Positions 1 to 64,000 of a DNA stretch of 64,000 bases are shown piece after piece. The notes under the pieces were generated by a model. It ran no database searches and was not told where the DNA came from. It worked only from the letters and a program-made list of their open reading frames with translations. The DNA is from a virus. The translations under genes were made by a program, and so were the position numbers. Positions within the stretch are counted from its first letter, which is position 1; every line of letters begins with the position of its first letter. Location: positions 7,334 through 71,333 of the IMG/VR virus record IMGVR_UViG_3300036771_000036; one strand, 5' to 3'.

Positions 1-1
1 A

Positions 2-733
2 AATGAACATAATGTCAATGCCGATAAACTAAAAATTAAAGCGTTAATTGAGAATCCCGAACACGCTGGATCATTACATCCTAATGAAGCAGAAATTATG
101 GCTCAAACCGTGTTGAAACAACGAAAGGGAAAAGAAAAAGCAGCCTTAATTCGTATGGCATATACATCAAGTTTTCGTAAAAGTTCTTTATTGTCAATGT
201 CATATGACGATATTTTAATTGAAGATGATTGTTATGTTGCCAGAGTATTGATAAAAGGTGGAAAGTACCACAAAGTTCCCATTCCAACTGAAATATATAT
301 GGAATTGCTTTCTTTGAAAGAGCTTGATTATTATAAAAAATACACAGACAATAAAATTTTTCACTTGAGACCTAAAGCGATCCAAGCAATGATGGACAGT
401 CTAAAGCAGGAACTAAACATACCTGAATCAAGAAATATTGTATTCCATAGCTTCAGGAACTCAGCTTTAAAAGCAAGTCTTTCACTTGAAGAAGCAGCAA
501 ATCAATTAGGGCATTCAAATCTAAACACAACTAGAGATTCATATGACAACGAAAAGAAAGATTACTCCAATATGCCAAGTATGAGAATGCACAGTAAGAT
601 ACCTGATGATGTTTTTCAGTCACTGACCAAGGATGATTTGATTCATCTTATATTAGAAGAAGATTCGGGTGTGCTGATGCGTATGAAAATGAAGGCAAGC
701 ACTATGATCAAGCAGAGCGACAATGATATCTGA
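2..733 (+). CDS. tyrosine recombinase/integrase-family protein, 5' truncated by the window
   Basis: Frame is open from nt 2. Catalytic-type motifs SSFRKSS (R), FHSFR (HxxR), LGHSNLNTTRDSY (H, Y). Confidence 0.85.
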   Translation, partial: NEHNVNADKLKIKALIENPEHAGSLHPNEAEIMAQTVLKQRKGKEKAALIRMAYTSSFRKSSLLSMSYDDILIEDDCYVARVLIKGGKYHKVPIPTEIYMELLSLKELDYYKKYTDNKIFHLRPKAIQAMMDSLKQELNIPESRNIVFHSFRNSALKASLSLEEAANQLGHSNLNTTRDSYDNEKKDYSNMPSMRMHSKIPDDVFQSLTKDDLIHLILEEDSGVLMRMKMKASTMIKQSDNDI

Positions 734-757
734 AGTTGTTGCTCTAGTAAGAGTAAA

Positions 758-776
758 AATAATGATAAAATAACAC
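758..776 (+). promoter_or_regulatory. candidate operator AATAATGATAAAATAACAC upstream of a sigmaA-like promoter
   Basis: Near-identical copies at 9911-9929(-), 60032-60050 and a weaker one at 59565-59583, all at promoter-like sites. Confidence 0.55.
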
Positions 777-899
777 AACAAATTGTATTTACACTTTTAG
801 ATGCTTGAATTATAATGACTTAAGATAGTTAAGAACAAAAATACATATTTTTTTACCGAAAACAATATTTTTTTAAAAAATAAAAGGAGAATACGGTGT

Positions 900-1097
900 A
901 TGGAGCTTATTGAGAGAACATTGAAGTTAATTGATGAAAGAGGAGTAAAAAAAGTATTCATTTGTAATAAAATCGGAATTAGTCAGACAGATATGACGAA
1001 CTTCCTCAATAGAAGATATGATTTAAAGGACAGACCAAAAATAAAACTTAAAGAATTGATTGATACATACTATACAAAGAAGCCAGTAGAGATTTGA
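900..1097 (+). CDS. small XRE/Cro-like HTH regulator
   Basis: 65 aa, KKVFICNKIGISQTDMTNFLN helix-turn-helix pattern, AGGAG RBS. Confidence 0.7.
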   Translation: MELIERTLKLIDERGVKKVFICNKIGISQTDMTNFLNRRYDLKDRPKIKLKELIDTYYTKKPVEI

Positions 1098-1130
1098 CTG
1101 ATGAATATGAAAGGTGGTGGTACAAGTGTA

Positions 1131-1346
1131 GTGCTACAGATGTTTAAGAATGAAAATAATAAATTATAAAATAACAATGAAAATAAAAAAAATGGAGATG
1201 TAATTCGTTGTATAGAAGATAAAAGCGAATTACTTACTGCTATTGAGGAATTATTTGAAATGGATAAGGAACATGATTTTCCAAATGACACCGAACAATT
1301 TTATTTTAAATTACTAGAAGAGTTAAAAGAATTGGAGAATGTGTAA
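1131..1346 (+). pseudogene. possible small ORF interrupted by one in-frame TAA (1167-1169)
   Basis: RBS-like AAAGGTGGTG then a frame open to 1346 except for a single stop. Confidence 0.3.
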
Positions 1347-1365
1347 CTTTCCTGAAGGAGATACT

Positions 1366-2502
1366 ATGGATATCCAAAATTCATCGAACGAACTTGAAAC
1401 ATTGACAAAAGAGATATTACATTTCAAGAAAATTGAGTTGAATGCAACTCTTGAAATAGGGAAACGCCTACAGTACGTAAAAGAAAACGATCTTGTACAT
1501 GGCGAATGGATGAGGTGGATAGCTGATCTTAAAATATCTCATCAGACCGCACAAAAATATATCCAAGCACATGAACAGTTCGGCAACCTCGCGATGTCGC
1601 GAAGTATCTCTGTTGGAAAAATATTTGAAATGGTTTCACTTCCAGATTCAGTTGATCGAGAAGAATTCATATCAACGAGACATTCTGTCCCATCGACTGG
1701 CGAACAAAAAACTGTCGAAGAAATGACTGTGCGTGAGTTACGCGAAGTAAAGAAGAAACTAAAAAATAGCGTTGTTGATAAACCTGTAGATAGTATTATC
1801 GAAGCACCATTACACAATGAGACGCTTAGAGTCAATGAACATTCTACATCTGAGACTGAGTCTTTTCCTGATTGGATTATGGATTTAGCAACAACGTTCA
1901 ATCAGACTATTCCATCCATTCTGCGAGTTTATAAAGAAGAAGGGATATCATTAGATAGACTACATAGAATTGTTCAATACACACCAGAGCAGCAAGAAAT
2001 TATTGCACAATTAATGCCCAGAATTACATTTATGTACTTTGACATGGTGCTTGATACTGCCATCTACTTGATGCTTGAAGGAATAAAAGTTGATGTGCTA
2101 ATTCAGTCTACAATAGTAATAAATCACATTCTCAGTAAACATATTTTCTCTGATGTAGTTGATGAAAAAACACTTAAGGAATTTATAGCTTATGCCCCAA
2201 GTATAGAACACTTGTCCGATGTTGATAGTTTCTTTTTAAACAAGCATGATCAATTACATCCAAAAAGAAATAGGACAAGTAGCTTTTATGGCTCATCAAA
2301 CAGCACAACTAAGATGTCAGTTGATAATTCTTTTAAACTCTTAGGAGTAAACAACAATGATAAAGAGAAAGCAAAAAAACAATATCAAAATTTAGTCAAG
2401 GTGTTTCATCCAGATAGAGCAAGACTACTAGGATTAGATGGAACAGACTTCCTATTTCAAATTATAAAAGAAGCGTACGAACAAACAAAAAAACTAAAAT
2501 AA
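1366..2502 (+). CDS. DUF3102-like protein with C-terminal J-domain
   Basis: N-terminal EIGKRLQYVKENDLVHGEWMRW; C-terminal AKKQYQNLVKVFHPDR...FQIIKEAYEQ with HPD motif; AAGGAG RBS before ATG 1366. Confidence 0.75.
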   Translation: MDIQNSSNELETLTKEILHFKKIELNATLEIGKRLQYVKENDLVHGEWMRWIADLKISHQTAQKYIQAHEQFGNLAMSRSISVGKIFEMVSLPDSVDREEFISTRHSVPSTGEQKTVEEMTVRELREVKKKLKNSVVDKPVDSIIEAPLHNETLRVNEHSTSETESFPDWIMDLATTFNQTIPSILRVYKEEGISLDRLHRIVQYTPEQQEIIAQLMPRITFMYFDMVLDTAIYLMLEGIKVDVLIQSTIVINHILSKHIFSDVVDEKTLKEFIAYAPSIEHLSDVDSFFLNKHDQLHPKRNRTSSFYGSSNSTTKMSVDNSFKLLGVNNNDKEKAKKQYQNLVKVFHPDRARLLGLDGTDFLFQIIKEAYEQTKKLK

Positions 2503-2517
2503 TAAGGGGAAAAATAA

Positions 2518-3081
2518 ATGACAAATAATACAGCAAGCAACGAAGAGTTTAATGAGAACAATCAAAATAAGGTAGAGCAAGAATATCAATTGGAAATGAA
2601 CGAAGAACTTATTCATTCTCTTACTGAGCAACACCTTGTACTAGGAAAGGCACTTGAATCTTTAAAAAAAATGACTACTGACAATAGGAAAATGCATGAG
2701 AATATGAAAAAAATTAGCCAGAAAACTGAAGAAACACATCAAAAAACTGAAATCACATATGCAAAAGTTCTGGAGTTAGATAAGAAGTTGGATGATCGAG
2801 TACTTCTATCTGATGCAGAAATTTCAGAATTGTACGATGTCGTATCTGACATTTCGATTCAAATCGCTTCCAAGATGAATTGGCAGAAAAAGTATCCCAA
2901 TGCTGATAATTTTGGAAAGGTGTGTGGTTGGATCAGAAGAACTCTGTGGAGCATTGTTAACAGACGCTTTGGTGTTAGTTCTTATAAAAAGATTAAATTT
3001 ATTCAATACAATGATGCTTTAGAATTTGTTAGCAACCTTTCAGCAGCGGACTATTACAACCGAGTTGGATATAAGAAGTAA
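2518..3081 (+). CDS. ORF6C-domain phage regulatory protein
   Basis: C-terminal LWSIVNRRFGVSSYKKIKFIQYNDALEFV pattern after a coiled coil. Confidence 0.65.
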   Translation: MTNNTASNEEFNENNQNKVEQEYQLEMNEELIHSLTEQHLVLGKALESLKKMTTDNRKMHENMKKISQKTEETHQKTEITYAKVLELDKKLDDRVLLSDAEISELYDVVSDISIQIASKMNWQKKYPNADNFGKVCGWIRRTLWSIVNRRFGVSSYKKIKFIQYNDALEFVSNLSAADYYNRVGYKK

Positions 3082-3125
3082 TATACATAATCATTTTGCC
3101 AAGTTCACATAGAACCTTACAACAA

Positions 3126-3160
3126 GAGGGTGGGTTAAACTCCCACCCTCACTATTTCTT
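3126..3160 (+). terminator. stem-loop, probable terminator
   Basis: GAGGGTGGG-N7-CCCACCCTC followed by a T-rich tail. Confidence 0.6.
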
Positions 3161-3180
3161 AAATAAGGAGAGGTGAATAA

Positions 3181-3831
3181 TTGACTCATAAAAGTATAAG
3201 ACAGATACATCTGCCTGATGAATCAATTAGAGATCCCAGCATCACACCAAACGACTTTACACTCTTACTTTATCTGAAAGCAGCCATTTACGATCATAAT
3301 AATAAGTATTCATTCTATGAGGATATCAACAAACTGAAATACTGGGTCAATATAAAGGACAACAAGACATTGAAGAAATCACTCGTAAGTCTTTTCGACT
3401 CAGGTTATCTACTCATTAAGACACCGGATAAATTTGTTCAAGGTAAGCCAGTCAATTTCTCATTGAATAAATCAAAACTTGATACAGAAGGAAAAACATT
3501 TACAATGCTTCCTATCACCATTCTTGAAATGGTAAGAGATACTACAATAACTAGGGAAGCAGCACGATTACTTTATTATTACGAAAGCCGAATAAACAGA
3601 AAGATTCCTGATCGTCACTTTTGCTTTCCGTCTGAACAAACAATCTCTAGAGAAACCAACATCAAAGATCCTAAAACAATTCGAAAGCACAATAAGCTCC
3701 TTTCACAGAAATACTTGATCAAGATAGAGAAACATAAGATAACTTGGGATTATCAGTACGATGAAAAAGACATGCCAATCTTCAACAAGTACAACAATCA
3801 CTACTATGTGAATCTAGATAAAATGTGTTGA
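3181..3831 (+). CDS. tandem winged-helix DNA-binding protein, probable replication initiator
   Basis: CFPSEQTISRETNI...TIRKHNKLL...LIKIEK Rep-type wHTH; immediately followed by 22-bp direct repeats. Confidence 0.6.
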   Translation: MTHKSIRQIHLPDESIRDPSITPNDFTLLLYLKAAIYDHNNKYSFYEDINKLKYWVNIKDNKTLKKSLVSLFDSGYLLIKTPDKFVQGKPVNFSLNKSKLDTEGKTFTMLPITILEMVRDTTITREAARLLYYYESRINRKIPDRHFCFPSEQTISRETNIKDPKTIRKHNKLLSQKYLIKIEKHKITWDYQYDEKDMPIFNKYNNHYYVNLDKMC

Positions 3832-3839
3832 AATCTCCT

Positions 3840-3920
3840 ACAGGGAAATCATCCAAGATAGACAGGGAATTTATCCAAGATGTATAGGGAATTTATCCAA
3901 CATACACAGGGAAATCCTCT
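3840..3920 (+). repeat. 3.7 tandem 22-bp direct repeats (iteron-like), probable replication origin
   Basis: ACAGGGAAATCATCCAAGATAG / ACAGGGAATTTATCCAAGATGT / ATAGGGAATTTATCCAACATAC / ACAGGGAAATCCTCT at 3840, 3862, 3884, 3906, followed by an AT-rich tract. Confidence 0.8.
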
Positions 3921-4081
3921 TGGAGAAAATCACCCGTAATAAGTATTACTATAATTTAGACTTTAGACATGTATACACAGTATTTACAGGTGGCTTCGCA
4001 AAGCTAATCCACCATGTTTGAAATTGTTTTTTTTGAGATGTCTCTTAAACTTTAATCTAATCTAAAAGGAGGACTTTATTT

Positions 4082-6919
4082 TTGGCGAAACACAAACTAA
4101 ATCAGAGTCATGTTTTGAAAATAAATTCCACACGAATCAAGAAGGAAAAGTACAATTTAAATTTACCACTTGAACAAGCACATGAGAACAAAGAGATTGT
4201 GTCATTGGGTAGCAGTCAGATTTTACGCTTCATTCAGGAGTGGGAAAAAGGATACTATAGCCTAGGTGAAAACTATGATCGTGAAAAAGAAATACATAGA
4301 ATTAAAATTGAAATTAAAAGATTACGGAAGTTGGATACTAACAAAGAAAATAAACGCAAAATTGATTTGTTCTACAAAGAGCTGAATGAAAGAATGTATA
4401 CGCCTCATTATGTAATGATTGTTATGAATTCAGAAAAAGACTTTGATAGATTATGTTCTAAGAAAGGATTCAAAATTAACGGCCTCACCTACAAACGTCT
4501 ACTTGCCACTACTGGAGGCGGCAAAGCATCAACTGTGGTATTTGTAACAGATGATGTGTATCCATATCTAAAAGAACGTTTGAATATGGGCAGAGATATG
4601 GCAAAGGATATGGTTCCAGCCAAACTCGAAGCATATCAAGCACTCGCATGTTCAGCAAGTACACCTGTTTCCAGACCAAAAGGAGTATTAATAGTACAGG
4701 ATGCAATGACCTCATTTAAGTCAAATGTGATTACTATTGACGACAGATATACAGATACTCCTGTTATTGAAGAAGTTAAGGATTATTCTTTCGAAGGCGA
4801 CAGTGCTATGAACGCTTCAGACGGATTCGGGTTAATTTTGCCAGATCGAAGCAGGAAATGGAGTGAAGAACTGGCTGTTAATGGATATACCAGTATGGTT
4901 ATGCGTGATGGATACACTAAAGGTGTTGTACATCCATTTGATTTCATTGACTATGGTGAAAATATAGCCAAAACCTTTATGGTTCAAGATGCATGGGGAG
5001 TAACTAGAGACATTAGAGACTACGATGTGATTTTAACTACATCAATGATGAAGCTGTGGGATCACTATGACAGTCTTGAACACGTACAGGAATGTTGGGA
5101 CAAGTATGGATATACATTTGCTGTAACTAAGACAACACCTGAGAATTTAGATAATGAAGGTGACTTGAACTATCAGTTTATTCAATCACTAAAGTTGTCA
5201 GACAGTGAAATCGACGAACTGATCAGTCTTACTGTAAATGAAGTCAAAGAAGTTCTTGGTGGAGATTACAAGAAGACATTGTTATATCTCAGAGGAAAGA
5301 AACTCAGTGAAAAAGATGTACTACATGATAATCCAGACTTCACACAAGCACTAATGATTGATCAAAGAATGATAAATGATCCTTTTGTTCGTAGACATGT
5401 TTATAAAATGATACATAAAAGAATTGATGAAGCTAAAACAGGTGTACTCAGGGTCAAAGGTAATTTCAGTATGATGTCTGGTGATCCGTATACGTTGTGC
5501 CAAAACATATTCGGCATGCCACTCACTGGATTACTGAAGGGTGGAGAATACTACTCTAATTACTGGATTGAACGTAAAGTTGATAAGGTAGCAGCGTTTA
5601 GAGCACCAATGACCAATCACAACAATATCCGAGTATTTAGAATGAAGAAAGACAAGGATACCTCATATTGGTATAGGTTTATGAAGAACGTAACAATCCT
5701 AAATAGTTGGGATACGGCTACTCATGCATTAAATGGAGCAGACTTTGACGGTGACCAAGTATTTACAACTGAAAATAAAGTTATCATGGATAATATTAAA
5801 GAACTGGATGCAATCGTCTGCATGCAGAAAACGGTGGACAAAGTAGTGCCCACAGAAGCGGACTTGATAGCAGCAAATAAGGCGAGTTTTGGTGATGAAA
5901 TTGGTATCACTACAAACAGGATCACATCCATGTTCGATGTACTTGCAAATTTTGATGAAGACAGTGATGAGTACAATGAAGTAAATTACCGCATCATGAG
6001 TGGACAGATGATACAGCAAAATGTGATTGATAAAGCTAAAGGTATCGAAGCAAAAGGCATGCCGAAATCATGGTATACACCTAAATTAAGTTATACACCT
6101 ATTCTTACAGACGAAAAAGGTAAAGCCATATTGGATCAAAACGGAAGGTATATTCAGCTACCCGAAACAGATGAGGATAGAGAAAGAAGAGAGTTTAACT
6201 TGAGTATTGCTGTAGATAAAAAACCATACTTTTTTATATGGAAAAAAGATTCCTCTGAACTTGGTAAGTATAAAAAATATATAAAAGCAATTGAGCGAAA
6301 TTGTTCCATTAGATTTGGTATTAGCTTTGAGGAACTGAAAAGTAAGGCTGAGTTAAATGAAAAGGAGCAAGCGTTTCTTGACGATTATCATAGAGATGTA
6401 ACAGTCTCTATTGCTCAATCAACGATGAATAGAATTTGTTGGAGAGTGGAAGAAGCGTTCAAGGATGTGCCCAGAGATGTAAGGACAAACAATTTTGATA
6501 AAGAAATACTAAAGACAGATAAAAAATACTCACTAACACGCTTCAAAGAGATTAAAGAGCTATACAAGAACTACAACGCTGAAGTAAGAAGCTATATGAT
6601 AAACAAAAAAGATAGCAATATAGATGAAGAAAGTAAGGAAGAAGCGAGACAGTTGTTTATCAAGAGATTTAGAGAAAAAGCTTTAGGCATTTGCAATAAC
6701 GAAGAAGATTTATGCAATATGGTTGTTGATTTGTGTTACAAGACCGACAATTCTAAGCAATTTGCATGGGATGTTGCAGGACAACAGATAATTCTCAACT
6801 TGTTGCGAAGAAATAGTAATACATATAGTTTTCCTGTTTCAGATGAGAGTGGAGATATTGAATATAACGGTGATAGATTTAAAATGATTAAAGTTAAAAT
6901 GGAGAGTGATACTTATTAA
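4082..6919 (+). CDS. yonO: YonO-like single-subunit (two-barrel) DNA-dependent RNA polymerase
   Basis: 945 aa; catalytic NGADFDGD, plus SDGFG, FRAP, IGITTN and QNVIDKAKG motifs; position upstream of SPbeta-like late genes. Confidence 0.9.
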   Translation: MAKHKLNQSHVLKINSTRIKKEKYNLNLPLEQAHENKEIVSLGSSQILRFIQEWEKGYYSLGENYDREKEIHRIKIEIKRLRKLDTNKENKRKIDLFYKELNERMYTPHYVMIVMNSEKDFDRLCSKKGFKINGLTYKRLLATTGGGKASTVVFVTDDVYPYLKERLNMGRDMAKDMVPAKLEAYQALACSASTPVSRPKGVLIVQDAMTSFKSNVITIDDRYTDTPVIEEVKDYSFEGDSAMNASDGFGLILPDRSRKWSEELAVNGYTSMVMRDGYTKGVVHPFDFIDYGENIAKTFMVQDAWGVTRDIRDYDVILTTSMMKLWDHYDSLEHVQECWDKYGYTFAVTKTTPENLDNEGDLNYQFIQSLKLSDSEIDELISLTVNEVKEVLGGDYKKTLLYLRGKKLSEKDVLHDNPDFTQALMIDQRMINDPFVRRHVYKMIHKRIDEAKTGVLRVKGNFSMMSGDPYTLCQNIFGMPLTGLLKGGEYYSNYWIERKVDKVAAFRAPMTNHNNIRVFRMKKDKDTSYWYRFMKNVTILNSWDTATHALNGADFDGDQVFTTENKVIMDNIKELDAIVCMQKTVDKVVPTEADLIAANKASFGDEIGITTNRITSMFDVLANFDEDSDEYNEVNYRIMSGQMIQQNVIDKAKGIEAKGMPKSWYTPKLSYTPILTDEKGKAILDQNGRYIQLPETDEDRERREFNLSIAVDKKPYFFIWKKDSSELGKYKKYIKAIERNCSIRFGISFEELKSKAELNEKEQAFLDDYHRDVTVSIAQSTMNRICWRVEEAFKDVPRDVRTNNFDKEILKTDKKYSLTRFKEIKELYKNYNAEVRSYMINKKDSNIDEESKEEARQLFIKRFREKALGICNNEEDLCNMVVDLCYKTDNSKQFAWDVAGQQIILNLLRRNSNTYSFPVSDESGDIEYNGDRFKMIKVKMESDTY

Positions 6920-7679
6920 TACAGTACTAAACGAGCGTTATGAAGCGGAAGAAATTTTAAAGCATGGAACGGTGAACAAGTTCCCTAGAAAAACTATCGA
7001 CTGCTTAGCTAAATATTATATTGCAGAAGGATATACACCAAAGGAAACTGAGAATATGATTGATGAGTTTCTAAAGAAACATATGCCTAAATATAATTCA
7101 GTTCTCTGGTATAAAGAGATTACTAAGATTGTTCAAAGCAATAAAAACAAAATTAAAAAGAGAATAGAAGCAAATAAAGATCCCCTCGTAGAAATTGAAG
7201 AAGTGATAATTACTCAGGATGAACTAAACAGTATAAAACAGCTAAAGAGTGTCAGATTAGAAAGGTTAGCATTCTCCTTACTCGTGTATGCAAAGATCAG
7301 TAATCAAAGGAATAATAAAAATACATATTGGGTTAATGAGGAACTTAAAGAGATAATGAAAGACGCAGGGATCACAGATGGATTATCTGAACAGAACAAA
7401 ATGTTGAATAAATTAATTCAGCTAGGATACATAGAGACCCCCTATAAAGCATCATCAACTAGTTACCATGTTATGTATGGAAACGAAGACAGTGAACCAG
7501 CCATTGTAATTAAAGATTTTAACTATTTTATCTATGAGTGTTTAAGGTGGCAGGGCGAGAACATTGGCAATTGCACAGATTGTGGGAGACTAATGAGAAA
7601 GAATGGGAATCGACAAAAGCGATGTGAAGTTTGCCAAAAAAGTTTTAAGAGGAAAAATAACACTAAAAAACGAAAATAG
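6906..7679 (+). CDS. hypothetical protein with C-terminal zinc ribbon, coupled to the RNAP gene
   Basis: CTDCG...RCEVC; overlaps the RNAP stop; start may be ATT 6915. Confidence 0.7.
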   Translation: MILINTVLNERYEAEEILKHGTVNKFPRKTIDCLAKYYIAEGYTPKETENMIDEFLKKHMPKYNSVLWYKEITKIVQSNKNKIKKRIEANKDPLVEIEEVIITQDELNSIKQLKSVRLERLAFSLLVYAKISNQRNNKNTYWVNEELKEIMKDAGITDGLSEQNKMLNKLIQLGYIETPYKASSTSYHVMYGNEDSEPAIVIKDFNYFIYECLRWQGENIGNCTDCGRLMRKNGNRQKRCEVCQKSFKRKNNTKKRK

Positions 7680-7995
7680 TGTACGTTAGAAAACGCTGAG
7701 ATCCCGCGTCCCATAAGGGCTGAGAGGTTTTACTAGATACACCTGTAATGGAGGGGAATATATGATTTTCTCCTTTTCATATAGGAACCTCTCCTCGCTT
7801 TATTCTTCATTTCATTTTTAAGTCCCTAATGCTAGTTACGGGATCACTGTCTGTAGGCAGGCCGCAGCTCTCCGGTTAATGAGAGCCTCCTTTTCTTTTC
7901 TGTAGTGACTTGTGTACAGAATGAGTTAGATGTAGTCATTTGATCACATTTGTAGCCTATTGGAATTAGATGGATGTAGATGTAATACATATTGA

Positions 7996-8082
7996 GGAAG
8001 GGTACTCAAGCGGTTTAAGAGGTCTGTCTTGAAAACAGTTAGGCGGTTATGCCGTGCGTGGGTTCGAATCCCACTCCTTCCA
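7996..8082 (+). tRNA. tRNA-Ser(TGA)
   Basis: Acceptor GGAAGGG/TCCTTCC, anticodon loop CTTGAAA, long variable arm, T-arm GTGGGTTCGAATCCCAC; CCA not encoded. Confidence 0.9.
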
Positions 8083-8114
8083 TTTAAATTTAATTTGCTA
8101 AAGGAGAATAATTA

Positions 8115-8519
8115 GTGATGAAGAGTGTTGAGAAGGTTAAGTTAGTATTTGAAAATTGTGAAACTATTGAGTTTGAAGGCAATGAGTTGACAGGATTATG
8201 GTTTGACAAAGTGTATAAGCGTAAGTATATGCACAATGAAAACAAAATGTTGGAGTCAGATCATTGCGAGCATTTTAATGTTGGAATCAAAATGTCAGCA
8301 AACAAACCATTTCGTCCATTTGGAGTTAAAGATGCAGAACCGAATATGAAGTTTAACAGAATCAATGAACAAAGTGATTTGGTTGCTGTTAGAGTGTACT
8401 ATTCAGATGAAACTGAGGATTATATCTATGTTCCTTGGGATGATGAGAAGAGTGATTATGTGAATCATAAGCAGCAAGTCACAAACGATGAGGATTACCT
8501 ATACATTTTAGTTAAATAA
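8115..8519 (+). CDS. hypothetical phage protein
   Basis: 134-aa ORF with AAGGAG RBS. Confidence 0.7.
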   Translation: MMKSVEKVKLVFENCETIEFEGNELTGLWFDKVYKRKYMHNENKMLESDHCEHFNVGIKMSANKPFRPFGVKDAEPNMKFNRINEQSDLVAVRVYYSDETEDYIYVPWDDEKSDYVNHKQQVTNDEDYLYILVK

Positions 8520-8566
8520 ATAATACATATACGTTTATACATAAGGGAGAGATAGCTATTTTAGAA

Positions 8567-8887
8567 TTGAAATTGTTGACGCATGAGCAGTTAGAAAATG
8601 AAGTTCAAGTTTCCTATTTAAATAACTATGGATGCGCAGAAACTGCATCTGAATGGAAAGAAAACGATGAGGACGAAGAAGAGATTATTCGGTCAGAAAC
8701 AACTGAGTTGCTGAATAAACAAGTACTTATTCTTTTGGATATTCTTAAATCAAAATATGACGATCAAGATGACCTTGTACAGCAAATCGTAGATAGATTA
8801 AACGATTCATGCCACATTGATAATCTTATTGTTCATGACATGCTGGTAGGTCGAATAGAGTACATTTACAGTTTAGATAATAAGTAA
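8567..8887 (+). CDS. hypothetical acidic protein
   Basis: 106-aa ORF downstream of AAGGGAG. Confidence 0.6.
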   Translation: MKLLTHEQLENEVQVSYLNNYGCAETASEWKENDEDEEEIIRSETTELLNKQVLILLDILKSKYDDQDDLVQQIVDRLNDSCHIDNLIVHDMLVGRIEYIYSLDNK

Positions 8888-8949
8888 TTCAATTAGATGA
8901 GCAGTGATGGCTCCACAAAGAAGAACATACATAAGGGAGAGAATGAGGA

Positions 8950-9213
8950 ATGGGAATCGCAATTATTGATGCAAATGGTGTCACAGTAATGAAGATTGAG
9001 AATAAAAAAACAAATGAAGAAATTGAACAGATGAAAGCAACAATTGAAGAGTATGAGCGAATCACAAATGCATTGCTAGAATATGTCTACATTCAGAATG
9101 AAGAATTTTCCTTACTAGAGTTTCTACATGTAAAATCTATGGCAGAACCTGTAAAGTTCAATGGTGACGATTATCGAGGAGTTTTGGATTGGCTTCAATG
9201 TCAAGGCGGTTAA
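8950..9213 (+). CDS. hypothetical protein
   Basis: 87-aa ORF with AAGGGAG/GAGG RBS. Confidence 0.6.
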   Translation: MGIAIIDANGVTVMKIENKKTNEEIEQMKATIEEYERITNALLEYVYIQNEEFSLLEFLHVKSMAEPVKFNGDDYRGVLDWLQCQGG

Positions 9214-9381
9214 TCATTCATTTGACAGTGTTCGGGAATTAATCCTGAGCATGATCAAGTTTATGATCGGAAATATGTGGGTCAGTCTGTTAAATGGACT
9301 GGCCTTTAATGTTAGTGTAGAGCAAAAGGAAATAAGCCTAACCATTAGGCTAGACTATTATGTAAGTTGTCTCTAGATATT

Positions 9382-9561
9382 CTATTTAAGTTTACGTAAT
9401 CTAATCAATCCTATGGTACATACAACTAATGTAAGAACACTTAAAGACTTAACAATGTTACTGGTATATTCATTTGTATAATCTATAAAGAATGTGCTAA
9501 GTGCAGCTATAACTAGTCCAAGGTATACAATTACTGTAGGTAGAACATTTGTACGTTTCAT
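9382..9561 (-). CDS. 59-aa two-TM membrane peptide (YoyJ-like by position)
   Basis: MKRTNVLPTVIVYLGLVIAALSTFF...LTLVVCTIGLIRLRKLK; AGGAGG RBS before ATG 9561. Confidence 0.65.
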   Translation of the reverse strand: MKRTNVLPTVIVYLGLVIAALSTFFIDYTNEYTSNIVKSLSVLTLVVCTIGLIRLRKLK

Positions 9562-9597
9562 GCATGTTTCCTCCTGTTCATGAGATAATGTAAGGCG

Positions 9598-9626
9598 TTG
9601 CATATACACTGTATATGTTATATAAT
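9598..9626 (+). promoter_or_regulatory. sigmaA promoter for an antisense RNA
   Basis: TTGCAT-17nt-TATAAT pointing into the 3' end of the toxin-like gene, with no sense ORF behind it. Confidence 0.7.
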
Positions 9627-9632
9627 TTAATT

Positions 9633-9725
9633 AGGTTCTAGAGGAACCATGTAGCTCAGTTCCTCTAGTTTGGGTGTTACTTGCGGTGTTTATCCCTTCG
9701 CGGAGGATAAGCGCCGTTTTTCATT
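9633..9725 (+). ncRNA. candidate type I antitoxin RNA (SR6-like); 3' end uncertain
   Basis: Starts after the promoter at 9598-9626, contains hairpin CTAGAGGAAC...GTTCCTCTAG, complementary to the toxin 3' end. Confidence 0.5.
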
Positions 9726-9853
9726 TCCGCTTGTTTTTCCTTCAAGCGTTCTTCCTTTTCTTTTCGCCTGATTCTTCGTTCGTTGATAATCAGTGTTACG
9801 AGCGAGAGGATGAAGGATAAGGAAGGAAGTATGTATGGAATCCAGTCTTTCAT
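9677..9853 (-). CDS. 58-aa type I toxin-like peptide (YonT-like)
   Basis: MKDWIPYILPSLSFILSLVTLII then a highly basic tail; strong GGGGGTGA RBS; own promoter. Confidence 0.7.
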   Translation of the reverse strand: MKDWIPYILPSLSFILSLVTLIINERRIRRKEKEERLKEKQAEMKNGAYPPRRDKHRK

Positions 9854-9881
9854 GGTGTCACCCCCTCTCTTCCACTTCTTT

Positions 9882-9910
9882 ATTATATCATATGTATCTT
9901 TATTCTTCAA
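9882..9910 (-). promoter_or_regulatory. sigmaA promoter of the toxin-like operon
   Basis: TTGAAG-17nt-TATAAT with TG extension on the minus strand. Confidence 0.7.
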
Positions 9911-10024
9911 GTGTTATTTTATCGTTATTGAAATTGTATGAGCGTTACATCATTGTTAACTGCATTGTTAATGCTACTTCATTGTAATATACTGGATGCA
10001 TCATATAGAGAGATGGTGTGTTTA

Positions 10025-10342
10025 ATGGTAGCTAATGAAGTACATGGATGGTATATAGTTGGTGAAGTATTGACTCTTAGAATGATGATTGAGACAGATA
10101 ATAATTTCAAATTTGATGTAGTAATTACAATTGATAGAGAGAATGAAACGTATAGCTATGTAGAGAATCCATATTATGAAAATGAAAAAATCAAAAATGA
10201 AAATCAAATTTCAAATGAGGAAATAGAATTAGAGTTGGCCGAGAGTGTGCGTGGTATATTATTAGGATTGAGCACCATTCAAAGTTTAGCAGATGACCCA
10301 GACTATGTAGAGTACACAGATAGTATATTGGAGTGGTTATAG
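10025..10342 (+). CDS. hypothetical acidic protein
   Basis: ORF 9938..10342; likely start MVANE at 10025 after a purine-rich RBS. Confidence 0.55.
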   Translation: MVANEVHGWYIVGEVLTLRMMIETDNNFKFDVVITIDRENETYSYVENPYYENEKIKNENQISNEEIELELAESVRGILLGLSTIQSLADDPDYVEYTDSILEWL

Positions 10343-11010
10343 ATATAACGAGTGGATGAGATGGTACATGTGAGAGAAGATATAGTGATAGCTGATTAAG
10401 TTGCAAACAATATAGTTGTGGATAAAGTGTTAATAAGTCATGATATTCGGTTACACTGTTACCCTCACGATAATTAACCGCAGCCCCCTATATGGATTCG
10501 AAATATTGAAAATTCAAAGTTGAATCCTCAAATTTGGTAATTTTTTTACAATTATCGATCCATGCTAGAGTCATTCCGTCAAGGTGGTGGTGAGTGTCCT
10601 AAGGAGCATACAAGGTATCTTATGTATTCCTTAGAGACAGGATGGGGGGTATATTTACACCCAAAAATGAGGTTAAATTTCCAAATATTCCGACAGCACT
10701 TATACCTACACCGCAATGTTGGATTTCCACTCTATTCCCTAATTTAAGCCTGTTTTACATCGTAAATGGTATCGTAGTCTATATCGTAAACTCCGCATAA
10801 ATACTAGCTTTTTAACCTATTTCCTCTTTAGTTGGTCACCTCAAATTTGCTCCATCTCACTCATATTCATCGCTTTTATTACCGTTATCCCTTGATACAT
10901 AAGCATTTTCACGATGTCAGCATGCCAATTACACATGATTTCACCTTCAACCCTTGATATATAAGGGTTCTTTGTTGTTTCACGATATAACTCAATTTGG
11001 AGGACGATAA

Positions 11011-11130
11011 ATGAATACACGAGAAGAAGAATTAGCAGCAATTAAATTAAAGTTGGATCAACTATATGACCGCATTGTAAGAGAAAGCGAAGTAGATGCG
11101 TACTATGACAAAAGGATGATCCATAAATGA
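11011..11130 (+). CDS. 39-aa peptide not in the ORF track
   Basis: GGAGG RBS; MNTREEELAAIKLKLDQLYDRIVRESEVDAYYDKRMIHK; ATGA overlap with the next gene. Confidence 0.6.
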   Translation: MNTREEELAAIKLKLDQLYDRIVRESEVDAYYDKRMIHK

Positions 11131-11393
11131 TTAAGCCAATCCGACCAACTGTAGTTACTCTTTCTAACCCAGAATTTGAACAGTTTAATGATTATGCAGT
11201 GAGCACCAATAAGACACAAAGTATTGGAATGGATAATATGAGACATCTCATGGCTGAGTTTAGAAAGCATACTAATACTGGGTTGAAAAAAGCAGCATTG
11301 CGAGCTGGTGGATCTCTAAAGACTAAAAACTATATTGATTCACAGGAGATTTGTCGTGAAGTGAGGTATGGATATGGTTGGGATGAGGATTAG
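11127..11393 (+). CDS. small protein, possible antitoxin-fragment fusion
   Basis: N-terminal KPIRPT module shared with 41275..41664; C-terminal GSLK..IDSQEICREVR..W. Confidence 0.6.
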   Translation: MIKPIRPTVVTLSNPEFEQFNDYAVSTNKTQSIGMDNMRHLMAEFRKHTNTGLKKAALRAGGSLKTKNYIDSQEICREVRYGYGWDED

Positions 11394-11586
11394 ACCAACA
11401 CTGACTGGTAAAGATGCAGACAGATTCATAACAAGAATGAGAAATAACGAACTGAATATGAAACAGCATGCAGCTAAACAAATTGAGAGGTATAAACTAT
11501 TTAACGATAATCTGGGAGGGAAGAACAAATTTTTAACTATGGACAGCAAGTCTGGGGATCAGCAGACATCAATAAACAAGTTGTAA
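11368..11586 (+). CDS. small protein, possible antitoxin fragment
   Basis: PTLTGKDADRFI matches PTLEGEDAKRLL in 41989..42321. Confidence 0.6.
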   Translation: MDMVGMRIRPTLTGKDADRFITRMRNNELNMKQHAAKQIERYKLFNDNLGGKNKFLTMDSKSGDQQTSINKL

Positions 11587-11900
11587 TTACCAACACCAAC
11601 AATACATTTACTTTTAGTGTAGATGGTACTCCTTATACATTAACAATTCCTAACGGAAAGTATAACAACATAAGAGATTTGTATGAATCCGAGTTGATTC
11701 AAGCATTGACTACGATGGCTAGTCAACAAAATATCCCGGTAATATTCCGCTTTGGTGGAATGCACTATGATGAAGTTTATGAAGTACTAATTATTGAACA
11801 TACAAACAAAGCAAACGAACATGTAATTGATAGTTTTACTGGTAGTGCTCAAGATACGTTATTCGGTAGTGTGAAATTTAACCTACCACCAAGAGATTAA
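11529..11900 (+). CDS. hypothetical beta-rich protein, probable ATT start
   Basis: Track ORF 11679..11900 extends in frame to ATT 11529, just after GGGAGGG; in-frame stop lies upstream of the RBS. Confidence 0.55.
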   Translation: MFNYGQQVWGSADINKQVVITNTNNTFTFSVDGTPYTLTIPNGKYNNIRDLYESELIQALTTMASQQNIPVIFRFGGMHYDEVYEVLIIEHTNKANEHVIDSFTGSAQDTLFGSVKFNLPPRD

Positions 11901-11931
11901 TCCAAAATAATATATAGGGAGAGTATATATA

Positions 11932-12132
11932 ATGGCAAAGAATAAGGATACAAAGAACGTTAATCGTACAGGTGTGCTTAGCATGGATGATATGACTATT
12001 ACATACAAGGATAAAGATACTACTACAATCTTTGATTTGAAAGCACTGTTGCAGGAGTTTGATGGTGAACAATTTTCAATTACTATGAGTTCAGATTTCA
12101 ATCCTAGCCATGTGTTGGAGGAAACTGAATGA
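11932..12132 (+). CDS. YonK-like small protein
   Basis: GVLSMDDMTIT...FDLKALLQEFDGEQFSIT; precedes the YonJ-like gene as in SPbeta. Confidence 0.7.
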   Translation: MAKNKDTKNVNRTGVLSMDDMTITYKDKDTTTIFDLKALLQEFDGEQFSITMSSDFNPSHVLEETE

Positions 12133-13313
12133 TCCATAATGAACTACTAAAGCAATCCGATGAATCAATCAATGATTATCTAATTCGACTTGGCGACAAC
12201 CAAGAGCTGTACGGTTTAACATGGATGCAAACTGCTGACCTACTTAACAAAGAGTCTGGCGATGAGTATTCAGAGTCTAGATGGCGTAAAAAGTATTCTG
12301 CTTATTTGGAATGGAAGCCTGTTGTACTTGAAAAATATGCTAACAATGAGATAGCTGACGAATTACGTGATGCTACATTGGAAGCTAAAAAGGAAAAGTT
12401 TAAGTTACAGGATCAGAAGCGCGAATTGAACAATCTTATTAGGCAGCAAGCAAGATACGAACACTTGAAAGATGAAGTTTCACTAGCCATTAATGAATTA
12501 GCTAAAGTTAAGCCACTTAAGTTTGAAGCTAACCCCAAAATTGGGGGCATTAAAAAAGGTGTTGCTCTTTGGTCAGACTGGCACATTGGATCTGATTTCG
12601 CCAATAGCTTCAATACATATAATACAGAAGTGTTTCGTAATCGACTTGAACATCTAATTAACAAGACAATTGAGCATGCCAAAGCAAATAATGTTACAGA
12701 TTTGATCGTTGCCAATCTTGGCGATGCAATCTCTGGAGCGATTCATGTATCTACACGAGTACAATCCAGTGAAGATGTAATTCGTCAGATTCAAATTGCA
12801 GCCGAAGCCATGTCTGAGTCACTTGTAGAGTTATCAAAGTATTTCAATACAATCAAGTTCATCAATATTATTGGCAACCACTCAAGATTGGTTAGCAATA
12901 AGAATGAATCATTGTTCACAGAGAACCTAGAATATCTGATTCCATGGTTTATGGATGCTCGTTTGAAGAATGTTAGTAACATCGAAATTGTTAAAGATTC
13001 AGATGGTTTCAGTGTGGAAGAGATTGAAGGGGAATCATTTGTATTTTGTCACGGTGATTTGGATTCAGCTCAAACATCTGCCAAAAACATTCCTCAGATT
13101 CTTGGCATTGTGCCTAAAGCTATTTTCTCAGCTCATATTCATCATAATTATGAAAAGGAATTTGGCAAGACAGAGACGATTGTAAATGGAAGTATGATGG
13201 GTGTAGATGATTACGCTGTGTCAAAGAGATATTACGCATCACCAATGCAGAAGTTTATTGTGTTAGATGGCAATGAGATTGAATGTACATATAAGATTAA
13301 GTTTAACAACTGA
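12129..13313 (+). CDS. calcineurin-like metallophosphoesterase (YonJ-like)
   Basis: SDWHIG, LGDAISG, GNH, CHGD, SAHIHH motifs. Confidence 0.85.
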   Translation: MIHNELLKQSDESINDYLIRLGDNQELYGLTWMQTADLLNKESGDEYSESRWRKKYSAYLEWKPVVLEKYANNEIADELRDATLEAKKEKFKLQDQKRELNNLIRQQARYEHLKDEVSLAINELAKVKPLKFEANPKIGGIKKGVALWSDWHIGSDFANSFNTYNTEVFRNRLEHLINKTIEHAKANNVTDLIVANLGDAISGAIHVSTRVQSSEDVIRQIQIAAEAMSESLVELSKYFNTIKFINIIGNHSRLVSNKNESLFTENLEYLIPWFMDARLKNVSNIEIVKDSDGFSVEEIEGESFVFCHGDLDSAQTSAKNIPQILGIVPKAIFSAHIHHNYEKEFGKTETIVNGSMMGVDDYAVSKRYYASPMQKFIVLDGNEIECTYKIKFNN

Positions 13314-13512
13314 CGTCCTTGTAGGACGTTGGTTCAACTAAGCAAGAATACATAATTCGATCACCTGATTGCTCATACAGAATCGGGTTATTTCTTATTT
13401 ATTTTTGTTGAGTAGGTTGTTCCTGTACTAAGGAATGTAAAACGGGCTCTCCCTCCCAACCCTACTTATCATTTCTTTTTATGGGAGTTAGATAAAAGGA
13501 AGGTGAAAACTA

Positions 13513-14577
13513 TTGGGAGAAAGAGAACGTAAAGTATGTAGAACTTGCGACAATGAACACAATAAAAGTGAATTCTATGCAAGCTACAATAAATTCGATA
13601 AAGATGGGAAGCTAAGTATATGCAAGACCTGTCTTAAAAAAAGTATAGATTATAACGATATCAACACAGTCAAAGATGTCCTGTTGAATATTAATAGACC
13701 ATTTATTTTATCCATTTGGGATTCAGCTAGAGAAGAGGCAGACACAAAGAGATCTCATGACTATTTTGGTTACTATATAAAATCAATTGGGATGAAGGAC
13801 TTTAAAGACTTAAGCTGGTTAGATAGTGATTCCAATGAATCTACTAAAAAAAGAGATAACGCTCGATTTGTAATCAAACGTGAATTGCTTTCCAATGAAC
13901 ATACACAAGAAGAACAGGAACGCTTAGACTTTCTAAAAACGAGTGAGTCTAGTAAAAAAGATATTATCAAATTAATAGGGCATGATCCTTTTATTTATGA
14001 GAGAACAGATGACAAGCCCTTACTTTACAATAGGTTAGTAGACTTTCTAGATGAAGGAACCCTAGAGGATGGGTTCAAATTACCTACTGTGATTGAGATA
14101 GTTAAAGGATTTAATCAATTGGATAAGTTAAACAATGCAATTGCATCAATGAATACAGATATTGATGCCCTTGTGAAGCATCCCGGTCAAATAAAATCTC
14201 TAGTTGAAACGAAGGATAAGTTATATAAGTCCATTCTTGCACTTGCTAAAGATAATGGCATATCAGTCAATCATAATAACAACAAGAGTAAGGGTGCTGG
14301 CACTTTGAGTGCAATAATCAAAGATTTGCAGGAAAAGGGATTCGAAGAGGCTAGTATCAACTTGTTTGATATTGAAACATCTGAGGGAATGAAGCAGGTT
14401 GCTGATATTAGTAATAAGAGTATCATGGATCAATTATTATTTGATGAAAATGACTATTCTGAAATGATTATAGAGCAGAGAGAAAGCTTGCTACGACTTC
14501 AAAGTGAGAATGAATCGTTACAAGAAGAGTTAAGGCGTTTTAAAAACTCGCTTAGAAGTGGTGAGTTAAATGTCTAA
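13513..14577 (+). CDS. zinc-finger protein, probable terminase small subunit (YonG-like)
   Basis: CRTC...ICKTC; coupled to the terminase large subunit. Confidence 0.6.
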   Translation: MGERERKVCRTCDNEHNKSEFYASYNKFDKDGKLSICKTCLKKSIDYNDINTVKDVLLNINRPFILSIWDSAREEADTKRSHDYFGYYIKSIGMKDFKDLSWLDSDSNESTKKRDNARFVIKRELLSNEHTQEEQERLDFLKTSESSKKDIIKLIGHDPFIYERTDDKPLLYNRLVDFLDEGTLEDGFKLPTVIEIVKGFNQLDKLNNAIASMNTDIDALVKHPGQIKSLVETKDKLYKSILALAKDNGISVNHNNNKSKGAGTLSAIIKDLQEKGFEEASINLFDIETSEGMKQVADISNKSIMDQLLFDENDYSEMIIEQRESLLRLQSENESLQEELRRFKNSLRSGELNV

Positions 14578-16381
14578 AGAGTCGATGTCTACAAGAAAAA
14601 TTGAGGGTTATCTAAAGTTAGCGAAGATTATCCAATGGGGTAGAAAAAATCCTGTACGATTCGTAGAACGATTTTTAGGTATGGAACTATTAGACTATCA
14701 AAAGTATGCATTCATGCAAAGTTGGTCAACACAGTATGTTTTATGGTGTATGGGTCGATCTAGCGGAAAAACTACATTGGGTTCACCTTTTATTATGACA
14801 AAATCATTATTGATCCCTAACTTTGAAGCCTATATATTAGCTGGTGTTGGATCGCAATCGCAAGAGATGTTCATGAAAATTGAGAAGATTGCTAAAAAAG
14901 AAATCACTTCCTTCACAGGTTTGACCGATATCTTCTACAATGAGACAGTAAAAAGCTCAGCGAATACAGATGGTTTCACTCACAACCCTGCATCATTCTC
15001 TTATAAGCTATATAATGCCGCTACTGTAAAATCTCTTAATGGTTCCTTCGATAACAACAGGAGTAAGCGTAGTAATTTAAACTTTTACGATGAAAGTGGA
15101 TTCGCACCTGATGAACTATTCACAACCTCTGAACCATTCACCACACAGAACAGTGACTTTAGATTAGGTGGAGATGTGGATGTCACTCTTTTACCTAAGC
15201 AATTCCCCAATCAACTGATTTATGCCTCCTCCGCTTCCTCTACTGATACATACTTCTATAGAAAGTATAAAGATTTCTCGAAGAAGATGTTCCTAGGTGA
15301 TAAACGGTATTTTGTTGCTGACATTAGCAGTGATGTCGTTATTAATGCTACGTACAACGGGAAACTTTATGGTGTACCTCTTTTATCGAAAGAGACAGTT
15401 GAGACCGCTATTCGTGAAAATAGTGAAAAAGCTATGCGTGAATACAAAAACATCTTCACTACAGAGGGCTCAGACCAACAGATAATTAAGCGCGCATCAA
15501 TTATCCGAAACTCCAAAGTAAGTGTTCCTGTTTTAGCCAATGAAGGTAAAAAGAAATTTGTGCTTGCTGTTGACCCTGCGAGACAACATGATAATTCAAT
15601 TTGCACACCTGCCGAATTCTATTTTGATGAGAATGTTGGATGGAGGATGAACATTAGCAACTCTGTAAGTTTTGTGGATGTAGCAAAGAAGAAGAAAACA
15701 CCTAAGAAAACTCCTGATCAAATTAAACATTTCAAACAAATGTTGCTGGATTACAATGGCTCAGAATCAGCAGATTATGAGAATATATTACAAGTCTTGA
15801 TAGATTCTGGTGCAGGTGGATCTGGTGTTTCCTCTTGGGCTGATGGATTATTGGATGATTGGGAAGATTCAAAGGGATACAAACACAAAGGTCTTATTGA
15901 TGCCACTCACCATGAATATTCCATCCATGCAAACAAGTATCCTTCAGCGAGTAAGATGGTAACTTTAGTTTCGCCTAGTAAGTTTAAAACGGACATGTTT
16001 GATGCATTGATTGAAATGATGAATCTGGACTTGATCACCTTTACTGAGAGCTATGACGGGAAAGGTTCTTTGCATTTTGTTGAGGAGGATGGACAACATA
16101 AGGAATATAAGTTGTCACTTGATGAAGAAATAGCTTTGAAGAATGTAGATTTAGCCAAAGAAGAATTGGTTAGCATTTATTCATTCAAATCTACAAATGG
16201 AAATGTGCGCTATGACTTGCCACCAGAAAAACTAAATAAAATTGGTGATGATAGAGCATACACCATTGCAATGTTGGCGTGGTACTTGCGAAATCTAAGA
16301 CGTGAGAGTATTACTAAGAAATCTTCTAAGAAGATAGATTGGGCAAATGCTCCATCATTTGTATCGAAAATAGAATTTTAA
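14570..16381 (+). CDS. terminase large subunit (YonF-like)
   Basis: Walker A GRSSGKTT, Walker B NFYDESG, nuclease LAVDPA and GDDRAY. Confidence 0.9.
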   Translation: MSKESMSTRKIEGYLKLAKIIQWGRKNPVRFVERFLGMELLDYQKYAFMQSWSTQYVLWCMGRSSGKTTLGSPFIMTKSLLIPNFEAYILAGVGSQSQEMFMKIEKIAKKEITSFTGLTDIFYNETVKSSANTDGFTHNPASFSYKLYNAATVKSLNGSFDNNRSKRSNLNFYDESGFAPDELFTTSEPFTTQNSDFRLGGDVDVTLLPKQFPNQLIYASSASSTDTYFYRKYKDFSKKMFLGDKRYFVADISSDVVINATYNGKLYGVPLLSKETVETAIRENSEKAMREYKNIFTTEGSDQQIIKRASIIRNSKVSVPVLANEGKKKFVLAVDPARQHDNSICTPAEFYFDENVGWRMNISNSVSFVDVAKKKKTPKKTPDQIKHFKQMLLDYNGSESADYENILQVLIDSGAGGSGVSSWADGLLDDWEDSKGYKHKGLIDATHHEYSIHANKYPSASKMVTLVSPSKFKTDMFDALIEMMNLDLITFTESYDGKGSLHFVEEDGQHKEYKLSLDEEIALKNVDLAKEELVSIYSFKSTNGNVRYDLPPEKLNKIGDDRAYTIAMLAWYLRNLRRESITKKSSKKIDWANAPSFVSKIEF

Positions 16382-16396
16382 GAAAGGAGGAACATT

Positions 16397-17986
16397 GTGG
16401 CAGATAAAAAAGAAGAGTTTGAAGTTTTAATCCCAAATAAGATTGATGAAGACACTGTTTCTATAATTGGCACATCTGAAGAAATTGGAAAACGATGGCT
16501 TGAACAAGCTATGTATCAATTTAATAGTTCAAACAATCAATATTCTACATATCTCAACGAAGAAACATATGGCGATACGAAGACTAGTTCAAAAGAACTT
16601 GAAATGTTAGCTGATAACCCTCAAGGAAATCTTGAAAAAATTCGTAAAGTGAACTCAATTATTAAATTCTATATAAACAAAGATGACTTAATTGGGAAAG
16701 TGTATGAGACTATTGAAAGTAACATAAACACAGAATTCAGACTTTCATTTCCAACGATCAAGAATGGAAAAACTACTTTAATGGATGATGTGAAACGTCT
16801 AATTGAGAGTTTTAATAAGCAAATCAATCTCAAACAGTTATTGCGTAAAGCTATTCCAATTGCCTATGCAGAGGGAAATTATCCTATGTATCTTCGCTCT
16901 AAGGGAGACAGTTACATAGTTGATCACTATTCATTAGGTGTGCTAGAGGTTAGCGACTATGAAATTGGTGGAGAGCCAGTCTTACTAATCAATATGAATG
17001 AACTAAAGTCAAGACTACAGAAAACAAACATAAAGACTAGAAAAGGCAAAAAGTTGTTCTTCGATAAACTAGATGAGGAAATTAAAGAGAACTACCCAGA
17101 GGAAATCTATAGAGGCTACACAGAGAAAGATACATACGTAAAACTGAATGTAGAAAATACAGGGATAATTCGTGTTAACAATATGAACAGGAAATACGGT
17201 TTATCTCCTATATTTAGAACTCTAAGTTCTTCCCTCATTCTTGAAACGTTCGATAGAAGTGATCGCATTAATGCTAGAGCAAAAGCAAAGAAGATTATCT
17301 TCTTAAAATTACATAAGGAGATACTTGGAACTGATTATAACAGGCAATCATTCGAAGAGATGGCTTATACACATGAGAACTTTTTGAAAGCTTGGAAGAA
17401 TGAAACTGTTATATTTACTCCTCCAGCTTTTGTTGAAGACATTAAGTACATTGAACCAAAAACTGAATCTACAAACATCAACAATGTACTCTACCATCGA
17501 AACAAACAAATGACATCATTAGGTATTGGTTTCTTAAGTGTGGGTGATGGTCAGACATACACATCTGCAAACATTTCAGTTAATGAATTAATGAAAACAA
17601 TTAATAAAATTTGTGAGCAATTGCAAGACATAATTGAGAAATGGTACAGAGTTGTATTGCAAGACAATAACATTCCATTGGATTACTGTCCAACTCTCAA
17701 ACTGTTGCCTTCCGAGGAACTTGATAAAGAGCTTAAACTAAAATTAGCTGAGTTGCTTTATAGTAAATTCAACTCCTCGTTAGAGACAGCTTATGGGCTT
17801 TTAGGTATCAATGTTGAAGATGAAAAGCAAAAGAGAATCAAAGAAAACGAACAAAATTACGAACAAATCTTTACTCCACGCTCCACCTCCTACACCAATT
17901 CTGGAAATACAGATAGTGGTAGACCTGTAGATAACAATAATCCAGACAAACAAGTTCAGGATCAAGATAGAAGGAATGGTCAATGA
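16397..17986 (+). CDS. portal protein (YonE-like)
   Basis: 529 aa directly after the terminase; RKYGLSPIF motif; synteny. Confidence 0.75.
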   Translation: MADKKEEFEVLIPNKIDEDTVSIIGTSEEIGKRWLEQAMYQFNSSNNQYSTYLNEETYGDTKTSSKELEMLADNPQGNLEKIRKVNSIIKFYINKDDLIGKVYETIESNINTEFRLSFPTIKNGKTTLMDDVKRLIESFNKQINLKQLLRKAIPIAYAEGNYPMYLRSKGDSYIVDHYSLGVLEVSDYEIGGEPVLLINMNELKSRLQKTNIKTRKGKKLFFDKLDEEIKENYPEEIYRGYTEKDTYVKLNVENTGIIRVNNMNRKYGLSPIFRTLSSSLILETFDRSDRINARAKAKKIIFLKLHKEILGTDYNRQSFEEMAYTHENFLKAWKNETVIFTPPAFVEDIKYIEPKTESTNINNVLYHRNKQMTSLGIGFLSVGDGQTYTSANISVNELMKTINKICEQLQDIIEKWYRVVLQDNNIPLDYCPTLKLLPSEELDKELKLKLAELLYSKFNSSLETAYGLLGINVEDEKQKRIKENEQNYEQIFTPRSTSYTNSGNTDSGRPVDNNNPDKQVQDQDRRNGQ

Positions 17987-18123
17987 AATTAACGATCTCT
18001 TGTCCATGCTGTAATACTGAACTTGAGGTAGAAGTTACCCACAAGAAAGAAAAAGTGAATTTAAGCGAATTAAATGAACACTTGGATATTCTAGATATTG
18101 AACTAGCTGAAGGAGGTGAATAA
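17983..18123 (+). CDS. 46-aa CPCC-motif peptide not in the ORF track
   Basis: MKLTISCPCCNTELEVEV...; ATGA overlap with the portal stop; its end carries the next gene's RBS. Confidence 0.6.
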   Translation: MKLTISCPCCNTELEVEVTHKKEKVNLSELNEHLDILDIELAEGGE

Positions 18124-18130
18124 ATAGAAA

Positions 18131-19501
18131 GTGGAAACAACTAATTTTACCAGCCAGTTCAACATTATTTTGAGTGAGTCTGATGAGAACTCAACTAAAG
18201 CAGATGTGAAATTTGTAATTTGTGACTTTGATCCTAATAAGAATGACGTTTCTTTGAATAGAGAGACTATCGAGAGTTGGGTTTCTACACTAGTTGGTCA
18301 ACCTGTTGTAGGTAAAGTAGAAGTATCTAGTACAGGTGCTGTCGATTTTACTAGTCACAATGCAAAAATAGTTGAAAAAGCAGATGCTAAAGGTAAAAAA
18401 TATAAAACTATTGAGTTCGATACTTCAGCATTCGGTATGTTCAACAATGTATCTATTGAAACAATTGATGACAAAGAATATATCGTAGCAAATGCTCATA
18501 TTTGGAAGAGATACGATCAAGCATACAAGGTACTCAAAACTAGAGCCGATTCAATTAAAACATCTTGGGAAATTAAAGTATCTGAAAGCCACACAGAAAC
18601 AATTGATGGACGTACAGTGAAGGTTATTGATAAAGGCGAGTTCTTTGGGCATGCCCTATTAGGATCGTCAGTATCTCCAGCGTATGACTCCAGCGGCGTT
18701 GTTCAAGTTGCATCTGTTGATGGGGTTGATTTTGAGTTAGCTGAAGCGTTATGTTCAGATATTGAAAAACAGGAACAAGGAAAGGAGGAAGATACGTTGT
18801 CTAAAAATAACACAGAAGTATCTGCACTCTCTGCACGAGATTTACATCAGAAAGTACAAGAAGCTTTGAATCCAAAGGGTTATTCAAGCAATCCGTACTA
18901 CTCGGTTTGGGAAGTCTATCCTGAAGAACATAAGGTATTGGCTTATGATATTGATCGCAGTTCAAATGATAATTATATGGTATTCACGTACTCGATTGCT
19001 GATGATACCGTAACAATTGGAGAAGGAGCAGAAGCTAAGTTGAGTCAACTATTGGCAGATAAGGAGCCAGTAGTATCACTAAGTAAGCAAGTCAATGAAC
19101 TATCCGAAAAGCTTGAACAGAAGAATACAGAGTTGATTGAAGCTAGTGAGCAAATTGTTACTTTAGAGTCTTCGATTGCTGAATTGGAGCCACTCAAAGC
19201 CGAATTCGAAGCTGCTGAACAAGCTCGAATCGAAAATGAACTAGCTGAAAAAAGAAACCAACTTAAAGAGATGGCAACTAAAAGTGGATACATAACCAGT
19301 GAAGAACTAGAAACAAGCGAAATCAAACAGCTAATTGATGAAGCTGACGAAAATGGCGTTAAACTACTGATTGCTGAAAGAGTAGTAGCCCAAAATGGCA
19401 ACAAAAATAAAGGCGCAGGACAACAAGAAAGAAAAGTAATCAATTCTGATGATGAGACTTTTGATTATAGAACAATTTTGTCATCACTAATTCGAAAATA
19501 A
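18131..19501 (+). CDS. prohead protease/scaffold (YonD-like)
   Basis: TSWEI and GHALLG..VSPAY protease-type motifs plus an acidic coiled-coil C-terminus. Confidence 0.75.
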   Translation: METTNFTSQFNIILSESDENSTKADVKFVICDFDPNKNDVSLNRETIESWVSTLVGQPVVGKVEVSSTGAVDFTSHNAKIVEKADAKGKKYKTIEFDTSAFGMFNNVSIETIDDKEYIVANAHIWKRYDQAYKVLKTRADSIKTSWEIKVSESHTETIDGRTVKVIDKGEFFGHALLGSSVSPAYDSSGVVQVASVDGVDFELAEALCSDIEKQEQGKEEDTLSKNNTEVSALSARDLHQKVQEALNPKGYSSNPYYSVWEVYPEEHKVLAYDIDRSSNDNYMVFTYSIADDTVTIGEGAEAKLSQLLADKEPVVSLSKQVNELSEKLEQKNTELIEASEQIVTLESSIAELEPLKAEFEAAEQARIENELAEKRNQLKEMATKSGYITSEELETSEIKQLIDEADENGVKLLIAERVVAQNGNKNKGAGQQERKVINSDDETFDYRTILSSLIRK

Positions 19502-19520
19502 AATATACGGAGGAATAAAA

Positions 19521-19970
19521 ATGCTTAGAAGTCTACAAACACACCCACATAAAGTTGCCGATGCAACATTTACAGCAGCAACACCAGTTGTTCGAGGACA
19601 GCTTGTACAAAAAGATTTTGCAACTAAAACAGCAGTAACACCAACATCTCAAGAAGGTCTTTATTTTGCCAATAGAGACAATTACCCTACAGGTTTGATG
19701 AGTGTGGAAGGTGAGCTGTCTGATTACGATGAACGATTTGAAAATATTAAAGCTGGCGAATCTCTTGTTCTTGAAGTCCCACTTTCGGGCGAAGTCTTTG
19801 GGACAGACCAATTTGTTGAAAGCGGATTGACTGTCGGAGACTATTTGGAAGTTGAAACAACTGGTTCTAATGCACGAAAACTCAAAAAAGCTTCTGCTGC
19901 TACGAAGTTCCGTTATGGTGGAACCACTAACGATAATGGTTACACACTTGCAGTAATTGAAGTTATCTAA
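19521..19970 (+). CDS. head decoration/cement-like protein
   Basis: 149 aa between scaffold and major capsid protein. Confidence 0.55.
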   Translation: MLRSLQTHPHKVADATFTAATPVVRGQLVQKDFATKTAVTPTSQEGLYFANRDNYPTGLMSVEGELSDYDERFENIKAGESLVLEVPLSGEVFGTDQFVESGLTVGDYLEVETTGSNARKLKKASAATKFRYGGTTNDNGYTLAVIEVI

Positions 19971-20002
19971 TAAACGAGAATCCAAGGAGGATACAAAATA
20001 AT

Positions 20003-20992
20003 ATGGTAAATACAGAAATTGCAAGCCTAGTAAATGAAAAAAGTAAAATGTTTGAATGGGCATCTAAAGTTGAATATAAGAAAGAATTGACTTCTGAAGA
20101 TAAAGAGATTTCTCAGGTAATGGATGCGTGGGCTAAGGATATTGGTAATAGAGGTTCAGATAATAGTAATGAACTTGCAAACTATATTATCAACGTAATT
20201 AAGCCAGAAGTTTACGATGTACCAGACGAACTTCTTGATTTTATGTTTGAACGTGGAACTCTGGATGAGTTTGATGATTATAAGATGGTGGAGGAACCAA
20301 AGAATACTCTAGTGGCTTATGACGCAGCTAAAGGTGGTAATGTAAATAAATCCTACATCGACAATAAAGCTACGTCCCCAGTATGGAAACATAAGCAAGT
20401 AGAAACATCCATCTCTTATGTCGATCTTAGACGTAATGGTTTTAAATCAATCGCCAATCTGACCGTTTTTGGTAAAGAGGCTTTACAAAACAAAATGTTT
20501 TACGACATCTTTTCTCAAATTGATGCCGCTATCACTGGTGGAGAACAATTGATTACGGTAGGTGGTTCTAATCCTTCGATTGCCGCAATGGATCAACTTG
20601 CACTATACTTGGCTGATCGCGGAGAGAATCCGTTCACCGTATCTTTGTCTAAATACGCACAGCAAATTGCCCGTATGACTGGTCATGCAGCCTATATGAG
20701 CGAAGAAATGAAAAACAACTTTAATCGCTATGGATTGGTTAATTTCTACAATGGTGTGCGTGTTGGACAAATCTCTGGTGCTAAACGTACAGGTGATGAT
20801 ATGCAATTGCTTCCTGATAAACGTATCTTTGGTTTGGCAGGAAAAATCGGTAAATTGGACATGCGCGGAGATCTGCGTGTATATGAGACGTTTGACAACA
20901 ATAAAGAAAAGGTTGACATTAAAATTACTGGTTTCGAATTCGGTACAGCAATCAATAAAATCGATAAAATTGCTAAGATTGTGTTGACTTAA
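20003..20992 (+). CDS. major capsid protein (YonB-like)
   Basis: 329 aa, strong RBS, position in the head module, followed by a stem-loop. Confidence 0.75.
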   Translation: MVNTEIASLVNEKSKMFEWASKVEYKKELTSEDKEISQVMDAWAKDIGNRGSDNSNELANYIINVIKPEVYDVPDELLDFMFERGTLDEFDDYKMVEEPKNTLVAYDAAKGGNVNKSYIDNKATSPVWKHKQVETSISYVDLRRNGFKSIANLTVFGKEALQNKMFYDIFSQIDAAITGGEQLITVGGSNPSIAAMDQLALYLADRGENPFTVSLSKYAQQIARMTGHAAYMSEEMKNNFNRYGLVNFYNGVRVGQISGAKRTGDDMQLLPDKRIFGLAGKIGKLDMRGDLRVYETFDNNKEKVDIKITGFEFGTAINKIDKIAKIVLT

Positions 20993-21005
20993 TATGTTTT
21001 GAAAC

Positions 21006-21029
21006 GGGGGGTGAAATATTATACCCCCC
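21006..21029 (+). terminator. stem-loop after the capsid gene
   Basis: GGGGGGT...ACCCCCC without a U-tract. Confidence 0.45.
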
Positions 21030-21051
21030 ACCACAAAGAAAGGGAGAGATT

Positions 21052-21738
21052 ATGAATTTTAATGACAGTACGCTAATTGATGTTTACAACTATACAGATG
21101 GGTGTGTGTCTGTAACAAGTAATATTAGACCAGATGGTTATCTATTTGAACCTTCAAGAGATGAAAATCCGTTTGTATTACAGCTTTCGTTTGGCGAAGT
21201 TCGCGGTATTAATACACAGTCTCACGTTTTCCGTGAAGGACATCTACAATTTGACCCGTCTCTAGAGAAAGAAATCTATGAATCTTTAGGTGTTCGTAAA
21301 TGGGAATCTATCCTAAAAGACGAAGATATTAAGAAGATTATTTTAGAACCCACTAAAGAAGGACTAGAATTATTGATGAAGATTGACTCAACATCACTCT
21401 TTGAACGTGTACGTGGAATGGTCACTCAACTATATAATTCCAATGCCTATGACATTTCTACTAGAGTGAAGAACGCTATAGATAGTCGTTATAAGGAACT
21501 CTATGAAGGAAAACGGATTACGGGTATTCAAATTAGAAAAACTACATCAGAGGTAGAAGCTGAAGCTAAAGAGGATAAACAGAGAGAACTGCAAGAGATT
21601 CTAGCTGAAGAGCGAAAGAAAATTGAAGCACAAGTCAGAGCAGAATATGAAGCAAAGCAAGCAGAGGGAAAAGAAACAAAGAAACAGTCAGGAACACGTA
21701 ATAGAACAAACCCTGCTCAAGAAGCTCCTTCGGAATAA
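21052..21738 (+). CDS. phage morphogenesis protein (YonA-like by position)
   Basis: 228 aa after the capsid gene. Confidence 0.55.
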   Translation: MNFNDSTLIDVYNYTDGCVSVTSNIRPDGYLFEPSRDENPFVLQLSFGEVRGINTQSHVFREGHLQFDPSLEKEIYESLGVRKWESILKDEDIKKIILEPTKEGLELLMKIDSTSLFERVRGMVTQLYNSNAYDISTRVKNAIDSRYKELYEGKRITGIQIRKTTSEVEAEAKEDKQRELQEILAEERKKIEAQVRAEYEAKQAEGKETKKQSGTRNRTNPAQEAPSE

Positions 21739-21749
21739 GGAGGTTACTT

Positions 21750-22238
21750 ATGGGTACTTCAGTTGAATCAGTTTTTGATTCTTTCTATCGACTTATTGAG
21801 AGAGACTTAGATTTCTTTACATACCAGAATGTTCCTGATCACGAGGCCGAAAACATTGTTAAGGAACGATCTTACCGATACTTAGACGAAGCAATTTCTA
21901 AATTGTTGTTGCAGGGAATTCCAGAAATTTCATTTGGATATAATCAAGATACTGAAAGTTTCGATGAAGAATTAACAAGAGTAGAGATAAATATTGTCGC
22001 TCAGTTAATGCTTGAATGTCATTTCCATCGTGATTACTCAACTCTTAAAGTCAACCAAATTCACTTCAGTCCGAAAGATTTGCAATCTTTTAGTCCAGCG
22101 AATGAAAGAAAAACCTTTGTGGATATGTACAATGGGATAGTTTCTGATAACAGACTTAGCTTAAGTGAATATTTCTCTAGGAATCGACTAACTGGTGCTT
22201 TAAAAGGCATTGACTACAGCAAGTATCAGTTTGATTGA
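21750..22238 (+). CDS. head-tail adaptor-like protein
   Basis: 162 aa, KDLQSFSPAN motif, synteny. Confidence 0.55.
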   Translation: MGTSVESVFDSFYRLIERDLDFFTYQNVPDHEAENIVKERSYRYLDEAISKLLLQGIPEISFGYNQDTESFDEELTRVEINIVAQLMLECHFHRDYSTLKVNQIHFSPKDLQSFSPANERKTFVDMYNGIVSDNRLSLSEYFSRNRLTGALKGIDYSKYQFD

Positions 22239-22246
22239 GGTGAAAT

Positions 22247-23470
22247 ATGGATTTAGGATATTTTCGAAAGATTAACAACGCTTATGCAATAAATCAATAT
22301 AAGGATATAGATGTCTACAACAACAAAAGAAAGTTAGCATCAAGTTTTATGTTGAATCCCTTAGCGTACACTGTTGAGGTCAATGGGATCAGTAAAAATC
22401 TCTGGATTTTACCAACTATAAAAAAGGATATATGTAAACTGACAGCACACCCTTACGAGAAGTTCGTTGAGGCGGGTGAACTTGTTTACTGGAACGATGA
22501 CTATTGGTTAATCATTGAATCCAAACCTCATACAGATATTGTCTCACAAGGAACTATGGAAAGGTGTAATCAAACGTTAAAATGGATTGATGACAACGGA
22601 GATATCCAAGAGCATCCTACTGTTTACTATTTCAACACAAGGTCAAACTTTGGGGTTGAAGAGGGCAAAGTAATGAATTTACCTGACGGTAGACGACAAA
22701 CCATCGTGCAGCTTAATGAGCACACACAAAAACTTAAGCGCGATGATCGTTTTATATTCGGTGGTGAAGTTTTTAAAGTAATTGATTATGATTATGTTTC
22801 CGATGAAGGATTAGTCAATCTTAGTTTACAGTCAGATCAGTATAACGAAGCAAAAGACAATCTTGAATTAGGCATTGCCGATTACTATCGATATGTACCT
22901 TATAGTATGAAATTACTTAATAATGATACAAACAGTATTGGTATCAACCAGACTATCCAATTAAACGTTGAAGTAAGAAAAGGCGAAAAACTTATATCTA
23001 ATCCTTCCCTTGAATTCATTGTAATTAATAACGAAATTGGAGACATTGATTCCACAGGACTGTTTACACCTAAACAAGTTGGAGAGACAGGAATCACTAT
23101 TAATTACAAAGGGATTTCAGAAACTATCAGGATTCTAGTGGTAGATAGTATTAGAAATGAATACTCTGTTACAGTTTCTGGCAACGATTCAATTAAGTCT
23201 GGTCGTGAAGGTACATATACGAGTGAATTCCACTTGAATGGCTCTCCATGGATTGATGAGGGCTTATTTGTGCTGTCTTCAGAAGATGGAGTGACACCTA
23301 GCAAGTATGCATCTATTACTTCTCAAGGCAACAACAAGTGTACGATTAAAGCAGTAAGCAATATTGATTTCACTAAAATCAAAGTTCCTCTGTACGTGCA
23401 ATTACATGTGCAGAATCTCAATGGATTATCAGTTGGGAATAAGAGAATTAAGATAATTCCACTAATTTAA
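22247..23470 (+). CDS. head closure-like protein with C-terminal Ig-like domains
   Basis: GDIDSTGLFTPKQVGETGITI Ig-like pattern; synteny. Confidence 0.6.
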   Translation: MDLGYFRKINNAYAINQYKDIDVYNNKRKLASSFMLNPLAYTVEVNGISKNLWILPTIKKDICKLTAHPYEKFVEAGELVYWNDDYWLIIESKPHTDIVSQGTMERCNQTLKWIDDNGDIQEHPTVYYFNTRSNFGVEEGKVMNLPDGRRQTIVQLNEHTQKLKRDDRFIFGGEVFKVIDYDYVSDEGLVNLSLQSDQYNEAKDNLELGIADYYRYVPYSMKLLNNDTNSIGINQTIQLNVEVRKGEKLISNPSLEFIVINNEIGDIDSTGLFTPKQVGETGITINYKGISETIRILVVDSIRNEYSVTVSGNDSIKSGREGTYTSEFHLNGSPWIDEGLFVLSSEDGVTPSKYASITSQGNNKCTIKAVSNIDFTKIKVPLYVQLHVQNLNGLSVGNKRIKIIPLI

Positions 23471-23476
23471 AGGAGC

Positions 23477-23995
23477 GTGTTCATGGGACAAGCTATTGTA
23501 AGGCTCGGAGAACTAAAGGTTGAAAAGTTTGTTGAAGGAGTGGTTAATAACTATCTAGTCTATTCACCTCTGCCACTATCCAAACAGCATTCGTCTGGAC
23601 TGGATGGAGACATTGTAATAAGTGCCACTCCAACAGTTGAAATTATTGATGCTGACTTAGATGTGGCTATTGATCCACAGTATGAATATGCCTATTCGAT
23701 TGGTACTGATAATAAACTCAAAGTTGCATTCGATAAGACTAAGCATACTAACAAAGGTAGTGCTGTTGATGCCCTTAAATGTGTAAGTGTAACATTTGAG
23801 CAAGGCGAATTGATGGTTACAGGTAATGAGTATGTACTCACAGTGCACAATAGCCGTGGTGAAGAGGTTCACAGAACTGTACCACAATCACCAGCACAAT
23901 TACTAACAATCATTTCAACGTTTGATGATACTCGTCAAGTTGATGAGATTGGTCCATTGGATTATAGAATTCGTCGAAATTACACTGTAAAGTAG
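23477..23995 (+). CDS. hypothetical structural-module protein
   Basis: 172-aa ORF in the operon, AAGGAG RBS. Confidence 0.6.
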   Translation: MFMGQAIVRLGELKVEKFVEGVVNNYLVYSPLPLSKQHSSGLDGDIVISATPTVEIIDADLDVAIDPQYEYAYSIGTDNKLKVAFDKTKHTNKGSAVDALKCVSVTFEQGELMVTGNEYVLTVHNSRGEEVHRTVPQSPAQLLTIISTFDDTRQVDEIGPLDYRIRRNYTVK

Positions 23996-24002
23996 GTGTG
24001 GT

Positions 24003-24476
24003 ATGTCAAGATTCAAGGATTTGGCAAGGGACAAGAACACCTTTTTAAACATGATCATCGGCAATGAGGAAGTTATGAAGGCGCTGGCGTACAACGAAAG
24101 GAATTTCCTTGAGAAAGAACCAGTTGCAAATTCAGAAGATTATATCTATGAACAGATCATGCCCTATCGTTTCATTCCTGAAACACTTAGTGAAAAGAAG
24201 ACTTTTATCACGATGACTTTCGATAATTTTAAGCCAGTAAACAATGTCTTTAAGACAGGGATGGTAATTTTTGAGGTATTCACACACCAAGAGTTATTCA
24301 GAACCGATCATGGAGTGCTGAGGGTAGACTATATAATTAACAAGATTGATGAGCTTTTTAATGATGTTAGAGTTGCGGGGATTGGCAAGTTGGAGTATGC
24401 AAAGATGGGAAACTTGACAGTGAATGAAAAGTATCACGGTTCTTACATAGCATATAAAATGTATGAGAAGAATTGA
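24003..24476 (+). CDS. tail terminator-like protein
   Basis: RVDYIINKIDELFN...GIGKLE pattern; synteny. Confidence 0.55.
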   Translation: MSRFKDLARDKNTFLNMIIGNEEVMKALAYNERNFLEKEPVANSEDYIYEQIMPYRFIPETLSEKKTFITMTFDNFKPVNNVFKTGMVIFEVFTHQELFRTDHGVLRVDYIINKIDELFNDVRVAGIGKLEYAKMGNLTVNEKYHGSYIAYKMYEKN

Positions 24477-25189
24477 TTAACCTAGAAGCCGTAAAACTAA
24501 GAACACTTGCCAACAAACCCATACTATACAAGAATTTAACTATAGCACCTAAAACTTTAAACTCAATAATCGATGTAGGGTACGAGGAATATAACCATAA
24601 GCTTTACATTGTGAATTTAGCAGTTGAAAACTTATTGTTGCCGACCGAAGAAGATGTAAAAGTCGATATTAGTATGATTGAATTATTGATGGAGGCAGAC
24701 AGTGATTCTTTGGTTGCATATTTATCAGCAATCTCATTTTTTATTAACGAGGAAATTGGACTGTCTCCAGACATGGAATCATTGATCATAGGTAAAGAAA
24801 CGTTCTCTTTCAAAGAAGTGGACGACATTACAGATATAATTAAGATTCAAAATTGCGTCATAACTAAAGTCGATGATTTCAATCCCTTAAATGAAAATGT
24901 CAAAAAGCTAAGAGAGAAAATGTTGGCTAGACAAAGAAGACTTAAAGAGTTAAAAGGAGACGATGATGAAGGAAAGTCTCTTAGTTTTTTAGATTTAATC
25001 TCGATACTATGCTCAAATGCCAATGGAATTAATATCACGAATGTTTTTGATTTAAACTTTTTTCAATTTAACGATCAGTTCAACCGTATGAAGTTGCTAG
25101 ATGACTACAACGTAAATGTTCAGGCACTCCTACACGGTGCTGATCCAAAAAAAACAAAACTAATACACTGGATGTCAAAGGGAGAGTAG
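24473..25189 (+). CDS. tail assembly protein (YomV-like by position)
   Basis: VFDLNFFQFNDQFNR...LIHW; precedes the tail tube gene. Confidence 0.55.
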   Translation: MINLEAVKLRTLANKPILYKNLTIAPKTLNSIIDVGYEEYNHKLYIVNLAVENLLLPTEEDVKVDISMIELLMEADSDSLVAYLSAISFFINEEIGLSPDMESLIIGKETFSFKEVDDITDIIKIQNCVITKVDDFNPLNENVKKLREKMLARQRRLKELKGDDDEGKSLSFLDLISILCSNANGINITNVFDLNFFQFNDQFNRMKLLDDYNVNVQALLHGADPKKTKLIHWMSKGE

Positions 25190-25240
25190 TCTATCGGACT
25201 GCTCATTTTTGTATGTCCAAAATAATGGAGGAAATTAAAA

Positions 25241-25975
25241 ATGCAATATGGTTCACGCGAAATTATGGACGTAGTATTGAAAGACCCAGCAACAGGAGAG
25301 CCAAAGGTATACCTAGAAAGTCTTACGACTTCTACATTTGAGTTCCAAGGATCGACAGTATATGCACGCGGAGGCAAAGGACACCCTAAACGTATCGGTT
25401 GGGATTCTGAGAAAGACGTAACACTCAATATGGAGGATGCTTTGATTTCCAAAGAATCTCTAGGTGTACTTACAGGTTCAGAGTTCAAAAAAGGCGTTAA
25501 AGCTGTACATAAGAAAGAAGTAATCACGATTGAAGAATTGAACACACTGACTCTAGAAAAAGAACCTCTGGCAACTAAACCTGCATTCTTTTATCGTACA
25601 GTAGATGGAACGTCTATGGGTGAGAAATTGGTATCTGCAACGCCTGTCACACAAGAAATTACTATTACCGGATTGGCGGTAGGTGAGAAAGTGATTGCTG
25701 ATTACTACTACAATGCTCCTGATACAACTCAAAGCATGACTGTTGCTTCGGACGTGTTCCCCGGAACTTACCTGTTGGAAGGGACAACTATGTGGAGAAA
25801 TGAAGATGGTATTGATGTGGAAGCAAAATACACAGTGCCTAAACTCAAAGTTCTGCCGGGATTCTCTATTGGTATGGCATCTACTGGAGATCCGCAACCA
25901 TTTACGTTTACTTGTGAGGTATTGAAAGATACTAAGTCGACAGCGATGGTAGTTATTGATTTGTTGGAAGACTAA
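25241..25975 (+). CDS. major tail tube protein
   Basis: YARGGKGHPKRIGWD and TGDPQPFTF motifs; strong RBS; followed by a terminator. Confidence 0.75.
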   Translation: MQYGSREIMDVVLKDPATGEPKVYLESLTTSTFEFQGSTVYARGGKGHPKRIGWDSEKDVTLNMEDALISKESLGVLTGSEFKKGVKAVHKKEVITIEELNTLTLEKEPLATKPAFFYRTVDGTSMGEKLVSATPVTQEITITGLAVGEKVIADYYYNAPDTTQSMTVASDVFPGTYLLEGTTMWRNEDGIDVEAKYTVPKLKVLPGFSIGMASTGDPQPFTFTCEVLKDTKSTAMVVIDLLED

Positions 25976-25983
25976 AAATACAT

Positions 25984-26017
25984 AGGGCTGAGTCTAAACC
26001 GCTTAGCCCTGTTTTTC
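25984..26017 (+). terminator. terminator-like hairpin after the tail tube gene
   Basis: AGGGCTGAG...CTTAGCCCT-GTTTTTC. Confidence 0.6.
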
Positions 26018-26031
26018 TATAGGAGTAAAAC

Positions 26032-26790
26032 ATGAAGACAATTACAATAGCCGCACCTGTTCGAAATAGAGAATGGATACTTCCACAGTATTTATTAAAG
26101 ATATTTGAGATCAATTACCCTAAATCATTAATCGATCTACACTTTGTTGTTAATGATAGTTTAGACAGAACATTTGATTTACTGACAGAATTTAAAAAAG
26201 ACAATAAAGGATTGTACAATAATATCAGGATTGATGTTGTAAATAACAATGTACCCGAAGATGAACGAGAGTTTACGGTAAGGAATAAATACATATATAA
26301 GAGTTTGAGCAACTTAAAGAATTACATTATGAGCAAAGTTCGAACCGATAAATTGATGTTTATCGATACAGATATCCTTGTAAAACCTGATGTTATTACT
26401 AAGTTGCTTAAACACGGAAAGAACATTATATCGGGGTTGATTTACAATGGATATCTAACTAATAAAGAGAAGCCTTATCTACATCCCAATGTTATGAGGT
26501 TGAATGATGCAGGACAATATCATCATGTTGCAAACTATCATGTGAAAAATGCTCCTTTTTCACTTTGTTCTCGCGTCGAGAAGGTTGATTTGACTGGAGC
26601 GATTATTCTTTTGGATAAGTCCGTATACAAAACAATTAGGTACGGTTTCCATCCACAAGGCGAGGATGCATATTTTTGCAAGATGGCTCAAGACAATGGC
26701 TTTGAGCTTTTTTGTGATTTGTTTGCCTATTCGCAACACATTATGTCGCCACAATATCTAGAACTATATAAAAAGGGAGAATTAAATTAA
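26032..26790 (+). CDS. glycosyltransferase, GT-A fold (GT2-like)
   Basis: ITIAAPVRNRE, VVNDSLD, FIDTDIL (DxD), QGEDAYFC. Confidence 0.85.
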   Translation: MKTITIAAPVRNREWILPQYLLKIFEINYPKSLIDLHFVVNDSLDRTFDLLTEFKKDNKGLYNNIRIDVVNNNVPEDEREFTVRNKYIYKSLSNLKNYIMSKVRTDKLMFIDTDILVKPDVITKLLKHGKNIISGLIYNGYLTNKEKPYLHPNVMRLNDAGQYHHVANYHVKNAPFSLCSRVEKVDLTGAIILLDKSVYKTIRYGFHPQGEDAYFCKMAQDNGFELFCDLFAYSQHIMSPQYLELYKKGELN

Positions 26791-27830
26791 TGAAATCAGA
26801 TAAACAAATTACAGTTATTTACCCACCAACCGTGGACTATTACATGCTCTTTCAGCGTCCACAACAATTACTCAAGGCACTGTCTAAGATTCAAAATGTC
26901 AGATCTATTTTCATCACTTCAGAGGTGTTCAAGAAACTGCCAAAGCCAATTGTTGAAATCAACAAGGATATGTATGTCGTAAGTGGAAACTCAGACTATG
27001 CGTCACTGGTAAAAGGTAAAGTTGTGTTTTGGGTATCATATCCAGATCATATTGACTATCCATTAACGGTACAGAAAGATGTTGTAGTATTTGATGCAAT
27101 AGATAATCCCGTTGAAGAATTTTCCTATTGGGCAAAGAATCTAAAAAGAGCAATTGATAAGGCAGATTTGATTTCATGTACGGCAAATGTACTTTTTGAG
27201 CAGCACAGTAAAAATGAAAATAAACCAGTTTTTCTTTGCCCTAATGGTGGAGACTATGACCACTTTAAGAAAGCCAAAAAGAAACTTGAGAAGCCATCAG
27301 ACTTTCCTGTATTTGAGAATGACAAAGAAGTGATTGGATTTTATGGTGCTCTTGCATCGTGGCTAGATATTGAACTGATTCAAAAGATTGCTGAGAAATT
27401 CAATGTTGTTCTGATTGGTAAAAATCAATACTATCCTGTTGAAGTTGTGCATCCTAATATTGCAAACATTGAGCATAAGGACTATTCGCAATTGCCCTAT
27501 TACCTTTCACACTTCGACGTTGCTATGATTCCATTTAAGTTGACTGAGATGATGAAGGGTTGTGATCCGGTTAAATTACAAGAGTATTTGTCTAGCGGTA
27601 AACCTGTAGTAGCAACTGAAATTGAGGATGTAGTCGCTAATTTCTCTGATGTTGTAGATTTTATTAACATAGATAATTGTCATGAGGTTATTGAAAAAGC
27701 AATCAAGGAAAATAGTAGTGAGAAGGAACAGGCGCGTATTCAAACAGCTATCAATAACTCATGGGATGTAAGAGCACAGACTGCAATCAAAACTATAAAT
27801 GAGTATATGACAACCAAGGGAGATGAATAA
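26790..27830 (+). CDS. glycosyltransferase, GT-B fold (GT4-like)
   Basis: FQRPQQL, PNGGDYDHF, IGFYGAL, PVKLQEYLSSGKPVVAT. Confidence 0.88.
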   Translation: MKSDKQITVIYPPTVDYYMLFQRPQQLLKALSKIQNVRSIFITSEVFKKLPKPIVEINKDMYVVSGNSDYASLVKGKVVFWVSYPDHIDYPLTVQKDVVVFDAIDNPVEEFSYWAKNLKRAIDKADLISCTANVLFEQHSKNENKPVFLCPNGGDYDHFKKAKKKLEKPSDFPVFENDKEVIGFYGALASWLDIELIQKIAEKFNVVLIGKNQYYPVEVVHPNIANIEHKDYSQLPYYLSHFDVAMIPFKLTEMMKGCDPVKLQEYLSSGKPVVATEIEDVVANFSDVVDFINIDNCHEVIEKAIKENSSEKEQARIQTAINNSWDVRAQTAIKTINEYMTTKGDE

Positions 27831-28313
27831 ATGGCAAAATCAAATAAATTCACACTAGCCAAACTTAATGCTATTGATAATAAAAATAATCAACGTAAAA
27901 CAATTTATGTAACTCCTGAGAAATATGAAGTTAATATACATACACATTTCCGCGAATCACTGATGGAGGATGTAGTAACAGAATATATTGCTCTGGTTGA
28001 GGAATTGCGAAATAAAACTGAGCTTGACGATGTAATGATTCGTGGAACACTGAGTCTATTTAACGTATTGGTAATGAAGAAATTCACTGACCTTCCATTT
28101 CCGAAGAAGATGGATTTGGGCAGTCTGATCGCGATTTCAAGAAAGTTTATGGACAACGGGATTACAAATGAAGTAATCAATTCATTCCCAAAAGAAGAAA
28201 CAGACAAACTTGAACAACGATTCAAAGTAGCCCAGCAAAATGCAGCGAAAATAATTGCTGAAATGGCGGTTACTTCAGTTGCTCAAGCTCAGGAAATTTC
28301 TGATGCAAATTAA
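27831..28313 (+). CDS. tail assembly chaperone-like protein
   Basis: 160 aa between tail tube and tape measure genes. Confidence 0.5.
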   Translation: MAKSNKFTLAKLNAIDNKNNQRKTIYVTPEKYEVNIHTHFRESLMEDVVTEYIALVEELRNKTELDDVMIRGTLSLFNVLVMKKFTDLPFPKKMDLGSLIAISRKFMDNGITNEVINSFPKEETDKLEQRFKVAQQNAAKIIAEMAVTSVAQAQEISDAN

Positions 28314-28734
28314 GACACAGAGAGACCTTGAGAGATTCTTAAAGCAACTTCAACAACCAGTTACTAAGGCACTAAATGGCAATGTAGCTCAAGCTGTTAA
28401 GAAAGTAATGAAGGATAAAGTACAAACGGAAGTCTATGACCCATATAAGCCTAGTGTATATCAGCGAACAGGTAAATTAGGTAGTGAAGAGAGTATGGAA
28501 TCCAATATTATCAATGACACCACCTTAGTAGTTGAAAATGTTCGCTCTGATGGAGACAGAAATGTGGCTGAAATTGTGGAGACAGGTAATGGATATACAT
28601 ACGATTTTCAGTATTCAGGTATTGCTCGACCATTCACTGAAGCTACACGAGAAGAGTTAGTAAACACAGGAGCCCATTTAGCGGCTTTGTATCAGGGTTT
28701 GAAGCAACAGGGAATAAACGTAGAAAAGAAATAA
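28303..28734 (+). CDS. neck/tail completion-like protein
   Basis: VYDPYKPSVYQRTGKL...ARPFTEAT; ATG at 28303. Confidence 0.6.
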   Translation: MQIKTQRDLERFLKQLQQPVTKALNGNVAQAVKKVMKDKVQTEVYDPYKPSVYQRTGKLGSEESMESNIINDTTLVVENVRSDGDRNVAEIVETGNGYTYDFQYSGIARPFTEATREELVNTGAHLAALYQGLKQQGINVEKK

Positions 28735-28747
28735 GGGAGAATTAAAT

Positions 28748-29173
28748 ATGAAGATTCAAAATAAAGCTTTGGAACTATTCATTCTGCATTTGCGCTCACT
28801 AAACTTGGAACATGACATGACTGGAAGTAGAATGAGAACGCGATTGGTAAGAATGTTATTGTCACATTACGAAGAAATTATGAATGAGGCTAGTGAAGTT
28901 AATCTTAAGTATACAAAGAAGAATGATGATGGAACTGTGTACTTGGAAGATGAGATTGTGCAGTTTACTGATCCAGAAGCACGAAAAAAAGAATTGATTG
29001 AAATTGGAAATGAGTTCACCATCATTGAACAAAACGAGGCAAATAAGCAAATGTTGTTGTCTGTTAGAGAGTCAGTCATTAACATCATTCCATTTGAACT
29101 AAAAGATACAGATGCAGAATTATACGATGAATTCTGTGAAATTGTTGAACAAATTAAATACGAAGAAACATGA
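28748..29173 (+). CDS. DUF1617-like phage protein
   Basis: SRMRTRLVRML...DAELYDEFCE pattern. Confidence 0.5.
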   Translation: MKIQNKALELFILHLRSLNLEHDMTGSRMRTRLVRMLLSHYEEIMNEASEVNLKYTKKNDDGTVYLEDEIVQFTDPEARKKELIEIGNEFTIIEQNEANKQMLLSVRESVINIIPFELKDTDAELYDEFCEIVEQIKYEET

Positions 29174-29247
29174 GAAGCGGTCATTTGAATCGCTTCTTTT
29201 TTATTTCTCTTTAGACATTAGAAGCAAAAAGGAAGTGGTTTAAGTTA

Positions 29248-32200
29248 ATGGATAATCGATTAAAAATCATGGTGGAAGCTGGCATAAATGTTGGCTCAAG
29301 CCTGAAGAATATTAACGAAGAAATTAAGGGTATAGGTAAACATCCGTCTCTTCAGAAGTTGAATTTGTCAGTTAGTGTTGATAAATCGTTTGTCAAGGCG
29401 ATGAATGAGTTTGTAGCAGCAACTAAAGTATTGAGTACTGCACTAGAACAGCAACAGAAAGTAATTAATGAATCAGTAAAGACAACGAAAATGCTGGATG
29501 GTTCTATTGAAAAAGTTACACAGAGACAACTTGCTAATGGGTCCATCATTACTCAGACAACGAAGAAGATTAATGAAGAAACTAAAGCGTTAAATGATCA
29601 GAAGAAAACACTTAATGATTTATCTAAGGAACTCAATGGCTATACATTAGCAAGTTCAAGAGCTACTAAAAATAAGCTTGGAGAAGCAACAGGTAGTAAG
29701 AATACATATGCAAACGATAAGAATCAAAAGGTAACAGTTAATTTAGATAACTCTGGAAATGTTAAGAACTATTCTGAGCTTACAAATTACCTGAAACAAA
29801 AAGAAGAAACTCTAAAGAAATCTGAAGCACTAGATAAAGCTCATTATCAGGCATTACAAGAGGATCAGGCAAGAAGAATTGCACTGATTAATAAGAATCT
29901 CAAAGAAGAAGAACAGCGTAATCAACAGTTTGTTAACCAATTACGTACTCGGTTTGCCGAAGAGCAAAAAATTGCTCGTAATCGTGATGCATTAGATAAG
30001 GCACATGCAGCAGCAATAACTGAGAATTTGAATAGAAAAAAAGCCGTAGCAGATATGGAAGCAAAGATTACGGCGGCTCAATCTAAGTTTAAGGGTAACG
30101 CTTCAGCAGTAGCAGAGTTAACTGCGCTAAATGCTCAATTAGGGAATATATCAAAAGTTAGCAATTATAAAAATGCATTAACCGAGTTACAGACCAAGTT
30201 AACACAGATCACATCACAAGCCAAGTTAGCAGGAAATGAAGCTAAAACACTTGGACAGCGTTTTGCTGATGCGGCATCTAAAGTGGCTTTATGGGGTGGA
30301 GCAACAACATCTCTTTATACAGTCATTAGAGCTTTGAAAGATATGACCAATATCATCATCCAAGTAGATAGCCAAGTAACACAACTCAAACGTGTGATGG
30401 ATGAGTCAACTGATTTTGAAGGTATGCTGAGTCGTAGTATTCAATTGGCTAATGAGTTAGGCAGAAGTATAACAGAAGTAAATGAGAATGCTATAGGTTT
30501 TGCTCGTATGGGCTTCGATGAAGATCAGACGATGAACCTTGCCAAAACCTCTACTCTATTACAAAACATATCCGAATTAACACCTCAAGAATCAGTAGAT
30601 ACACTTACAGCGGCAATGACTATTTTTAACGTTGAAGCTGGAAAAAGTATTGAAATCGCTAATAAATTGAATGAGATAGACAATAATTTCGCAGTTACGA
30701 CCCAGAACCTAGCAACATCTATGACTAGAGCTGGAGCCAGTGCCAATACCTTTGGTGTTTCTATGGAAGAGTTGTTGGGACACACAACCGCAATTGCGAC
30801 AGCCACTCGAGAAAGTGGAGCAATTATCGGCAACTCATTAAAATCCGTGTACTCTCGTATAACTACTATGGATAAATCTGAAGGTGTCCTTGCGGAAGCC
30901 GGGGTATCTATGCGTGATTTAAGTGGTGAGACTCGTGATGTTTCAGATATCATTGCTGAATTAGCGGGTAAATGGAATGGACTATCCAAGGAAACGCAAC
31001 AGAACACAGCAGTGAATCTAGCTGGTAGATATCAGTTAACCAGATTTTTGGCACTTATGCAAAACTTTCCAATTGCAATTGAAGCTACAGAAACAGCCCT
31101 TCATTCTCAAGGTTCAGCGACAAGAGAAAATGAAAAGTACATGCAATCCCTTGAAGCACGAATCCAAAAGATGAAAACTGCTTGGGAAACTCTGTCGGTA
31201 GCTTTTGGTGAAAAGCTTATAAGCAATTCAATAGTCGACATTACATCTCTGATGTCTGGACTCATGAATACCGTAGCTTATTTAGTTGATCATGTTGGAG
31301 CTTTACCAGTAGTATTTGGTATTGCAAGCTTAGGAGTTATGGCTTTACGTACAAGCTTTAGATTGTTGATTATTGAAATTGTAAAAACAGTTTCATCGGT
31401 AACAGGTTTGAAATTGCAATCTATCGCTGCTTCTGGTGGATTGGGCACTCTATCCATGTCAGCTATTAAGGCAAAATTAACAATGCAGGGCTTGAAAGCT
31501 TCAATACTTACTGTCGGTGTAGCCTTGAAAGGATTATTAATAACATCTGGAATAGGATTACTTTTTGTTGGACTTGGTTGGGCGATTGAAAAAGTTATTG
31601 GCCTCTTTTCTGATGCAACTAAAGCTACCGAAGACTTCACTGACAAAGCTGAGGAATTAAATCAGAAACAATATGACTTATCTAACCTCAAGGCGTTATC
31701 CAAAGAATACGATGAATTGTCTAAAAAGACCGAATTAAGCTTTGAAGAAAAGTCGCGTCTAGCTCAAATCGAGAGTGAATTGTCAAGTAAATACAACATA
31801 ACCACCACTAGTGTAGATGGACAAACGAAGTCCTATGAAGAAAATAATAAGGCCATCCAAACTCAACTTGGATTAAAAGAAGATGAGTTAAAAGCTGCAA
31901 GATTAGCCGCAGAAATTGAATATAATTCTAATGCAGATAAAATTGAGCGTGACATTGAAAAAGAAAAGAAAGCTTTGCTTGAGAGAGAAAAAGCATATGA
32001 TGATGCGTTGGCTGCGTATGAAGCAAATAAAACTGAATGGGCAAAGTATGATCCTGTTAAAGACAGTTATGAGTATGGAATAGGTAAGAGGGCAAATGAG
32101 AGATTAGCAGTAGCACTAAAAGAGCAGGATGCTTTATTAACAGAATCTAAAACATCTCTCCAGACTACGCTAAATGCTAAGGTGCTTGCCTACAAAGGAG

Positions 32201-35200
32201 CAGGTCAATCTTTCGTTGATGAGCAAGAATCAAACAATGTTGAAATTAAAGGTCTCACTCGCGAATTCTTAGATATTTATGCCGCTGCCGCCGCCGAAAG
32301 CGGAGTCTCATCCAACGAGTTTAGTGAGAACATTAAAAAAGTCTTCTATTCAATTCAGCGTAATGACTTAGCCAATGCAGAAGAAGGAATGAATCTTCTC
32401 AAAGAAATGCCGGGAATTACAGATCTTACTGCAACTTCACTTAGAAACCTATCAGCGGCACTTTCACGTCAAAACTATCAGCCAGTTGCAGAAGGTCTTG
32501 ATGGTGTTGCTGATTCAGCAGATAACTTAAGCAATGCTACTGATCAAACTGGTCAAAAAGTGAGTGTCATGTCTCAAAAATTAAATGAGATGGCTGCTTG
32601 GGCTACTGAGTCAAAAGAAGATCTGGAACTGTTGAATAAGGCTCAAACTGAACTTGCTAAAAAGAATACTCTTTCTGCTGACACTGTTAAAAAGATGAAT
32701 GACAAGTATGGAGACTTCATAAAAGTTACAGGACTCAGCAAAGATAAAATTCTAGAATTTATTAAAGCTCGTAAAGATGAGAAGAAAAGTTTTATTGATA
32801 CTGAGATTGAGAAAACAAATGTATTGATTAAAGCTTCGCTAACTAGGATTGCTACCATTGAAGCAGAGATGAGCGCAAGACAGAAAGCCATCAATCAAAT
32901 CAAGGAAGAATACTCCGATATTGCAGGAAAAGATACCCTTGAAGACATTAAAACCGAATCTCGAATGGGCGGTATCAGGTCTGCTATTTCCGATAAGCAA
33001 GTCGATCTGACTGAAGAAAAAGACAAGTTAAATGAGCTTATGGGCATTCTAAATACTTGGAAAGGTATTGGTTCAGATGTAAACGAGGTAATTAAGAATG
33101 GCGATAAAGCTGTACAGGATGCAACGAAATCCAATGACAAGTCTAATCAGTCATACACTGATACTAATGAGATTCTGACCGAAACACAGAAGAAACTTCT
33201 CAGTCTGGCTGATGCAATCAAGAAAGTTCAGAACGAACGTAGCACCATGGTTAAAGGTTCGAAAGAGTACATTGCGAGTCTCAAAGAAGAGAAGAAATTG
33301 CTTGATGAAAAAATCGCCAAGCAAGAGGACGCGCTTAAGAATCCTTCTGAACTTGTTTCAACAAAAATTAAGACAACCACTAAAGCAGCACCGGGAGAAT
33401 CTGCACCAACATCGACTTCCACATCTACGTCCTCTAATAAATCCTCTACTTCATCTGGGTCTGGTACAAAGCTAGATACAATGCTTAGTGCTGCATTAGG
33501 AATGCAGGGTCAATTTAAATATCAACAAATTGGTGGGAAGTTTAAAGGAACGTTTGAGGAATTTAAGAAACGTGCTCTTGCTGACTGCTCCCAATTTGTA
33601 CAAGAATTCTTTGAAGAGTTTATGGATATTACTCTTCCTCGTACTGCTGCTCAACAATCACAACAGGGAACTGCTGTAGCCAAAAAGGATTTGAAAAAGG
33701 GCGACCTTATTTTCTTTGAAACAAAAAAAGGTTATGAAGCATCTCATGTTGGTATTTATACGGGTAACGGTAAATTTATTCAGATGGGTACGAAAAGTGG
33801 ACTTAGCGAACAGAGCTTAGACAGTAGCTATTGGGCGCCGAAATACCGTAGCGCTAGACGTATTAATGGTGTTGGTGAATCTACTTCAACTACTAGTGCC
33901 CCATCAACGAATAGCTCAGCTACAAAAGTTAAGACTACTAGCTCTGATGGAAAGACTACAACTGAAATTGTTAATGCTACAGCCAAAGAAAGAGAAGATG
34001 CTGTACGTGATACTGATCTAACAAACTCATCGGATAAAGCCCAGTCATATCAGTTAGGAATAGAAATTGTTGAAGGCGTAATTGCAGGATCAGAAAGTGC
34101 AATTTCAGCATTGCAGTCCAAACGTGAACTATCAGCAAATAAACAAAGTCGATATACACAGGATAGTCCTGAATGGCGCAAAGAGGAAATGGCACAAAGT
34201 AGCTATCTTCAGCAAGAGCAGAAGTTAGTTGAGCAAGAAAATAAAGATATTCGCCAACAACTTATTGAACAGAAGATTACCAAAGGTGAATATGATCTCA
34301 AACTAGCTGAGAATAGTGCCAAGTGGTGGGATTATCAAGCTCAAATTGACGAGAAGCGTAAGAATGTATTTGATAGTCAACTTTCTTCATACGATAAACA
34401 AATTAAAGCAGATGATGATGCATTAGCTATATCTGATGCTAATTTGAAGTTAATGACAGAAGGTTCAGTTGAGTACAATAAAGAGTTAAAAAGTCAGATC
34501 CCTATTCTTGAACATAAGAGTTCAGTATTAGCCAAAGAGATTGAATACACCAAGTCTCTGCTTGCAAGCGGTAAATTGAATGCTGAAATGACTGCATACT
34601 ACAATGATCGACTGCAAACATTTAATCTTACTTTACTTGACACAAACTCAGCCTTAGCCGATGTTAATAAAACTCTTAAGGATATGCGTGAATCTGCTGC
34701 TGACAATATCATTGAAGAGTACAAAAAAGTCATTGAACAACGGCGTGACTTGGAACTAGAAGCACTTGACCAACTTCGTGAAAAAGAAGATAAACGTCAT
34801 GAAAAAGCTATTAAAAATATCGATGACGAGCAAAAGAAATTCGAGAATTATATTAATGCTCGACTTAAGGCTTTTGACCGTGAGAATACTGGAGTTGATT
34901 ATACTGAAGAACTCCAGAAGAAAATGGATGAGCGTCAGAAGATTACAAATAAGCTTAATGAAATATCTGGCGATAAGTCAATGGATGCAAAGGCTAGACG
35001 TAAAGAATTAAATGATCAACTCGCAGCCATTGATGAAGAAATTCGGAAGTTTGAGCGTGATCGTGAACGCGAGTTAATCAAGCAGGGCTTACAAGACCAG
35101 CTGGATGATCACAAGAATTACAATGATAAAATCAAGGATGAGGAAGATAAAGCTCACCAAGATACATTGGACAAACTGGATGATGAGAAGAAAAAGACAG

Positions 35201-36051
35201 AACGTAAATATAAAGATATCCTTGAGGATCAGAAGAAATTCTATGACTTGAAAAAAGGATTAATGAGTAATGATGCTATTGTTGTCACTGCCACACTTGG
35301 AATCATAAGTGGTGAGTACGATAAGCTGTTTGCAAATATCAAAGATCATACATTTGAGACATCTAAACAGATGCAGAACATGGTTCAAGACTTCCAAACC
35401 TCTATGGAGGGATTGAATAAGTATAAGATAGGCGATTATTCTCCAGTTATTCCGGGTGAGAGTAGTAGTGGTTCTAGTGGGGATTCAGGCACAATTAAAG
35501 GAACTGTTGCATCCAGACAAGCATGGACTGAATATCTGAGCAATAAGCAATCTGCTGAGTCGATTAAAGAGCAAATGAAGAAGCTCGATAAGTCATCAAC
35601 CCAATACAAGAATCTTGAGAATGATTTTAATAAACTTAAAACTAATAACGATCAATTACGTTCAGTCTATGGTTTCCCTGATGGTAGTTATAAGGATTTG
35701 GTTAGCAAGAAGATATTCTCTGCTGAATCAGGTGGAATAACTCCTAGTGATGTTCCTGCTGAAGGGCAGTACATCTTAGCTCATAAAAAAGAGCTGATCC
35801 TTAAGGAGTCTGATACAGGAAATATCCTAGATGTGGTCAATATTGTTCGTGGCATCACAGATAAATTTAAGGGTAAATTTGATTTCTCCAATTTGTTCAA
35901 CAAGAAGAATGAATCGGTGTCATCAGATTCTGGTAATAAAATTCATATTGATAAAATTGAGATTCATGCCAGCGACAAAGATACTGCCAACAGTTTAGGA
36001 GATAAGTTTACTTTAGGACTGCAAAGAAAATTAAATATGGGGATGATCTAG
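29248..36051 (+). CDS. tail tape measure protein with NlpC/P60 peptidoglycan hydrolase domain
   Basis: 2267 aa, TP901-like core, hydrophobic segments, ADCSQFVQ...LPRTAAQQ...SHVGIYTGNGKFIQ (about 33480-33870) flanked by S/T-rich linkers. Confidence 0.92.
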   Translation: MDNRLKIMVEAGINVGSSLKNINEEIKGIGKHPSLQKLNLSVSVDKSFVKAMNEFVAATKVLSTALEQQQKVINESVKTTKMLDGSIEKVTQRQLANGSIITQTTKKINEETKALNDQKKTLNDLSKELNGYTLASSRATKNKLGEATGSKNTYANDKNQKVTVNLDNSGNVKNYSELTNYLKQKEETLKKSEALDKAHYQALQEDQARRIALINKNLKEEEQRNQQFVNQLRTRFAEEQKIARNRDALDKAHAAAITENLNRKKAVADMEAKITAAQSKFKGNASAVAELTALNAQLGNISKVSNYKNALTELQTKLTQITSQAKLAGNEAKTLGQRFADAASKVALWGGATTSLYTVIRALKDMTNIIIQVDSQVTQLKRVMDESTDFEGMLSRSIQLANELGRSITEVNENAIGFARMGFDEDQTMNLAKTSTLLQNISELTPQESVDTLTAAMTIFNVEAGKSIEIANKLNEIDNNFAVTTQNLATSMTRAGASANTFGVSMEELLGHTTAIATATRESGAIIGNSLKSVYSRITTMDKSEGVLAEAGVSMRDLSGETRDVSDIIAELAGKWNGLSKETQQNTAVNLAGRYQLTRFLALMQNFPIAIEATETALHSQGSATRENEKYMQSLEARIQKMKTAWETLSVAFGEKLISNSIVDITSLMSGLMNTVAYLVDHVGALPVVFGIASLGVMALRTSFRLLIIEIVKTVSSVTGLKLQSIAASGGLGTLSMSAIKAKLTMQGLKASILTVGVALKGLLITSGIGLLFVGLGWAIEKVIGLFSDATKATEDFTDKAEELNQKQYDLSNLKALSKEYDELSKKTELSFEEKSRLAQIESELSSKYNITTTSVDGQTKSYEENNKAIQTQLGLKEDELKAARLAAEIEYNSNADKIERDIEKEKKALLEREKAYDDALAAYEANKTEWAKYDPVKDSYEYGIGKRANERLAVALKEQDALLTESKTSLQTTLNAKVLAYKGAGQSFVDEQESNNVEIKGLTREFLDIYAAAAAESGVSSNEFSENIKKVFYSIQRNDLANAEEGMNLLKEMPGITDLTATSLRNLSAALSRQNYQPVAEGLDGVADSADNLSNATDQTGQKVSVMSQKLNEMAAWATESKEDLELLNKAQTELAKKNTLSADTVKKMNDKYGDFIKVTGLSKDKILEFIKARKDEKKSFIDTEIEKTNVLIKASLTRIATIEAEMSARQKAINQIKEEYSDIAGKDTLEDIKTESRMGGIRSAISDKQVDLTEEKDKLNELMGILNTWKGIGSDVNEVIKNGDKAVQDATKSNDKSNQSYTDTNEILTETQKKLLSLADAIKKVQNERSTMVKGSKEYIASLKEEKKLLDEKIAKQEDALKNPSELVSTKIKTTTKAAPGESAPTSTSTSTSSNKSSTSSGSGTKLDTMLSAALGMQGQFKYQQIGGKFKGTFEEFKKRALADCSQFVQEFFEEFMDITLPRTAAQQSQQGTAVAKKDLKKGDLIFFETKKGYEASHVGIYTGNGKFIQMGTKSGLSEQSLDSSYWAPKYRSARRINGVGESTSTTSAPSTNSSATKVKTTSSDGKTTTEIVNATAKEREDAVRDTDLTNSSDKAQSYQLGIEIVEGVIAGSESAISALQSKRELSANKQSRYTQDSPEWRKEEMAQSSYLQQEQKLVEQENKDIRQQLIEQKITKGEYDLKLAENSAKWWDYQAQIDEKRKNVFDSQLSSYDKQIKADDDALAISDANLKLMTEGSVEYNKELKSQIPILEHKSSVLAKEIEYTKSLLASGKLNAEMTAYYNDRLQTFNLTLLDTNSALADVNKTLKDMRESAADNIIEEYKKVIEQRRDLELEALDQLREKEDKRHEKAIKNIDDEQKKFENYINARLKAFDRENTGVDYTEELQKKMDERQKITNKLNEISGDKSMDAKARRKELNDQLAAIDEEIRKFERDRERELIKQGLQDQLDDHKNYNDKIKDEEDKAHQDTLDKLDDEKKKTERKYKDILEDQKKFYDLKKGLMSNDAIVVTATLGIISGEYDKLFANIKDHTFETSKQMQNMVQDFQTSMEGLNKYKIGDYSPVIPGESSSGSSGDSGTIKGTVASRQAWTEYLSNKQSAESIKEQMKKLDKSSTQYKNLENDFNKLKTNNDQLRSVYGFPDGSYKDLVSKKIFSAESGGITPSDVPAEGQYILAHKKELILKESDTGNILDVVNIVRGITDKFKGKFDFSNLFNKKNESVSSDSGNKIHIDKIEIHASDKDTANSLGDKFTLGLQRKLNMGMI

Positions 36052-36077
36052 AGAGAGGAAACCCCTCTCTCTTTTTT
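36049..36077 (+). terminator. intrinsic terminator
   Basis: AGAGAGAGG-AAAC-CCTCTCTCT followed by a T-run. Confidence 0.7.
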
Positions 36078-36097
36078 AATTTTAAAAGGGGGTATAC

Positions 36098-39000
36098 ATG
36101 CTAGGCGAGATTGATTACACAAAAAAGCCAATTAAACCGCAATACTTTTTAGCTAAGCCTGATGGGGAACCTGTTTCTAAATTAAGTGAAGCTTTCAATG
36201 ATAGTATGATTATTAAACTTAATGATGTCTCAGAGCTATCACTGAGTCTTCCTTATAAAATAGATGTTCATCACAGATCAGTGAAAAACAAAAACGTAGA
36301 CATTATAAAAGAGAAGTATCTAATTCAGGTAGTAGTAGGTAATAGCTCGGAATGGTTTATTGTTAAAACTATTGAAGATAGTATTGACGATTCAGACATT
36401 ATGAACGTTAAATGCATGTCTCTTACTTATGAGTTATCCAAAAAAATAATTAAGAGTTTTTCAGCAGAGTCGGTAGGTGCAGACAGAGTAATTAATGATC
36501 TGCTCACAATGGGGGATACTATTTGGAATGTAGATTACATTGATCCTGACTTTCAATTGACATATCGAGCATTTGATTTTCCATCTTCTACTGTCCTTGA
36601 AGCAATTTATTCAGTTGCTGAAACATACAATGCAATTGTTAAGTTTGACACGAACAACAGAACGTTGCGAATGACTAAGCCTGAAGAAACGGGTATTAAT
36701 ATGGGGCTCACAGTTTCATATGGAAAACTAATGAAAAATATGAGTCGCAACAAAGATGCCGATCAGATGGTTACACGTCTGCTTGCTTCAGGTAAAGATG
36801 GATTAGGTATTCAAAAGGTTAATCCAACTGGACAAAATTTCATTGAAAATTACGGATACTTTATTTACCCATTTGAACGAGATGCAAATAAGAACGTCAT
36901 CTCATCTAGTCATTGGATGAGTGATTCACTATGTCATGCTTTGCTTGACTATGATATTTTGGTTGAGAGTAAGAATGGACTGTTTAAACAATATCTCGAA
37001 GAACTCGAAGGCTATGAAACACAGTTAAACCAACTGAAGATTGACTTGAACAAGCTACAGCAAGATGAGAAAGTTGTTCAGGAAGTTACCTTAGCTCAAC
37101 AATTTAGTGACAAGATGTATTTTGAAAAGTATCAACACAGTGGAAGTACGTCTCGCATATTCAAATTAAACAAAGGGTACAACTATGCAGCTATGATTAA
37201 GGTTGACTCCTCATCTGGTTTAACTGTTGCATTGAATGGATCTGTTAAACCAACCATTTCAGGCAGATGGGTTATGCTGGGCAAGTTAAACAATTTAGAA
37301 ACAACCACAATTAGTGTAAGTGGATCATCTACAGGTGTGTTCATGCAAGTAGCAACGATATCTGTTGAAGAGTATCAAATGACTAGCAATGATAATGTTA
37401 TTGTAGAAAGATATAGTTTGGACAATAAAGAAGCTCAAATCAATCTTAAGCAAATTGAGATTAGCAACAAACTGAATCAGATCACAGGCGTTCAGAATCG
37501 AATCAGCTCGTTACACACTTTGCTAGACTCAGACAACAATTTTACTAGCCAGCAACTAATCGAGCTTAATAAGTATTTGTTCGTGCAGGAATTTAGTGAT
37601 GATGTATACATAGATGAAAAAGATTTGTACGAAGCAACATTGGAGAAATTCAAAGAGCTACAAGTACCACTTATTTCTGCTGAGATTGATATCGTTAATT
37701 TCTTAGAAATGATCGAAGAACAACGTAATTGGAAGAAACTTAACCTTGGGGATTTTATTAATGTTAAGTATCAACCATTAGATATTAATTTGACTGCTCG
37801 TATCAGTGAGATTAATTATGACTATGGTAGTTCAAATATTAAACTCACATTGAGTAACACAAAAAATGTCGACGATGAGACGGCGAGAATAGAGAAATTT
37901 CTTAAGAATTCTAAGAATACTAGTGTAGTAGTAGATACCAGCAAAACCAAGTGGGGGCAGGCTGTAATTGCTTCGAATGACATAACTACACTGTTCGAAA
38001 ACTTCTGGGACAGAGCAACTAACACTATCAACATGGCGAATAACGAGGCCACCCAAATCGACAATCGTGGGATAACGGTGTACGATAAAGATGATCACTT
38101 GAGGTTCATTAGGATCACACATGGAATAGTAGGTATGACAGATAATGGTGGAATCTCCTATAAGATGGCAATCACTCCCACACATTTGGTCGCAGACAAT
38201 GTATGGGGAAAATTATTTGTTGGTGAGCGCTTAACCCTTGGTGATATCGATGGGTTACTTGAGATCACAGGGCCAAAGTTTATGATTTATGATAGAAACA
38301 AGAGACTCGTTCAACAGATGGGATTGTTGTCTGATAATCCAGATGTATTTGGTACAGTTGTTAATAGATTCGCCAATGCCAATTCGACCAACTTAACAAA
38401 AACAAATGAGATTGGGATGAATAATAGTCGCGGGTTTTATATTGATAAGTTTAGAAATGGTGTAAGATCTGATGTGCTAACCTTATCGACAGATGGAAAT
38501 TTTAGATTGCGTGTTGGCGATGACAATGAAATTATTACTATTTCAGAAAAGGGATTTGGGATTGGGCATCAAACATGGGAAAAATCTCCATTTAGAGTTA
38601 ATTATTTCGGAGAATGTTGGCTAGAATCGTTGTGGGCAGTAAACGCTTATATCACTAACTCAAAATTTGAAAATGGTGAATTGAACGGTAACAAGCTTAC
38701 ACTCCGTGACGGAGGAAATTTGATGAAGCTGTGGCCCCGCGAAGGATTCTGGGCGGGTTCAGAGGCCGAAGGTGCAGATGACCCACTACTGGCTCCAATG
38801 TGGATTAAAATGGATGGCACGGCAATCTTCAAGAAGCTTGTTGTTACAGATAAAAACAATACACTCCTCATTGACTCTGAAAAGAAATACATAGACTTTG
38901 GTGGATTTGATGCTATCGGAATTGGTGCTTTGGATGCTGAATTATTAGCAGCGAATATGCTTACTGTACAGGATGGAATCATATCTAACCTCACCGCTGG

Positions 39001-39622
39001 AAAACTGTCCACACTCACCAATGCAGCACTTACTAATTGGTCAAACTACATTCATATTGAAGGTAATGCTATTAGATGGCTTACTGGTAAAGTCAAAGCA
39101 GGAAGTGGTACGCACAAGGCGTTGTCTGATGGTAGATTGTTGTATTGGGTTACATCAGAACAGGCAGGATTAATGACGGTAGAGGAAACTCCATGGCCTG
39201 TGATGATCTATGATATGGAGGAGAAAGAGAAAGCAAAGTTCTACTTCGAAGGTAGTGGTGAGTCAGCTTATCCTGTTATTAATATGGGTGAGGGTGACAG
39301 ACAGGGGTATGGTAGAGGACAGATTACTAAACCTAATGGAAGCTTTGAGTTTTTGTACAGCAATAGCAACTTAGGAAGAGAAAGAAGTCTAAAGCTTCGA
39401 GACAGTGGCGTATTCATTAAAAGTGAGTCAGGAGAAATAAGTTTAGAATCAAAAGATTTTATTGTTGTAACCGATGGCGGTAATGTCCAGATTGGTTTGA
39501 CTAACGGGACTAAATTTGAATTAACATCAACCGGAGATGTCAATGTTAAAGCATCCAGAAACATGAATCTCGAAGCCACAGGCATAATGAATTTGAAAGC
39601 AAGTCGTATTAATTTGAACTAA
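36098..39622 (+). CDS. tail hub/spike protein (Tal, YomG-like) with C-terminal beta-helix-like end
   Basis: TRLLASGKDGLGIQKVNPTGQNFIENY; C-terminus VNVKASRNMNLEATGIMNLKASRINLN. Confidence 0.8.
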   Translation: MLGEIDYTKKPIKPQYFLAKPDGEPVSKLSEAFNDSMIIKLNDVSELSLSLPYKIDVHHRSVKNKNVDIIKEKYLIQVVVGNSSEWFIVKTIEDSIDDSDIMNVKCMSLTYELSKKIIKSFSAESVGADRVINDLLTMGDTIWNVDYIDPDFQLTYRAFDFPSSTVLEAIYSVAETYNAIVKFDTNNRTLRMTKPEETGINMGLTVSYGKLMKNMSRNKDADQMVTRLLASGKDGLGIQKVNPTGQNFIENYGYFIYPFERDANKNVISSSHWMSDSLCHALLDYDILVESKNGLFKQYLEELEGYETQLNQLKIDLNKLQQDEKVVQEVTLAQQFSDKMYFEKYQHSGSTSRIFKLNKGYNYAAMIKVDSSSGLTVALNGSVKPTISGRWVMLGKLNNLETTTISVSGSSTGVFMQVATISVEEYQMTSNDNVIVERYSLDNKEAQINLKQIEISNKLNQITGVQNRISSLHTLLDSDNNFTSQQLIELNKYLFVQEFSDDVYIDEKDLYEATLEKFKELQVPLISAEIDIVNFLEMIEEQRNWKKLNLGDFINVKYQPLDINLTARISEINYDYGSSNIKLTLSNTKNVDDETARIEKFLKNSKNTSVVVDTSKTKWGQAVIASNDITTLFENFWDRATNTINMANNEATQIDNRGITVYDKDDHLRFIRITHGIVGMTDNGGISYKMAITPTHLVADNVWGKLFVGERLTLGDIDGLLEITGPKFMIYDRNKRLVQQMGLLSDNPDVFGTVVNRFANANSTNLTKTNEIGMNNSRGFYIDKFRNGVRSDVLTLSTDGNFRLRVGDDNEIITISEKGFGIGHQTWEKSPFRVNYFGECWLESLWAVNAYITNSKFENGELNGNKLTLRDGGNLMKLWPREGFWAGSEAEGADDPLLAPMWIKMDGTAIFKKLVVTDKNNTLLIDSEKKYIDFGGFDAIGIGALDAELLAANMLTVQDGIISNLTAGKLSTLTNAALTNWSNYIHIEGNAIRWLTGKVKAGSGTHKALSDGRLLYWVTSEQAGLMTVEETPWPVMIYDMEEKEKAKFYFEGSGESAYPVINMGEGDRQGYGRGQITKPNGSFEFLYSNSNLGRERSLKLRDSGVFIKSESGEISLESKDFIVVTDGGNVQIGLTNGTKFELTSTGDVNVKASRNMNLEATGIMNLKASRINLN

Positions 39623-39698
39623 AGTTTTCCATCTTCATAGCCGATAATAATGGTATAGTATACCATGTGATAGCTATATCATTATGCGGAGGTGCAAT

Positions 39699-40499
39699 AT
39701 GAAAAAGATGTTAAAAAAATTACCAACATTCATGCTAGGGGCAGTTGTCGGGATTACACTTACAGCAGGCACAGCAGTAGGAGCAGCTACATACTTAAAA
39801 GCAACTCAATCAAACGTAAAGATTGTTGTAGATGGCACACAAGTGAAATTGTCCGATTCGCCACTTAACGTGAATGGACGGTTATACTTGCCTGTACGAG
39901 ACACAGCTAATGCTCTTGGTTATTCTGTTGAGTCAGTAACTAGCTCTAAAGTTTCATTAAAAGAAGGCACGTCAGCAAGCAACACGACTACAAATAATGG
40001 AACGACTAGCTCTAACAATGGTTCAACGGGCGGTCAGTCTGGAACGGGTGCGACCAATCCGAGTAATTCCAATAGTGGATCATCAAGTACAACAGCAAGT
40101 AAGAAGGTGAAAAATTTGCGGGAAACGTACAGTACAGATGGGAAATTGGACGCAGAGAAGATTCGTACAGCGCTAAACAATGGTACTCTAGACGTAAACG
40201 CTCAAGATAGCGATACGATGGATACATTGCTACACTTTGCTGTGCTTGATGAAGACTTTGAAGCTTACAAAGCCATTAAGAGAAATGCATTAAGCCCAAA
40301 CATTCAAAACAAAGACGGACAGACAGCTCTTATGTTGGCTGTAATTAATGATCGAGATTTTTATTTCGGAGAAATTAAAGACATGAAGCCCGATGTGACG
40401 ATTAAAGACAAAGCGGGAAAACAGGCAATAGATTATGCTGACCCTAAGTCAACATATTATTCCTCATTAAGAGCGTATGCATTGTTCAACAACAAATAA
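39699..40499 (+). CDS. secreted protein: signal peptide, copper-amine-oxidase-N-like stalk, S/T/N linker, ankyrin repeats
   Basis: MKK...LTAGTAVGA; NGRLYLPVRDTANALG; DTLLHFAV, DGQTALMLAV, GKQAIDYA. Confidence 0.8.
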   Translation: MKKMLKKLPTFMLGAVVGITLTAGTAVGAATYLKATQSNVKIVVDGTQVKLSDSPLNVNGRLYLPVRDTANALGYSVESVTSSKVSLKEGTSASNTTTNNGTTSSNNGSTGGQSGTGATNPSNSNSGSSSTTASKKVKNLRETYSTDGKLDAEKIRTALNNGTLDVNAQDSDTMDTLLHFAVLDEDFEAYKAIKRNALSPNIQNKDGQTALMLAVINDRDFYFGEIKDMKPDVTIKDKAGKQAIDYADPKSTYYSSLRAYALFNNK

Positions 40500-40511
40500 T
40501 AAATCACACAC

Positions 40512-40538
40512 GAGCACTCAGCAATGGGTGCTTTTTCT
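40512..40538 (+). terminator. intrinsic terminator
   Basis: GAGCACTCA-GCAA-TGGGTGCT followed by a T-run. Confidence 0.7.
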
Positions 40539-40575
40539 ATGCAAATCTTTACGATTTCAACCCTCTTGAATTATA

Positions 40576-40770
40576 TTGTGTATAAGGGAGGTGGAGAGAA
40601 CGAAGCGTTGTCAATGTGGATCATTTGCTAACCTACACTATATGTCTAAAAAGAAACGTGTAAATCAAACTATCACAATGGTTCATAATGTTCCAGTCTA
40701 TGTATGCGATGATTGCGGTTTTAGTTTTATGACAGGTTCAGATAGTAAGCAGTTTGCAAGTAGTACATAG
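40576..40770 (+). CDS. stand-alone YgiT/MqsA-type zinc finger; start uncertain
   Basis: CQCG...VHNVPVYVCDDCGFSF; no HTH follows. Confidence 0.65.
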   Translation: MCIREVERTKRCQCGSFANLHYMSKKKRVNQTITMVHNVPVYVCDDCGFSFMTGSDSKQFASST

Positions 40771-40969
40771 AATAGAGTTACACAGTGTCACGCTTTCCTG
40801 ATGGAGTAAACCCATTGAAGCCGTATGCAATCACTAGCCATATAAATCAGATGTGTTCTGATCGGTCTTATGGTGTTCATCATTCTAGTATCATGTGGTA
40901 TAATATTCCTTAACAACAGAATGGCTAATATGGGCGGTCGGCTAGTCTCCTGCAAAGGAGGTGATGCCT

Positions 40970-41053
40970 GTGGAAGTGAAAGATACACTTATGTTGATGA
41001 TTCAATTCGCAACGTTGGTGATTTTGATTCTTTCCTTCAACAAAAAGAAATAG
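40970..41053 (+). CDS. 27-aa type I toxin (holin-like toxin/BsrE-like) not in the ORF track
   Basis: AAAGGAGGTGA RBS; MEVKDTLMLMIQFATLVILILSFNKKK; TG-N-TATAAT at 40899-40904. Confidence 0.85.
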   Translation: MEVKDTLMLMIQFATLVILILSFNKKK

Positions 41054-41172
41054 ACCGCCCTCGGCAAAGGTGACGGTCATATTTCAATTACCTATGCACA
41101 GCCACCGCCCTTAGAAGCGGCTGTTGTAAAGAGTAGGGATGTTCGCGCATCCTTGCTCTTTTTTTATTGTAT
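41042..41172 (-). ncRNA. candidate convergent antitoxin RNA
   Basis: Minus-strand promoter-like TGGAAT-17-TACACT; hairpin GACCG...CGGTC with a T-tract overlapping the toxin stop; toxin terminator at 41130-41165. Confidence 0.5.
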
Positions 41173-41274
41173 CCATAGTGTAGCACATAAATTCCCAAAA
41201 TTCCACATTCACAATGCTGGTTATTGAACAGTTATAAGCTCATTCTTAAATGCCCAATAAGGAGATTAGGTAAA

Positions 41275-41664
41275 ATGGTAAAAGTGAAACCGATTCGTCC
41301 AACTAAAGTTATAGTCAATAGTGAAGAAGAATACAGAGCATTCGTTGATTTTGCTCATGGCGTGAATCAACCATATGACCAGATTATTGAGGAAATTAAT
41401 GAGAGATTAAGAAATCATGTTCGTTCACCTAAAAAGGGTAGTATTGAACATAAATTGATGCAGCAACGCTTGCAGGGATATCCCAATTTCAAGAATACCA
41501 TTGCTAAAGAATTGATTGATACCCACAATATTACTCCTGAATTAGCTACCAAATATGCTTTCAGTGACGAGATTAATGATCAAATCATGGATGATATTGC
41601 ATGGGCACAGTACATGGGGCCCGAGTATTGGGCAGATTCGGCAATGGATGAATTTGTGAGGTGA
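41275..41664 (+). CDS. small two-module protein, possible antitoxin mimic
   Basis: KPIRPT module shared with 11127..11393; second module ending YMGPEYWAD; AAGGAG RBS. Confidence 0.6.
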   Translation: MVKVKPIRPTKVIVNSEEEYRAFVDFAHGVNQPYDQIIEEINERLRNHVRSPKKGSIEHKLMQQRLQGYPNFKNTIAKELIDTHNITPELATKYAFSDEINDQIMDDIAWAQYMGPEYWADSAMDEFVR

Positions 41665-41966
41665 GGGAGGTTAAAATTCCTAATACACCATTAACACGTT
41701 CCAAATTAGCCAATCTACACTCACACACTCCAATGTCTGAACGTTTAGCAAAACGAAAGTCGATTGACTTATGCGACAATCATATCGTTGTTGATGTAGG
41801 CGATGGATTTGTAAAGATTGTTCCGATCAATACATCCAAGACCCACACATACATAGACAGTGAGTATGCTGAACAATTTCTAAAAGAAGTTCATAGCAAA
41901 CCAACTGAAGCAGTTAAGCAGCGCAACAAACAGGCACAAGCATTACTACATAGGTTACAACGTTAA
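41661..41966 (+). CDS. small two-module protein, possible antitoxin mimic
   Basis: C-terminal IDSEYAEQFLKEVHSKPTEAVKQRN resembles EGEDAKRLLDSLQNKPTERSRKN of the next gene. Confidence 0.6.
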   Translation: MREVKIPNTPLTRSKLANLHSHTPMSERLAKRKSIDLCDNHIVVDVGDGFVKIVPINTSKTHTYIDSEYAEQFLKEVHSKPTEAVKQRNKQAQALLHRLQR

Positions 41967-41988
41967 TACTGAATTCTAGGGGGATTGG

Positions 41989-42321
41989 ATGAAGGAATTT
42001 AAGGGATTGATTGAACAATTTGAAGAAAACAAGCAGCAATACTATACTCAAGAAAATCAACGAGAACGCAACCTAATCTCTACAACGCAATTGGCTTCTA
42101 CTCCAACACTTGAAGGTGAAGATGCTAAACGATTACTGGATTCTCTTCAGAACAAACCAACTGAACGATCACGCAAGAACGCTGAGAAACTGAAGGAGCA
42201 TTTTGCATCAATTGAACATGGCTATCTGAAGACCGCTAAAAGGCTTCCAAGAGTGAATGGAATTATAACATTGGATAGAAATAATGTGGATCATGTGGCG
42301 TGGGGTGAAGGGTATGAATAA
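41989..42321 (+). CDS. small multi-module protein, possible antitoxin mimic
   Basis: ASTPTLEGEDAKRLLDSL..KPT and LPRVNGIITLDRNNVDHVAW segments. Confidence 0.6.
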   Translation: MKEFKGLIEQFEENKQQYYTQENQRERNLISTTQLASTPTLEGEDAKRLLDSLQNKPTERSRKNAEKLKEHFASIEHGYLKTAKRLPRVNGIITLDRNNVDHVAWGEGYE

Positions 42322-42517
42322 TCAGGATAATCCAATGGCAAAAGTCAGAGAAATTGTTCAAAAAGCTATGAAGGAAAAGGGAATCACAATTGATGATGTA
42401 AGAGCAGACTTGGCAGCGTATAGACGTGGTGAAGAGTATACTTATGGTGAAGAATACATCGAAGAAGATGATTTTGTTCCTTATATGAACACAAAAGCGT
42501 GGGACGATTTTGAGTAA
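42314..42517 (+). CDS. small acidic protein
   Basis: MNNQDNPMAKVREIVQKAMKEKGITIDDVRADL; overlaps the previous stop. Confidence 0.6.
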   Translation: MNNQDNPMAKVREIVQKAMKEKGITIDDVRADLAAYRRGEEYTYGEEYIEEDDFVPYMNTKAWDDFE

Positions 42518-42556
42518 ACTCTTACATGGAAAAGTAGACGAAGGGAGTAGAGGCGA

Positions 42557-42715
42557 TTGATATTTAAAGATGCTGAGATCACACTAGATACACCTGAGAA
42601 AGTGGAACTGTTCAATAAATTGTTACACGAAAAGGGAAGAGTAAATGAAGATTTGATTCAAAAAATCAAAAATACACCTGCTATCCCAAGAAGAAAGAAG
42701 AGGGAGGTGACCTAA
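42557..42715 (+). CDS. 52-aa peptide not in the ORF track
   Basis: GGGAG..GAGG RBS, TTG start; MIFKDAEITLDTPEKVELFNKLL... Confidence 0.5.
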   Translation: MIFKDAEITLDTPEKVELFNKLLHEKGRVNEDLIQKIKNTPAIPRRKKREVT

Positions 42716-43318
42716 ATTACAGTACGCGACTCCCTCTACTTCTCCTTTGCTGGTGTTAAATCCGTTGATTACGGAATCCTTAATGTCAATCTAAGCAGTG
42801 GAATGCAAGAAGATATATTCTTTCCTTCACGAGAAATCATCGAAGAAAAAGTTAAAGGTAATGATAAGCCATATTTTATGCGGACTGAGACTGAGCCATT
42901 AAAGTTTTCAGTCTCTTTTGCGTTTGAGGAAACTTGGAACACGGAAAAAATACGAGAAGTTGCTCGATGGCTTACACAGCACGACTATTATCAAGAGCTT
43001 TACTTTGTTAATGAAGATGGATTAGGATCTGAACGAATATTCTATGCAATGTTTGTTGAAGACTCAACTCTTATTCACAATTGTCTCAAAGAAGGATACA
43101 TCAATCTAACGGTGCGTTGTGACTCGCCTTATACATATTCCCCTATTATGACTTCTCGTCTATATACTTGGGATTATGCTCCTGTTGAATTTGCTTATTC
43201 CGATTTCTCGCAAGGTATTAAACAATCCACAGTCGTTAACACACAAGGGCAACTTACACTAAATCCATATAAGCCAAAATGGTTAGATTATAAAGGCAAG
43301 AAGTGGTCTGAAATCTAA
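42716..43318 (+). CDS. distal tail protein (YomH-like), N-terminal part; ATT start
   Basis: GGGAGGTGA RBS then ATT-TVRDSLYFSFAGVKSVDYG in frame with track ORF 42803; GYINLTVRCDSPYTYS. Confidence 0.75.
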   Translation: MTVRDSLYFSFAGVKSVDYGILNVNLSSGMQEDIFFPSREIIEEKVKGNDKPYFMRTETEPLKFSVSFAFEETWNTEKIREVARWLTQHDYYQELYFVNEDGLGSERIFYAMFVEDSTLIHNCLKEGYINLTVRCDSPYTYSPIMTSRLYTWDYAPVEFAYSDFSQGIKQSTVVNTQGQLTLNPYKPKWLDYKGKKWSEI

Positions 43319-43335
43319 TAAGAAAGGAGATTAAA

Positions 43336-43971
43336 ATGTCCACTGAAACAACTAAGTTAAAACTTAAGATTCCCTCTTTTACCGATGAAATTGAAAGTAC
43401 TATACGAGAGCTTGGAACAAACTTCATAATGCTCGACGATATTTCAGATGATTATGTTACAGAGATACCAACAAGCGGGGATTTCCTGATCAAAAAACGA
43501 TTATATAATGACATTCCTGTTGTCGGTAAGTATGTAGGTTGGGTTAACACTCGCACTGGCAAAGCGGCTCCTAAGTGGCAACGCCTTAAATCTTACAAGA
43601 ATGGCGACTACATTGTACCAGATGTTGATAATGGTCATGTTTATATCTGTATTCAAACAGGATATTCCGGTTATACGGAACCAATCTTTCAGGTTTCTTC
43701 AGGCATTGAATTTAACGACACTCGCTTAGCTAGTGGGTGGGCTGCTACAACTCAATATAAACTCAATGACATCATACTGCCGACAATTGATAATGGTCGC
43801 TTTTACTTGTGTATTCAAGCAGGAGAGTCAGGAAACATAGAACCAACATGGCAACAAGTAGATGGGGCTACAACATATGATGGGAATGCGTCATGGGCTG
43901 GCTATCGTATTACAAAATGGAAAGAAGCTGGAGCCGCAGCATTCTTCAGACCATTTGGAAAGATCGAATAG
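43336..43971 (+). CDS. fibre-like protein with two carbohydrate-binding-like repeats
   Basis: Two W..Y..D.I.P..DNG..Y.CIQ.G.SG..EP repeats. Confidence 0.65.
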   Translation: MSTETTKLKLKIPSFTDEIESTIRELGTNFIMLDDISDDYVTEIPTSGDFLIKKRLYNDIPVVGKYVGWVNTRTGKAAPKWQRLKSYKNGDYIVPDVDNGHVYICIQTGYSGYTEPIFQVSSGIEFNDTRLASGWAATTQYKLNDIILPTIDNGRFYLCIQAGESGNIEPTWQQVDGATTYDGNASWAGYRITKWKEAGAAAFFRPFGKIE

Positions 43972-43979
43972 GTGCTACT

Positions 43980-44618
43980 ATGACTACATGGAATTCACTT
44001 ATCAATTTAAAGGGTCACTATACTTCAGAACCCCTCCCTGTTACCGCTGAGGCAGACAATGTAATTACTAAAATATCTTGGATAAGTAGTTCTCCTACTG
44101 GATCAAATGTCACCATACAAACTAGACTCAGTAAAGATGGCGTCAATTGGACTGAGTGGCAGAACTGTATTAATGGTGCTCACATTCCTGATATCACAGA
44201 AGAAACTTCCACTTACAATACTAAGATTATGTTCCGAGTTCTCATTAATTCCTCAAGCTATGACATTAAACCTTCCTTTACTAAAATCACACTCTATTAT
44301 GAACCAGTCCTTGTCTTTGATAATAAAGGGGATATGAACTGTTCGCCTGAAATATGGATTACCAAGCAAGGAAATGGAGATTTCAGCATAGTAAATACTT
44401 CTCACAACAATGATGAGTTCAAGTTCACTAACCTGATCCACGATGAGACTGTGTACGTTGACAATGAAAAACAAGACATTGAAACGTCTTTAGCAGTTAC
44501 TTATCGCTACAAAGACTTTAATGACAATTATCTCTCTTTTCCTATAGGTAAAAATATACTTAGGGTAACTGGAGACGCCGAAATCAAATTTAGATATCAA
44601 TTCACATTATTACAATAG
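43980..44618 (+). CDS. distal tail protein, C-terminal part
   Basis: NKGDMNCSPEIWITKQGNGD...FNDNYLSFPIGKNILRVTG Dit C-terminal pattern. Confidence 0.7.
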   Translation: MTTWNSLINLKGHYTSEPLPVTAEADNVITKISWISSSPTGSNVTIQTRLSKDGVNWTEWQNCINGAHIPDITEETSTYNTKIMFRVLINSSSYDIKPSFTKITLYYEPVLVFDNKGDMNCSPEIWITKQGNGDFSIVNTSHNNDEFKFTNLIHDETVYVDNEKQDIETSLAVTYRYKDFNDNYLSFPIGKNILRVTGDAEIKFRYQFTLLQ

Positions 44619-44626
44619 GAGGATAA

Positions 44627-45100
44627 ATGGCAGGAGTAGCTTATAAAGGATCAACAATTCAAGAATCAAACAAAAGTGGACATGTGTCTTATGTTGAACG
44701 TTATCAAAGTGGAACAGAATGTTCATCGTGGGATCAATTCGGCAATTGCACAGGTTATAGTCCTGTCTATAGCACAACCACTCACACAACAGGGGCAAAA
44801 ATTACAGGGACGCTTAATTCAACATCCACTGTCTATGTAAATGGACAACCGATTGCGTCTGTATCATCCCCAACACAAGAACAGTGGACTGCTGATCCTT
44901 CTCCATCGCCAAAACTAGGTGGTTCAATTATTTCAATCAGTCCCGGTACATCAGGTAGCGGCTCAGGCAGTGTTTCATCTGGAAGTTCCTCTGTTTTTGT
45001 TGGTGGCAAAGCAGTATCTAGCATCGGTAAAAATGTTAATACACATCTGGGTACGACAACTACAATTACCTCTGGCAGTAGCAATGTATTCGTTAACTAA
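44627..45100 (+). CDS. PAAR-like (gp5.4-like) spike tip protein
   Basis: Three repeats: STVYVNGQPIASV, GSSSVFVGGKAVSSIG, GSSNVFVN. Confidence 0.7.
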   Translation: MAGVAYKGSTIQESNKSGHVSYVERYQSGTECSSWDQFGNCTGYSPVYSTTTHTTGAKITGTLNSTSTVYVNGQPIASVSSPTQEQWTADPSPSPKLGGSIISISPGTSGSGSGSVSSGSSSVFVGGKAVSSIGKNVNTHLGTTTTITSGSSNVFVN

Positions 45101-45114
45101 AAGGAGGTGAACAT

Positions 45115-46269
45115 TTGCCAGAACTATATACACATCTACAATACAACGATCCGATGACAATCATCGCACGTAGCGGAACTGATTCAGATCCATATATAAA
45201 TCGTACTGATTCGCTACCAGTTATCAATGGATTGATTACACTTTTAGAAATACCATCAGTAACAGACAAAGTATTGATCTCAGGTCTTACTGAAGTTGAT
45301 CAAGAGTTATACGAAAATAAGCCAATGCTTAAACCTAATGAATTCCTTGTTCACTACGGTATGGGAGTCATCCAATTCCACGATTCACAAGAAGGAAAAA
45401 CCCACATATGCAGATACAAGGGTCGTGGATTAATTATGTATCCTGCCTCTCGTATTTACGCCATGGTTACACGTCACCCCGATGTTGTAATCACCCTTCA
45501 AGATTATATTGATCAAATCCAAGAAAAGATTAATGAAAATCAAATTGCGTTAAGACGTATTGAGCAAGCAATTAAAGAATCTAAGGATCAAACTGTACTT
45601 GCAAAATTAGCCACAGATAGTGCAAATACTGCCGCTAACGATGCAACTCTCGCAGCTAACAAAGCATTAGATGCTTACTCTACTACTCGACTTGTTTTTA
45701 AACCACCTGTTGAAGACATGTATAAACTTGTTGAGACTTACCCCAATCCCGCTGTTGGTTGGACTGTTCAGACGTACAAGGATGGTAAGAGATACAGATA
45801 CAACGGTAACCAATGGATTGAAATCGATATTTTTGGCTCTAATCTTCAGCCTGTAAATGAGTTCAAAGATGGCTTAATGAGTGTGGCTGAACATTTGAAA
45901 TTAAAAGACATCCCATTAGAAGTTCAAGATAGAGTCATTGTGTTCTGCAAAGAGTCTGATGTGTTTGCTGAAATCATAAATGTGCCTGCACCCTTCCCTT
46001 TCAATGGAGAAATCGTTGAGGTTAAGGGTTTTTGTGGTACTTCCGGCGAGACGGAAACAGAAATTGATATTGAGAAAACGAGAGATTTAAAGAATTGGAC
46101 GAGTGTTTTAGGTAAGAAGATTCATTTTAAAGCAAATGAGCATTTTGATGACCGAACACTAGTAGTAAAAACAAAAACAGTGAACGCTGGAGATTTATTT
46201 CGTCTCAATGTCAGCAAATCAGGAGTGAATTTTCAAGACTTAACAATTCACTTAACAATTAGAACGTAA
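45115..46269 (+). CDS. baseplate/fibre-attachment protein
   Basis: Coiled coil, YPNPAVGWTV...YRYNGNQW, DGLMSVAEHLKL fibre motifs. Confidence 0.6.
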   Translation: MPELYTHLQYNDPMTIIARSGTDSDPYINRTDSLPVINGLITLLEIPSVTDKVLISGLTEVDQELYENKPMLKPNEFLVHYGMGVIQFHDSQEGKTHICRYKGRGLIMYPASRIYAMVTRHPDVVITLQDYIDQIQEKINENQIALRRIEQAIKESKDQTVLAKLATDSANTAANDATLAANKALDAYSTTRLVFKPPVEDMYKLVETYPNPAVGWTVQTYKDGKRYRYNGNQWIEIDIFGSNLQPVNEFKDGLMSVAEHLKLKDIPLEVQDRVIVFCKESDVFAEIINVPAPFPFNGEIVEVKGFCGTSGETETEIDIEKTRDLKNWTSVLGKKIHFKANEHFDDRTLVVKTKTVNAGDLFRLNVSKSGVNFQDLTIHLTIRT

Positions 46270-46286
46270 AGGAGTTAATACATAAT

Positions 46287-46847
46287 ATGGCAAAACCGAT
46301 AGTTACTTGGTACAACGCTACACATACGGCAGAAGTTACAGCACCATATGATTTCAACACAATCGATGCCGATACCAAAGGGCCAATTCACATCTTTAAT
46401 ATCTGGAATAATCGCTATGTTGCCAATAAAGGCACAGGCGTAGAGGATGTTGCTAAGATGGAAGATTGCACAATTACCACACGAGATATGGGAAATGGTA
46501 CAGGTGATACACCTCAATATAATATTGAAGTAGTAAAAAATAACTGGTTTCATGCTCAAGTAGATTCATTAAGTGAAACAGACATCGACCAAGATACAAG
46601 CAAAATTGGTAAGATTGCCTCTAAACCTATTGGTACTACTGGTAAAACAACAAAAAAATCAGACGGAAGCCTCTATGATACACCAAGGGTTCCCGGGACA
46701 AAAGAGATTTTAGGTGTGTCGAACAACGGCACACCTACTGATGCAGCAGGCAACTACGTTACAGTTTCATTGCGTTGTGCAGTACCATTGGATGCTTCGA
46801 GCGGCAAACAGGCGTTTAAGCTCCGTGTTTCTTACCGCTATGTGTAA
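46287..46847 (+). CDS. structural protein
   Basis: 186 aa, strong RBS, followed by a terminator at about 46866-46900. Confidence 0.6.
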   Translation: MAKPIVTWYNATHTAEVTAPYDFNTIDADTKGPIHIFNIWNNRYVANKGTGVEDVAKMEDCTITTRDMGNGTGDTPQYNIEVVKNNWFHAQVDSLSETDIDQDTSKIGKIASKPIGTTGKTTKKSDGSLYDTPRVPGTKEILGVSNNGTPTDAAGNYVTVSLRCAVPLDASSGKQAFKLRVSYRYV

Positions 46848-46915
46848 GTAGTTACATATTTAATTCAGAGGGCAGATTATACTGCTCTCTTTTATTTTTT
46901 TATGGAGGTAACTTT

Positions 46916-47533
46916 ATGATTTTAGGTAATCCGCAATACAATAGATCTCCTGTTCCTGCTATTCAAAATTTCATTTGGGTAGCTGATTACTATGACGGGA
47001 CTTCGTTTTTAGAGTACGATACTAAGCTAAAAAAGAAGAACAATTACAACGAAATTGAAAGAGAAAAGTTAATTGCTTTTGGATTAATTGGCGAAGGCAG
47101 TCAAATTTATTTTGATGTTGCTAACGGAATCTTTAATATAAATGGCCACCGTCTAATGGTTTCCTATCAAGCAGGCGATCAAGAGTATCCGTTGACGGGC
47201 AGAACTCTCGTTTACAACGATATAGAGCAATACAAAAATGCCTCATCAGATGCAAACATACTATCAAGAAAGACTCAAGGTAATTTTGATTCTCAAATTG
47301 ATCAATACAACATTGGATACAGTAAACAAATGTTTTTACTGGATGCAAATATTAGCTTCAAGTGCATGGTCTCTATCCCTTACAATCAGTCTCCGTACCT
47401 TCAAATCAGTATAACTTCAGACTTAGACATGGACGGTAAACTGATCTTTCGAACGAACGGTTTAATTGTAGATGAAGTACATGCACCTTTAAAAGATAAT
47501 ATGTCAGGTAATATCAATTGGGAAATTCGTTAG
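46916..47533 (+). CDS. hypothetical tail-region protein
   Basis: 205-aa ORF with GGAGG RBS. Confidence 0.6.
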   Translation: MILGNPQYNRSPVPAIQNFIWVADYYDGTSFLEYDTKLKKKNNYNEIEREKLIAFGLIGEGSQIYFDVANGIFNINGHRLMVSYQAGDQEYPLTGRTLVYNDIEQYKNASSDANILSRKTQGNFDSQIDQYNIGYSKQMFLLDANISFKCMVSIPYNQSPYLQISITSDLDMDGKLIFRTNGLIVDEVHAPLKDNMSGNINWEIR

Positions 47534-47545
47534 TGAGGTGATTGC

Positions 47546-48124
47546 ATGTCTACAAAGGAAATTGGACTCCCCGTCTCCTTATCGCAAGGGACGTACATAA
47601 ATACAGAATACAAGAATGGCAAATTACAATTAAAAGAAGTTGCAGCAGACTCTAATGGAAATCCTACTTATCATCCTCAGGGTACTTGGGAATCGCCTGT
47701 AATTTCAATCGGGGACCTAGTAACAGCATTTGAACGTGTTGTAAAAAACCTGTCCACTTCAGGAACTAATGCTAAATACAGGATATATACAAAGTCATCC
47801 CAAAATAATGTGAACTGGTCTGACTATGTTGAGATTAATTACGATGACAGCTCTATCAAGAGTCCTGTGGGACTGTACGCACGAATAAAAATTGAATTCT
47901 CTACAACACTCTCGCCCACTTTGTTTATGTTAGATAATTTTAAAGATGGGAGATATGATTCTGATTATGTTGATTCATCCAATGGTGTATTGAAGCTGAA
48001 GAGAAATCATACAATTCAATTTATGGTGGATGATCAATGGTCAGGTACGGGCCACCTTTTTATAGCAAAAATTGTACGAAACAAAATAGATAAAATCAAT
48101 GGTTTACACATAATTACAGGATAA
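47546..48124 (+). CDS. fibre adaptor-like beta-sandwich protein
   Basis: LSQGTYINT..GKLQL...GTWESP...NWSDY; degenerate copy of the C-terminal tag of the next genes. Confidence 0.55.
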   Translation: MSTKEIGLPVSLSQGTYINTEYKNGKLQLKEVAADSNGNPTYHPQGTWESPVISIGDLVTAFERVVKNLSTSGTNAKYRIYTKSSQNNVNWSDYVEINYDDSSIKSPVGLYARIKIEFSTTLSPTLFMLDNFKDGRYDSDYVDSSNGVLKLKRNHTIQFMVDDQWSGTGHLFIAKIVRNKIDKINGLHIITG

Positions 48125-48139
48125 TTGGGAGGTGTATGG

Positions 48140-49888
48140 ATGGCTTTAATAGGAGATCAATTAATAGAGCCTGAAAGTGGTTGGAGAAGAATAGATGATC
48201 AGGAGATTTATTTCGTTCGAGACGCTTACTCCGCTTGGACACTCTATTCCCATGCTAGTGCTTATCAAGGTTCTTATCTTTATGCAAGTATCCCGAGCGG
48301 TGAAACAAAAATCAACTTCAATTTCATTGGAACTAAGATTAGAATCATTGACGTTATGCATCAGAACAGGGGTATCTCAAAAATTACGATTGACGGAATC
48401 GAATACACTTATTCTTCTACAGATTCAAGTTCTGGTAATTTTCAACGTCTTGTTTTTGAGTTACTAGATTTACCAAAGAAGAGACATAATGTGACCATTT
48501 CATATGTTTCTGGGACATATATATCTCTAGATGCTATTGATATTGATTTAAATGGACGCCTACTTCACCCTGATGAGGTAACAGACTTAAGAGATATTTC
48601 TATTGGTAAATGCATTAGAGCAAATTACACAACAGACAATGCTAATACAGTAGGCAGACTGTCTAATTTGGGTAAAGAAACGAATGAATTTATCCCCGTT
48701 GGCGGAACTGCAATACCTGCTGGGGATTTTTACTATGTCCTTGTTCATGAAGACACTGATAATTTTTTCACACTAATACCAGATCGAAATATACAACACT
48801 CAATCTCTCCGAACACAATAGCTACTGCTGGCTTTAGTAATGTTGATGGGGTAATCCCTCCTTCTGGATTAGTTAGTTTTGTTCCAAAAATGACATCTAA
48901 TAATTCTCCGTATGGAGTAGCCTCATCTAGCTCACTTTATGCAGACACTGATGGTTATAGGGCTTGGAGAGCTTTTGATAAAACAGATACAGGTTGGCTA
49001 CATGCCAGAAGTAGTGTAGTTGGGTCATGGATTAGATATGGTATGGATATCCCTAAAGTTTTAAAAGCATATGCCATTCAAGTTGGTACAGCAACGTCAA
49101 CAGACGCTCCTCAAGGGTGGAGAGTAGAAGGATCAAACGATAATGGAACAACATGGGAAACGATTGACACGAGGACTGGTCAATCATGGTCATCAATGCA
49201 AAAGAGAATCTATGCAACCCCTAACAATGAGAAGGCTTTTAAAGATCATCGAGTTATTATTACAGCTAACGGTGGTGGAGCCTATGCCCGTGTATCAGAA
49301 GTGGACTTCTTTGAAGCAGGAGAACCTTTCTCAGATAGTAAAGTACGCTTGATGTCGGGTGGTATAAATTCAACAGATAAAAACAACGAATGGGACAAAT
49401 ATATTGTTAATTCTAATCTAAACGGAACCGTTCAATCAGGTAATAATGCAGTTTGGAATTGGCAGAATGTTTCCTCTATTACACTGTCGGCCTATGAAGT
49501 CACACCTGCTAATAAGGTGATAAGAGGTGGTACGAGTGTTGTTGCATTTGACAACATTGCAGTGACAGTCACTACTGCCAATTCTACGGGGTTCCGACCT
49601 CTCTTAAAAATTAAAAGAGCATTTCAAAATAGATCTTTTATCAAAGACAATGAACAATATAAAAAATGGTCTACAGACGACAATCAGTGGAGAACAGTTT
49701 CCTATGATCTACCTTCAGACAATGCATTCCTGAGTGATGGCATGCAAGATTTATCGATACTTGACCGTAAAGCAACCGAATTTGTTCAAACCATGTCAAC
49801 TTCTGGATCACTGGGGTCAGGTAGAGTCTTTACTACTCCACTCAATCTAAAGAAATACATAGAGATCACAAATTTGTCTGTAAAATAA
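48140..49888 (+). CDS. discoidin (F5/8 type C)-like receptor-binding protein 1
   Basis: PKMTSN, AWRAFD, PQGWRVEGSNDNGTTWETIDTR; C-terminal LGSGRVF. Confidence 0.75.
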   Translation: MALIGDQLIEPESGWRRIDDQEIYFVRDAYSAWTLYSHASAYQGSYLYASIPSGETKINFNFIGTKIRIIDVMHQNRGISKITIDGIEYTYSSTDSSSGNFQRLVFELLDLPKKRHNVTISYVSGTYISLDAIDIDLNGRLLHPDEVTDLRDISIGKCIRANYTTDNANTVGRLSNLGKETNEFIPVGGTAIPAGDFYYVLVHEDTDNFFTLIPDRNIQHSISPNTIATAGFSNVDGVIPPSGLVSFVPKMTSNNSPYGVASSSSLYADTDGYRAWRAFDKTDTGWLHARSSVVGSWIRYGMDIPKVLKAYAIQVGTATSTDAPQGWRVEGSNDNGTTWETIDTRTGQSWSSMQKRIYATPNNEKAFKDHRVIITANGGGAYARVSEVDFFEAGEPFSDSKVRLMSGGINSTDKNNEWDKYIVNSNLNGTVQSGNNAVWNWQNVSSITLSAYEVTPANKVIRGGTSVVAFDNIAVTVTTANSTGFRPLLKIKRAFQNRSFIKDNEQYKKWSTDDNQWRTVSYDLPSDNAFLSDGMQDLSILDRKATEFVQTMSTSGSLGSGRVFTTPLNLKKYIEITNLSVK

Positions 49889-49916
49889 TGATTTCAATTA
49901 GAAAGGAGATGGATTA

Positions 49917-51062
49917 ATGGCTACATTGGGGCAACCTTTAGTTACGCCCGAAAGCAGTTGGAGGCGAATAGACGATACTCTAATAGAAAACACAGGGACA
50001 GGATGGACAAAAACAACCAATGCCGCATGTTGGGGCGGTTCAATTATCGAAAAACAAACGCCAACAGCAGCGGATACATTCAAATTCACTTTTCTTGGCA
50101 CAAAAATTAGACTGATTGACTATAAAACTGCCAGTCGGGGCAATCGCGCTATTACTATAGACGGAGTTACTGAAATTTATAATTGTGCGAATTCATCTCA
50201 AATAACCCAAGCTCTTGTTTATGAAAAACTAGATTTACAATTTGGATACCACGATGTAACCATCAGCTCTGTTAGTGGTGGCTGGTTCTCTCTTGATGCC
50301 ATAGATATTGATACAGATGCTAAACTGTTTCCTTTTGGATATAGAGTTAATAAAATCTTACTTTCATCAGGTGATAAAAACTATCGTCTTGAAAGGATAG
50401 TTAGTAGAGAAAATGCTGTACCAGTTATGACATCTGCATCACATCCCAATGTAGAGATAACTGCAAGTGCATATAATGCTTCTGACTATCCATGGTACGC
50501 TTTTGATGGGATCGTAAATGCGACAGTTAGACCATTTTGGTTTACAAATTCAACCCCACCAGCAGGAGGACATTGGTTGCAAGTTAAATTTGTAAAACCA
50601 AAAACTATTACAGGAATATCACTAGCGTCACTGCTTGTAACAGGAAGTTCGCATTCTATCAAGGAATTTGAACTATATGGATCGAATGATGGTGTTGTGT
50701 ATGAGAAGCTATACACAAACACACAACCTAATGTGGGAACGAGGATATATTACGATTTTGAGAGTAGTAAAGCATACTTATATTATCGTTTAAACATATT
50801 GAGTTCTTATAATTTAGTTTCCACAGTTGGTGTGAATGAAATGGAGATATTCCAAAAAAAGAATCAGATAATGTATGTATTAGATACAAGCGATGAAATT
50901 GGTTTTATTCAATATGGTATGGAAGGCGAAATACCATTCAATGGAGCGGTTGATAAGGTTAAAGATATAATCAAAATGAATCTACCTTTAGCTTCAGGCA
51001 AAGCCTTTGAACACACAATTGATATGTCAAAGCGTAGAGTGGATAAAGTTACGCTTGGCTAA
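49917..51062 (+). CDS. discoidin-like receptor-binding protein 2
   Basis: N-terminus shared with protein 1 (PES.WRRIDD...SLDAIDID); PWYAFDG, ELYGSNDG; LASGKAF. Confidence 0.75.
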   Translation: MATLGQPLVTPESSWRRIDDTLIENTGTGWTKTTNAACWGGSIIEKQTPTAADTFKFTFLGTKIRLIDYKTASRGNRAITIDGVTEIYNCANSSQITQALVYEKLDLQFGYHDVTISSVSGGWFSLDAIDIDTDAKLFPFGYRVNKILLSSGDKNYRLERIVSRENAVPVMTSASHPNVEITASAYNASDYPWYAFDGIVNATVRPFWFTNSTPPAGGHWLQVKFVKPKTITGISLASLLVTGSSHSIKEFELYGSNDGVVYEKLYTNTQPNVGTRIYYDFESSKAYLYYRLNILSSYNLVSTVGVNEMEIFQKKNQIMYVLDTSDEIGFIQYGMEGEIPFNGAVDKVKDIIKMNLPLASGKAFEHTIDMSKRRVDKVTLG

Positions 51063-51123
51063 ATTTATGAGGAACACATCTATATGGTGTGTTCTTTCAT
51101 TTTTGAAAGGAGGAGATTATACA

Positions 51124-52323
51124 ATGAATACTTATACAGATAATCTGATTCCAATTATGACATCATTGACCACTCCAAGTGGCAGGGCTTTTTCTAGCGG
51201 TTATATTAATTCAGGTAATAATGCAGATAAGGCATTTGATAACTCTGATACCTATGGTTACGTCAGTGGGGATGGTAGTGTTGGACATATTGGATATGAG
51301 TTTGTGAATCCTGTTAGGATTGGAAAGTACATCGTTAGGAGTTTATCGGCAACTTATTTTCCCCATATGCCAAAGAATTGGACTGTTGAAGGATCTAATG
51401 ACGGAACAAATTGGACTGTGTTAGATACTCAAATCAATCAAACGTGGACAACTGTGAATACAAATAAGGAATACATTATTGATAACAGTAAAGCTAAAAG
51501 ATTCAAGATGTATAGGTTAAACTGGACGGCTAACAATGGTGGACCACAAGTTGTAATAAATGAATTGAAAATGTTTGGAATTAGTTATGTTGATAAGTTC
51601 TTGATTTCATCAGGAGACGAGCATTATTCTATAGTTGTACCTAAAATAAATAATGAAACTGCAATACCTAAAATGACTTCCGATATTACACCGTCTGGAA
51701 GGGCATTTGCTAAAAACATGTATAGTACAAGTTATGCTCCGTGGTATGCATTCAATAGGATTGATGATCAAGAAGGGTATGTTTCGCTCAACAACAATGA
51801 TTTAACGGGGTTTCTAGGGTATGAATTTATATCTGAAATATCTTTGTATAAATATGCTATTCGGTCTGGTTTCTCATCGTTTCTAAATAAAATGCCAAAG
51901 AATTGGACTTTTGAAGGATCTAATGACGGAATGAATTGGACTGTGTTAGATACTCAAATCAATCAAACGTGGACGACTCAATATACTGACAAAGAGTATT
52001 TGTTAGATATAAGATTCCATGATATGAAGTTTAAGATGTACCGTGTAAATTGGACTGCTAATAATGGCTTTGCACAATACACAGAAATAAATGAATTGAA
52101 AATGTTCGAAATAATCATGCCAAAGTATGTAAAAGTTCCTTCGTTATCAGAGATCAATTTTAATAAATATGGAATGAGTAAAGATGTCGATATTAATTTA
52201 CGTAACAGCATGATATCAATAAGTGAAATAAATAATTCGGCAGAATTGTTAGGTTCAGGAAAAGTCTTCAAACAAAAAATAGACAGGTCTAAGCATCGAG
52301 CAAAAAAGATTATATTAGGTTAA
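51124..52323 (+). CDS. tandem discoidin-like receptor-binding protein 3
   Basis: Two MPKNWT.EGSNDG.NWTVLD domains; LGSGKVFKQKID; AAAGGAGG RBS before ATG 51124. Confidence 0.78.
   Translation: MNTYTDNLIPIMTSLTTPSGRAFSSGYINSGNNADKAFDNSDTYGYVSGDGSVGHIGYEFVNPVRIGKYIVRSLSATYFPHMPKNWTVEGSNDGTNWTVLDTQINQTWTTVNTNKEYIIDNSKAKRFKMYRLNWTANNGGPQVVINELKMFGISYVDKFLISSGDEHYSIVVPKINNETAIPKMTSDITPSGRAFAKNMYSTSYAPWYAFNRIDDQEGYVSLNNNDLTGFLGYEFISEISLYKYAIRSGFSSFLNKMPKNWTFEGSNDGMNWTVLDTQINQTWTTQYTDKEYLLDIRFHDMKFKMYRVNWTANNGFAQYTEINELKMFEIIMPKYVKVPSLSEINFNKYGMSKDVDINLRNSMISISEINNSAELLGSGKVFKQKIDRSKHRAKKIILG
51367..51978 (+). repeat. 87-bp near-identical internal duplication (51367-51453 and 51892-51978)
   Basis: 4 mismatches in 87 nt by manual alignment. 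Confidence 0.85.
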
Positions 52324-52380
52324 CTTCAAGAACACATCTAAATGATGTGTTCTATTTGTTTTTAGAAGGAGAGGTAGATT

Positions 52381-53568
52381 ATGGGATACAGTTCAATGGA
52401 GAATGCTATACCTATTATGACAAGCAATAGTGCCCCTATTGGTATTGCTAGTGCAAGCAGTGAGTATGCAACAACTGATAACTCAAGTGGTACACATGCA
52501 TATAGAGCTATGAATAGAAACACGACAACTTATTTTGCAACAAAGGATACCACTTCTGGCTGGTTAGCCTATGATTTCTCATCTTCAATAGCTATAGGGC
52601 TATATAAATTAACCCCCGGACCTTCAGCAGTAATAACGGGAATGCCTAAATCTTGGACATTTGAAGGTTCTAATAATGGAGTCGATTGGGTTGTTTTAGA
52701 TACACGATCAAATATTACTGTATGGACAGCAAATGTTGCTAATGAATATCAGGTTCCACTTCCGGGGATGTATGCAAAGTATCGCATTAACGTTGTGTCA
52801 AATAATGGGCTTGCGCGTATAGCTATTGGAATGTTCGAGATGTTTGAATATTACTATGATCATAAATTCTTGATTTCATCAGGAAACTCAAATTATTCAA
52901 TTAATCAGTCAAATCCTAATCAAAATTTAATACCTCAAATGACTTCCAACACTGCTCCAAGTGGAATTGCAAGAGCAAGTGATATACGTTCTGGCTTTGA
53001 TCCATGGAAATCGTTTGATAGTGCTATCGATGATGGTTATGGCTGGACAACAAATAATGGAGTTGTTGCAGGGTGGCTTTCTTATCAACTTCTCAAACCG
53101 CAACAGGTTTTCAAATATTCAATACGAGCACATCATTCTGTTCCCAACCTAACCCCACGAAACTGGACGTTTGAGGGATCTAACGATGGGACTAACTGGG
53201 TTGTATTGGATACAAGAAATAATCAATCATTTACTTCTGCTGAAGAGATTTTCTTTGAATTTGATAATGACGCGAAATACTTAATTTATAGATTAAATAT
53301 TTCATCGGTTAATGGTGGCAGTTATATTAATGTGAATCGAATGCAGATTTTTTCGAATAGAAATGTTTCAATAACCATTGATGATATATTAAGCGAACAG
53401 ATGTTTATTGATTATGGGATGGATCGTTCAACTGTAGTTCTGTTGGACAGTTATATTGGCAATATTACTAAACCAGTAAAAAGAAGTGAAGTACTAGGAA
53501 GTGGAAAAGTGTTCAAACAAAAAATAGACACGAGCAAAATACCATTTAAGAAAGCATCGATCACATAA
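52381..53568 (+). CDS. tandem discoidin-like receptor-binding protein 4
   Basis: Two WTFEGSN.G..WVVLD domains; LGSGKVFKQKID. Confidence 0.78.
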   Translation: MGYSSMENAIPIMTSNSAPIGIASASSEYATTDNSSGTHAYRAMNRNTTTYFATKDTTSGWLAYDFSSSIAIGLYKLTPGPSAVITGMPKSWTFEGSNNGVDWVVLDTRSNITVWTANVANEYQVPLPGMYAKYRINVVSNNGLARIAIGMFEMFEYYYDHKFLISSGNSNYSINQSNPNQNLIPQMTSNTAPSGIARASDIRSGFDPWKSFDSAIDDGYGWTTNNGVVAGWLSYQLLKPQQVFKYSIRAHHSVPNLTPRNWTFEGSNDGTNWVVLDTRNNQSFTSAEEIFFEFDNDAKYLIYRLNISSVNGGSYINVNRMQIFSNRNVSITIDDILSEQMFIDYGMDRSTVVLLDSYIGNITKPVKRSEVLGSGKVFKQKIDTSKIPFKKASIT

Positions 53569-53621
53569 CTATGTGAAATGATTGTTTGATTTAGAATTTA
53601 GAAAGGAGATGGTTAAGTAAT

Positions 53622-55760
53622 ATGGCATTTATAAGTAATGAATCATGTGTCCCAACTATGACGTCTAATACAACACCTAGTGGCAAGGCTTTCGCTATTA
53701 GCAATGACATTGACGCATGGAAAGCATTCGATAGGGGTAGTTTGACTTGGAGTACTCCAAGTTCTTCAAGTGTTGTTGGGCATATAGGGTATGAGTTCGC
53801 TAATAAAACCAAAATAGCAAAATATTCCATAGAGCAAACTAGTAGTAGTAATACGAGCAATAGAATGCCTACTGCATGGACATTTGAAGGATTGAATAGC
53901 AATAACATTTGGATTGTTTTAGATACTCAAACTAATCAATCTTGGAAAGATTTTAATCCAGAAAAAAAGGAATACACTATTAATTCCATAAATGTAGACT
54001 ATCACAAATCATATAGATTAAACTATACTGCTCGTGGTAGTGTTGGGAGCATAACTAACGTAGGTGAGTTAGGAATGTATGAAATTGTATATGATACTAA
54101 ACTTTTAATTCATCACGGATCAGTTTACAAACACTATTCTAACAACCAGTGGAAACCTCTTCCAAGCATACCAACAGAAGATGACTACATGGCTTACGGT
54201 ATGAACGATATCTCAAGTATCCCAGAATCCGCTTGGGCGCAACTTCAAGGTGAAGTAGAATTATGCTACTACACTGACGATCCAACCAAAACAGAAGTAT
54301 CTTTCAACATCGAAACGAACCCATTCACACTAGAAAAAGAATGGGAAGATAGAGAAATAGAAGTGCTTTATTACACTGATGACCCAATAGCAAAAGAATC
54401 AGTAGTCACAATTGAAACCGATCCATTTACGTTAGCAGAAGAGTGGGAAGATAAAGAAATCAAAATTATTGAATACACCGACGATCCATTGATAACAGAA
54501 TCAACGATCACAATCGAAACTGAACCTTTTACCTTATATGACGAGTTGGGTGACAATGTTGATGTTCTATACTACACAGACGATCCATCCAAAACGTCAG
54601 CAGAATTAAATATCGCTGCCAACTACTCCCCATTAGATGAATTTGAGGGAGATTTTGACGTGGTTACATGGAGCGACAGTAATACCACTAAAACTGTTCA
54701 ATTGTCTTCTGTCCCCTATCCTCAATCCATAATTCAAACAGACGATTATTATATGTATGGTGATCTACTTTCCATTGTAGACAAGCTTAATTCAACGAAT
54801 GGTACACTAAGGTATGCAGTCTCATTTAACGAGGGCAGTACGTGGGAAGTTTGTAAGTTTGGAAAATGGAGAACAATTGATATCTCAAGTTTGGATGCTT
54901 TTAAAAAGAGTGGAATGAGCCATTATGATATTTCTTTGATTAATTCTGTTGCATTAAAGAATAAGGGTAACAAGATTAGATTTGCGTATTATATTGAGGA
55001 CAACATACATAATTCAGATCCCGGTATCGAAATAGATAATATTCAACTTAAGATCGATGCAGCCACTGACACTGTGAAATTTGAAAATCTAGCTTTCTAT
55101 GTTCTGAACACGAATGCTACCATCCAACTTTCAATTGCTGGCAATAAATTGCTCGGAGTATTAGATGACAGTGATCGAGGCAAAGTTCAATATCGAATTT
55201 TCTTAAACAATAAACCTTACTATCCTACTGATGGAAACTTCACTCCTCTCGCTCCTTCTCCTCAAGACATCAACATCAATATTTCTGAACGCGATTTGTT
55301 ATTTAATCAAGAGAACACACTTAAAGTTGAATTTCAAGACTATTGGGGTGAAACGGACTACTGGCAAACCACATTTGTCGGTTCATACTCTGGTTTGATG
55401 TTTATGGATGAGACTGGTGAATATTTGTCTGATACGTTTGGTGGGATACTCAAATATCTTCAATTTGGTGAGATCTACGCAGGTCAAACCACCATAGACC
55501 AAAAAGTAGTTATCAAGAATCAGCTTGGTTACCCAGTTGATGAAATGTTGCTGACTGTCAATAAGGATGTGCTTCCATCGGGAGTTGGAATTGAACTTTC
55601 AAGACAGCAGGCTCCTTTCCTTGCAACAGACTACATTACATACGGACTTACAAAAGAAAATGAAACACAAGAATTCTACGTTCGAATCACTTCAGATATT
55701 GATGCTGAACCTGTATCAAATGGGATTTTTGAATTAAGAATTAATGCGAAGAAAACTTAA
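53622..55760 (+). CDS. discoidin-like protein with four acidic YTDDP repeats
   Basis: MPTAWTFEG; about 33-34-aa YTDDP..E....IET.PFTL..E repeats. Confidence 0.72.
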   Translation: MAFISNESCVPTMTSNTTPSGKAFAISNDIDAWKAFDRGSLTWSTPSSSSVVGHIGYEFANKTKIAKYSIEQTSSSNTSNRMPTAWTFEGLNSNNIWIVLDTQTNQSWKDFNPEKKEYTINSINVDYHKSYRLNYTARGSVGSITNVGELGMYEIVYDTKLLIHHGSVYKHYSNNQWKPLPSIPTEDDYMAYGMNDISSIPESAWAQLQGEVELCYYTDDPTKTEVSFNIETNPFTLEKEWEDREIEVLYYTDDPIAKESVVTIETDPFTLAEEWEDKEIKIIEYTDDPLITESTITIETEPFTLYDELGDNVDVLYYTDDPSKTSAELNIAANYSPLDEFEGDFDVVTWSDSNTTKTVQLSSVPYPQSIIQTDDYYMYGDLLSIVDKLNSTNGTLRYAVSFNEGSTWEVCKFGKWRTIDISSLDAFKKSGMSHYDISLINSVALKNKGNKIRFAYYIEDNIHNSDPGIEIDNIQLKIDAATDTVKFENLAFYVLNTNATIQLSIAGNKLLGVLDDSDRGKVQYRIFLNNKPYYPTDGNFTPLAPSPQDININISERDLLFNQENTLKVEFQDYWGETDYWQTTFVGSYSGLMFMDETGEYLSDTFGGILKYLQFGEIYAGQTTIDQKVVIKNQLGYPVDEMLLTVNKDVLPSGVGIELSRQQAPFLATDYITYGLTKENETQEFYVRITSDIDAEPVSNGIFELRINAKKT

Positions 55761-55784
55761 AACTCCATACAATGAGGTGAGTGA

Positions 55785-57509
55785 TTGAGTGATACATACA
55801 ATGAAGAGTTTAGTGATTTAATTGGTGAGATCTATGTGATTGCTCCCTCCAACCGTATGGAGGGTTCATTTACTCTGTATCGAAAAGAGACAGAAGACTT
55901 ATCTGCTGTTTTGGTTGCCGCATATCGAGTAAACAATGATGTAGAATGTACAGTTAGCGTTCGAGTACAAAACCAAGCTGATCTTTCGGCTATTCTAGAT
56001 ATTAAATATGGGAACACAAGCGATATCGAAGCAACAGTTTTAGCAACTAGCATTAGTGCTATTGATGCAGTCTTATATGTTCCACCCCATAACCGATTAC
56101 TTGGTAGTTTTGAGTTGTTTGGAGCACCAAGAAAAGAAGTAGATCTAACACCTATTGCAGATGCTACAACTCGTAGTCGTATTGATAAGCAAATGATCAA
56201 CTATGGTGATACACAAAGTATGCTTGTGGGAACATCTATAGAGGGTGAAAACTTTGAATCATTCATTGATTTTGGGAATATCTCAGAACGAATCAAGGAC
56301 ATAAACAAACTCGAATCAGCGAAATTGAGACTATATTATAATGGTTCGTTTGCTGAGGGAACAGATATTACATTGTGGCAACCAGATTCTATTTGGCGTG
56401 AGCTGGGCATCACATATGTAAACAAACCAAGTCCAAATGAGCTCCTTGTAGATAACTACACAGTCAACAGAACAAAATACTATATTGAAATCGATATTAT
56501 AGATGTCGTAAATTCTTGGATTACTAATAGTCGAATCAACTATGGACTTATCATGCAGTCTCTGTCCTCTCATGCTACCTACTTCAATACACGCGAATCA
56601 GACAAACCTCCTACTCTACATCTACAATACATAACTACTGAAAACTTTAGTTCAGGACGAGCCGATGTAGACTCAACTCTGTTTGTATATGGACGTGGCT
56701 ATTCAGACAAATCGGCTATAGTTAACGTTACTAGTAATGTTGGCCTATCATATCTAGAGTCAATATTGTATGTCCATCAGATTAAAGATCCACTATTTGA
56801 GGACAAAGAATCAAGGATTGCATTTAGTAAACCAGATTTATTTGGACAGGTACGAATAACTTATCATGATACTGATGATTTAGAATCCACATTGACTGTT
56901 TTGTATTCAGATCTCAGTGACTTTGAATCTAATCTAGTTATTAGTAAACCAGACTTATCTTCTACTTTAACTGTCTCTCCTTATAAACATGCATTTGATG
57001 ATTTGTCATCAAAACTAAGTGTTAAAGCAAGAGAAAATTCAGATTATAACGCTTGGCTTAGCATTAGCAAACCAGATTTGTACGGTGAGTTGAAAATTGT
57101 AGGTAGAGGATACAGCGATCTAGAAGCTGTAGTTAGCGTTTATGAACATGCAGAACTTGAATCTCACCTCTTCATCAGTAAACCAGATCTTTATGCAACA
57201 ATTGAAGTCAAACACAGTGTTGATTTGGAATCCGAGATATACGTTAAGCATTACGAATACATGGAGTCTGTTGTCGATGTTCTTCAAAAGAGCGATCTAG
57301 AGGCAACAATTGTAGCTAAAGTATTCAGTCAGATCGATGGTGAGGTAACGGTAAGTAGACCAGACTTGGGAGCTTACCTCTACCCTAGAGTGGCGGGTGT
57401 AAGTGATTTAGAATCGTTTGCTCTTATAAGACAATTAGATGTAGCTGACTTAGCAGCGACAATAAGAATTAAAGGCAGAAATAATGGATTTTACTTTTAT
57501 ATTTTGTAA
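55785..57509 (+). CDS. DNRLRE-like domain protein with SKPDL repeats
   Basis: SAKLRLYY, W.ELGITY.N.P, NYGL, TRES..PP.L; six S[KR]PDL repeats. Confidence 0.65.
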   Translation: MSDTYNEEFSDLIGEIYVIAPSNRMEGSFTLYRKETEDLSAVLVAAYRVNNDVECTVSVRVQNQADLSAILDIKYGNTSDIEATVLATSISAIDAVLYVPPHNRLLGSFELFGAPRKEVDLTPIADATTRSRIDKQMINYGDTQSMLVGTSIEGENFESFIDFGNISERIKDINKLESAKLRLYYNGSFAEGTDITLWQPDSIWRELGITYVNKPSPNELLVDNYTVNRTKYYIEIDIIDVVNSWITNSRINYGLIMQSLSSHATYFNTRESDKPPTLHLQYITTENFSSGRADVDSTLFVYGRGYSDKSAIVNVTSNVGLSYLESILYVHQIKDPLFEDKESRIAFSKPDLFGQVRITYHDTDDLESTLTVLYSDLSDFESNLVISKPDLSSTLTVSPYKHAFDDLSSKLSVKARENSDYNAWLSISKPDLYGELKIVGRGYSDLEAVVSVYEHAELESHLFISKPDLYATIEVKHSVDLESEIYVKHYEYMESVVDVLQKSDLEATIVAKVFSQIDGEVTVSRPDLGAYLYPRVAGVSDLESFALIRQLDVADLAATIRIKGRNNGFYFYIL

Positions 57510-57557
57510 CAGAGGCTCCTTCGGGAGTCTTATTTTATTTGAGAGAAGGAAAGCGAT

Positions 57558-58010
57558 GTGTCAGACAAATTTTTAAATTTTATTGTGGGGGTGGTTGGTG
57601 CAATAGTAAGCTATGCATTTGGTGGCTGGAATGAAGCATTAGCTTTGCTTGTAATATTTACAGTTTTAGATTGGATTACTGGTTTGGCTGCATCTGCATA
57701 TGAAGGGTATAAGAATCCGACTCGTGACGACAAAGGACTAAATTCGCGTAAAGGTTTCTTTGGAATTTTGAAGAAAGTCCTCATGTTCACTGTTATTGCT
57801 GTACTGTTCCGCATCGATACATTGCTTGGTTTAAATGGAACATTGAGTCTTGCCGTGGGTGCTACATACTTCTACCTAATGAATGAGTTTATTAGTTTGC
57901 TTGAAAACTACGGGCGATTAGATCTCCCACTACCGGAACAAGTGAAAAAGGCTGTCTCTATCTTGAAAGATAAAAGTGGAACAGAAGATAAAGACAAAGA
58001 TAAGGAGTGA
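57558..58010 (+). CDS. holin (toxin secretion/phage lysis family)
   Basis: LDWITG, LNSRKGFFGILKK, NEFISLLEN..LPLP. Confidence 0.88.
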   Translation: MSDKFLNFIVGVVGAIVSYAFGGWNEALALLVIFTVLDWITGLAASAYEGYKNPTRDDKGLNSRKGFFGILKKVLMFTVIAVLFRIDTLLGLNGTLSLAVGATYFYLMNEFISLLENYGRLDLPLPEQVKKAVSILKDKSGTEDKDKDKE

Positions 58011-58015
58011 ATTAA

Positions 58016-58924
58016 TTGATCCAAAAAGGCAACTTTCTTCTATTAGAAATATCAGAGTTTAGACCATGGCTTCAGAAACAAAAAGTAACTCGAAGTATCA
58101 AAGGATTGCAAGTACATCATACAGGCGCTCCCAATTACACTACTCGCAAAATGGTGAATGGCATCGCACAACAAGACTACTTTAAATGTCTTGAAGGTAT
58201 GCGTGACTTCCACATCAATACGAATAAGTGGAAAGCTACTGGTCAGCATTTAACCTTGTTTGAGGATGGCAAAGTTGGCGTGTCATTAGATCGAGACTTA
58301 AATATGACTCCTGCATGTATCTATAATAACAATGCTGGATATGTAGGCGTTGAGATTATTGGCTGTTTTGATAAAGGTGTCGATACAATGACTTCGGTTC
58401 AGAAGGAAGCTGCTATTCATTTGTATGCTGTATTGTGTGAGAAGTTTTATGTGCCCGTTAATACAGATAAGATTGTTTACCACGCATGGTTTTCTGCAAG
58501 TGGCACTCGTTTAGGAGATTATTATCCCGGTAAGTCTAGCAAGTCATGTCCCGGTACAGCATATTTCGGTGATGGTAATACTGTAGCAGCAGCAAACAAA
58601 AACTTCCTCCCTCAAGTTAAAGCAGAGCTAGAACGTTTAAGAAGTGGAATTTCGAATGCAACTCCAATTACAAAGCCAAAGGATGATGAACCAATGACTG
58701 AAGCAGAAAAATTGCAAATGGATACACTTGAGAAAACAGTAAAGCAACAAGCCGATTGGATCAAAGCTGAGAAAACAAAAGCCATTATGGAATGTCCTTC
58801 TTGGGCTAAAACTGCATATGAGTATTACAAAGATTATATCTCTGACACTACAGGTAGTTATGACTTCTGGCGATTGCTTGTCATTGAGTACCGTAAAGCA
58901 AATGACATCAAAGTAACTAAGTAA
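58016..58924 (+). CDS. endolysin, N-acetylmuramoyl-L-alanine amidase
   Basis: QVHHT, GVEIIGCFD, IVYH, KSCPG. Confidence 0.88.
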   Translation: MIQKGNFLLLEISEFRPWLQKQKVTRSIKGLQVHHTGAPNYTTRKMVNGIAQQDYFKCLEGMRDFHINTNKWKATGQHLTLFEDGKVGVSLDRDLNMTPACIYNNNAGYVGVEIIGCFDKGVDTMTSVQKEAAIHLYAVLCEKFYVPVNTDKIVYHAWFSASGTRLGDYYPGKSSKSCPGTAYFGDGNTVAAANKNFLPQVKAELERLRSGISNATPITKPKDDEPMTEAEKLQMDTLEKTVKQQADWIKAEKTKAIMECPSWAKTAYEYYKDYISDTTGSYDFWRLLVIEYRKANDIKVTK

Positions 58925-58951
58925 TATCATACATATAAGGAGAATTATAAA

Positions 58952-59332
58952 ATGGACAACATATATATTATTGCCATCATCCTTGCTGTTATTGGAGGAG
59001 GGATTTTTGTCATTCCATATGCTAAAAATAAAGGCTGGATCAACAAAGATAAAACGGAAAGTGTAAGAGATGCTTTGTATATTTCTCGACTCTTAATGGA
59101 TGTGGTCAATATTGAAGGTTTAGATAAGACAAAAGCAACGTTTGCATTAGGGATTGTTGATACTGTCGTTGAATATGTTGATACCTTTACGGATGAGAAT
59201 GTTGATAACAAAATCGCTTCCTTAGATGTTATAGAGAAGTTATTAAAGGAATTTGGAGTTTCACCAACAGCTTCTGAGCGTCTATTGATCGAGATAGCTA
59301 TTGAAGAAGCAATTAAAAAATCACACAATTAA
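58952..59332 (+). CDS. membrane-anchored lysis-module protein (possible second holin)
   Basis: N-terminal TM helix; C-terminal IEIAIEEAI. Confidence 0.55.
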   Translation: MDNIYIIAIILAVIGGGIFVIPYAKNKGWINKDKTESVRDALYISRLLMDVVNIEGLDKTKATFALGIVDTVVEYVDTFTDENVDNKIASLDVIEKLLKEFGVSPTASERLLIEIAIEEAIKKSHN

Positions 59333-59388
59333 CAAGTTAAAATAACACTTTAAAAAAATAAAAATACAGAAATTTGATTCATTACAAT

Positions 59389-59427
59389 GGGGTTGGTATA
59401 TATAAATATATCAACCCTTATTTTTTT
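59389..59427 (+). terminator. terminator ending the late operon
   Basis: GGGTTGGTATA...TATATCAACCC followed by a T-run. Confidence 0.65.
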
Positions 59428-59507
59428 CGTTTTTCAATGTCAAGAACTTTTGGTAGCCGACTAAAATATAGTATGGTGTACTGATAGACATATTGACTTT
59501 AACAAAA

Positions 59508-59521
59508 AGAACGTATGTTCC
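59508..59521. promoter_or_regulatory. LexA (SOS/Cheo) box
   Basis: AGAACGTATGTTCC fits GAAC-N4-GTTC; just upstream of TTGCGC-16-TATAAT. Confidence 0.7.
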
Positions 59522-59617
59522 GATTGCGCGCGCTGGAAATTGATGTATAATGAATATTAAGAGTAAAGATAATAAAATAACATTGTATAGTAGAGAGATA
59601 TGAAGGAGATGTTAATT

Positions 59618-59995
59618 ATGAGTATGGTAATGGAACGTAGAGGGGTTGAAGCCAAAACAGTAAAAAGATTGGAAGTATGGGCTATTGATTTGGGGAAAAA
59701 CGATGGTAGTGTTCAAAGTGGAGTAAGACCTTGTGTGATTTTAGGTAATGATAGAGGTAACAAATTTAGTCCTGTGGTAATTGTATCTCCACTAACAACC
59801 AAGATCAAAAAGCCGATGCCTACCCACGTGTTCGTAAATGCTGAAGATTGTAATGTATTTGAAAACAGTGTTGTCCTATGTGAGCACATTATTACTATTG
59901 ATAAAAAACATTTGCAGTACAAATTGTTTGAGTTGCCTTTCAGTTATCTAAAGAAAATAAATAATGCAGCAAAAATAAGTCTAGATTTAATGTGA
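59618..59995 (+). CDS. mazF: PemK/MazF-family endoribonuclease, no adjacent antitoxin
   Basis: GSVQSGVRPCVILGNDRGNKFSPVVIVSPLTT..PTHV; AAGGAG RBS before ATG 59618. Confidence 0.85.
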   Translation: MSMVMERRGVEAKTVKRLEVWAIDLGKNDGSVQSGVRPCVILGNDRGNKFSPVVIVSPLTTKIKKPMPTHVFVNAEDCNVFENSVVLCEHIITIDKKHLQYKLFELPFSYLKKINNAAKISLDLM

Positions 59996-60026
59996 TTACA
60001 TAATATAATAAGAATAAATATAATGA

Positions 60027-60056
60027 TTGACAATAATGATAAAATAATAGTATTAT
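60027..60056 (+). promoter_or_regulatory. sigmaA promoter with the operator motif filling the spacer
   Basis: TTGACA-18nt-TATTAT; the spacer is AATAATGATAAAATAATAG. Confidence 0.65.
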
Positions 60057-60089
60057 GTAGAAAAGATAAGAAATGGGGAAAAGATAAAT

Positions 60090-60320
60090 ATGAGTATTCA
60101 ATTAGAAGAAACAACTACATATGAAGAAGCAGAATATGCAACATTCTCAGGCAAGTTTATGGAAACGCTCAATCTAACTGAAAATAAGCTTTACGAGTTA
60201 CATGCTAACAGTACGCATATTGGACTACCTGAAGACTACTATGTTCTTGATGATCTTGGTAGAGTTTCCTTTAGCAGTATCATACTTTCAAAATGTACTT
60301 TTTATAGAACTAAAGCCTAG
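60090..60320 (+). CDS. hypothetical protein
   Basis: 76-aa ORF behind the promoter at 60027-60056. Confidence 0.55.
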   Translation: MSIQLEETTTYEEAEYATFSGKFMETLNLTENKLYELHANSTHIGLPEDYYVLDDLGRVSFSSIILSKCTFYRTKA

Positions 60321-60390
60321 TACCATTTTGAATACTGTGGTGATACATTGATAGATAGTAGGATGTATCACCTAAAAAATATAAACTGAA

Positions 60391-60714
60391 ATGAGGATAC
60401 ATATGAAACCTTGGCAAATTATCTTAGCACATTTTTATCTCGATGACTCAAAACGCATCAATAGACAGCCAAAACATTTTAAAACTGAAGTCTTTGAGTA
60501 TGATGATAAAAATGAGGCAATACGGAACTACTTAGCAATTGTAAATGAATGGATGGATAAGTGCGAGGATAACTATAAAAATCATGGCATGGCAGCATGG
60601 AAAATGTATACTGAATCAGAAGAGGGAGACATCATGACTAATATTCTTTTACACTTCAACGGGGAAGAATACGATCAATTAACTGATAAAGAAATTGAGG
60701 AAGCAATGAAGTAA
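60391..60714 (+). CDS. hypothetical protein
   Basis: 107-aa ORF. Confidence 0.55.
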   Translation: MRIHMKPWQIILAHFYLDDSKRINRQPKHFKTEVFEYDDKNEAIRNYLAIVNEWMDKCEDNYKNHGMAAWKMYTESEEGDIMTNILLHFNGEEYDQLTDKEIEEAMK

Positions 60715-60960
60715 ATAACTTTTGTAGTTGGCGAGGAGGTGAGAAGAGTATTATAAAGGTAGTCTGTATTACTAGTTTTAAATGTAAAAATAATACTAAC
60801 GATTATATTGTGTAAAGACCGAGCGATGAAGAGATACATAGTTGATTATGAAGCTAAATAATGAGTTCGTACATATCAATACAAAACGGTGACTATGGGA
60901 CATCATGTCCTAGAGTGAAAGGTAGAAAGGTCGCTACCGTAATAGTAACGACCAGAGTGA

Positions 60961-61317
60961 CTACATTATCTCTACGTATTCTTGTTTCAGAGAATCTAAG
61001 AAAAATTCACAATCATATGGTGTAGGAGCAGTTTTATATTTGAATTCGAATCCGTCTGAAGTAGTCATTATACTTTCAGGCCAAGGAACATCAGCATACA
61101 TACGATTAATCACGTTGGCTTTAGCTGTGCCCATAAGGATTCTAGCAACACCATCTGGCGATGTACTTAGAATATAGTTCATGCTTGTATGGACAGTGCC
61201 TTTAGCTGTAAACACTGTACATTTCATTTGTGTAGCTAAAACAGAAAGATTGGCAGGGTAATGTATTACCTCACCTAGAACACCACCGTCTGCAATACTT
61301 AACTCTGTAACTTGCAT
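60961..61317 (-). CDS. hypothetical protein on the opposite strand
   Basis: AGGAGG RBS; hairpin GGTCGCTAC...GTAACGACC just past the stop. Confidence 0.7.
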   Translation of the reverse strand: MQVTELSIADGGVLGEVIHYPANLSVLATQMKCTVFTAKGTVHTSMNYILSTSPDGVARILMGTAKANVINRMYADVPWPESIMTTSDGFEFKYKTAPTPYDCEFFLDSLKQEYVEIM

Positions 61318-61487
61318 AGAATAATTCCTCCTAAGATATTATTTTGACTGTCTACCTACATTGTATACAGTATGGGGACAGATTATGACAAGCATTATTA
61401 AATTTTGATTTTTTTGATAGTAAAGTTTGACAGAGACAATATGAATCAGGGTGAGAGAACCTGACGATAAAAAAGGAGATTGATTTA

Positions 61488-61868
61488 ATGTCAAAAACTA
61501 TCGACACTGATTCGCTGTTCGAACTTGAATGGGGAATCGTAGGAGACAAATTAGCACAAGGCGTAGAAGGATTGGAGTGGTTAGTATTAAATAAAGTTGT
61601 TACTCAAACTGATCTAGATGGACTAAAGATGTGGCTTAAACGAGTTCAAGTAATGGATAAGTTAAATGTAGACATAGTAATGATGGATGCATTTATGAAA
61701 GACAGTGATGTTTTTTATGATACATACGGAATTAATTGGTGGATTAGTGTTGATGACTCTTTAACGTATCTTTCAGAATTACGAGATAAAGATTACGATA
61801 CATACTTTAAATTTATGCAAGATTATAAATACAAACTAAGTAATAAAGGAGATAGAAATATTGAATAA
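61488..61868 (+). CDS. hypothetical protein
   Basis: 126-aa ORF, AAGGAG RBS. Confidence 0.65.
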   Translation: MSKTIDTDSLFELEWGIVGDKLAQGVEGLEWLVLNKVVTQTDLDGLKMWLKRVQVMDKLNVDIVMMDAFMKDSDVFYDTYGINWWISVDDSLTYLSELRDKDYDTYFKFMQDYKYKLSNKGDRNIE

Positions 61869-62562
61869 GATTGACCAACTAGAAACGATTGAATACAAGG
61901 GTGTACGAGTGTTGATGTCCAGCCAACTAGCAGAGGTGTATGGAACAGATAAGAAAAAGATTCAGCAGAATTTTAATAATAATCAGGAACACTATATCCA
62001 AGAGAAACACTATTTTTTAGTAGTGGGAGAAGAATTGAGGCACTTAAAGCGCAAGTTCGAAAATTTCGAACTCGCCAGTAATATCAACAAACTTTACTTA
62101 TGGACTGTTAAAGGTGCTCGTATGCACGCAAAGTCACTTGGAACTGATGAAGCATGGGAGACCTACGAATCTCTGGTAGATGATTACTATGATACAAAAG
62201 AACAACTCGATGAACTAACACTAATGGCTCGAAAAAATGGATTTGTTACATTCTCACAATTCAATGAATCACGTTTTAGTATTGGACGAACAATTAAAAC
62301 ATTCCGCGATTGTGTTCCACGAGACTTGATTGGTGTTGCCGAAGACTTTTGCGATTACGTTGGTCAACTAGATGCAGATACAAGATTGAGCAGATGCAAA
62401 TCAGCCATCAAGGGATTACAAGAACGATACAATAAAACAGGTTACTCAGAAGCATATAGAATTATTGCTGACGTGATGCACATTCAACATGTCACACGGA
62501 TGCGTAGTCAAGGGCAATTACATAGAAGAGAAAAAGAACGCATGGTCAAGCAGTATGAGTAA
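61861..62562 (+). CDS. ORF6N-domain DNA-binding/antirepressor-like protein
   Basis: IEYKGVRVLMSSQLAEVYGT...LYLWTVKGARMHAKSLGTDEAW. Confidence 0.85.
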   Translation: MNKIDQLETIEYKGVRVLMSSQLAEVYGTDKKKIQQNFNNNQEHYIQEKHYFLVVGEELRHLKRKFENFELASNINKLYLWTVKGARMHAKSLGTDEAWETYESLVDDYYDTKEQLDELTLMARKNGFVTFSQFNESRFSIGRTIKTFRDCVPRDLIGVAEDFCDYVGQLDADTRLSRCKSAIKGLQERYNKTGYSEAYRIIADVMHIQHVTRMRSQGQLHRREKERMVKQYE

Positions 62563-62605
62563 CTATACATAAGAAAACCAAATTAAAAACAGGAGGAAGA
62601 AAAAG

Positions 62606-63430
62606 ATTAAGAATATTAAATTAGACAATGGTGCGAAGGTAAAAGTGTTCGAGAAGAAGGATTTGCGAAATAAGTTAGGATTCAGTGAACAAGAAATTAA
62701 GATTGTAATGAAATATCAGAAGGACTTTCCTGAACTCTTGCAGGATCATGAAGATGGGGCATTCATAATTGATAATCGGAAATTTTGGATTCAACTAGGA
62801 AAACCGAACAATCACTACAATCATTGGTCTGGACGTAAGGTTTTTAAGAAGAATTACATCAAAAATGTTGATTATCTCAATGTGGACAAAATTGTCCATA
62901 TTGAGAACACGAACATTAAACGAGAGCAAAAAGACACATACCTAACTGTTGAAACTGCTAAACATATTGCTCTATCCGAAAATACCGAAAAGGGAAGAGA
63001 AGTTCGTTCATATTTCATTCTGATCGAAAAGGCAATGCGTGACATGGACAAATGGATTTTGGTTCGGAACCCAGAAAAAGAGGGATACAAACAACTCTGC
63101 GAAGCAATCAATAGTAATTACAAACTCACTCACAATGGTAAAGAAGCGAATCCATTCATGTATAGCAACGAAGCCGATATAATTAACCAGTGTTTATTGG
63201 GAGCCAAGGCAAAGCAAATTAGAAAGTATTTAGAAATTGATGACGATAGTACACGAGATAATTTATCTACAATGGTCAATCAAGCAATTTATGAACTTCA
63301 ACTTATGGATATTGCACTGATCATGGGACAGATTGATCCTATGCAACGAAAAGTTACAATGCAAAGTGTATGTGATACTAGATACAAACACATTAGTTTG
63401 ATGGTTCAGCGGTTAGAGGTAGCTGTATGA
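62606..63430 (+). CDS. AntA/AntB antirepressor; possible ATT start
   Basis: YLTVETAKHIALSENTEKGREVRSYFILIEK; AGGAGG RBS fits ATT 62606 better than GTG 62645. Confidence 0.8.
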   Translation: MKNIKLDNGAKVKVFEKKDLRNKLGFSEQEIKIVMKYQKDFPELLQDHEDGAFIIDNRKFWIQLGKPNNHYNHWSGRKVFKKNYIKNVDYLNVDKIVHIENTNIKREQKDTYLTVETAKHIALSENTEKGREVRSYFILIEKAMRDMDKWILVRNPEKEGYKQLCEAINSNYKLTHNGKEANPFMYSNEADIINQCLLGAKAKQIRKYLEIDDDSTRDNLSTMVNQAIYELQLMDIALIMGQIDPMQRKVTMQSVCDTRYKHISLMVQRLEVAV

Positions 63431-63693
63431 GTGGCGTAGAAAGTAAATACATAGAAGATGTTGAAGCGTTTAATTCAAAAAAAATGGAACAGTTAATCAT
63501 ACAATCTTTAGATAACTACCCTCCACTTCTAGATGTTAAGGATATATCGAGTGTACTACGTATAGGCGAAAATGCTGCATATGAAGTCCTTAATTCAGGA
63601 GAAATTCCTACCATAAAAGTCGGTAGAAAGAGTATGATTCCAAAGCCATACATGGGTAAATACATTTATGAGTCCACTTGCAATCCAAAATAA
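63427..63693 (+). CDS. excisionase-like HTH protein
   Basis: YPPLLDVKDISSVLRIGENAAYEVLNSGEIPTIKVGRKSMIPK; last phage gene. Confidence 0.8.
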   Translation: MSGVESKYIEDVEAFNSKKMEQLIIQSLDNYPPLLDVKDISSVLRIGENAAYEVLNSGEIPTIKVGRKSMIPKPYMGKYIYESTCNPK

Positions 63694-63706
63694 AAAATGT
63701 ATAATT

Positions 63707-63752
63707 ATGAACATGCGAAGAAGAACAACACATTGCGCATGTTCATTTTTTT
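63707..63752 (+). terminator. intrinsic terminator
   Basis: ATGAACATGCG...CGCATGTTCAT followed by a T-run. Confidence 0.7.
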
Positions 63753-63758
63753 GTATTT

Positions 63759-63780
63759 ACGGTGGTCACACGGTGGTCAC
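63759..63780 (+). repeat. tandem 11-bp repeat ACGGTGGTCAC x2, candidate integrase arm-binding sites
   Basis: Perfect tandem repeat between the excisionase and the prophage end. Confidence 0.65.
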
Positions 63781-63901
63781 AAAACATAAAAAATGAGCCA
63801 AGAATACTTAAAACTAAATAAGATCAATTAGGAAATTAGACGCAAAAAACCTTGATACAATAAGGTTTTCTAAGGCTAGTTAAGACTAATTGAAAAGTTT
63901 T

Positions 63902-64000
63902 TTCTTATCAAGAGTAGGTGGAGGGACTGGCCCGATGAAACCCGGCAACCGGCGGTATACCGCACGGTGCTAATTCTTGCAGCGACCAAGTGTCCAAGTT
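63902..64000 (+). ncRNA. SAM-I (S-box) riboswitch, 3' truncated by the window
   Basis: CTTATCAAGAG..GGTGGAGGGACTGGCCCGATGAAACCCGGCAACC...GGTGCTAATTC..GCAG. Confidence 0.92.

Follow-up and report, generated by a model that had tools for sequence, protein, structure and literature searches.

We analysed a 64,000-nucleotide stretch of phage DNA (the window), in which a group of short plus-strand ORFs interrupts the tail operon (Table 1). The phage record that contains it is 71 kb long and estimated to be 51% complete, and a YomG_N match marks the carrier as an SPbeta-like phage. Among public sequencing runs, one matching DNA run, a soil metagenome that may be its source, was found, and no RNA run was listed. 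The six short ORFs claimed in the initial annotation are all present on the plus strand within 40576-42715 where it had placed them, and they are preceded by ribosome-binding sequences. They had been called mostly overlapping, but overlaps occur at two junctions only, 41661-41664 and 42284/42314-42321. They had also been placed between hub/spike and distal tail genes; tail genes do lie on both sides, but the actual neighbours are a YomG-like 1174-aa tail protein and a 271-aa Cu_amine_oxidN1/ankyrin ORF upstream and the N-terminal domain of a split Dit downstream.

Table 1. Features of the cassette, its boundaries and the second site (window coordinates)
Feature	Position	Strand	Basis
Terminator-like hairpin and T run, 3' of the 271-aa ankyrin/Cu_amine_oxidN1 gene; left boundary of the cassette	40512..40533	+	
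YgiT-type zinc-finger ORF, 64 aa as listed, without HTH	40576..40770	+	TIGR03831
bsrG-like type I toxin mRNA	40913..41156	+	Rfam RF01412, 61.5 bits, gathering 55, E 4e-13
Small hydrophobic peptide ORF, 29 aa, ATG 40964, ends KKK; candidate membrane toxin	40964..41053	+	Frame conservation
Candidate antisense antitoxin RNA, over the 3' end of the bsrG-like RNA	41081..41174	-	RatA RF01776, sub-threshold lead
Terminator-like hairpin, 15 pairs, and T run closing the bsrG-like RNA	41128..41161	+	Terminator scan
o146: module D1 (~residues 1-57, KPIRPT motif) and C-terminal domain X	41224-41664, likely 41275..41664	+	Homology
o101, 101 aa: module F (residues 4-61) fused to module C (residues 65-101)	41661..41966	+	Homology
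o110, 110 aa: N-terminal 30 aa, module B (residues 33-76), module E (residues 62-110)	41989..42321	+	Homology
o77, acidic: 77 aa listed, 67 aa from likely ATG 42314	42284-42517, likely 42314..42517	+	Homology to L079
o52, 52 aa: module A alone	42557..42715	+	Homology
Dit N-terminal domain, ATT start; right boundary	42716..43318	+	PF20195 E 6.5e-9; phrog_33 Dit E 2.3e-13
88-aa ORF: D2-type module (KPIRPT) and extension, no GNAT gene nearby	11127..11393	+	Homology
72-aa ORF: G-type module (RPTLTGKDADRF) and extension, overlaps the 88-aa ORF	11368..11586	+	Homology

Homology of the cassette with the related loci L038/L040 starts, in the alignment, at the left-boundary hairpin; at the right boundary, residues 1-200 of the Dit domain are matched by relatives, and its ATT start comes from start-site comparison. 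The region holds four terminator-like sites against 1.3 +/- 1.1 in shuffles, while promoter-like sites (6 against 8.8 +/- 2.9 in shuffles) were uninformative. No frame is interrupted in the window or in either of the copies in G070, a whole genome with two similar arrays. BLAST of 39600-43400 against 50,697 phage records, in near and distant modes, gave no match, and a related-locus search of viral contigs with o146 alone or o101 alone gave pattern matches and zero relatives. An intron or a single broken gene was considered and dropped: the Rfam intron match sits elsewhere, in L019, and the frames are separate, each with its own ribosome-binding site.

The first gene is the zinc-finger ORF, whose true start is uncertain (GTG 40591 is a candidate). 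The motif C.C...VHNVPVYVCDDCG was found in its translation, with a first Cys pair of the form C-x-C and a second of the form C-x-x-C, and the ORF stops 18 residues past the second pair. It had been proposed to be the toxin-binding half of MqsA. The YgiT signature of that domain is indeed present, with 21.5 bits against the NCBIfam model TIGR03831 YgiT_finger (cut-off 20.2, E 2e-4), and the Cys pairs resemble the MqsA N-terminal zinc-binding domain; however, the ORF reaches 15.9 bits of the 61.8 needed for the MqsA family model TIGR03830, it lacks an HTH, and no MqsR-like neighbour occurs in the window or beside the homologues L065-L067. Homologues were found in 17 of 93 genomes at E <= 0.01, those below 1e-3 being confined to G070, G062, G091, G089 and G038. 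Pfam assigned no family to the neighbours of these homologues, which leaves the zinc finger without a toxin link. The copies in both G070 arrays are 84% identical to it.

The 455-base stretch at 40771-41223, which the initial annotation left out, holds a bsrG-like type I toxin, so that the locus is not toxin-free. The RF01412 match is full-length (model positions 1-259), and the element is almost invariant between the window and G070. Rfam also detects the family in L034, L018, L019 and L038, and the element precedes arrays in the window, L038/L040, L034, L018 and L019; orphan modules in L017 and L033 have no bsrG match in Rfam. A peptide frame of 27-29 aa is kept in all five copies compared (window, L038, L034, L018, L019), whereas a longer alternative frame is not; the peptide is 54% hydrophobic across its open frame, with a lysine run at its end. 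On the minus strand, the RatA model RF01776 gives a sub-threshold 30.4 bits (gathering 49, E 0.3), and terminator-like sites lie at 41152-41137 and 41067-41055. The element shares with bsrG/SR4 of the Bacillus subtilis prophage SPbeta, as described in an excerpt of PMC6562991, the Rfam match, a small hydrophobic peptide ORF, a Shine-Dalgarno sequence by its start, a terminator and an SPbeta-like carrier; the antisense candidate that converges on its 3' end would be a further likeness. It differs in its Paenibacillus host, in an antisense candidate that is RatA-like at sub-threshold level only, and in being physically coupled to the zinc-finger gene and an orphan-antitoxin array.

Array modules and the genes beside their homologues

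The quoted motifs are present in the ORF translations: besides that of the 64-aa zinc-finger ORF, TPTLEGEDAKRLLDSLQNKPTE occurs in the 110-aa ORF, IDSEYAEQFLKEVHSKPTE in the 101-aa ORF and KPIRPT...EEEYRAFVDFA in the 146-aa ORF. The reuse of short modules, also claimed from the sequence, is borne out by profile comparison. Two KPTE-bearing module families align with an hhalign probability of 95.6% (E 1.3e-8), which indicates a repeat beyond chance. Module D showed no link to B, C or G in the same comparison (probability < 2%) and A was linked weakly (55-66%), so that a single family holds for B, C and G only.

Each module from A to F resembles a small ORF that lies beside an effector gene in related prophages, at 46-66% identity between window modules and cognate antitoxins. 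Five of the six ORFs consist of such modules or start with one. Module A is 62% identical over 45 aa to a 60-aa ORF in L002 (E 1e-18) and 58% to one in L056, both directly 5' of a GNAT gene. The same position is occupied by the relatives of module B in L004 (66%, E 2e-15), L021 and L055, with further B homologues in L081, L082 and L083, and by those of module C in L005, L007 and L058 (E 6e-8 to 3e-7). Module D1 likewise resembles small ORFs directly 5' of GNAT genes (L053/L035 at 55%, E 1.5e-14; L052/L036, E 2.8e-12; L054/L037, E 2e-8), and D homologues hold this position in L009, L035, L036, L037, L057 and L061. The relatives of module E lie 5' of PemK-like genes in L003/L008 (57%, E 2e-14) and L086 (56%, E 3e-15); E homologues (L003/L008/L085, L086) overlap the start of the PemK_toxin gene (Pfam E 4.3e-5 and 1.2e-6), and the E-type small protein has no MazE/PemI match in Pfam. 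Module F resembles a small ORF directly 3' of a PD-T4-6-like kinase gene in L009 (60%, E 4e-19), L018 and L022, and the kinase matches the PADLOC model PD-T4-6 at E 9e-39. The partner types thus comprise four TacT/KacT-like GNATs (A-D), a PemK-like toxin (E) and the kinase (F).

An orphan pair at 11127-11586, outside the array and not noticed in the initial annotation, carries two further modules. The D2 ORF is 46% identical to the antitoxin-position ORF of L009 (E 6e-12) and 45% to that of L057 (E 5e-10), and has no Pfam family. The G ORF is 56% identical to the antitoxin-position ORF of L059 (E 7e-13), with further matches in L063, L021 and L018; G-type ORFs are paired with a GNAT in L059, L063 and L021.

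In total, 20 small-ORF/GNAT pairs involving A, B, C, D or G modules occur in relatives. Within the host genus, matching GNAT toxins were found at 14 places in 11 of 93 genomes, and at 12 of the 14 the upstream small ORF has a homologue in the window. The small ORF comes first, its stop overlapping or abutting the start of the toxin gene. The pairs often occupy the same tail-operon hotspot as the window array, which turns over its contents: L002, L003, L004, L005 and L009 each hold different cargo there. The neighbour check that the initial annotation had proposed therefore came out positive for A-D with GNAT genes and for E with a PemK-like gene; of the neighbours it expected, GNAT was found, and PIN and MqsR/RelE were not.

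We found no toxin link for o77 or for domain X. In L079, a segment like the N-terminal part of o77 is joined to a B module (41% over 41 aa, E 2.6e-7); one relative (73%) was found in a 5.8-billion-protein set, and two of 401 Paenibacillaceae genomes gave marginal matches containing internal stops only. The o146 ORF, 146 aa as listed and 129 aa from its likely start at ATG 41275, has full-length relatives in P0002-P0004; a protein atlas search with it gave no usable match, and an AlphaFold2 model from a 5-row alignment (mean pLDDT 52, pTM 0.32) was too poor for use. The start of o101 overlaps its stop (GTGA). A PHROG search of the array proteins returned no structural families, and PADLOC had no model matching three window ORFs, save two chance-level matches of o110 (E 0.005, 0.007).

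The type II systems TacA-TacT, KacA-KacT and AtaR-AtaT each pair a DUF1778 antitoxin with a GNAT toxin. On the toxin side, the neighbour of the 60-aa ORF in L002 matches Pfam Acetyltransf_1 (E 8.2e-9), and a PDB sequence search with the L004 GNAT is headed by toxin-antitoxin (TA) toxins (7ak7, E 4.7e-7; KacT 5zgn, 1.5e-6; 5fvj, 3.3e-5; 6gtq/6ajm, ~5e-4), with 5xun, 7f37 and 7ak8 also near the top of the ranking and named non-TA GNATs at E >= 0.057. By sequence, the relatives' partner GNATs are closest to TacT, KacT and AtaT, and they are putative toxins. As in the known systems, a small protein is encoded immediately 5' of them. On the antitoxin side, however, the suggested resemblance to TacA/DUF1778 did not hold up, with no match in Pfam or among PDB sequences. 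In Pfam, four of the six window ORFs had no family at E <= 1 and two had weak matches to other families (E >= 0.048), the cognate 60-aa ORF of L002 had no family at E <= 0.1, and a profile of six B-type sequences gave two chance-level PDB matches (E >= 1). Alignments and Pfam show no ribbon-helix-helix domain in the cognates, which are 58-63 aa long and pass from a basic N-terminus directly into the conserved module. That the modules lack a DNA-binding domain, as proposed, agrees with the Pfam result, and the cognate antitoxins in relatives lack one as well. The window modules differ further from these systems in being toxin-less and fused to one another; their homologues in relatives lie upstream of a GNAT gene, whereas the window copies do not. 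A role of the GNAT pairs in phage defence is putative; PADLOC contains models neither for the GNATs nor for the PemK-like protein.

Conservation, a predicted complex and the phage's own toxins

The array genes are under purifying selection. Between the window and the G070 array, dN/dS is 0.05 for the zinc finger (55 codons), 0.11 for D, 0.13 for F+C (97 codons), 0.13 for B and 0.08 for A, at dS of 0.66-1.9, compared with 0.06 for the Dit control. A decayed array in L034, with stops and frameshifts, provides a contrast of lost function, and the o146 homologue in L033 is interrupted by a stop. Shuffling has also joined the modules in varying combinations: the window has F+C and B+E, G070 has B+A with A behind B, P0004 has D+X+C, and L079 has the o77-like part with B. 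The same fused ORFs are kept between phages with different tail-gene contexts.

Complex modelling, another check proposed at the outset, gave a positive but narrow result for the one fold made. Window module B and the L004 GNAT were predicted to form a complex with an ipSAE of 0.69 against 0.48 for the best control, a margin of 0.21 where 0.20 was required. Of 80 solved complexes, 58 clear this mark, as do 2 of 110 mismatched pairs; given the custom alignments used, these counts hold only roughly here. Contact agreement between runs was at least 63% and partner pLDDT at least 73; part of the score may reflect memorised structures, since solved GNAT toxin-antitoxin complexes exist. Almost all of the module takes part in the predicted interface, together with the strands and helices that surround the GNAT cleft, the region over which the module would lie as in the TacT, KacT and AtaT systems.

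The claim that cognate toxins are lacking agrees with our searches of the 71-kb record. Fifteen effector proteins used as tblastn queries detected no GNAT, PemK-E or kinase there (all E >= 0.12). A nine-sequence GNAT profile had no match in G000 and only generic matches in G070 (E ~1e-3), against 4e-64 and 1e-60 for positive controls; G070, too, is without matching GNAT toxins. At an estimated completeness of 51%, the part of the genome that the record lacks might still contain an effector. The window itself encodes two toxins: one is the bsrG-like peptide, the other the product of a MazF/PemK gene at 59600-59995 (PemK_toxin E 1.9e-23), 5' of or beside which no antitoxin-sized ORF was found. 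In L037, L059 and L086, the small-ORF/toxin pair is followed by a MazF-like gene that has no separate antitoxin ORF.

An orphan-antitoxin reading and its alternatives

The locus is probably a polyvalent array of orphan antitoxins that would serve the phage in counter-defence, neutralisation being a putative function suggested by sequence. Our best explanation, to which we give a probability of roughly 55%, is that a mobile cassette has settled in a hotspot within the tail operon of an SPbeta-like Paenibacillus phage. It has two parts: the zinc finger with the bsrG-like type I module and its candidate antisense RNA, and an array of toxin-less modules that would neutralise in trans. Of the original proposal of concatenated toxin-neutralising modules, the homology and the adjacency to toxins in relatives stand; neutralisation, late expression and a block of host abortive infection would be its putative parts. 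Every module (A-F, plus D2 and G) is a homologue of a small partner encoded beside an effector in sibling prophages; the modules would bind and block the corresponding effectors in trans, and fusion would yield bivalent neutralisers. Such binding would allow the phage to multiply in, or live alongside, lysogens in which the prophages deploy these pairs for abortive infection or addiction; the bsrG-like module may help to keep the cassette stable. Because the toxin partners occur only in related prophages, the array looks like an antidote kit against the suicide systems of rival phages. More tentatively, at somewhat short of even odds, temperate Paenibacillus phages would maintain a heritable antidote library, a mobile array preserved by selection that gathers antitoxin binding modules directed at GNAT, PemK and kinase effectors and reshuffles them into multivalent fusions, matched type for type to the TA or abortive-infection cassettes of sibling prophages at that hotspot, and kept by bsrG-type addiction. 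Counting against the best explanation, type II antitoxins are described in a portion of PMC11825919 as highly specific, with little cross-neutralisation even of closely related toxins, and the window modules share only 46-66% identity with the cognate antitoxins. Module F also occurs without the kinase in L021, L081 and L082, loci that carry intact TA pairs, and may therefore have another role.

Other readings assign the modules to different partners or roles. They might serve the phage's own toxins, one or more of them being the trans-encoded antitoxin for the MazF/PemK gene or for effectors encoded in the half of the genome outside the record, or else act as lysogen regulators of the bsrG-like module, with the rest redundant. 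The MazF-like genes without an antitoxin ORF, in the window and in the three relatives, the incomplete record and the bsrG-like element ahead of several arrays would fit such a role, which we nevertheless regard as unlikely: for at least eight different modules, no more than two own toxins are known, the modules in relatives pair by type and with GNAT rather than MazF, G070 keeps two arrays with no matching GNAT genome-wide, the orphan modules in L017 and L033 have no bsrG match, and bsrG-type toxins are controlled by antisense RNA according to PMC6562991. It is less probable still that the small proteins, instead of inhibiting the effector enzymes, assist them as activators, specificity subunits or sensors of a trigger, the orphans being, for example, sensor decoys or regulators of host proteins. 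This would account for the missing sequence link to characterised antitoxins in Pfam and PDB and for the position of F, which sits 3' rather than 5' of its kinase, PD-T4-6 in PADLOC consisting of kinase models only. Some D-type GNATs have a C-terminal extension that looks HTH-like by eye in the alignment, so that their regulation may not need the small protein. Against this stand the gene order, which is that of type II TA systems, the nearest relatives of the toxins and the extent of the predicted interface over both module and cleft.

That the array is a graveyard of successive hotspot cassettes whose toxin genes were lost has a small probability in our view. The quick turnover of the hotspot, the decayed array in L034 and the interrupted o146 homologue in L033 are what such a process would leave, but the open frames in the window and both G070 copies, the low dN/dS, the conservation of the same fused ORFs across differing tail-gene contexts, the ribosome-binding sequences and the second orphan pair at a different site argue for retained function. 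Hardly credible, finally, is a function in tail assembly or the virion: although the genes lie between tail genes and the downstream Dit must be transcribed through or after the array, most relatives that share these tail genes (L002-L005, L020, L022-L032) lack the set, no PHROG structural family was matched, and homologues occur outside tail operons (L033, L079, L084 and the window at 11127-11586).

Comparable systems and significance

T4 Dmd is a phage-borne antitoxin mimic. A second case is AdfN, a NADAR DarG1-like enzyme of T4-like phages that acts as an orphan antitoxin against TA defence, as reported in a section of PMC11825919. The array shares with both the presence of antitoxin-like phage genes without a toxin, in its case as a putative counter to TA defence. 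However, Dmd and AdfN are single genes directed against one system, whereas the array and second site hold at least eight binding-type modules with putative activity against different effector types; these are concatenated and fused, belong to a temperate phage, and sit in a hotspot where siblings hold complete pairs. The acquired interbacterial defence (AID) clusters of Bacteroidales, described in an excerpt of a preprint (bioRxiv 10.1101/471110) as arrays of orphan T6SS immunity genes, likewise are toxin-less immunity arrays on a mobile element, matched to the toxins of competitors. They differ in acting against T6SS between cells rather than intracellular TA or abortive infection, in residing on integrative elements rather than in a phage tail operon, and in consisting of separate immunity genes rather than fused modules.

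The use of prophage type II TA systems as anti-phage weapons, and the escape of phages from them, are still argued mostly on single cases. The loci described here form a natural matched set, with complete small-ORF/toxin pairs of at least six types on one side and toxin-less fused counterparts on the other, in the same host genus, so that an infection test, and a matrix of which orphan neutralises which toxin, could be set up directly. They also define, as a family, very short partners of TacT-like GNATs that are reduced to a minimal domain and that current Pfam, PADLOC and PDB searches miss. Orphan type II antitoxins are hard to find, as noted in part of PMC11825919, and comparing hotspot cargo across relatives can expose them. 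If the antidote library is true, it would constitute a polyvalent, modular anti-TA counter-defence, and would offer direct evidence of a prophage-versus-prophage arms race using type II TA systems.

Small-ORF pairs at a hypervariable site ahead of Dit

The viral record comprises 71,333 bases, of which the window covers bases 7334-71333, has an estimated completeness of 51%, and carries an SPbeta-like tail module within the window. Its Dit gene has relatives in the genomes of P. barcinonensis, P. illinoisensis and other Paenibacillus, and none turned up in the deposited-phage collection. Across these relatives, the stretch from the ankyrin gene to Dit is a hypervariable hotspot. In sibling prophages, two paired genes sit directly ahead of Dit: first a small ORF (58-63 aa, rarely up to ~100 aa), then a toxin-like gene. 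The ORFs of the window are built as mosaics of such small ORFs, as judged by sequence matches together with synteny. The six short ORFs and all the motifs quoted in the initial annotation, which read them as strings of toxin-neutralising fragments, are present in the window, and no credible Pfam or PHROG family could be assigned to any of these ORFs. The proposal of an MqsA-like YgiT zinc finger held in part: the ORF scores 21.5 bits against the NCBIfam YgiT_finger model, above its cut-off of 20.2, and the MqsA family model is not reached.

The key result rests on synteny in relatives. As the annotation had anticipated for antitoxin-derived units, homologues of modules A, B, C and D adjoin GNAT genes. 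The homologue of module E shares bases with the start of a PemK_toxin gene, and genome G040 has another, independent E/PemK-like pair. The module F homologues sit directly 3' of a Ser/Thr kinase gene (PADLOC PD-T4-6, E 9e-39), and module F also occurs alone in TA-bearing loci. The orphans of the window share only 46-66% identity with the cognate antitoxins.

Features of the window and of related loci (L, prophage or viral contig locus; G, genome)
Feature	Location	Match	Partner or context
Tape-measure ORF, 2267 aa	window tail module		
YomG_N/Prophage_tail protein, 1174 aa	window tail module	E 6e-29 and 3e-20	
Cu_amine_oxidN1/ankyrin ORF, 271 aa	window tail module		next, before the array region
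Array region	40576-42715		
Zinc-finger ORF	40576-40770		
bsrG-like element	40913-41156	Rfam bsrG, 61.5 bits (gathering 55), E 4e-13	inside the array region
o146, o101, o110, o77, o52	41224-42715		
Module D (KPIRPT)	o146 N-terminus	small ORFs of G006, G084, G034, E 1.5e-14 to 2e-8	GNAT genes
Module F	o101 residues 4-61	63-70-aa ORF of L009, L018, L022; 60%, E 4e-19 to L009	
Module C	o101 residues 65-101	L005/L007 58-aa ORFs, E ~6e-8	193-aa GNATs
Module B	o110 residues 33-76	L004 58-aa ORF, 66%, E 2e-15	199-aa GNAT
Module E	o110 residues 62-110	C-terminus of L003 104-aa ORF, 57%, E 2e-14; 71% identity across the last 38 aa	
Module A	o52	L002 60-aa ORF, 62% over 45 aa, E 1e-18	183-aa GNAT
Dit start region	42700-42730		GGAGGTG; apparent start ATT 6 nt past it
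Split Dit	42716-44618		window's clade
Dit N-domain ORF	42716-43318	PF20195 E 6.5e-9; phrog_33 E 2.3e-13	after the array region
CBM_5_12-like ORF, 211 aa	43336-43971	phrog_20658	inserted between the Dit halves
Dit C-domain ORF	43893-44618		
157-aa ORF	44627-45100	PAAR-motif PHROG, phrog_281, E 6.6e-7	past the Dit C-domain
Second orphan pair, D2 type	11127-11393		
Second orphan pair, G type	11368-11586		
MazF/PemK gene	59600-59995	PF02452 E 1.9e-23	right behind lysis genes
PD-T4-6-like kinase with F-type ORF	L009 3079-4833; L018 25-1010; L022 137-1413		
Panacea (DUF4065)-type antitoxin + toxin pairs, by eye	L005 5745-6855; L032 4263-5387		
Single Dit, 258 aa	L006 8001-8777		straight after the tape-measure gene
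Third G070 locus	L033 74-2200		
Group I intron	L019 10063-10369	Rfam RF00028, 59.2 bits (gathering 50)	downstream of tail genes; related viral contig

Each of the three PD-T4-6-like kinases has the 63-70-aa F-type ORF downstream of it, and a coupled 161-aa ORF without a family lies just upstream of the kinase in L009; the two may form a defence system in which the kinase works with a small partner, the F-type ORF. Further cargo includes the pairs that by eye resemble the Panacea type and, in L002, L005, L009, L018, L019 and L022, large multi-zinc-ribbon proteins (those of L002 with DUF4379/DUF2726). Taken together, the cargo marks the hotspot as a general island of TA and defence genes.

The window has an unusual gene order, with the YomG-like tail protein ahead of Dit, and ORFs of 138-152 aa similar to its 157-aa ORF sit ahead of Dit in L023, L032 and L086. 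Among the Dit starts compared (window, L002, L009, L032, L038 and L040), the position aligned to the ATT is ATG in L032 and ATA in L040, and an in-frame stop lies right before it in the window (TAA), L009 (TAG) and L038 (TGA). The non-canonical start codon appears to be conserved.

Orphan status, shuffling and selection

The annotation also held that the cognate toxins are missing, and this was borne out within the available record: tblastn with 15 effector proteins found no GNAT, type E PemK-like protein or kinase in the whole 71,333 bases, and a nine-GNAT profile matched nothing in the same record, an estimated 51% complete. Searching with o146 showed that genome G070 has a closely similar cassette in two of its prophage regions, each time flanked by the tape-measure gene on one side and by a Dit that is not split on the other. 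The order there is zinc finger, the same intergenic element, D on its own, an F+C fusion, a B+A fusion, and Dit. The GNAT profile gave only generic matches in G070 (E ~1e-3), compared with 1e-60 to 4e-64 in control genomes. Further fusions join D+X+C in the related protein P0004, X being the C-terminal domain of o146, and an o77-like part to B in L079. A search with all cognate small ORFs additionally revealed the second orphan pair of the window, upstream of an exonuclease gene and with no GNAT there.

The third G070 locus, L033, carries an o146 homologue whose frame is broken by a TAA stop, together with a G-type orphan module, adjoining an HD_4-domain protein (E 3e-6); it may be another anti-defence neighbourhood. 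The window's own MazF/PemK gene has no antitoxin-sized ORF within 268 bases upstream. In L037, L059 and L086, a MazF-like gene without its own antitoxin follows the small-ORF/toxin pair.

Between the window and G070, dN/dS (Nei-Gojobori) was 0.05 for the zinc finger, 0.11 for D, 0.13 for F+C, 0.13 for B and 0.08 for A, with dS ranging from 0.66 to 1.9; Dit gave 0.06 against L002. Some of the dS values approach saturation, and the alignments were short (44-97 codons). The L034 copy (genome G016) contains stops and frameshifts in its o146-, F+C- and B-like parts and shows what array decay looks like.

Partner GNATs and a predicted complex

The top solved-structure matches of the L004 GNAT are TA toxins (7ak7, KacT 5zgn/5xun, 7f37, 7ak8, 5fvj and the 6gtq/6ajm group; E 4.7e-7 to 6e-4), with named non-TA GNATs following from E 0.057. 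The nine-GNAT profile matched strongly at 14 places in 11 of 93 host-genus genomes, 12 of these places having an upstream small ORF with a window homologue; of the other two, L062 is a toxin fragment and L060 has no identifiable upstream ORF. By sequence, the small proteins themselves do not belong to DUF1778/TacA, the affiliation that the annotation had drawn by eye. Families B, C and G are mutually related (hhalign 95.6%, 95.9% and 75%), A is weakly linked to this group, and hhalign gave D no link to B, C or G.

For the one complex predicted, window module B with the L004 GNAT, ipSAE was 0.69 (0.66-0.74 over three runs) versus 0.48 for the best control, a pass by 0.21 where a margin of 0.20 was required. 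The runs agreed in at least 63% of contacts, with a partner pLDDT of at least 73. Of 80 solved complexes, 58 attain the ipSAE mark, as do 2 of 110 mismatched pairs, counts that apply only roughly because custom alignments were used, and memory may add to the score because solved GNAT toxin-antitoxin complexes exist.

The D1-type GNATs (L035, L036 and L037; 244-262 aa) have a C-terminal extension of ~80 aa that, by eye in the alignment, resembles an XRE-type helix-turn-helix. If this toxin-HTH fusion is true, autoregulation would be carried by the toxin, not the antitoxin.

The type I element and the proposed role of the array

The bsrG-like element resembles bsrG/SR4 of SPbeta (PMC6562991) in layout: the five copies examined all conserve a hydrophobic, lysine-tailed ORF of 27-29 aa, and the RNA ends at a strong predicted terminator. 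A lead at most is a RatA-like match on the other strand (E 0.3), which overlaps the 3' end of this RNA. The element is near-invariant between the window and G070, while the flanking ORFs share just 75-84% DNA identity. In a scan of 12 loci, it was present in L034, L018, L019 and L038, in all four with orphan small ORFs behind it, and absent from the TA-bearing L002-L005, L009 and L021 and from L017 and L033. Two predicted terminators lie ahead of the array and none between the array and Dit; promoter scans gave no informative signal.

Orphan antitoxins of phages are established for DarTG (PMC11825919; review PMC13728456), and orphan T6SS immunity genes are likewise known to occur in arrays (bioRxiv 10.1101/471110). 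A limited literature search returned no report of type II antitoxin modules arrayed or fused in phages, or of these Paenibacillus small-ORF/effector pairs. Alongside the homology, adjacency in relatives, effector absence, selection and shuffling observed here, we propose that the fused modules could act as bivalent neutralisers and that the bsrG-like type I element may lend the cassette stability. The modules would bind and block, in trans, the effectors of the cassettes of sibling prophages, and the phage could thereby grow on, or coexist with, lysogens bearing those cassettes.
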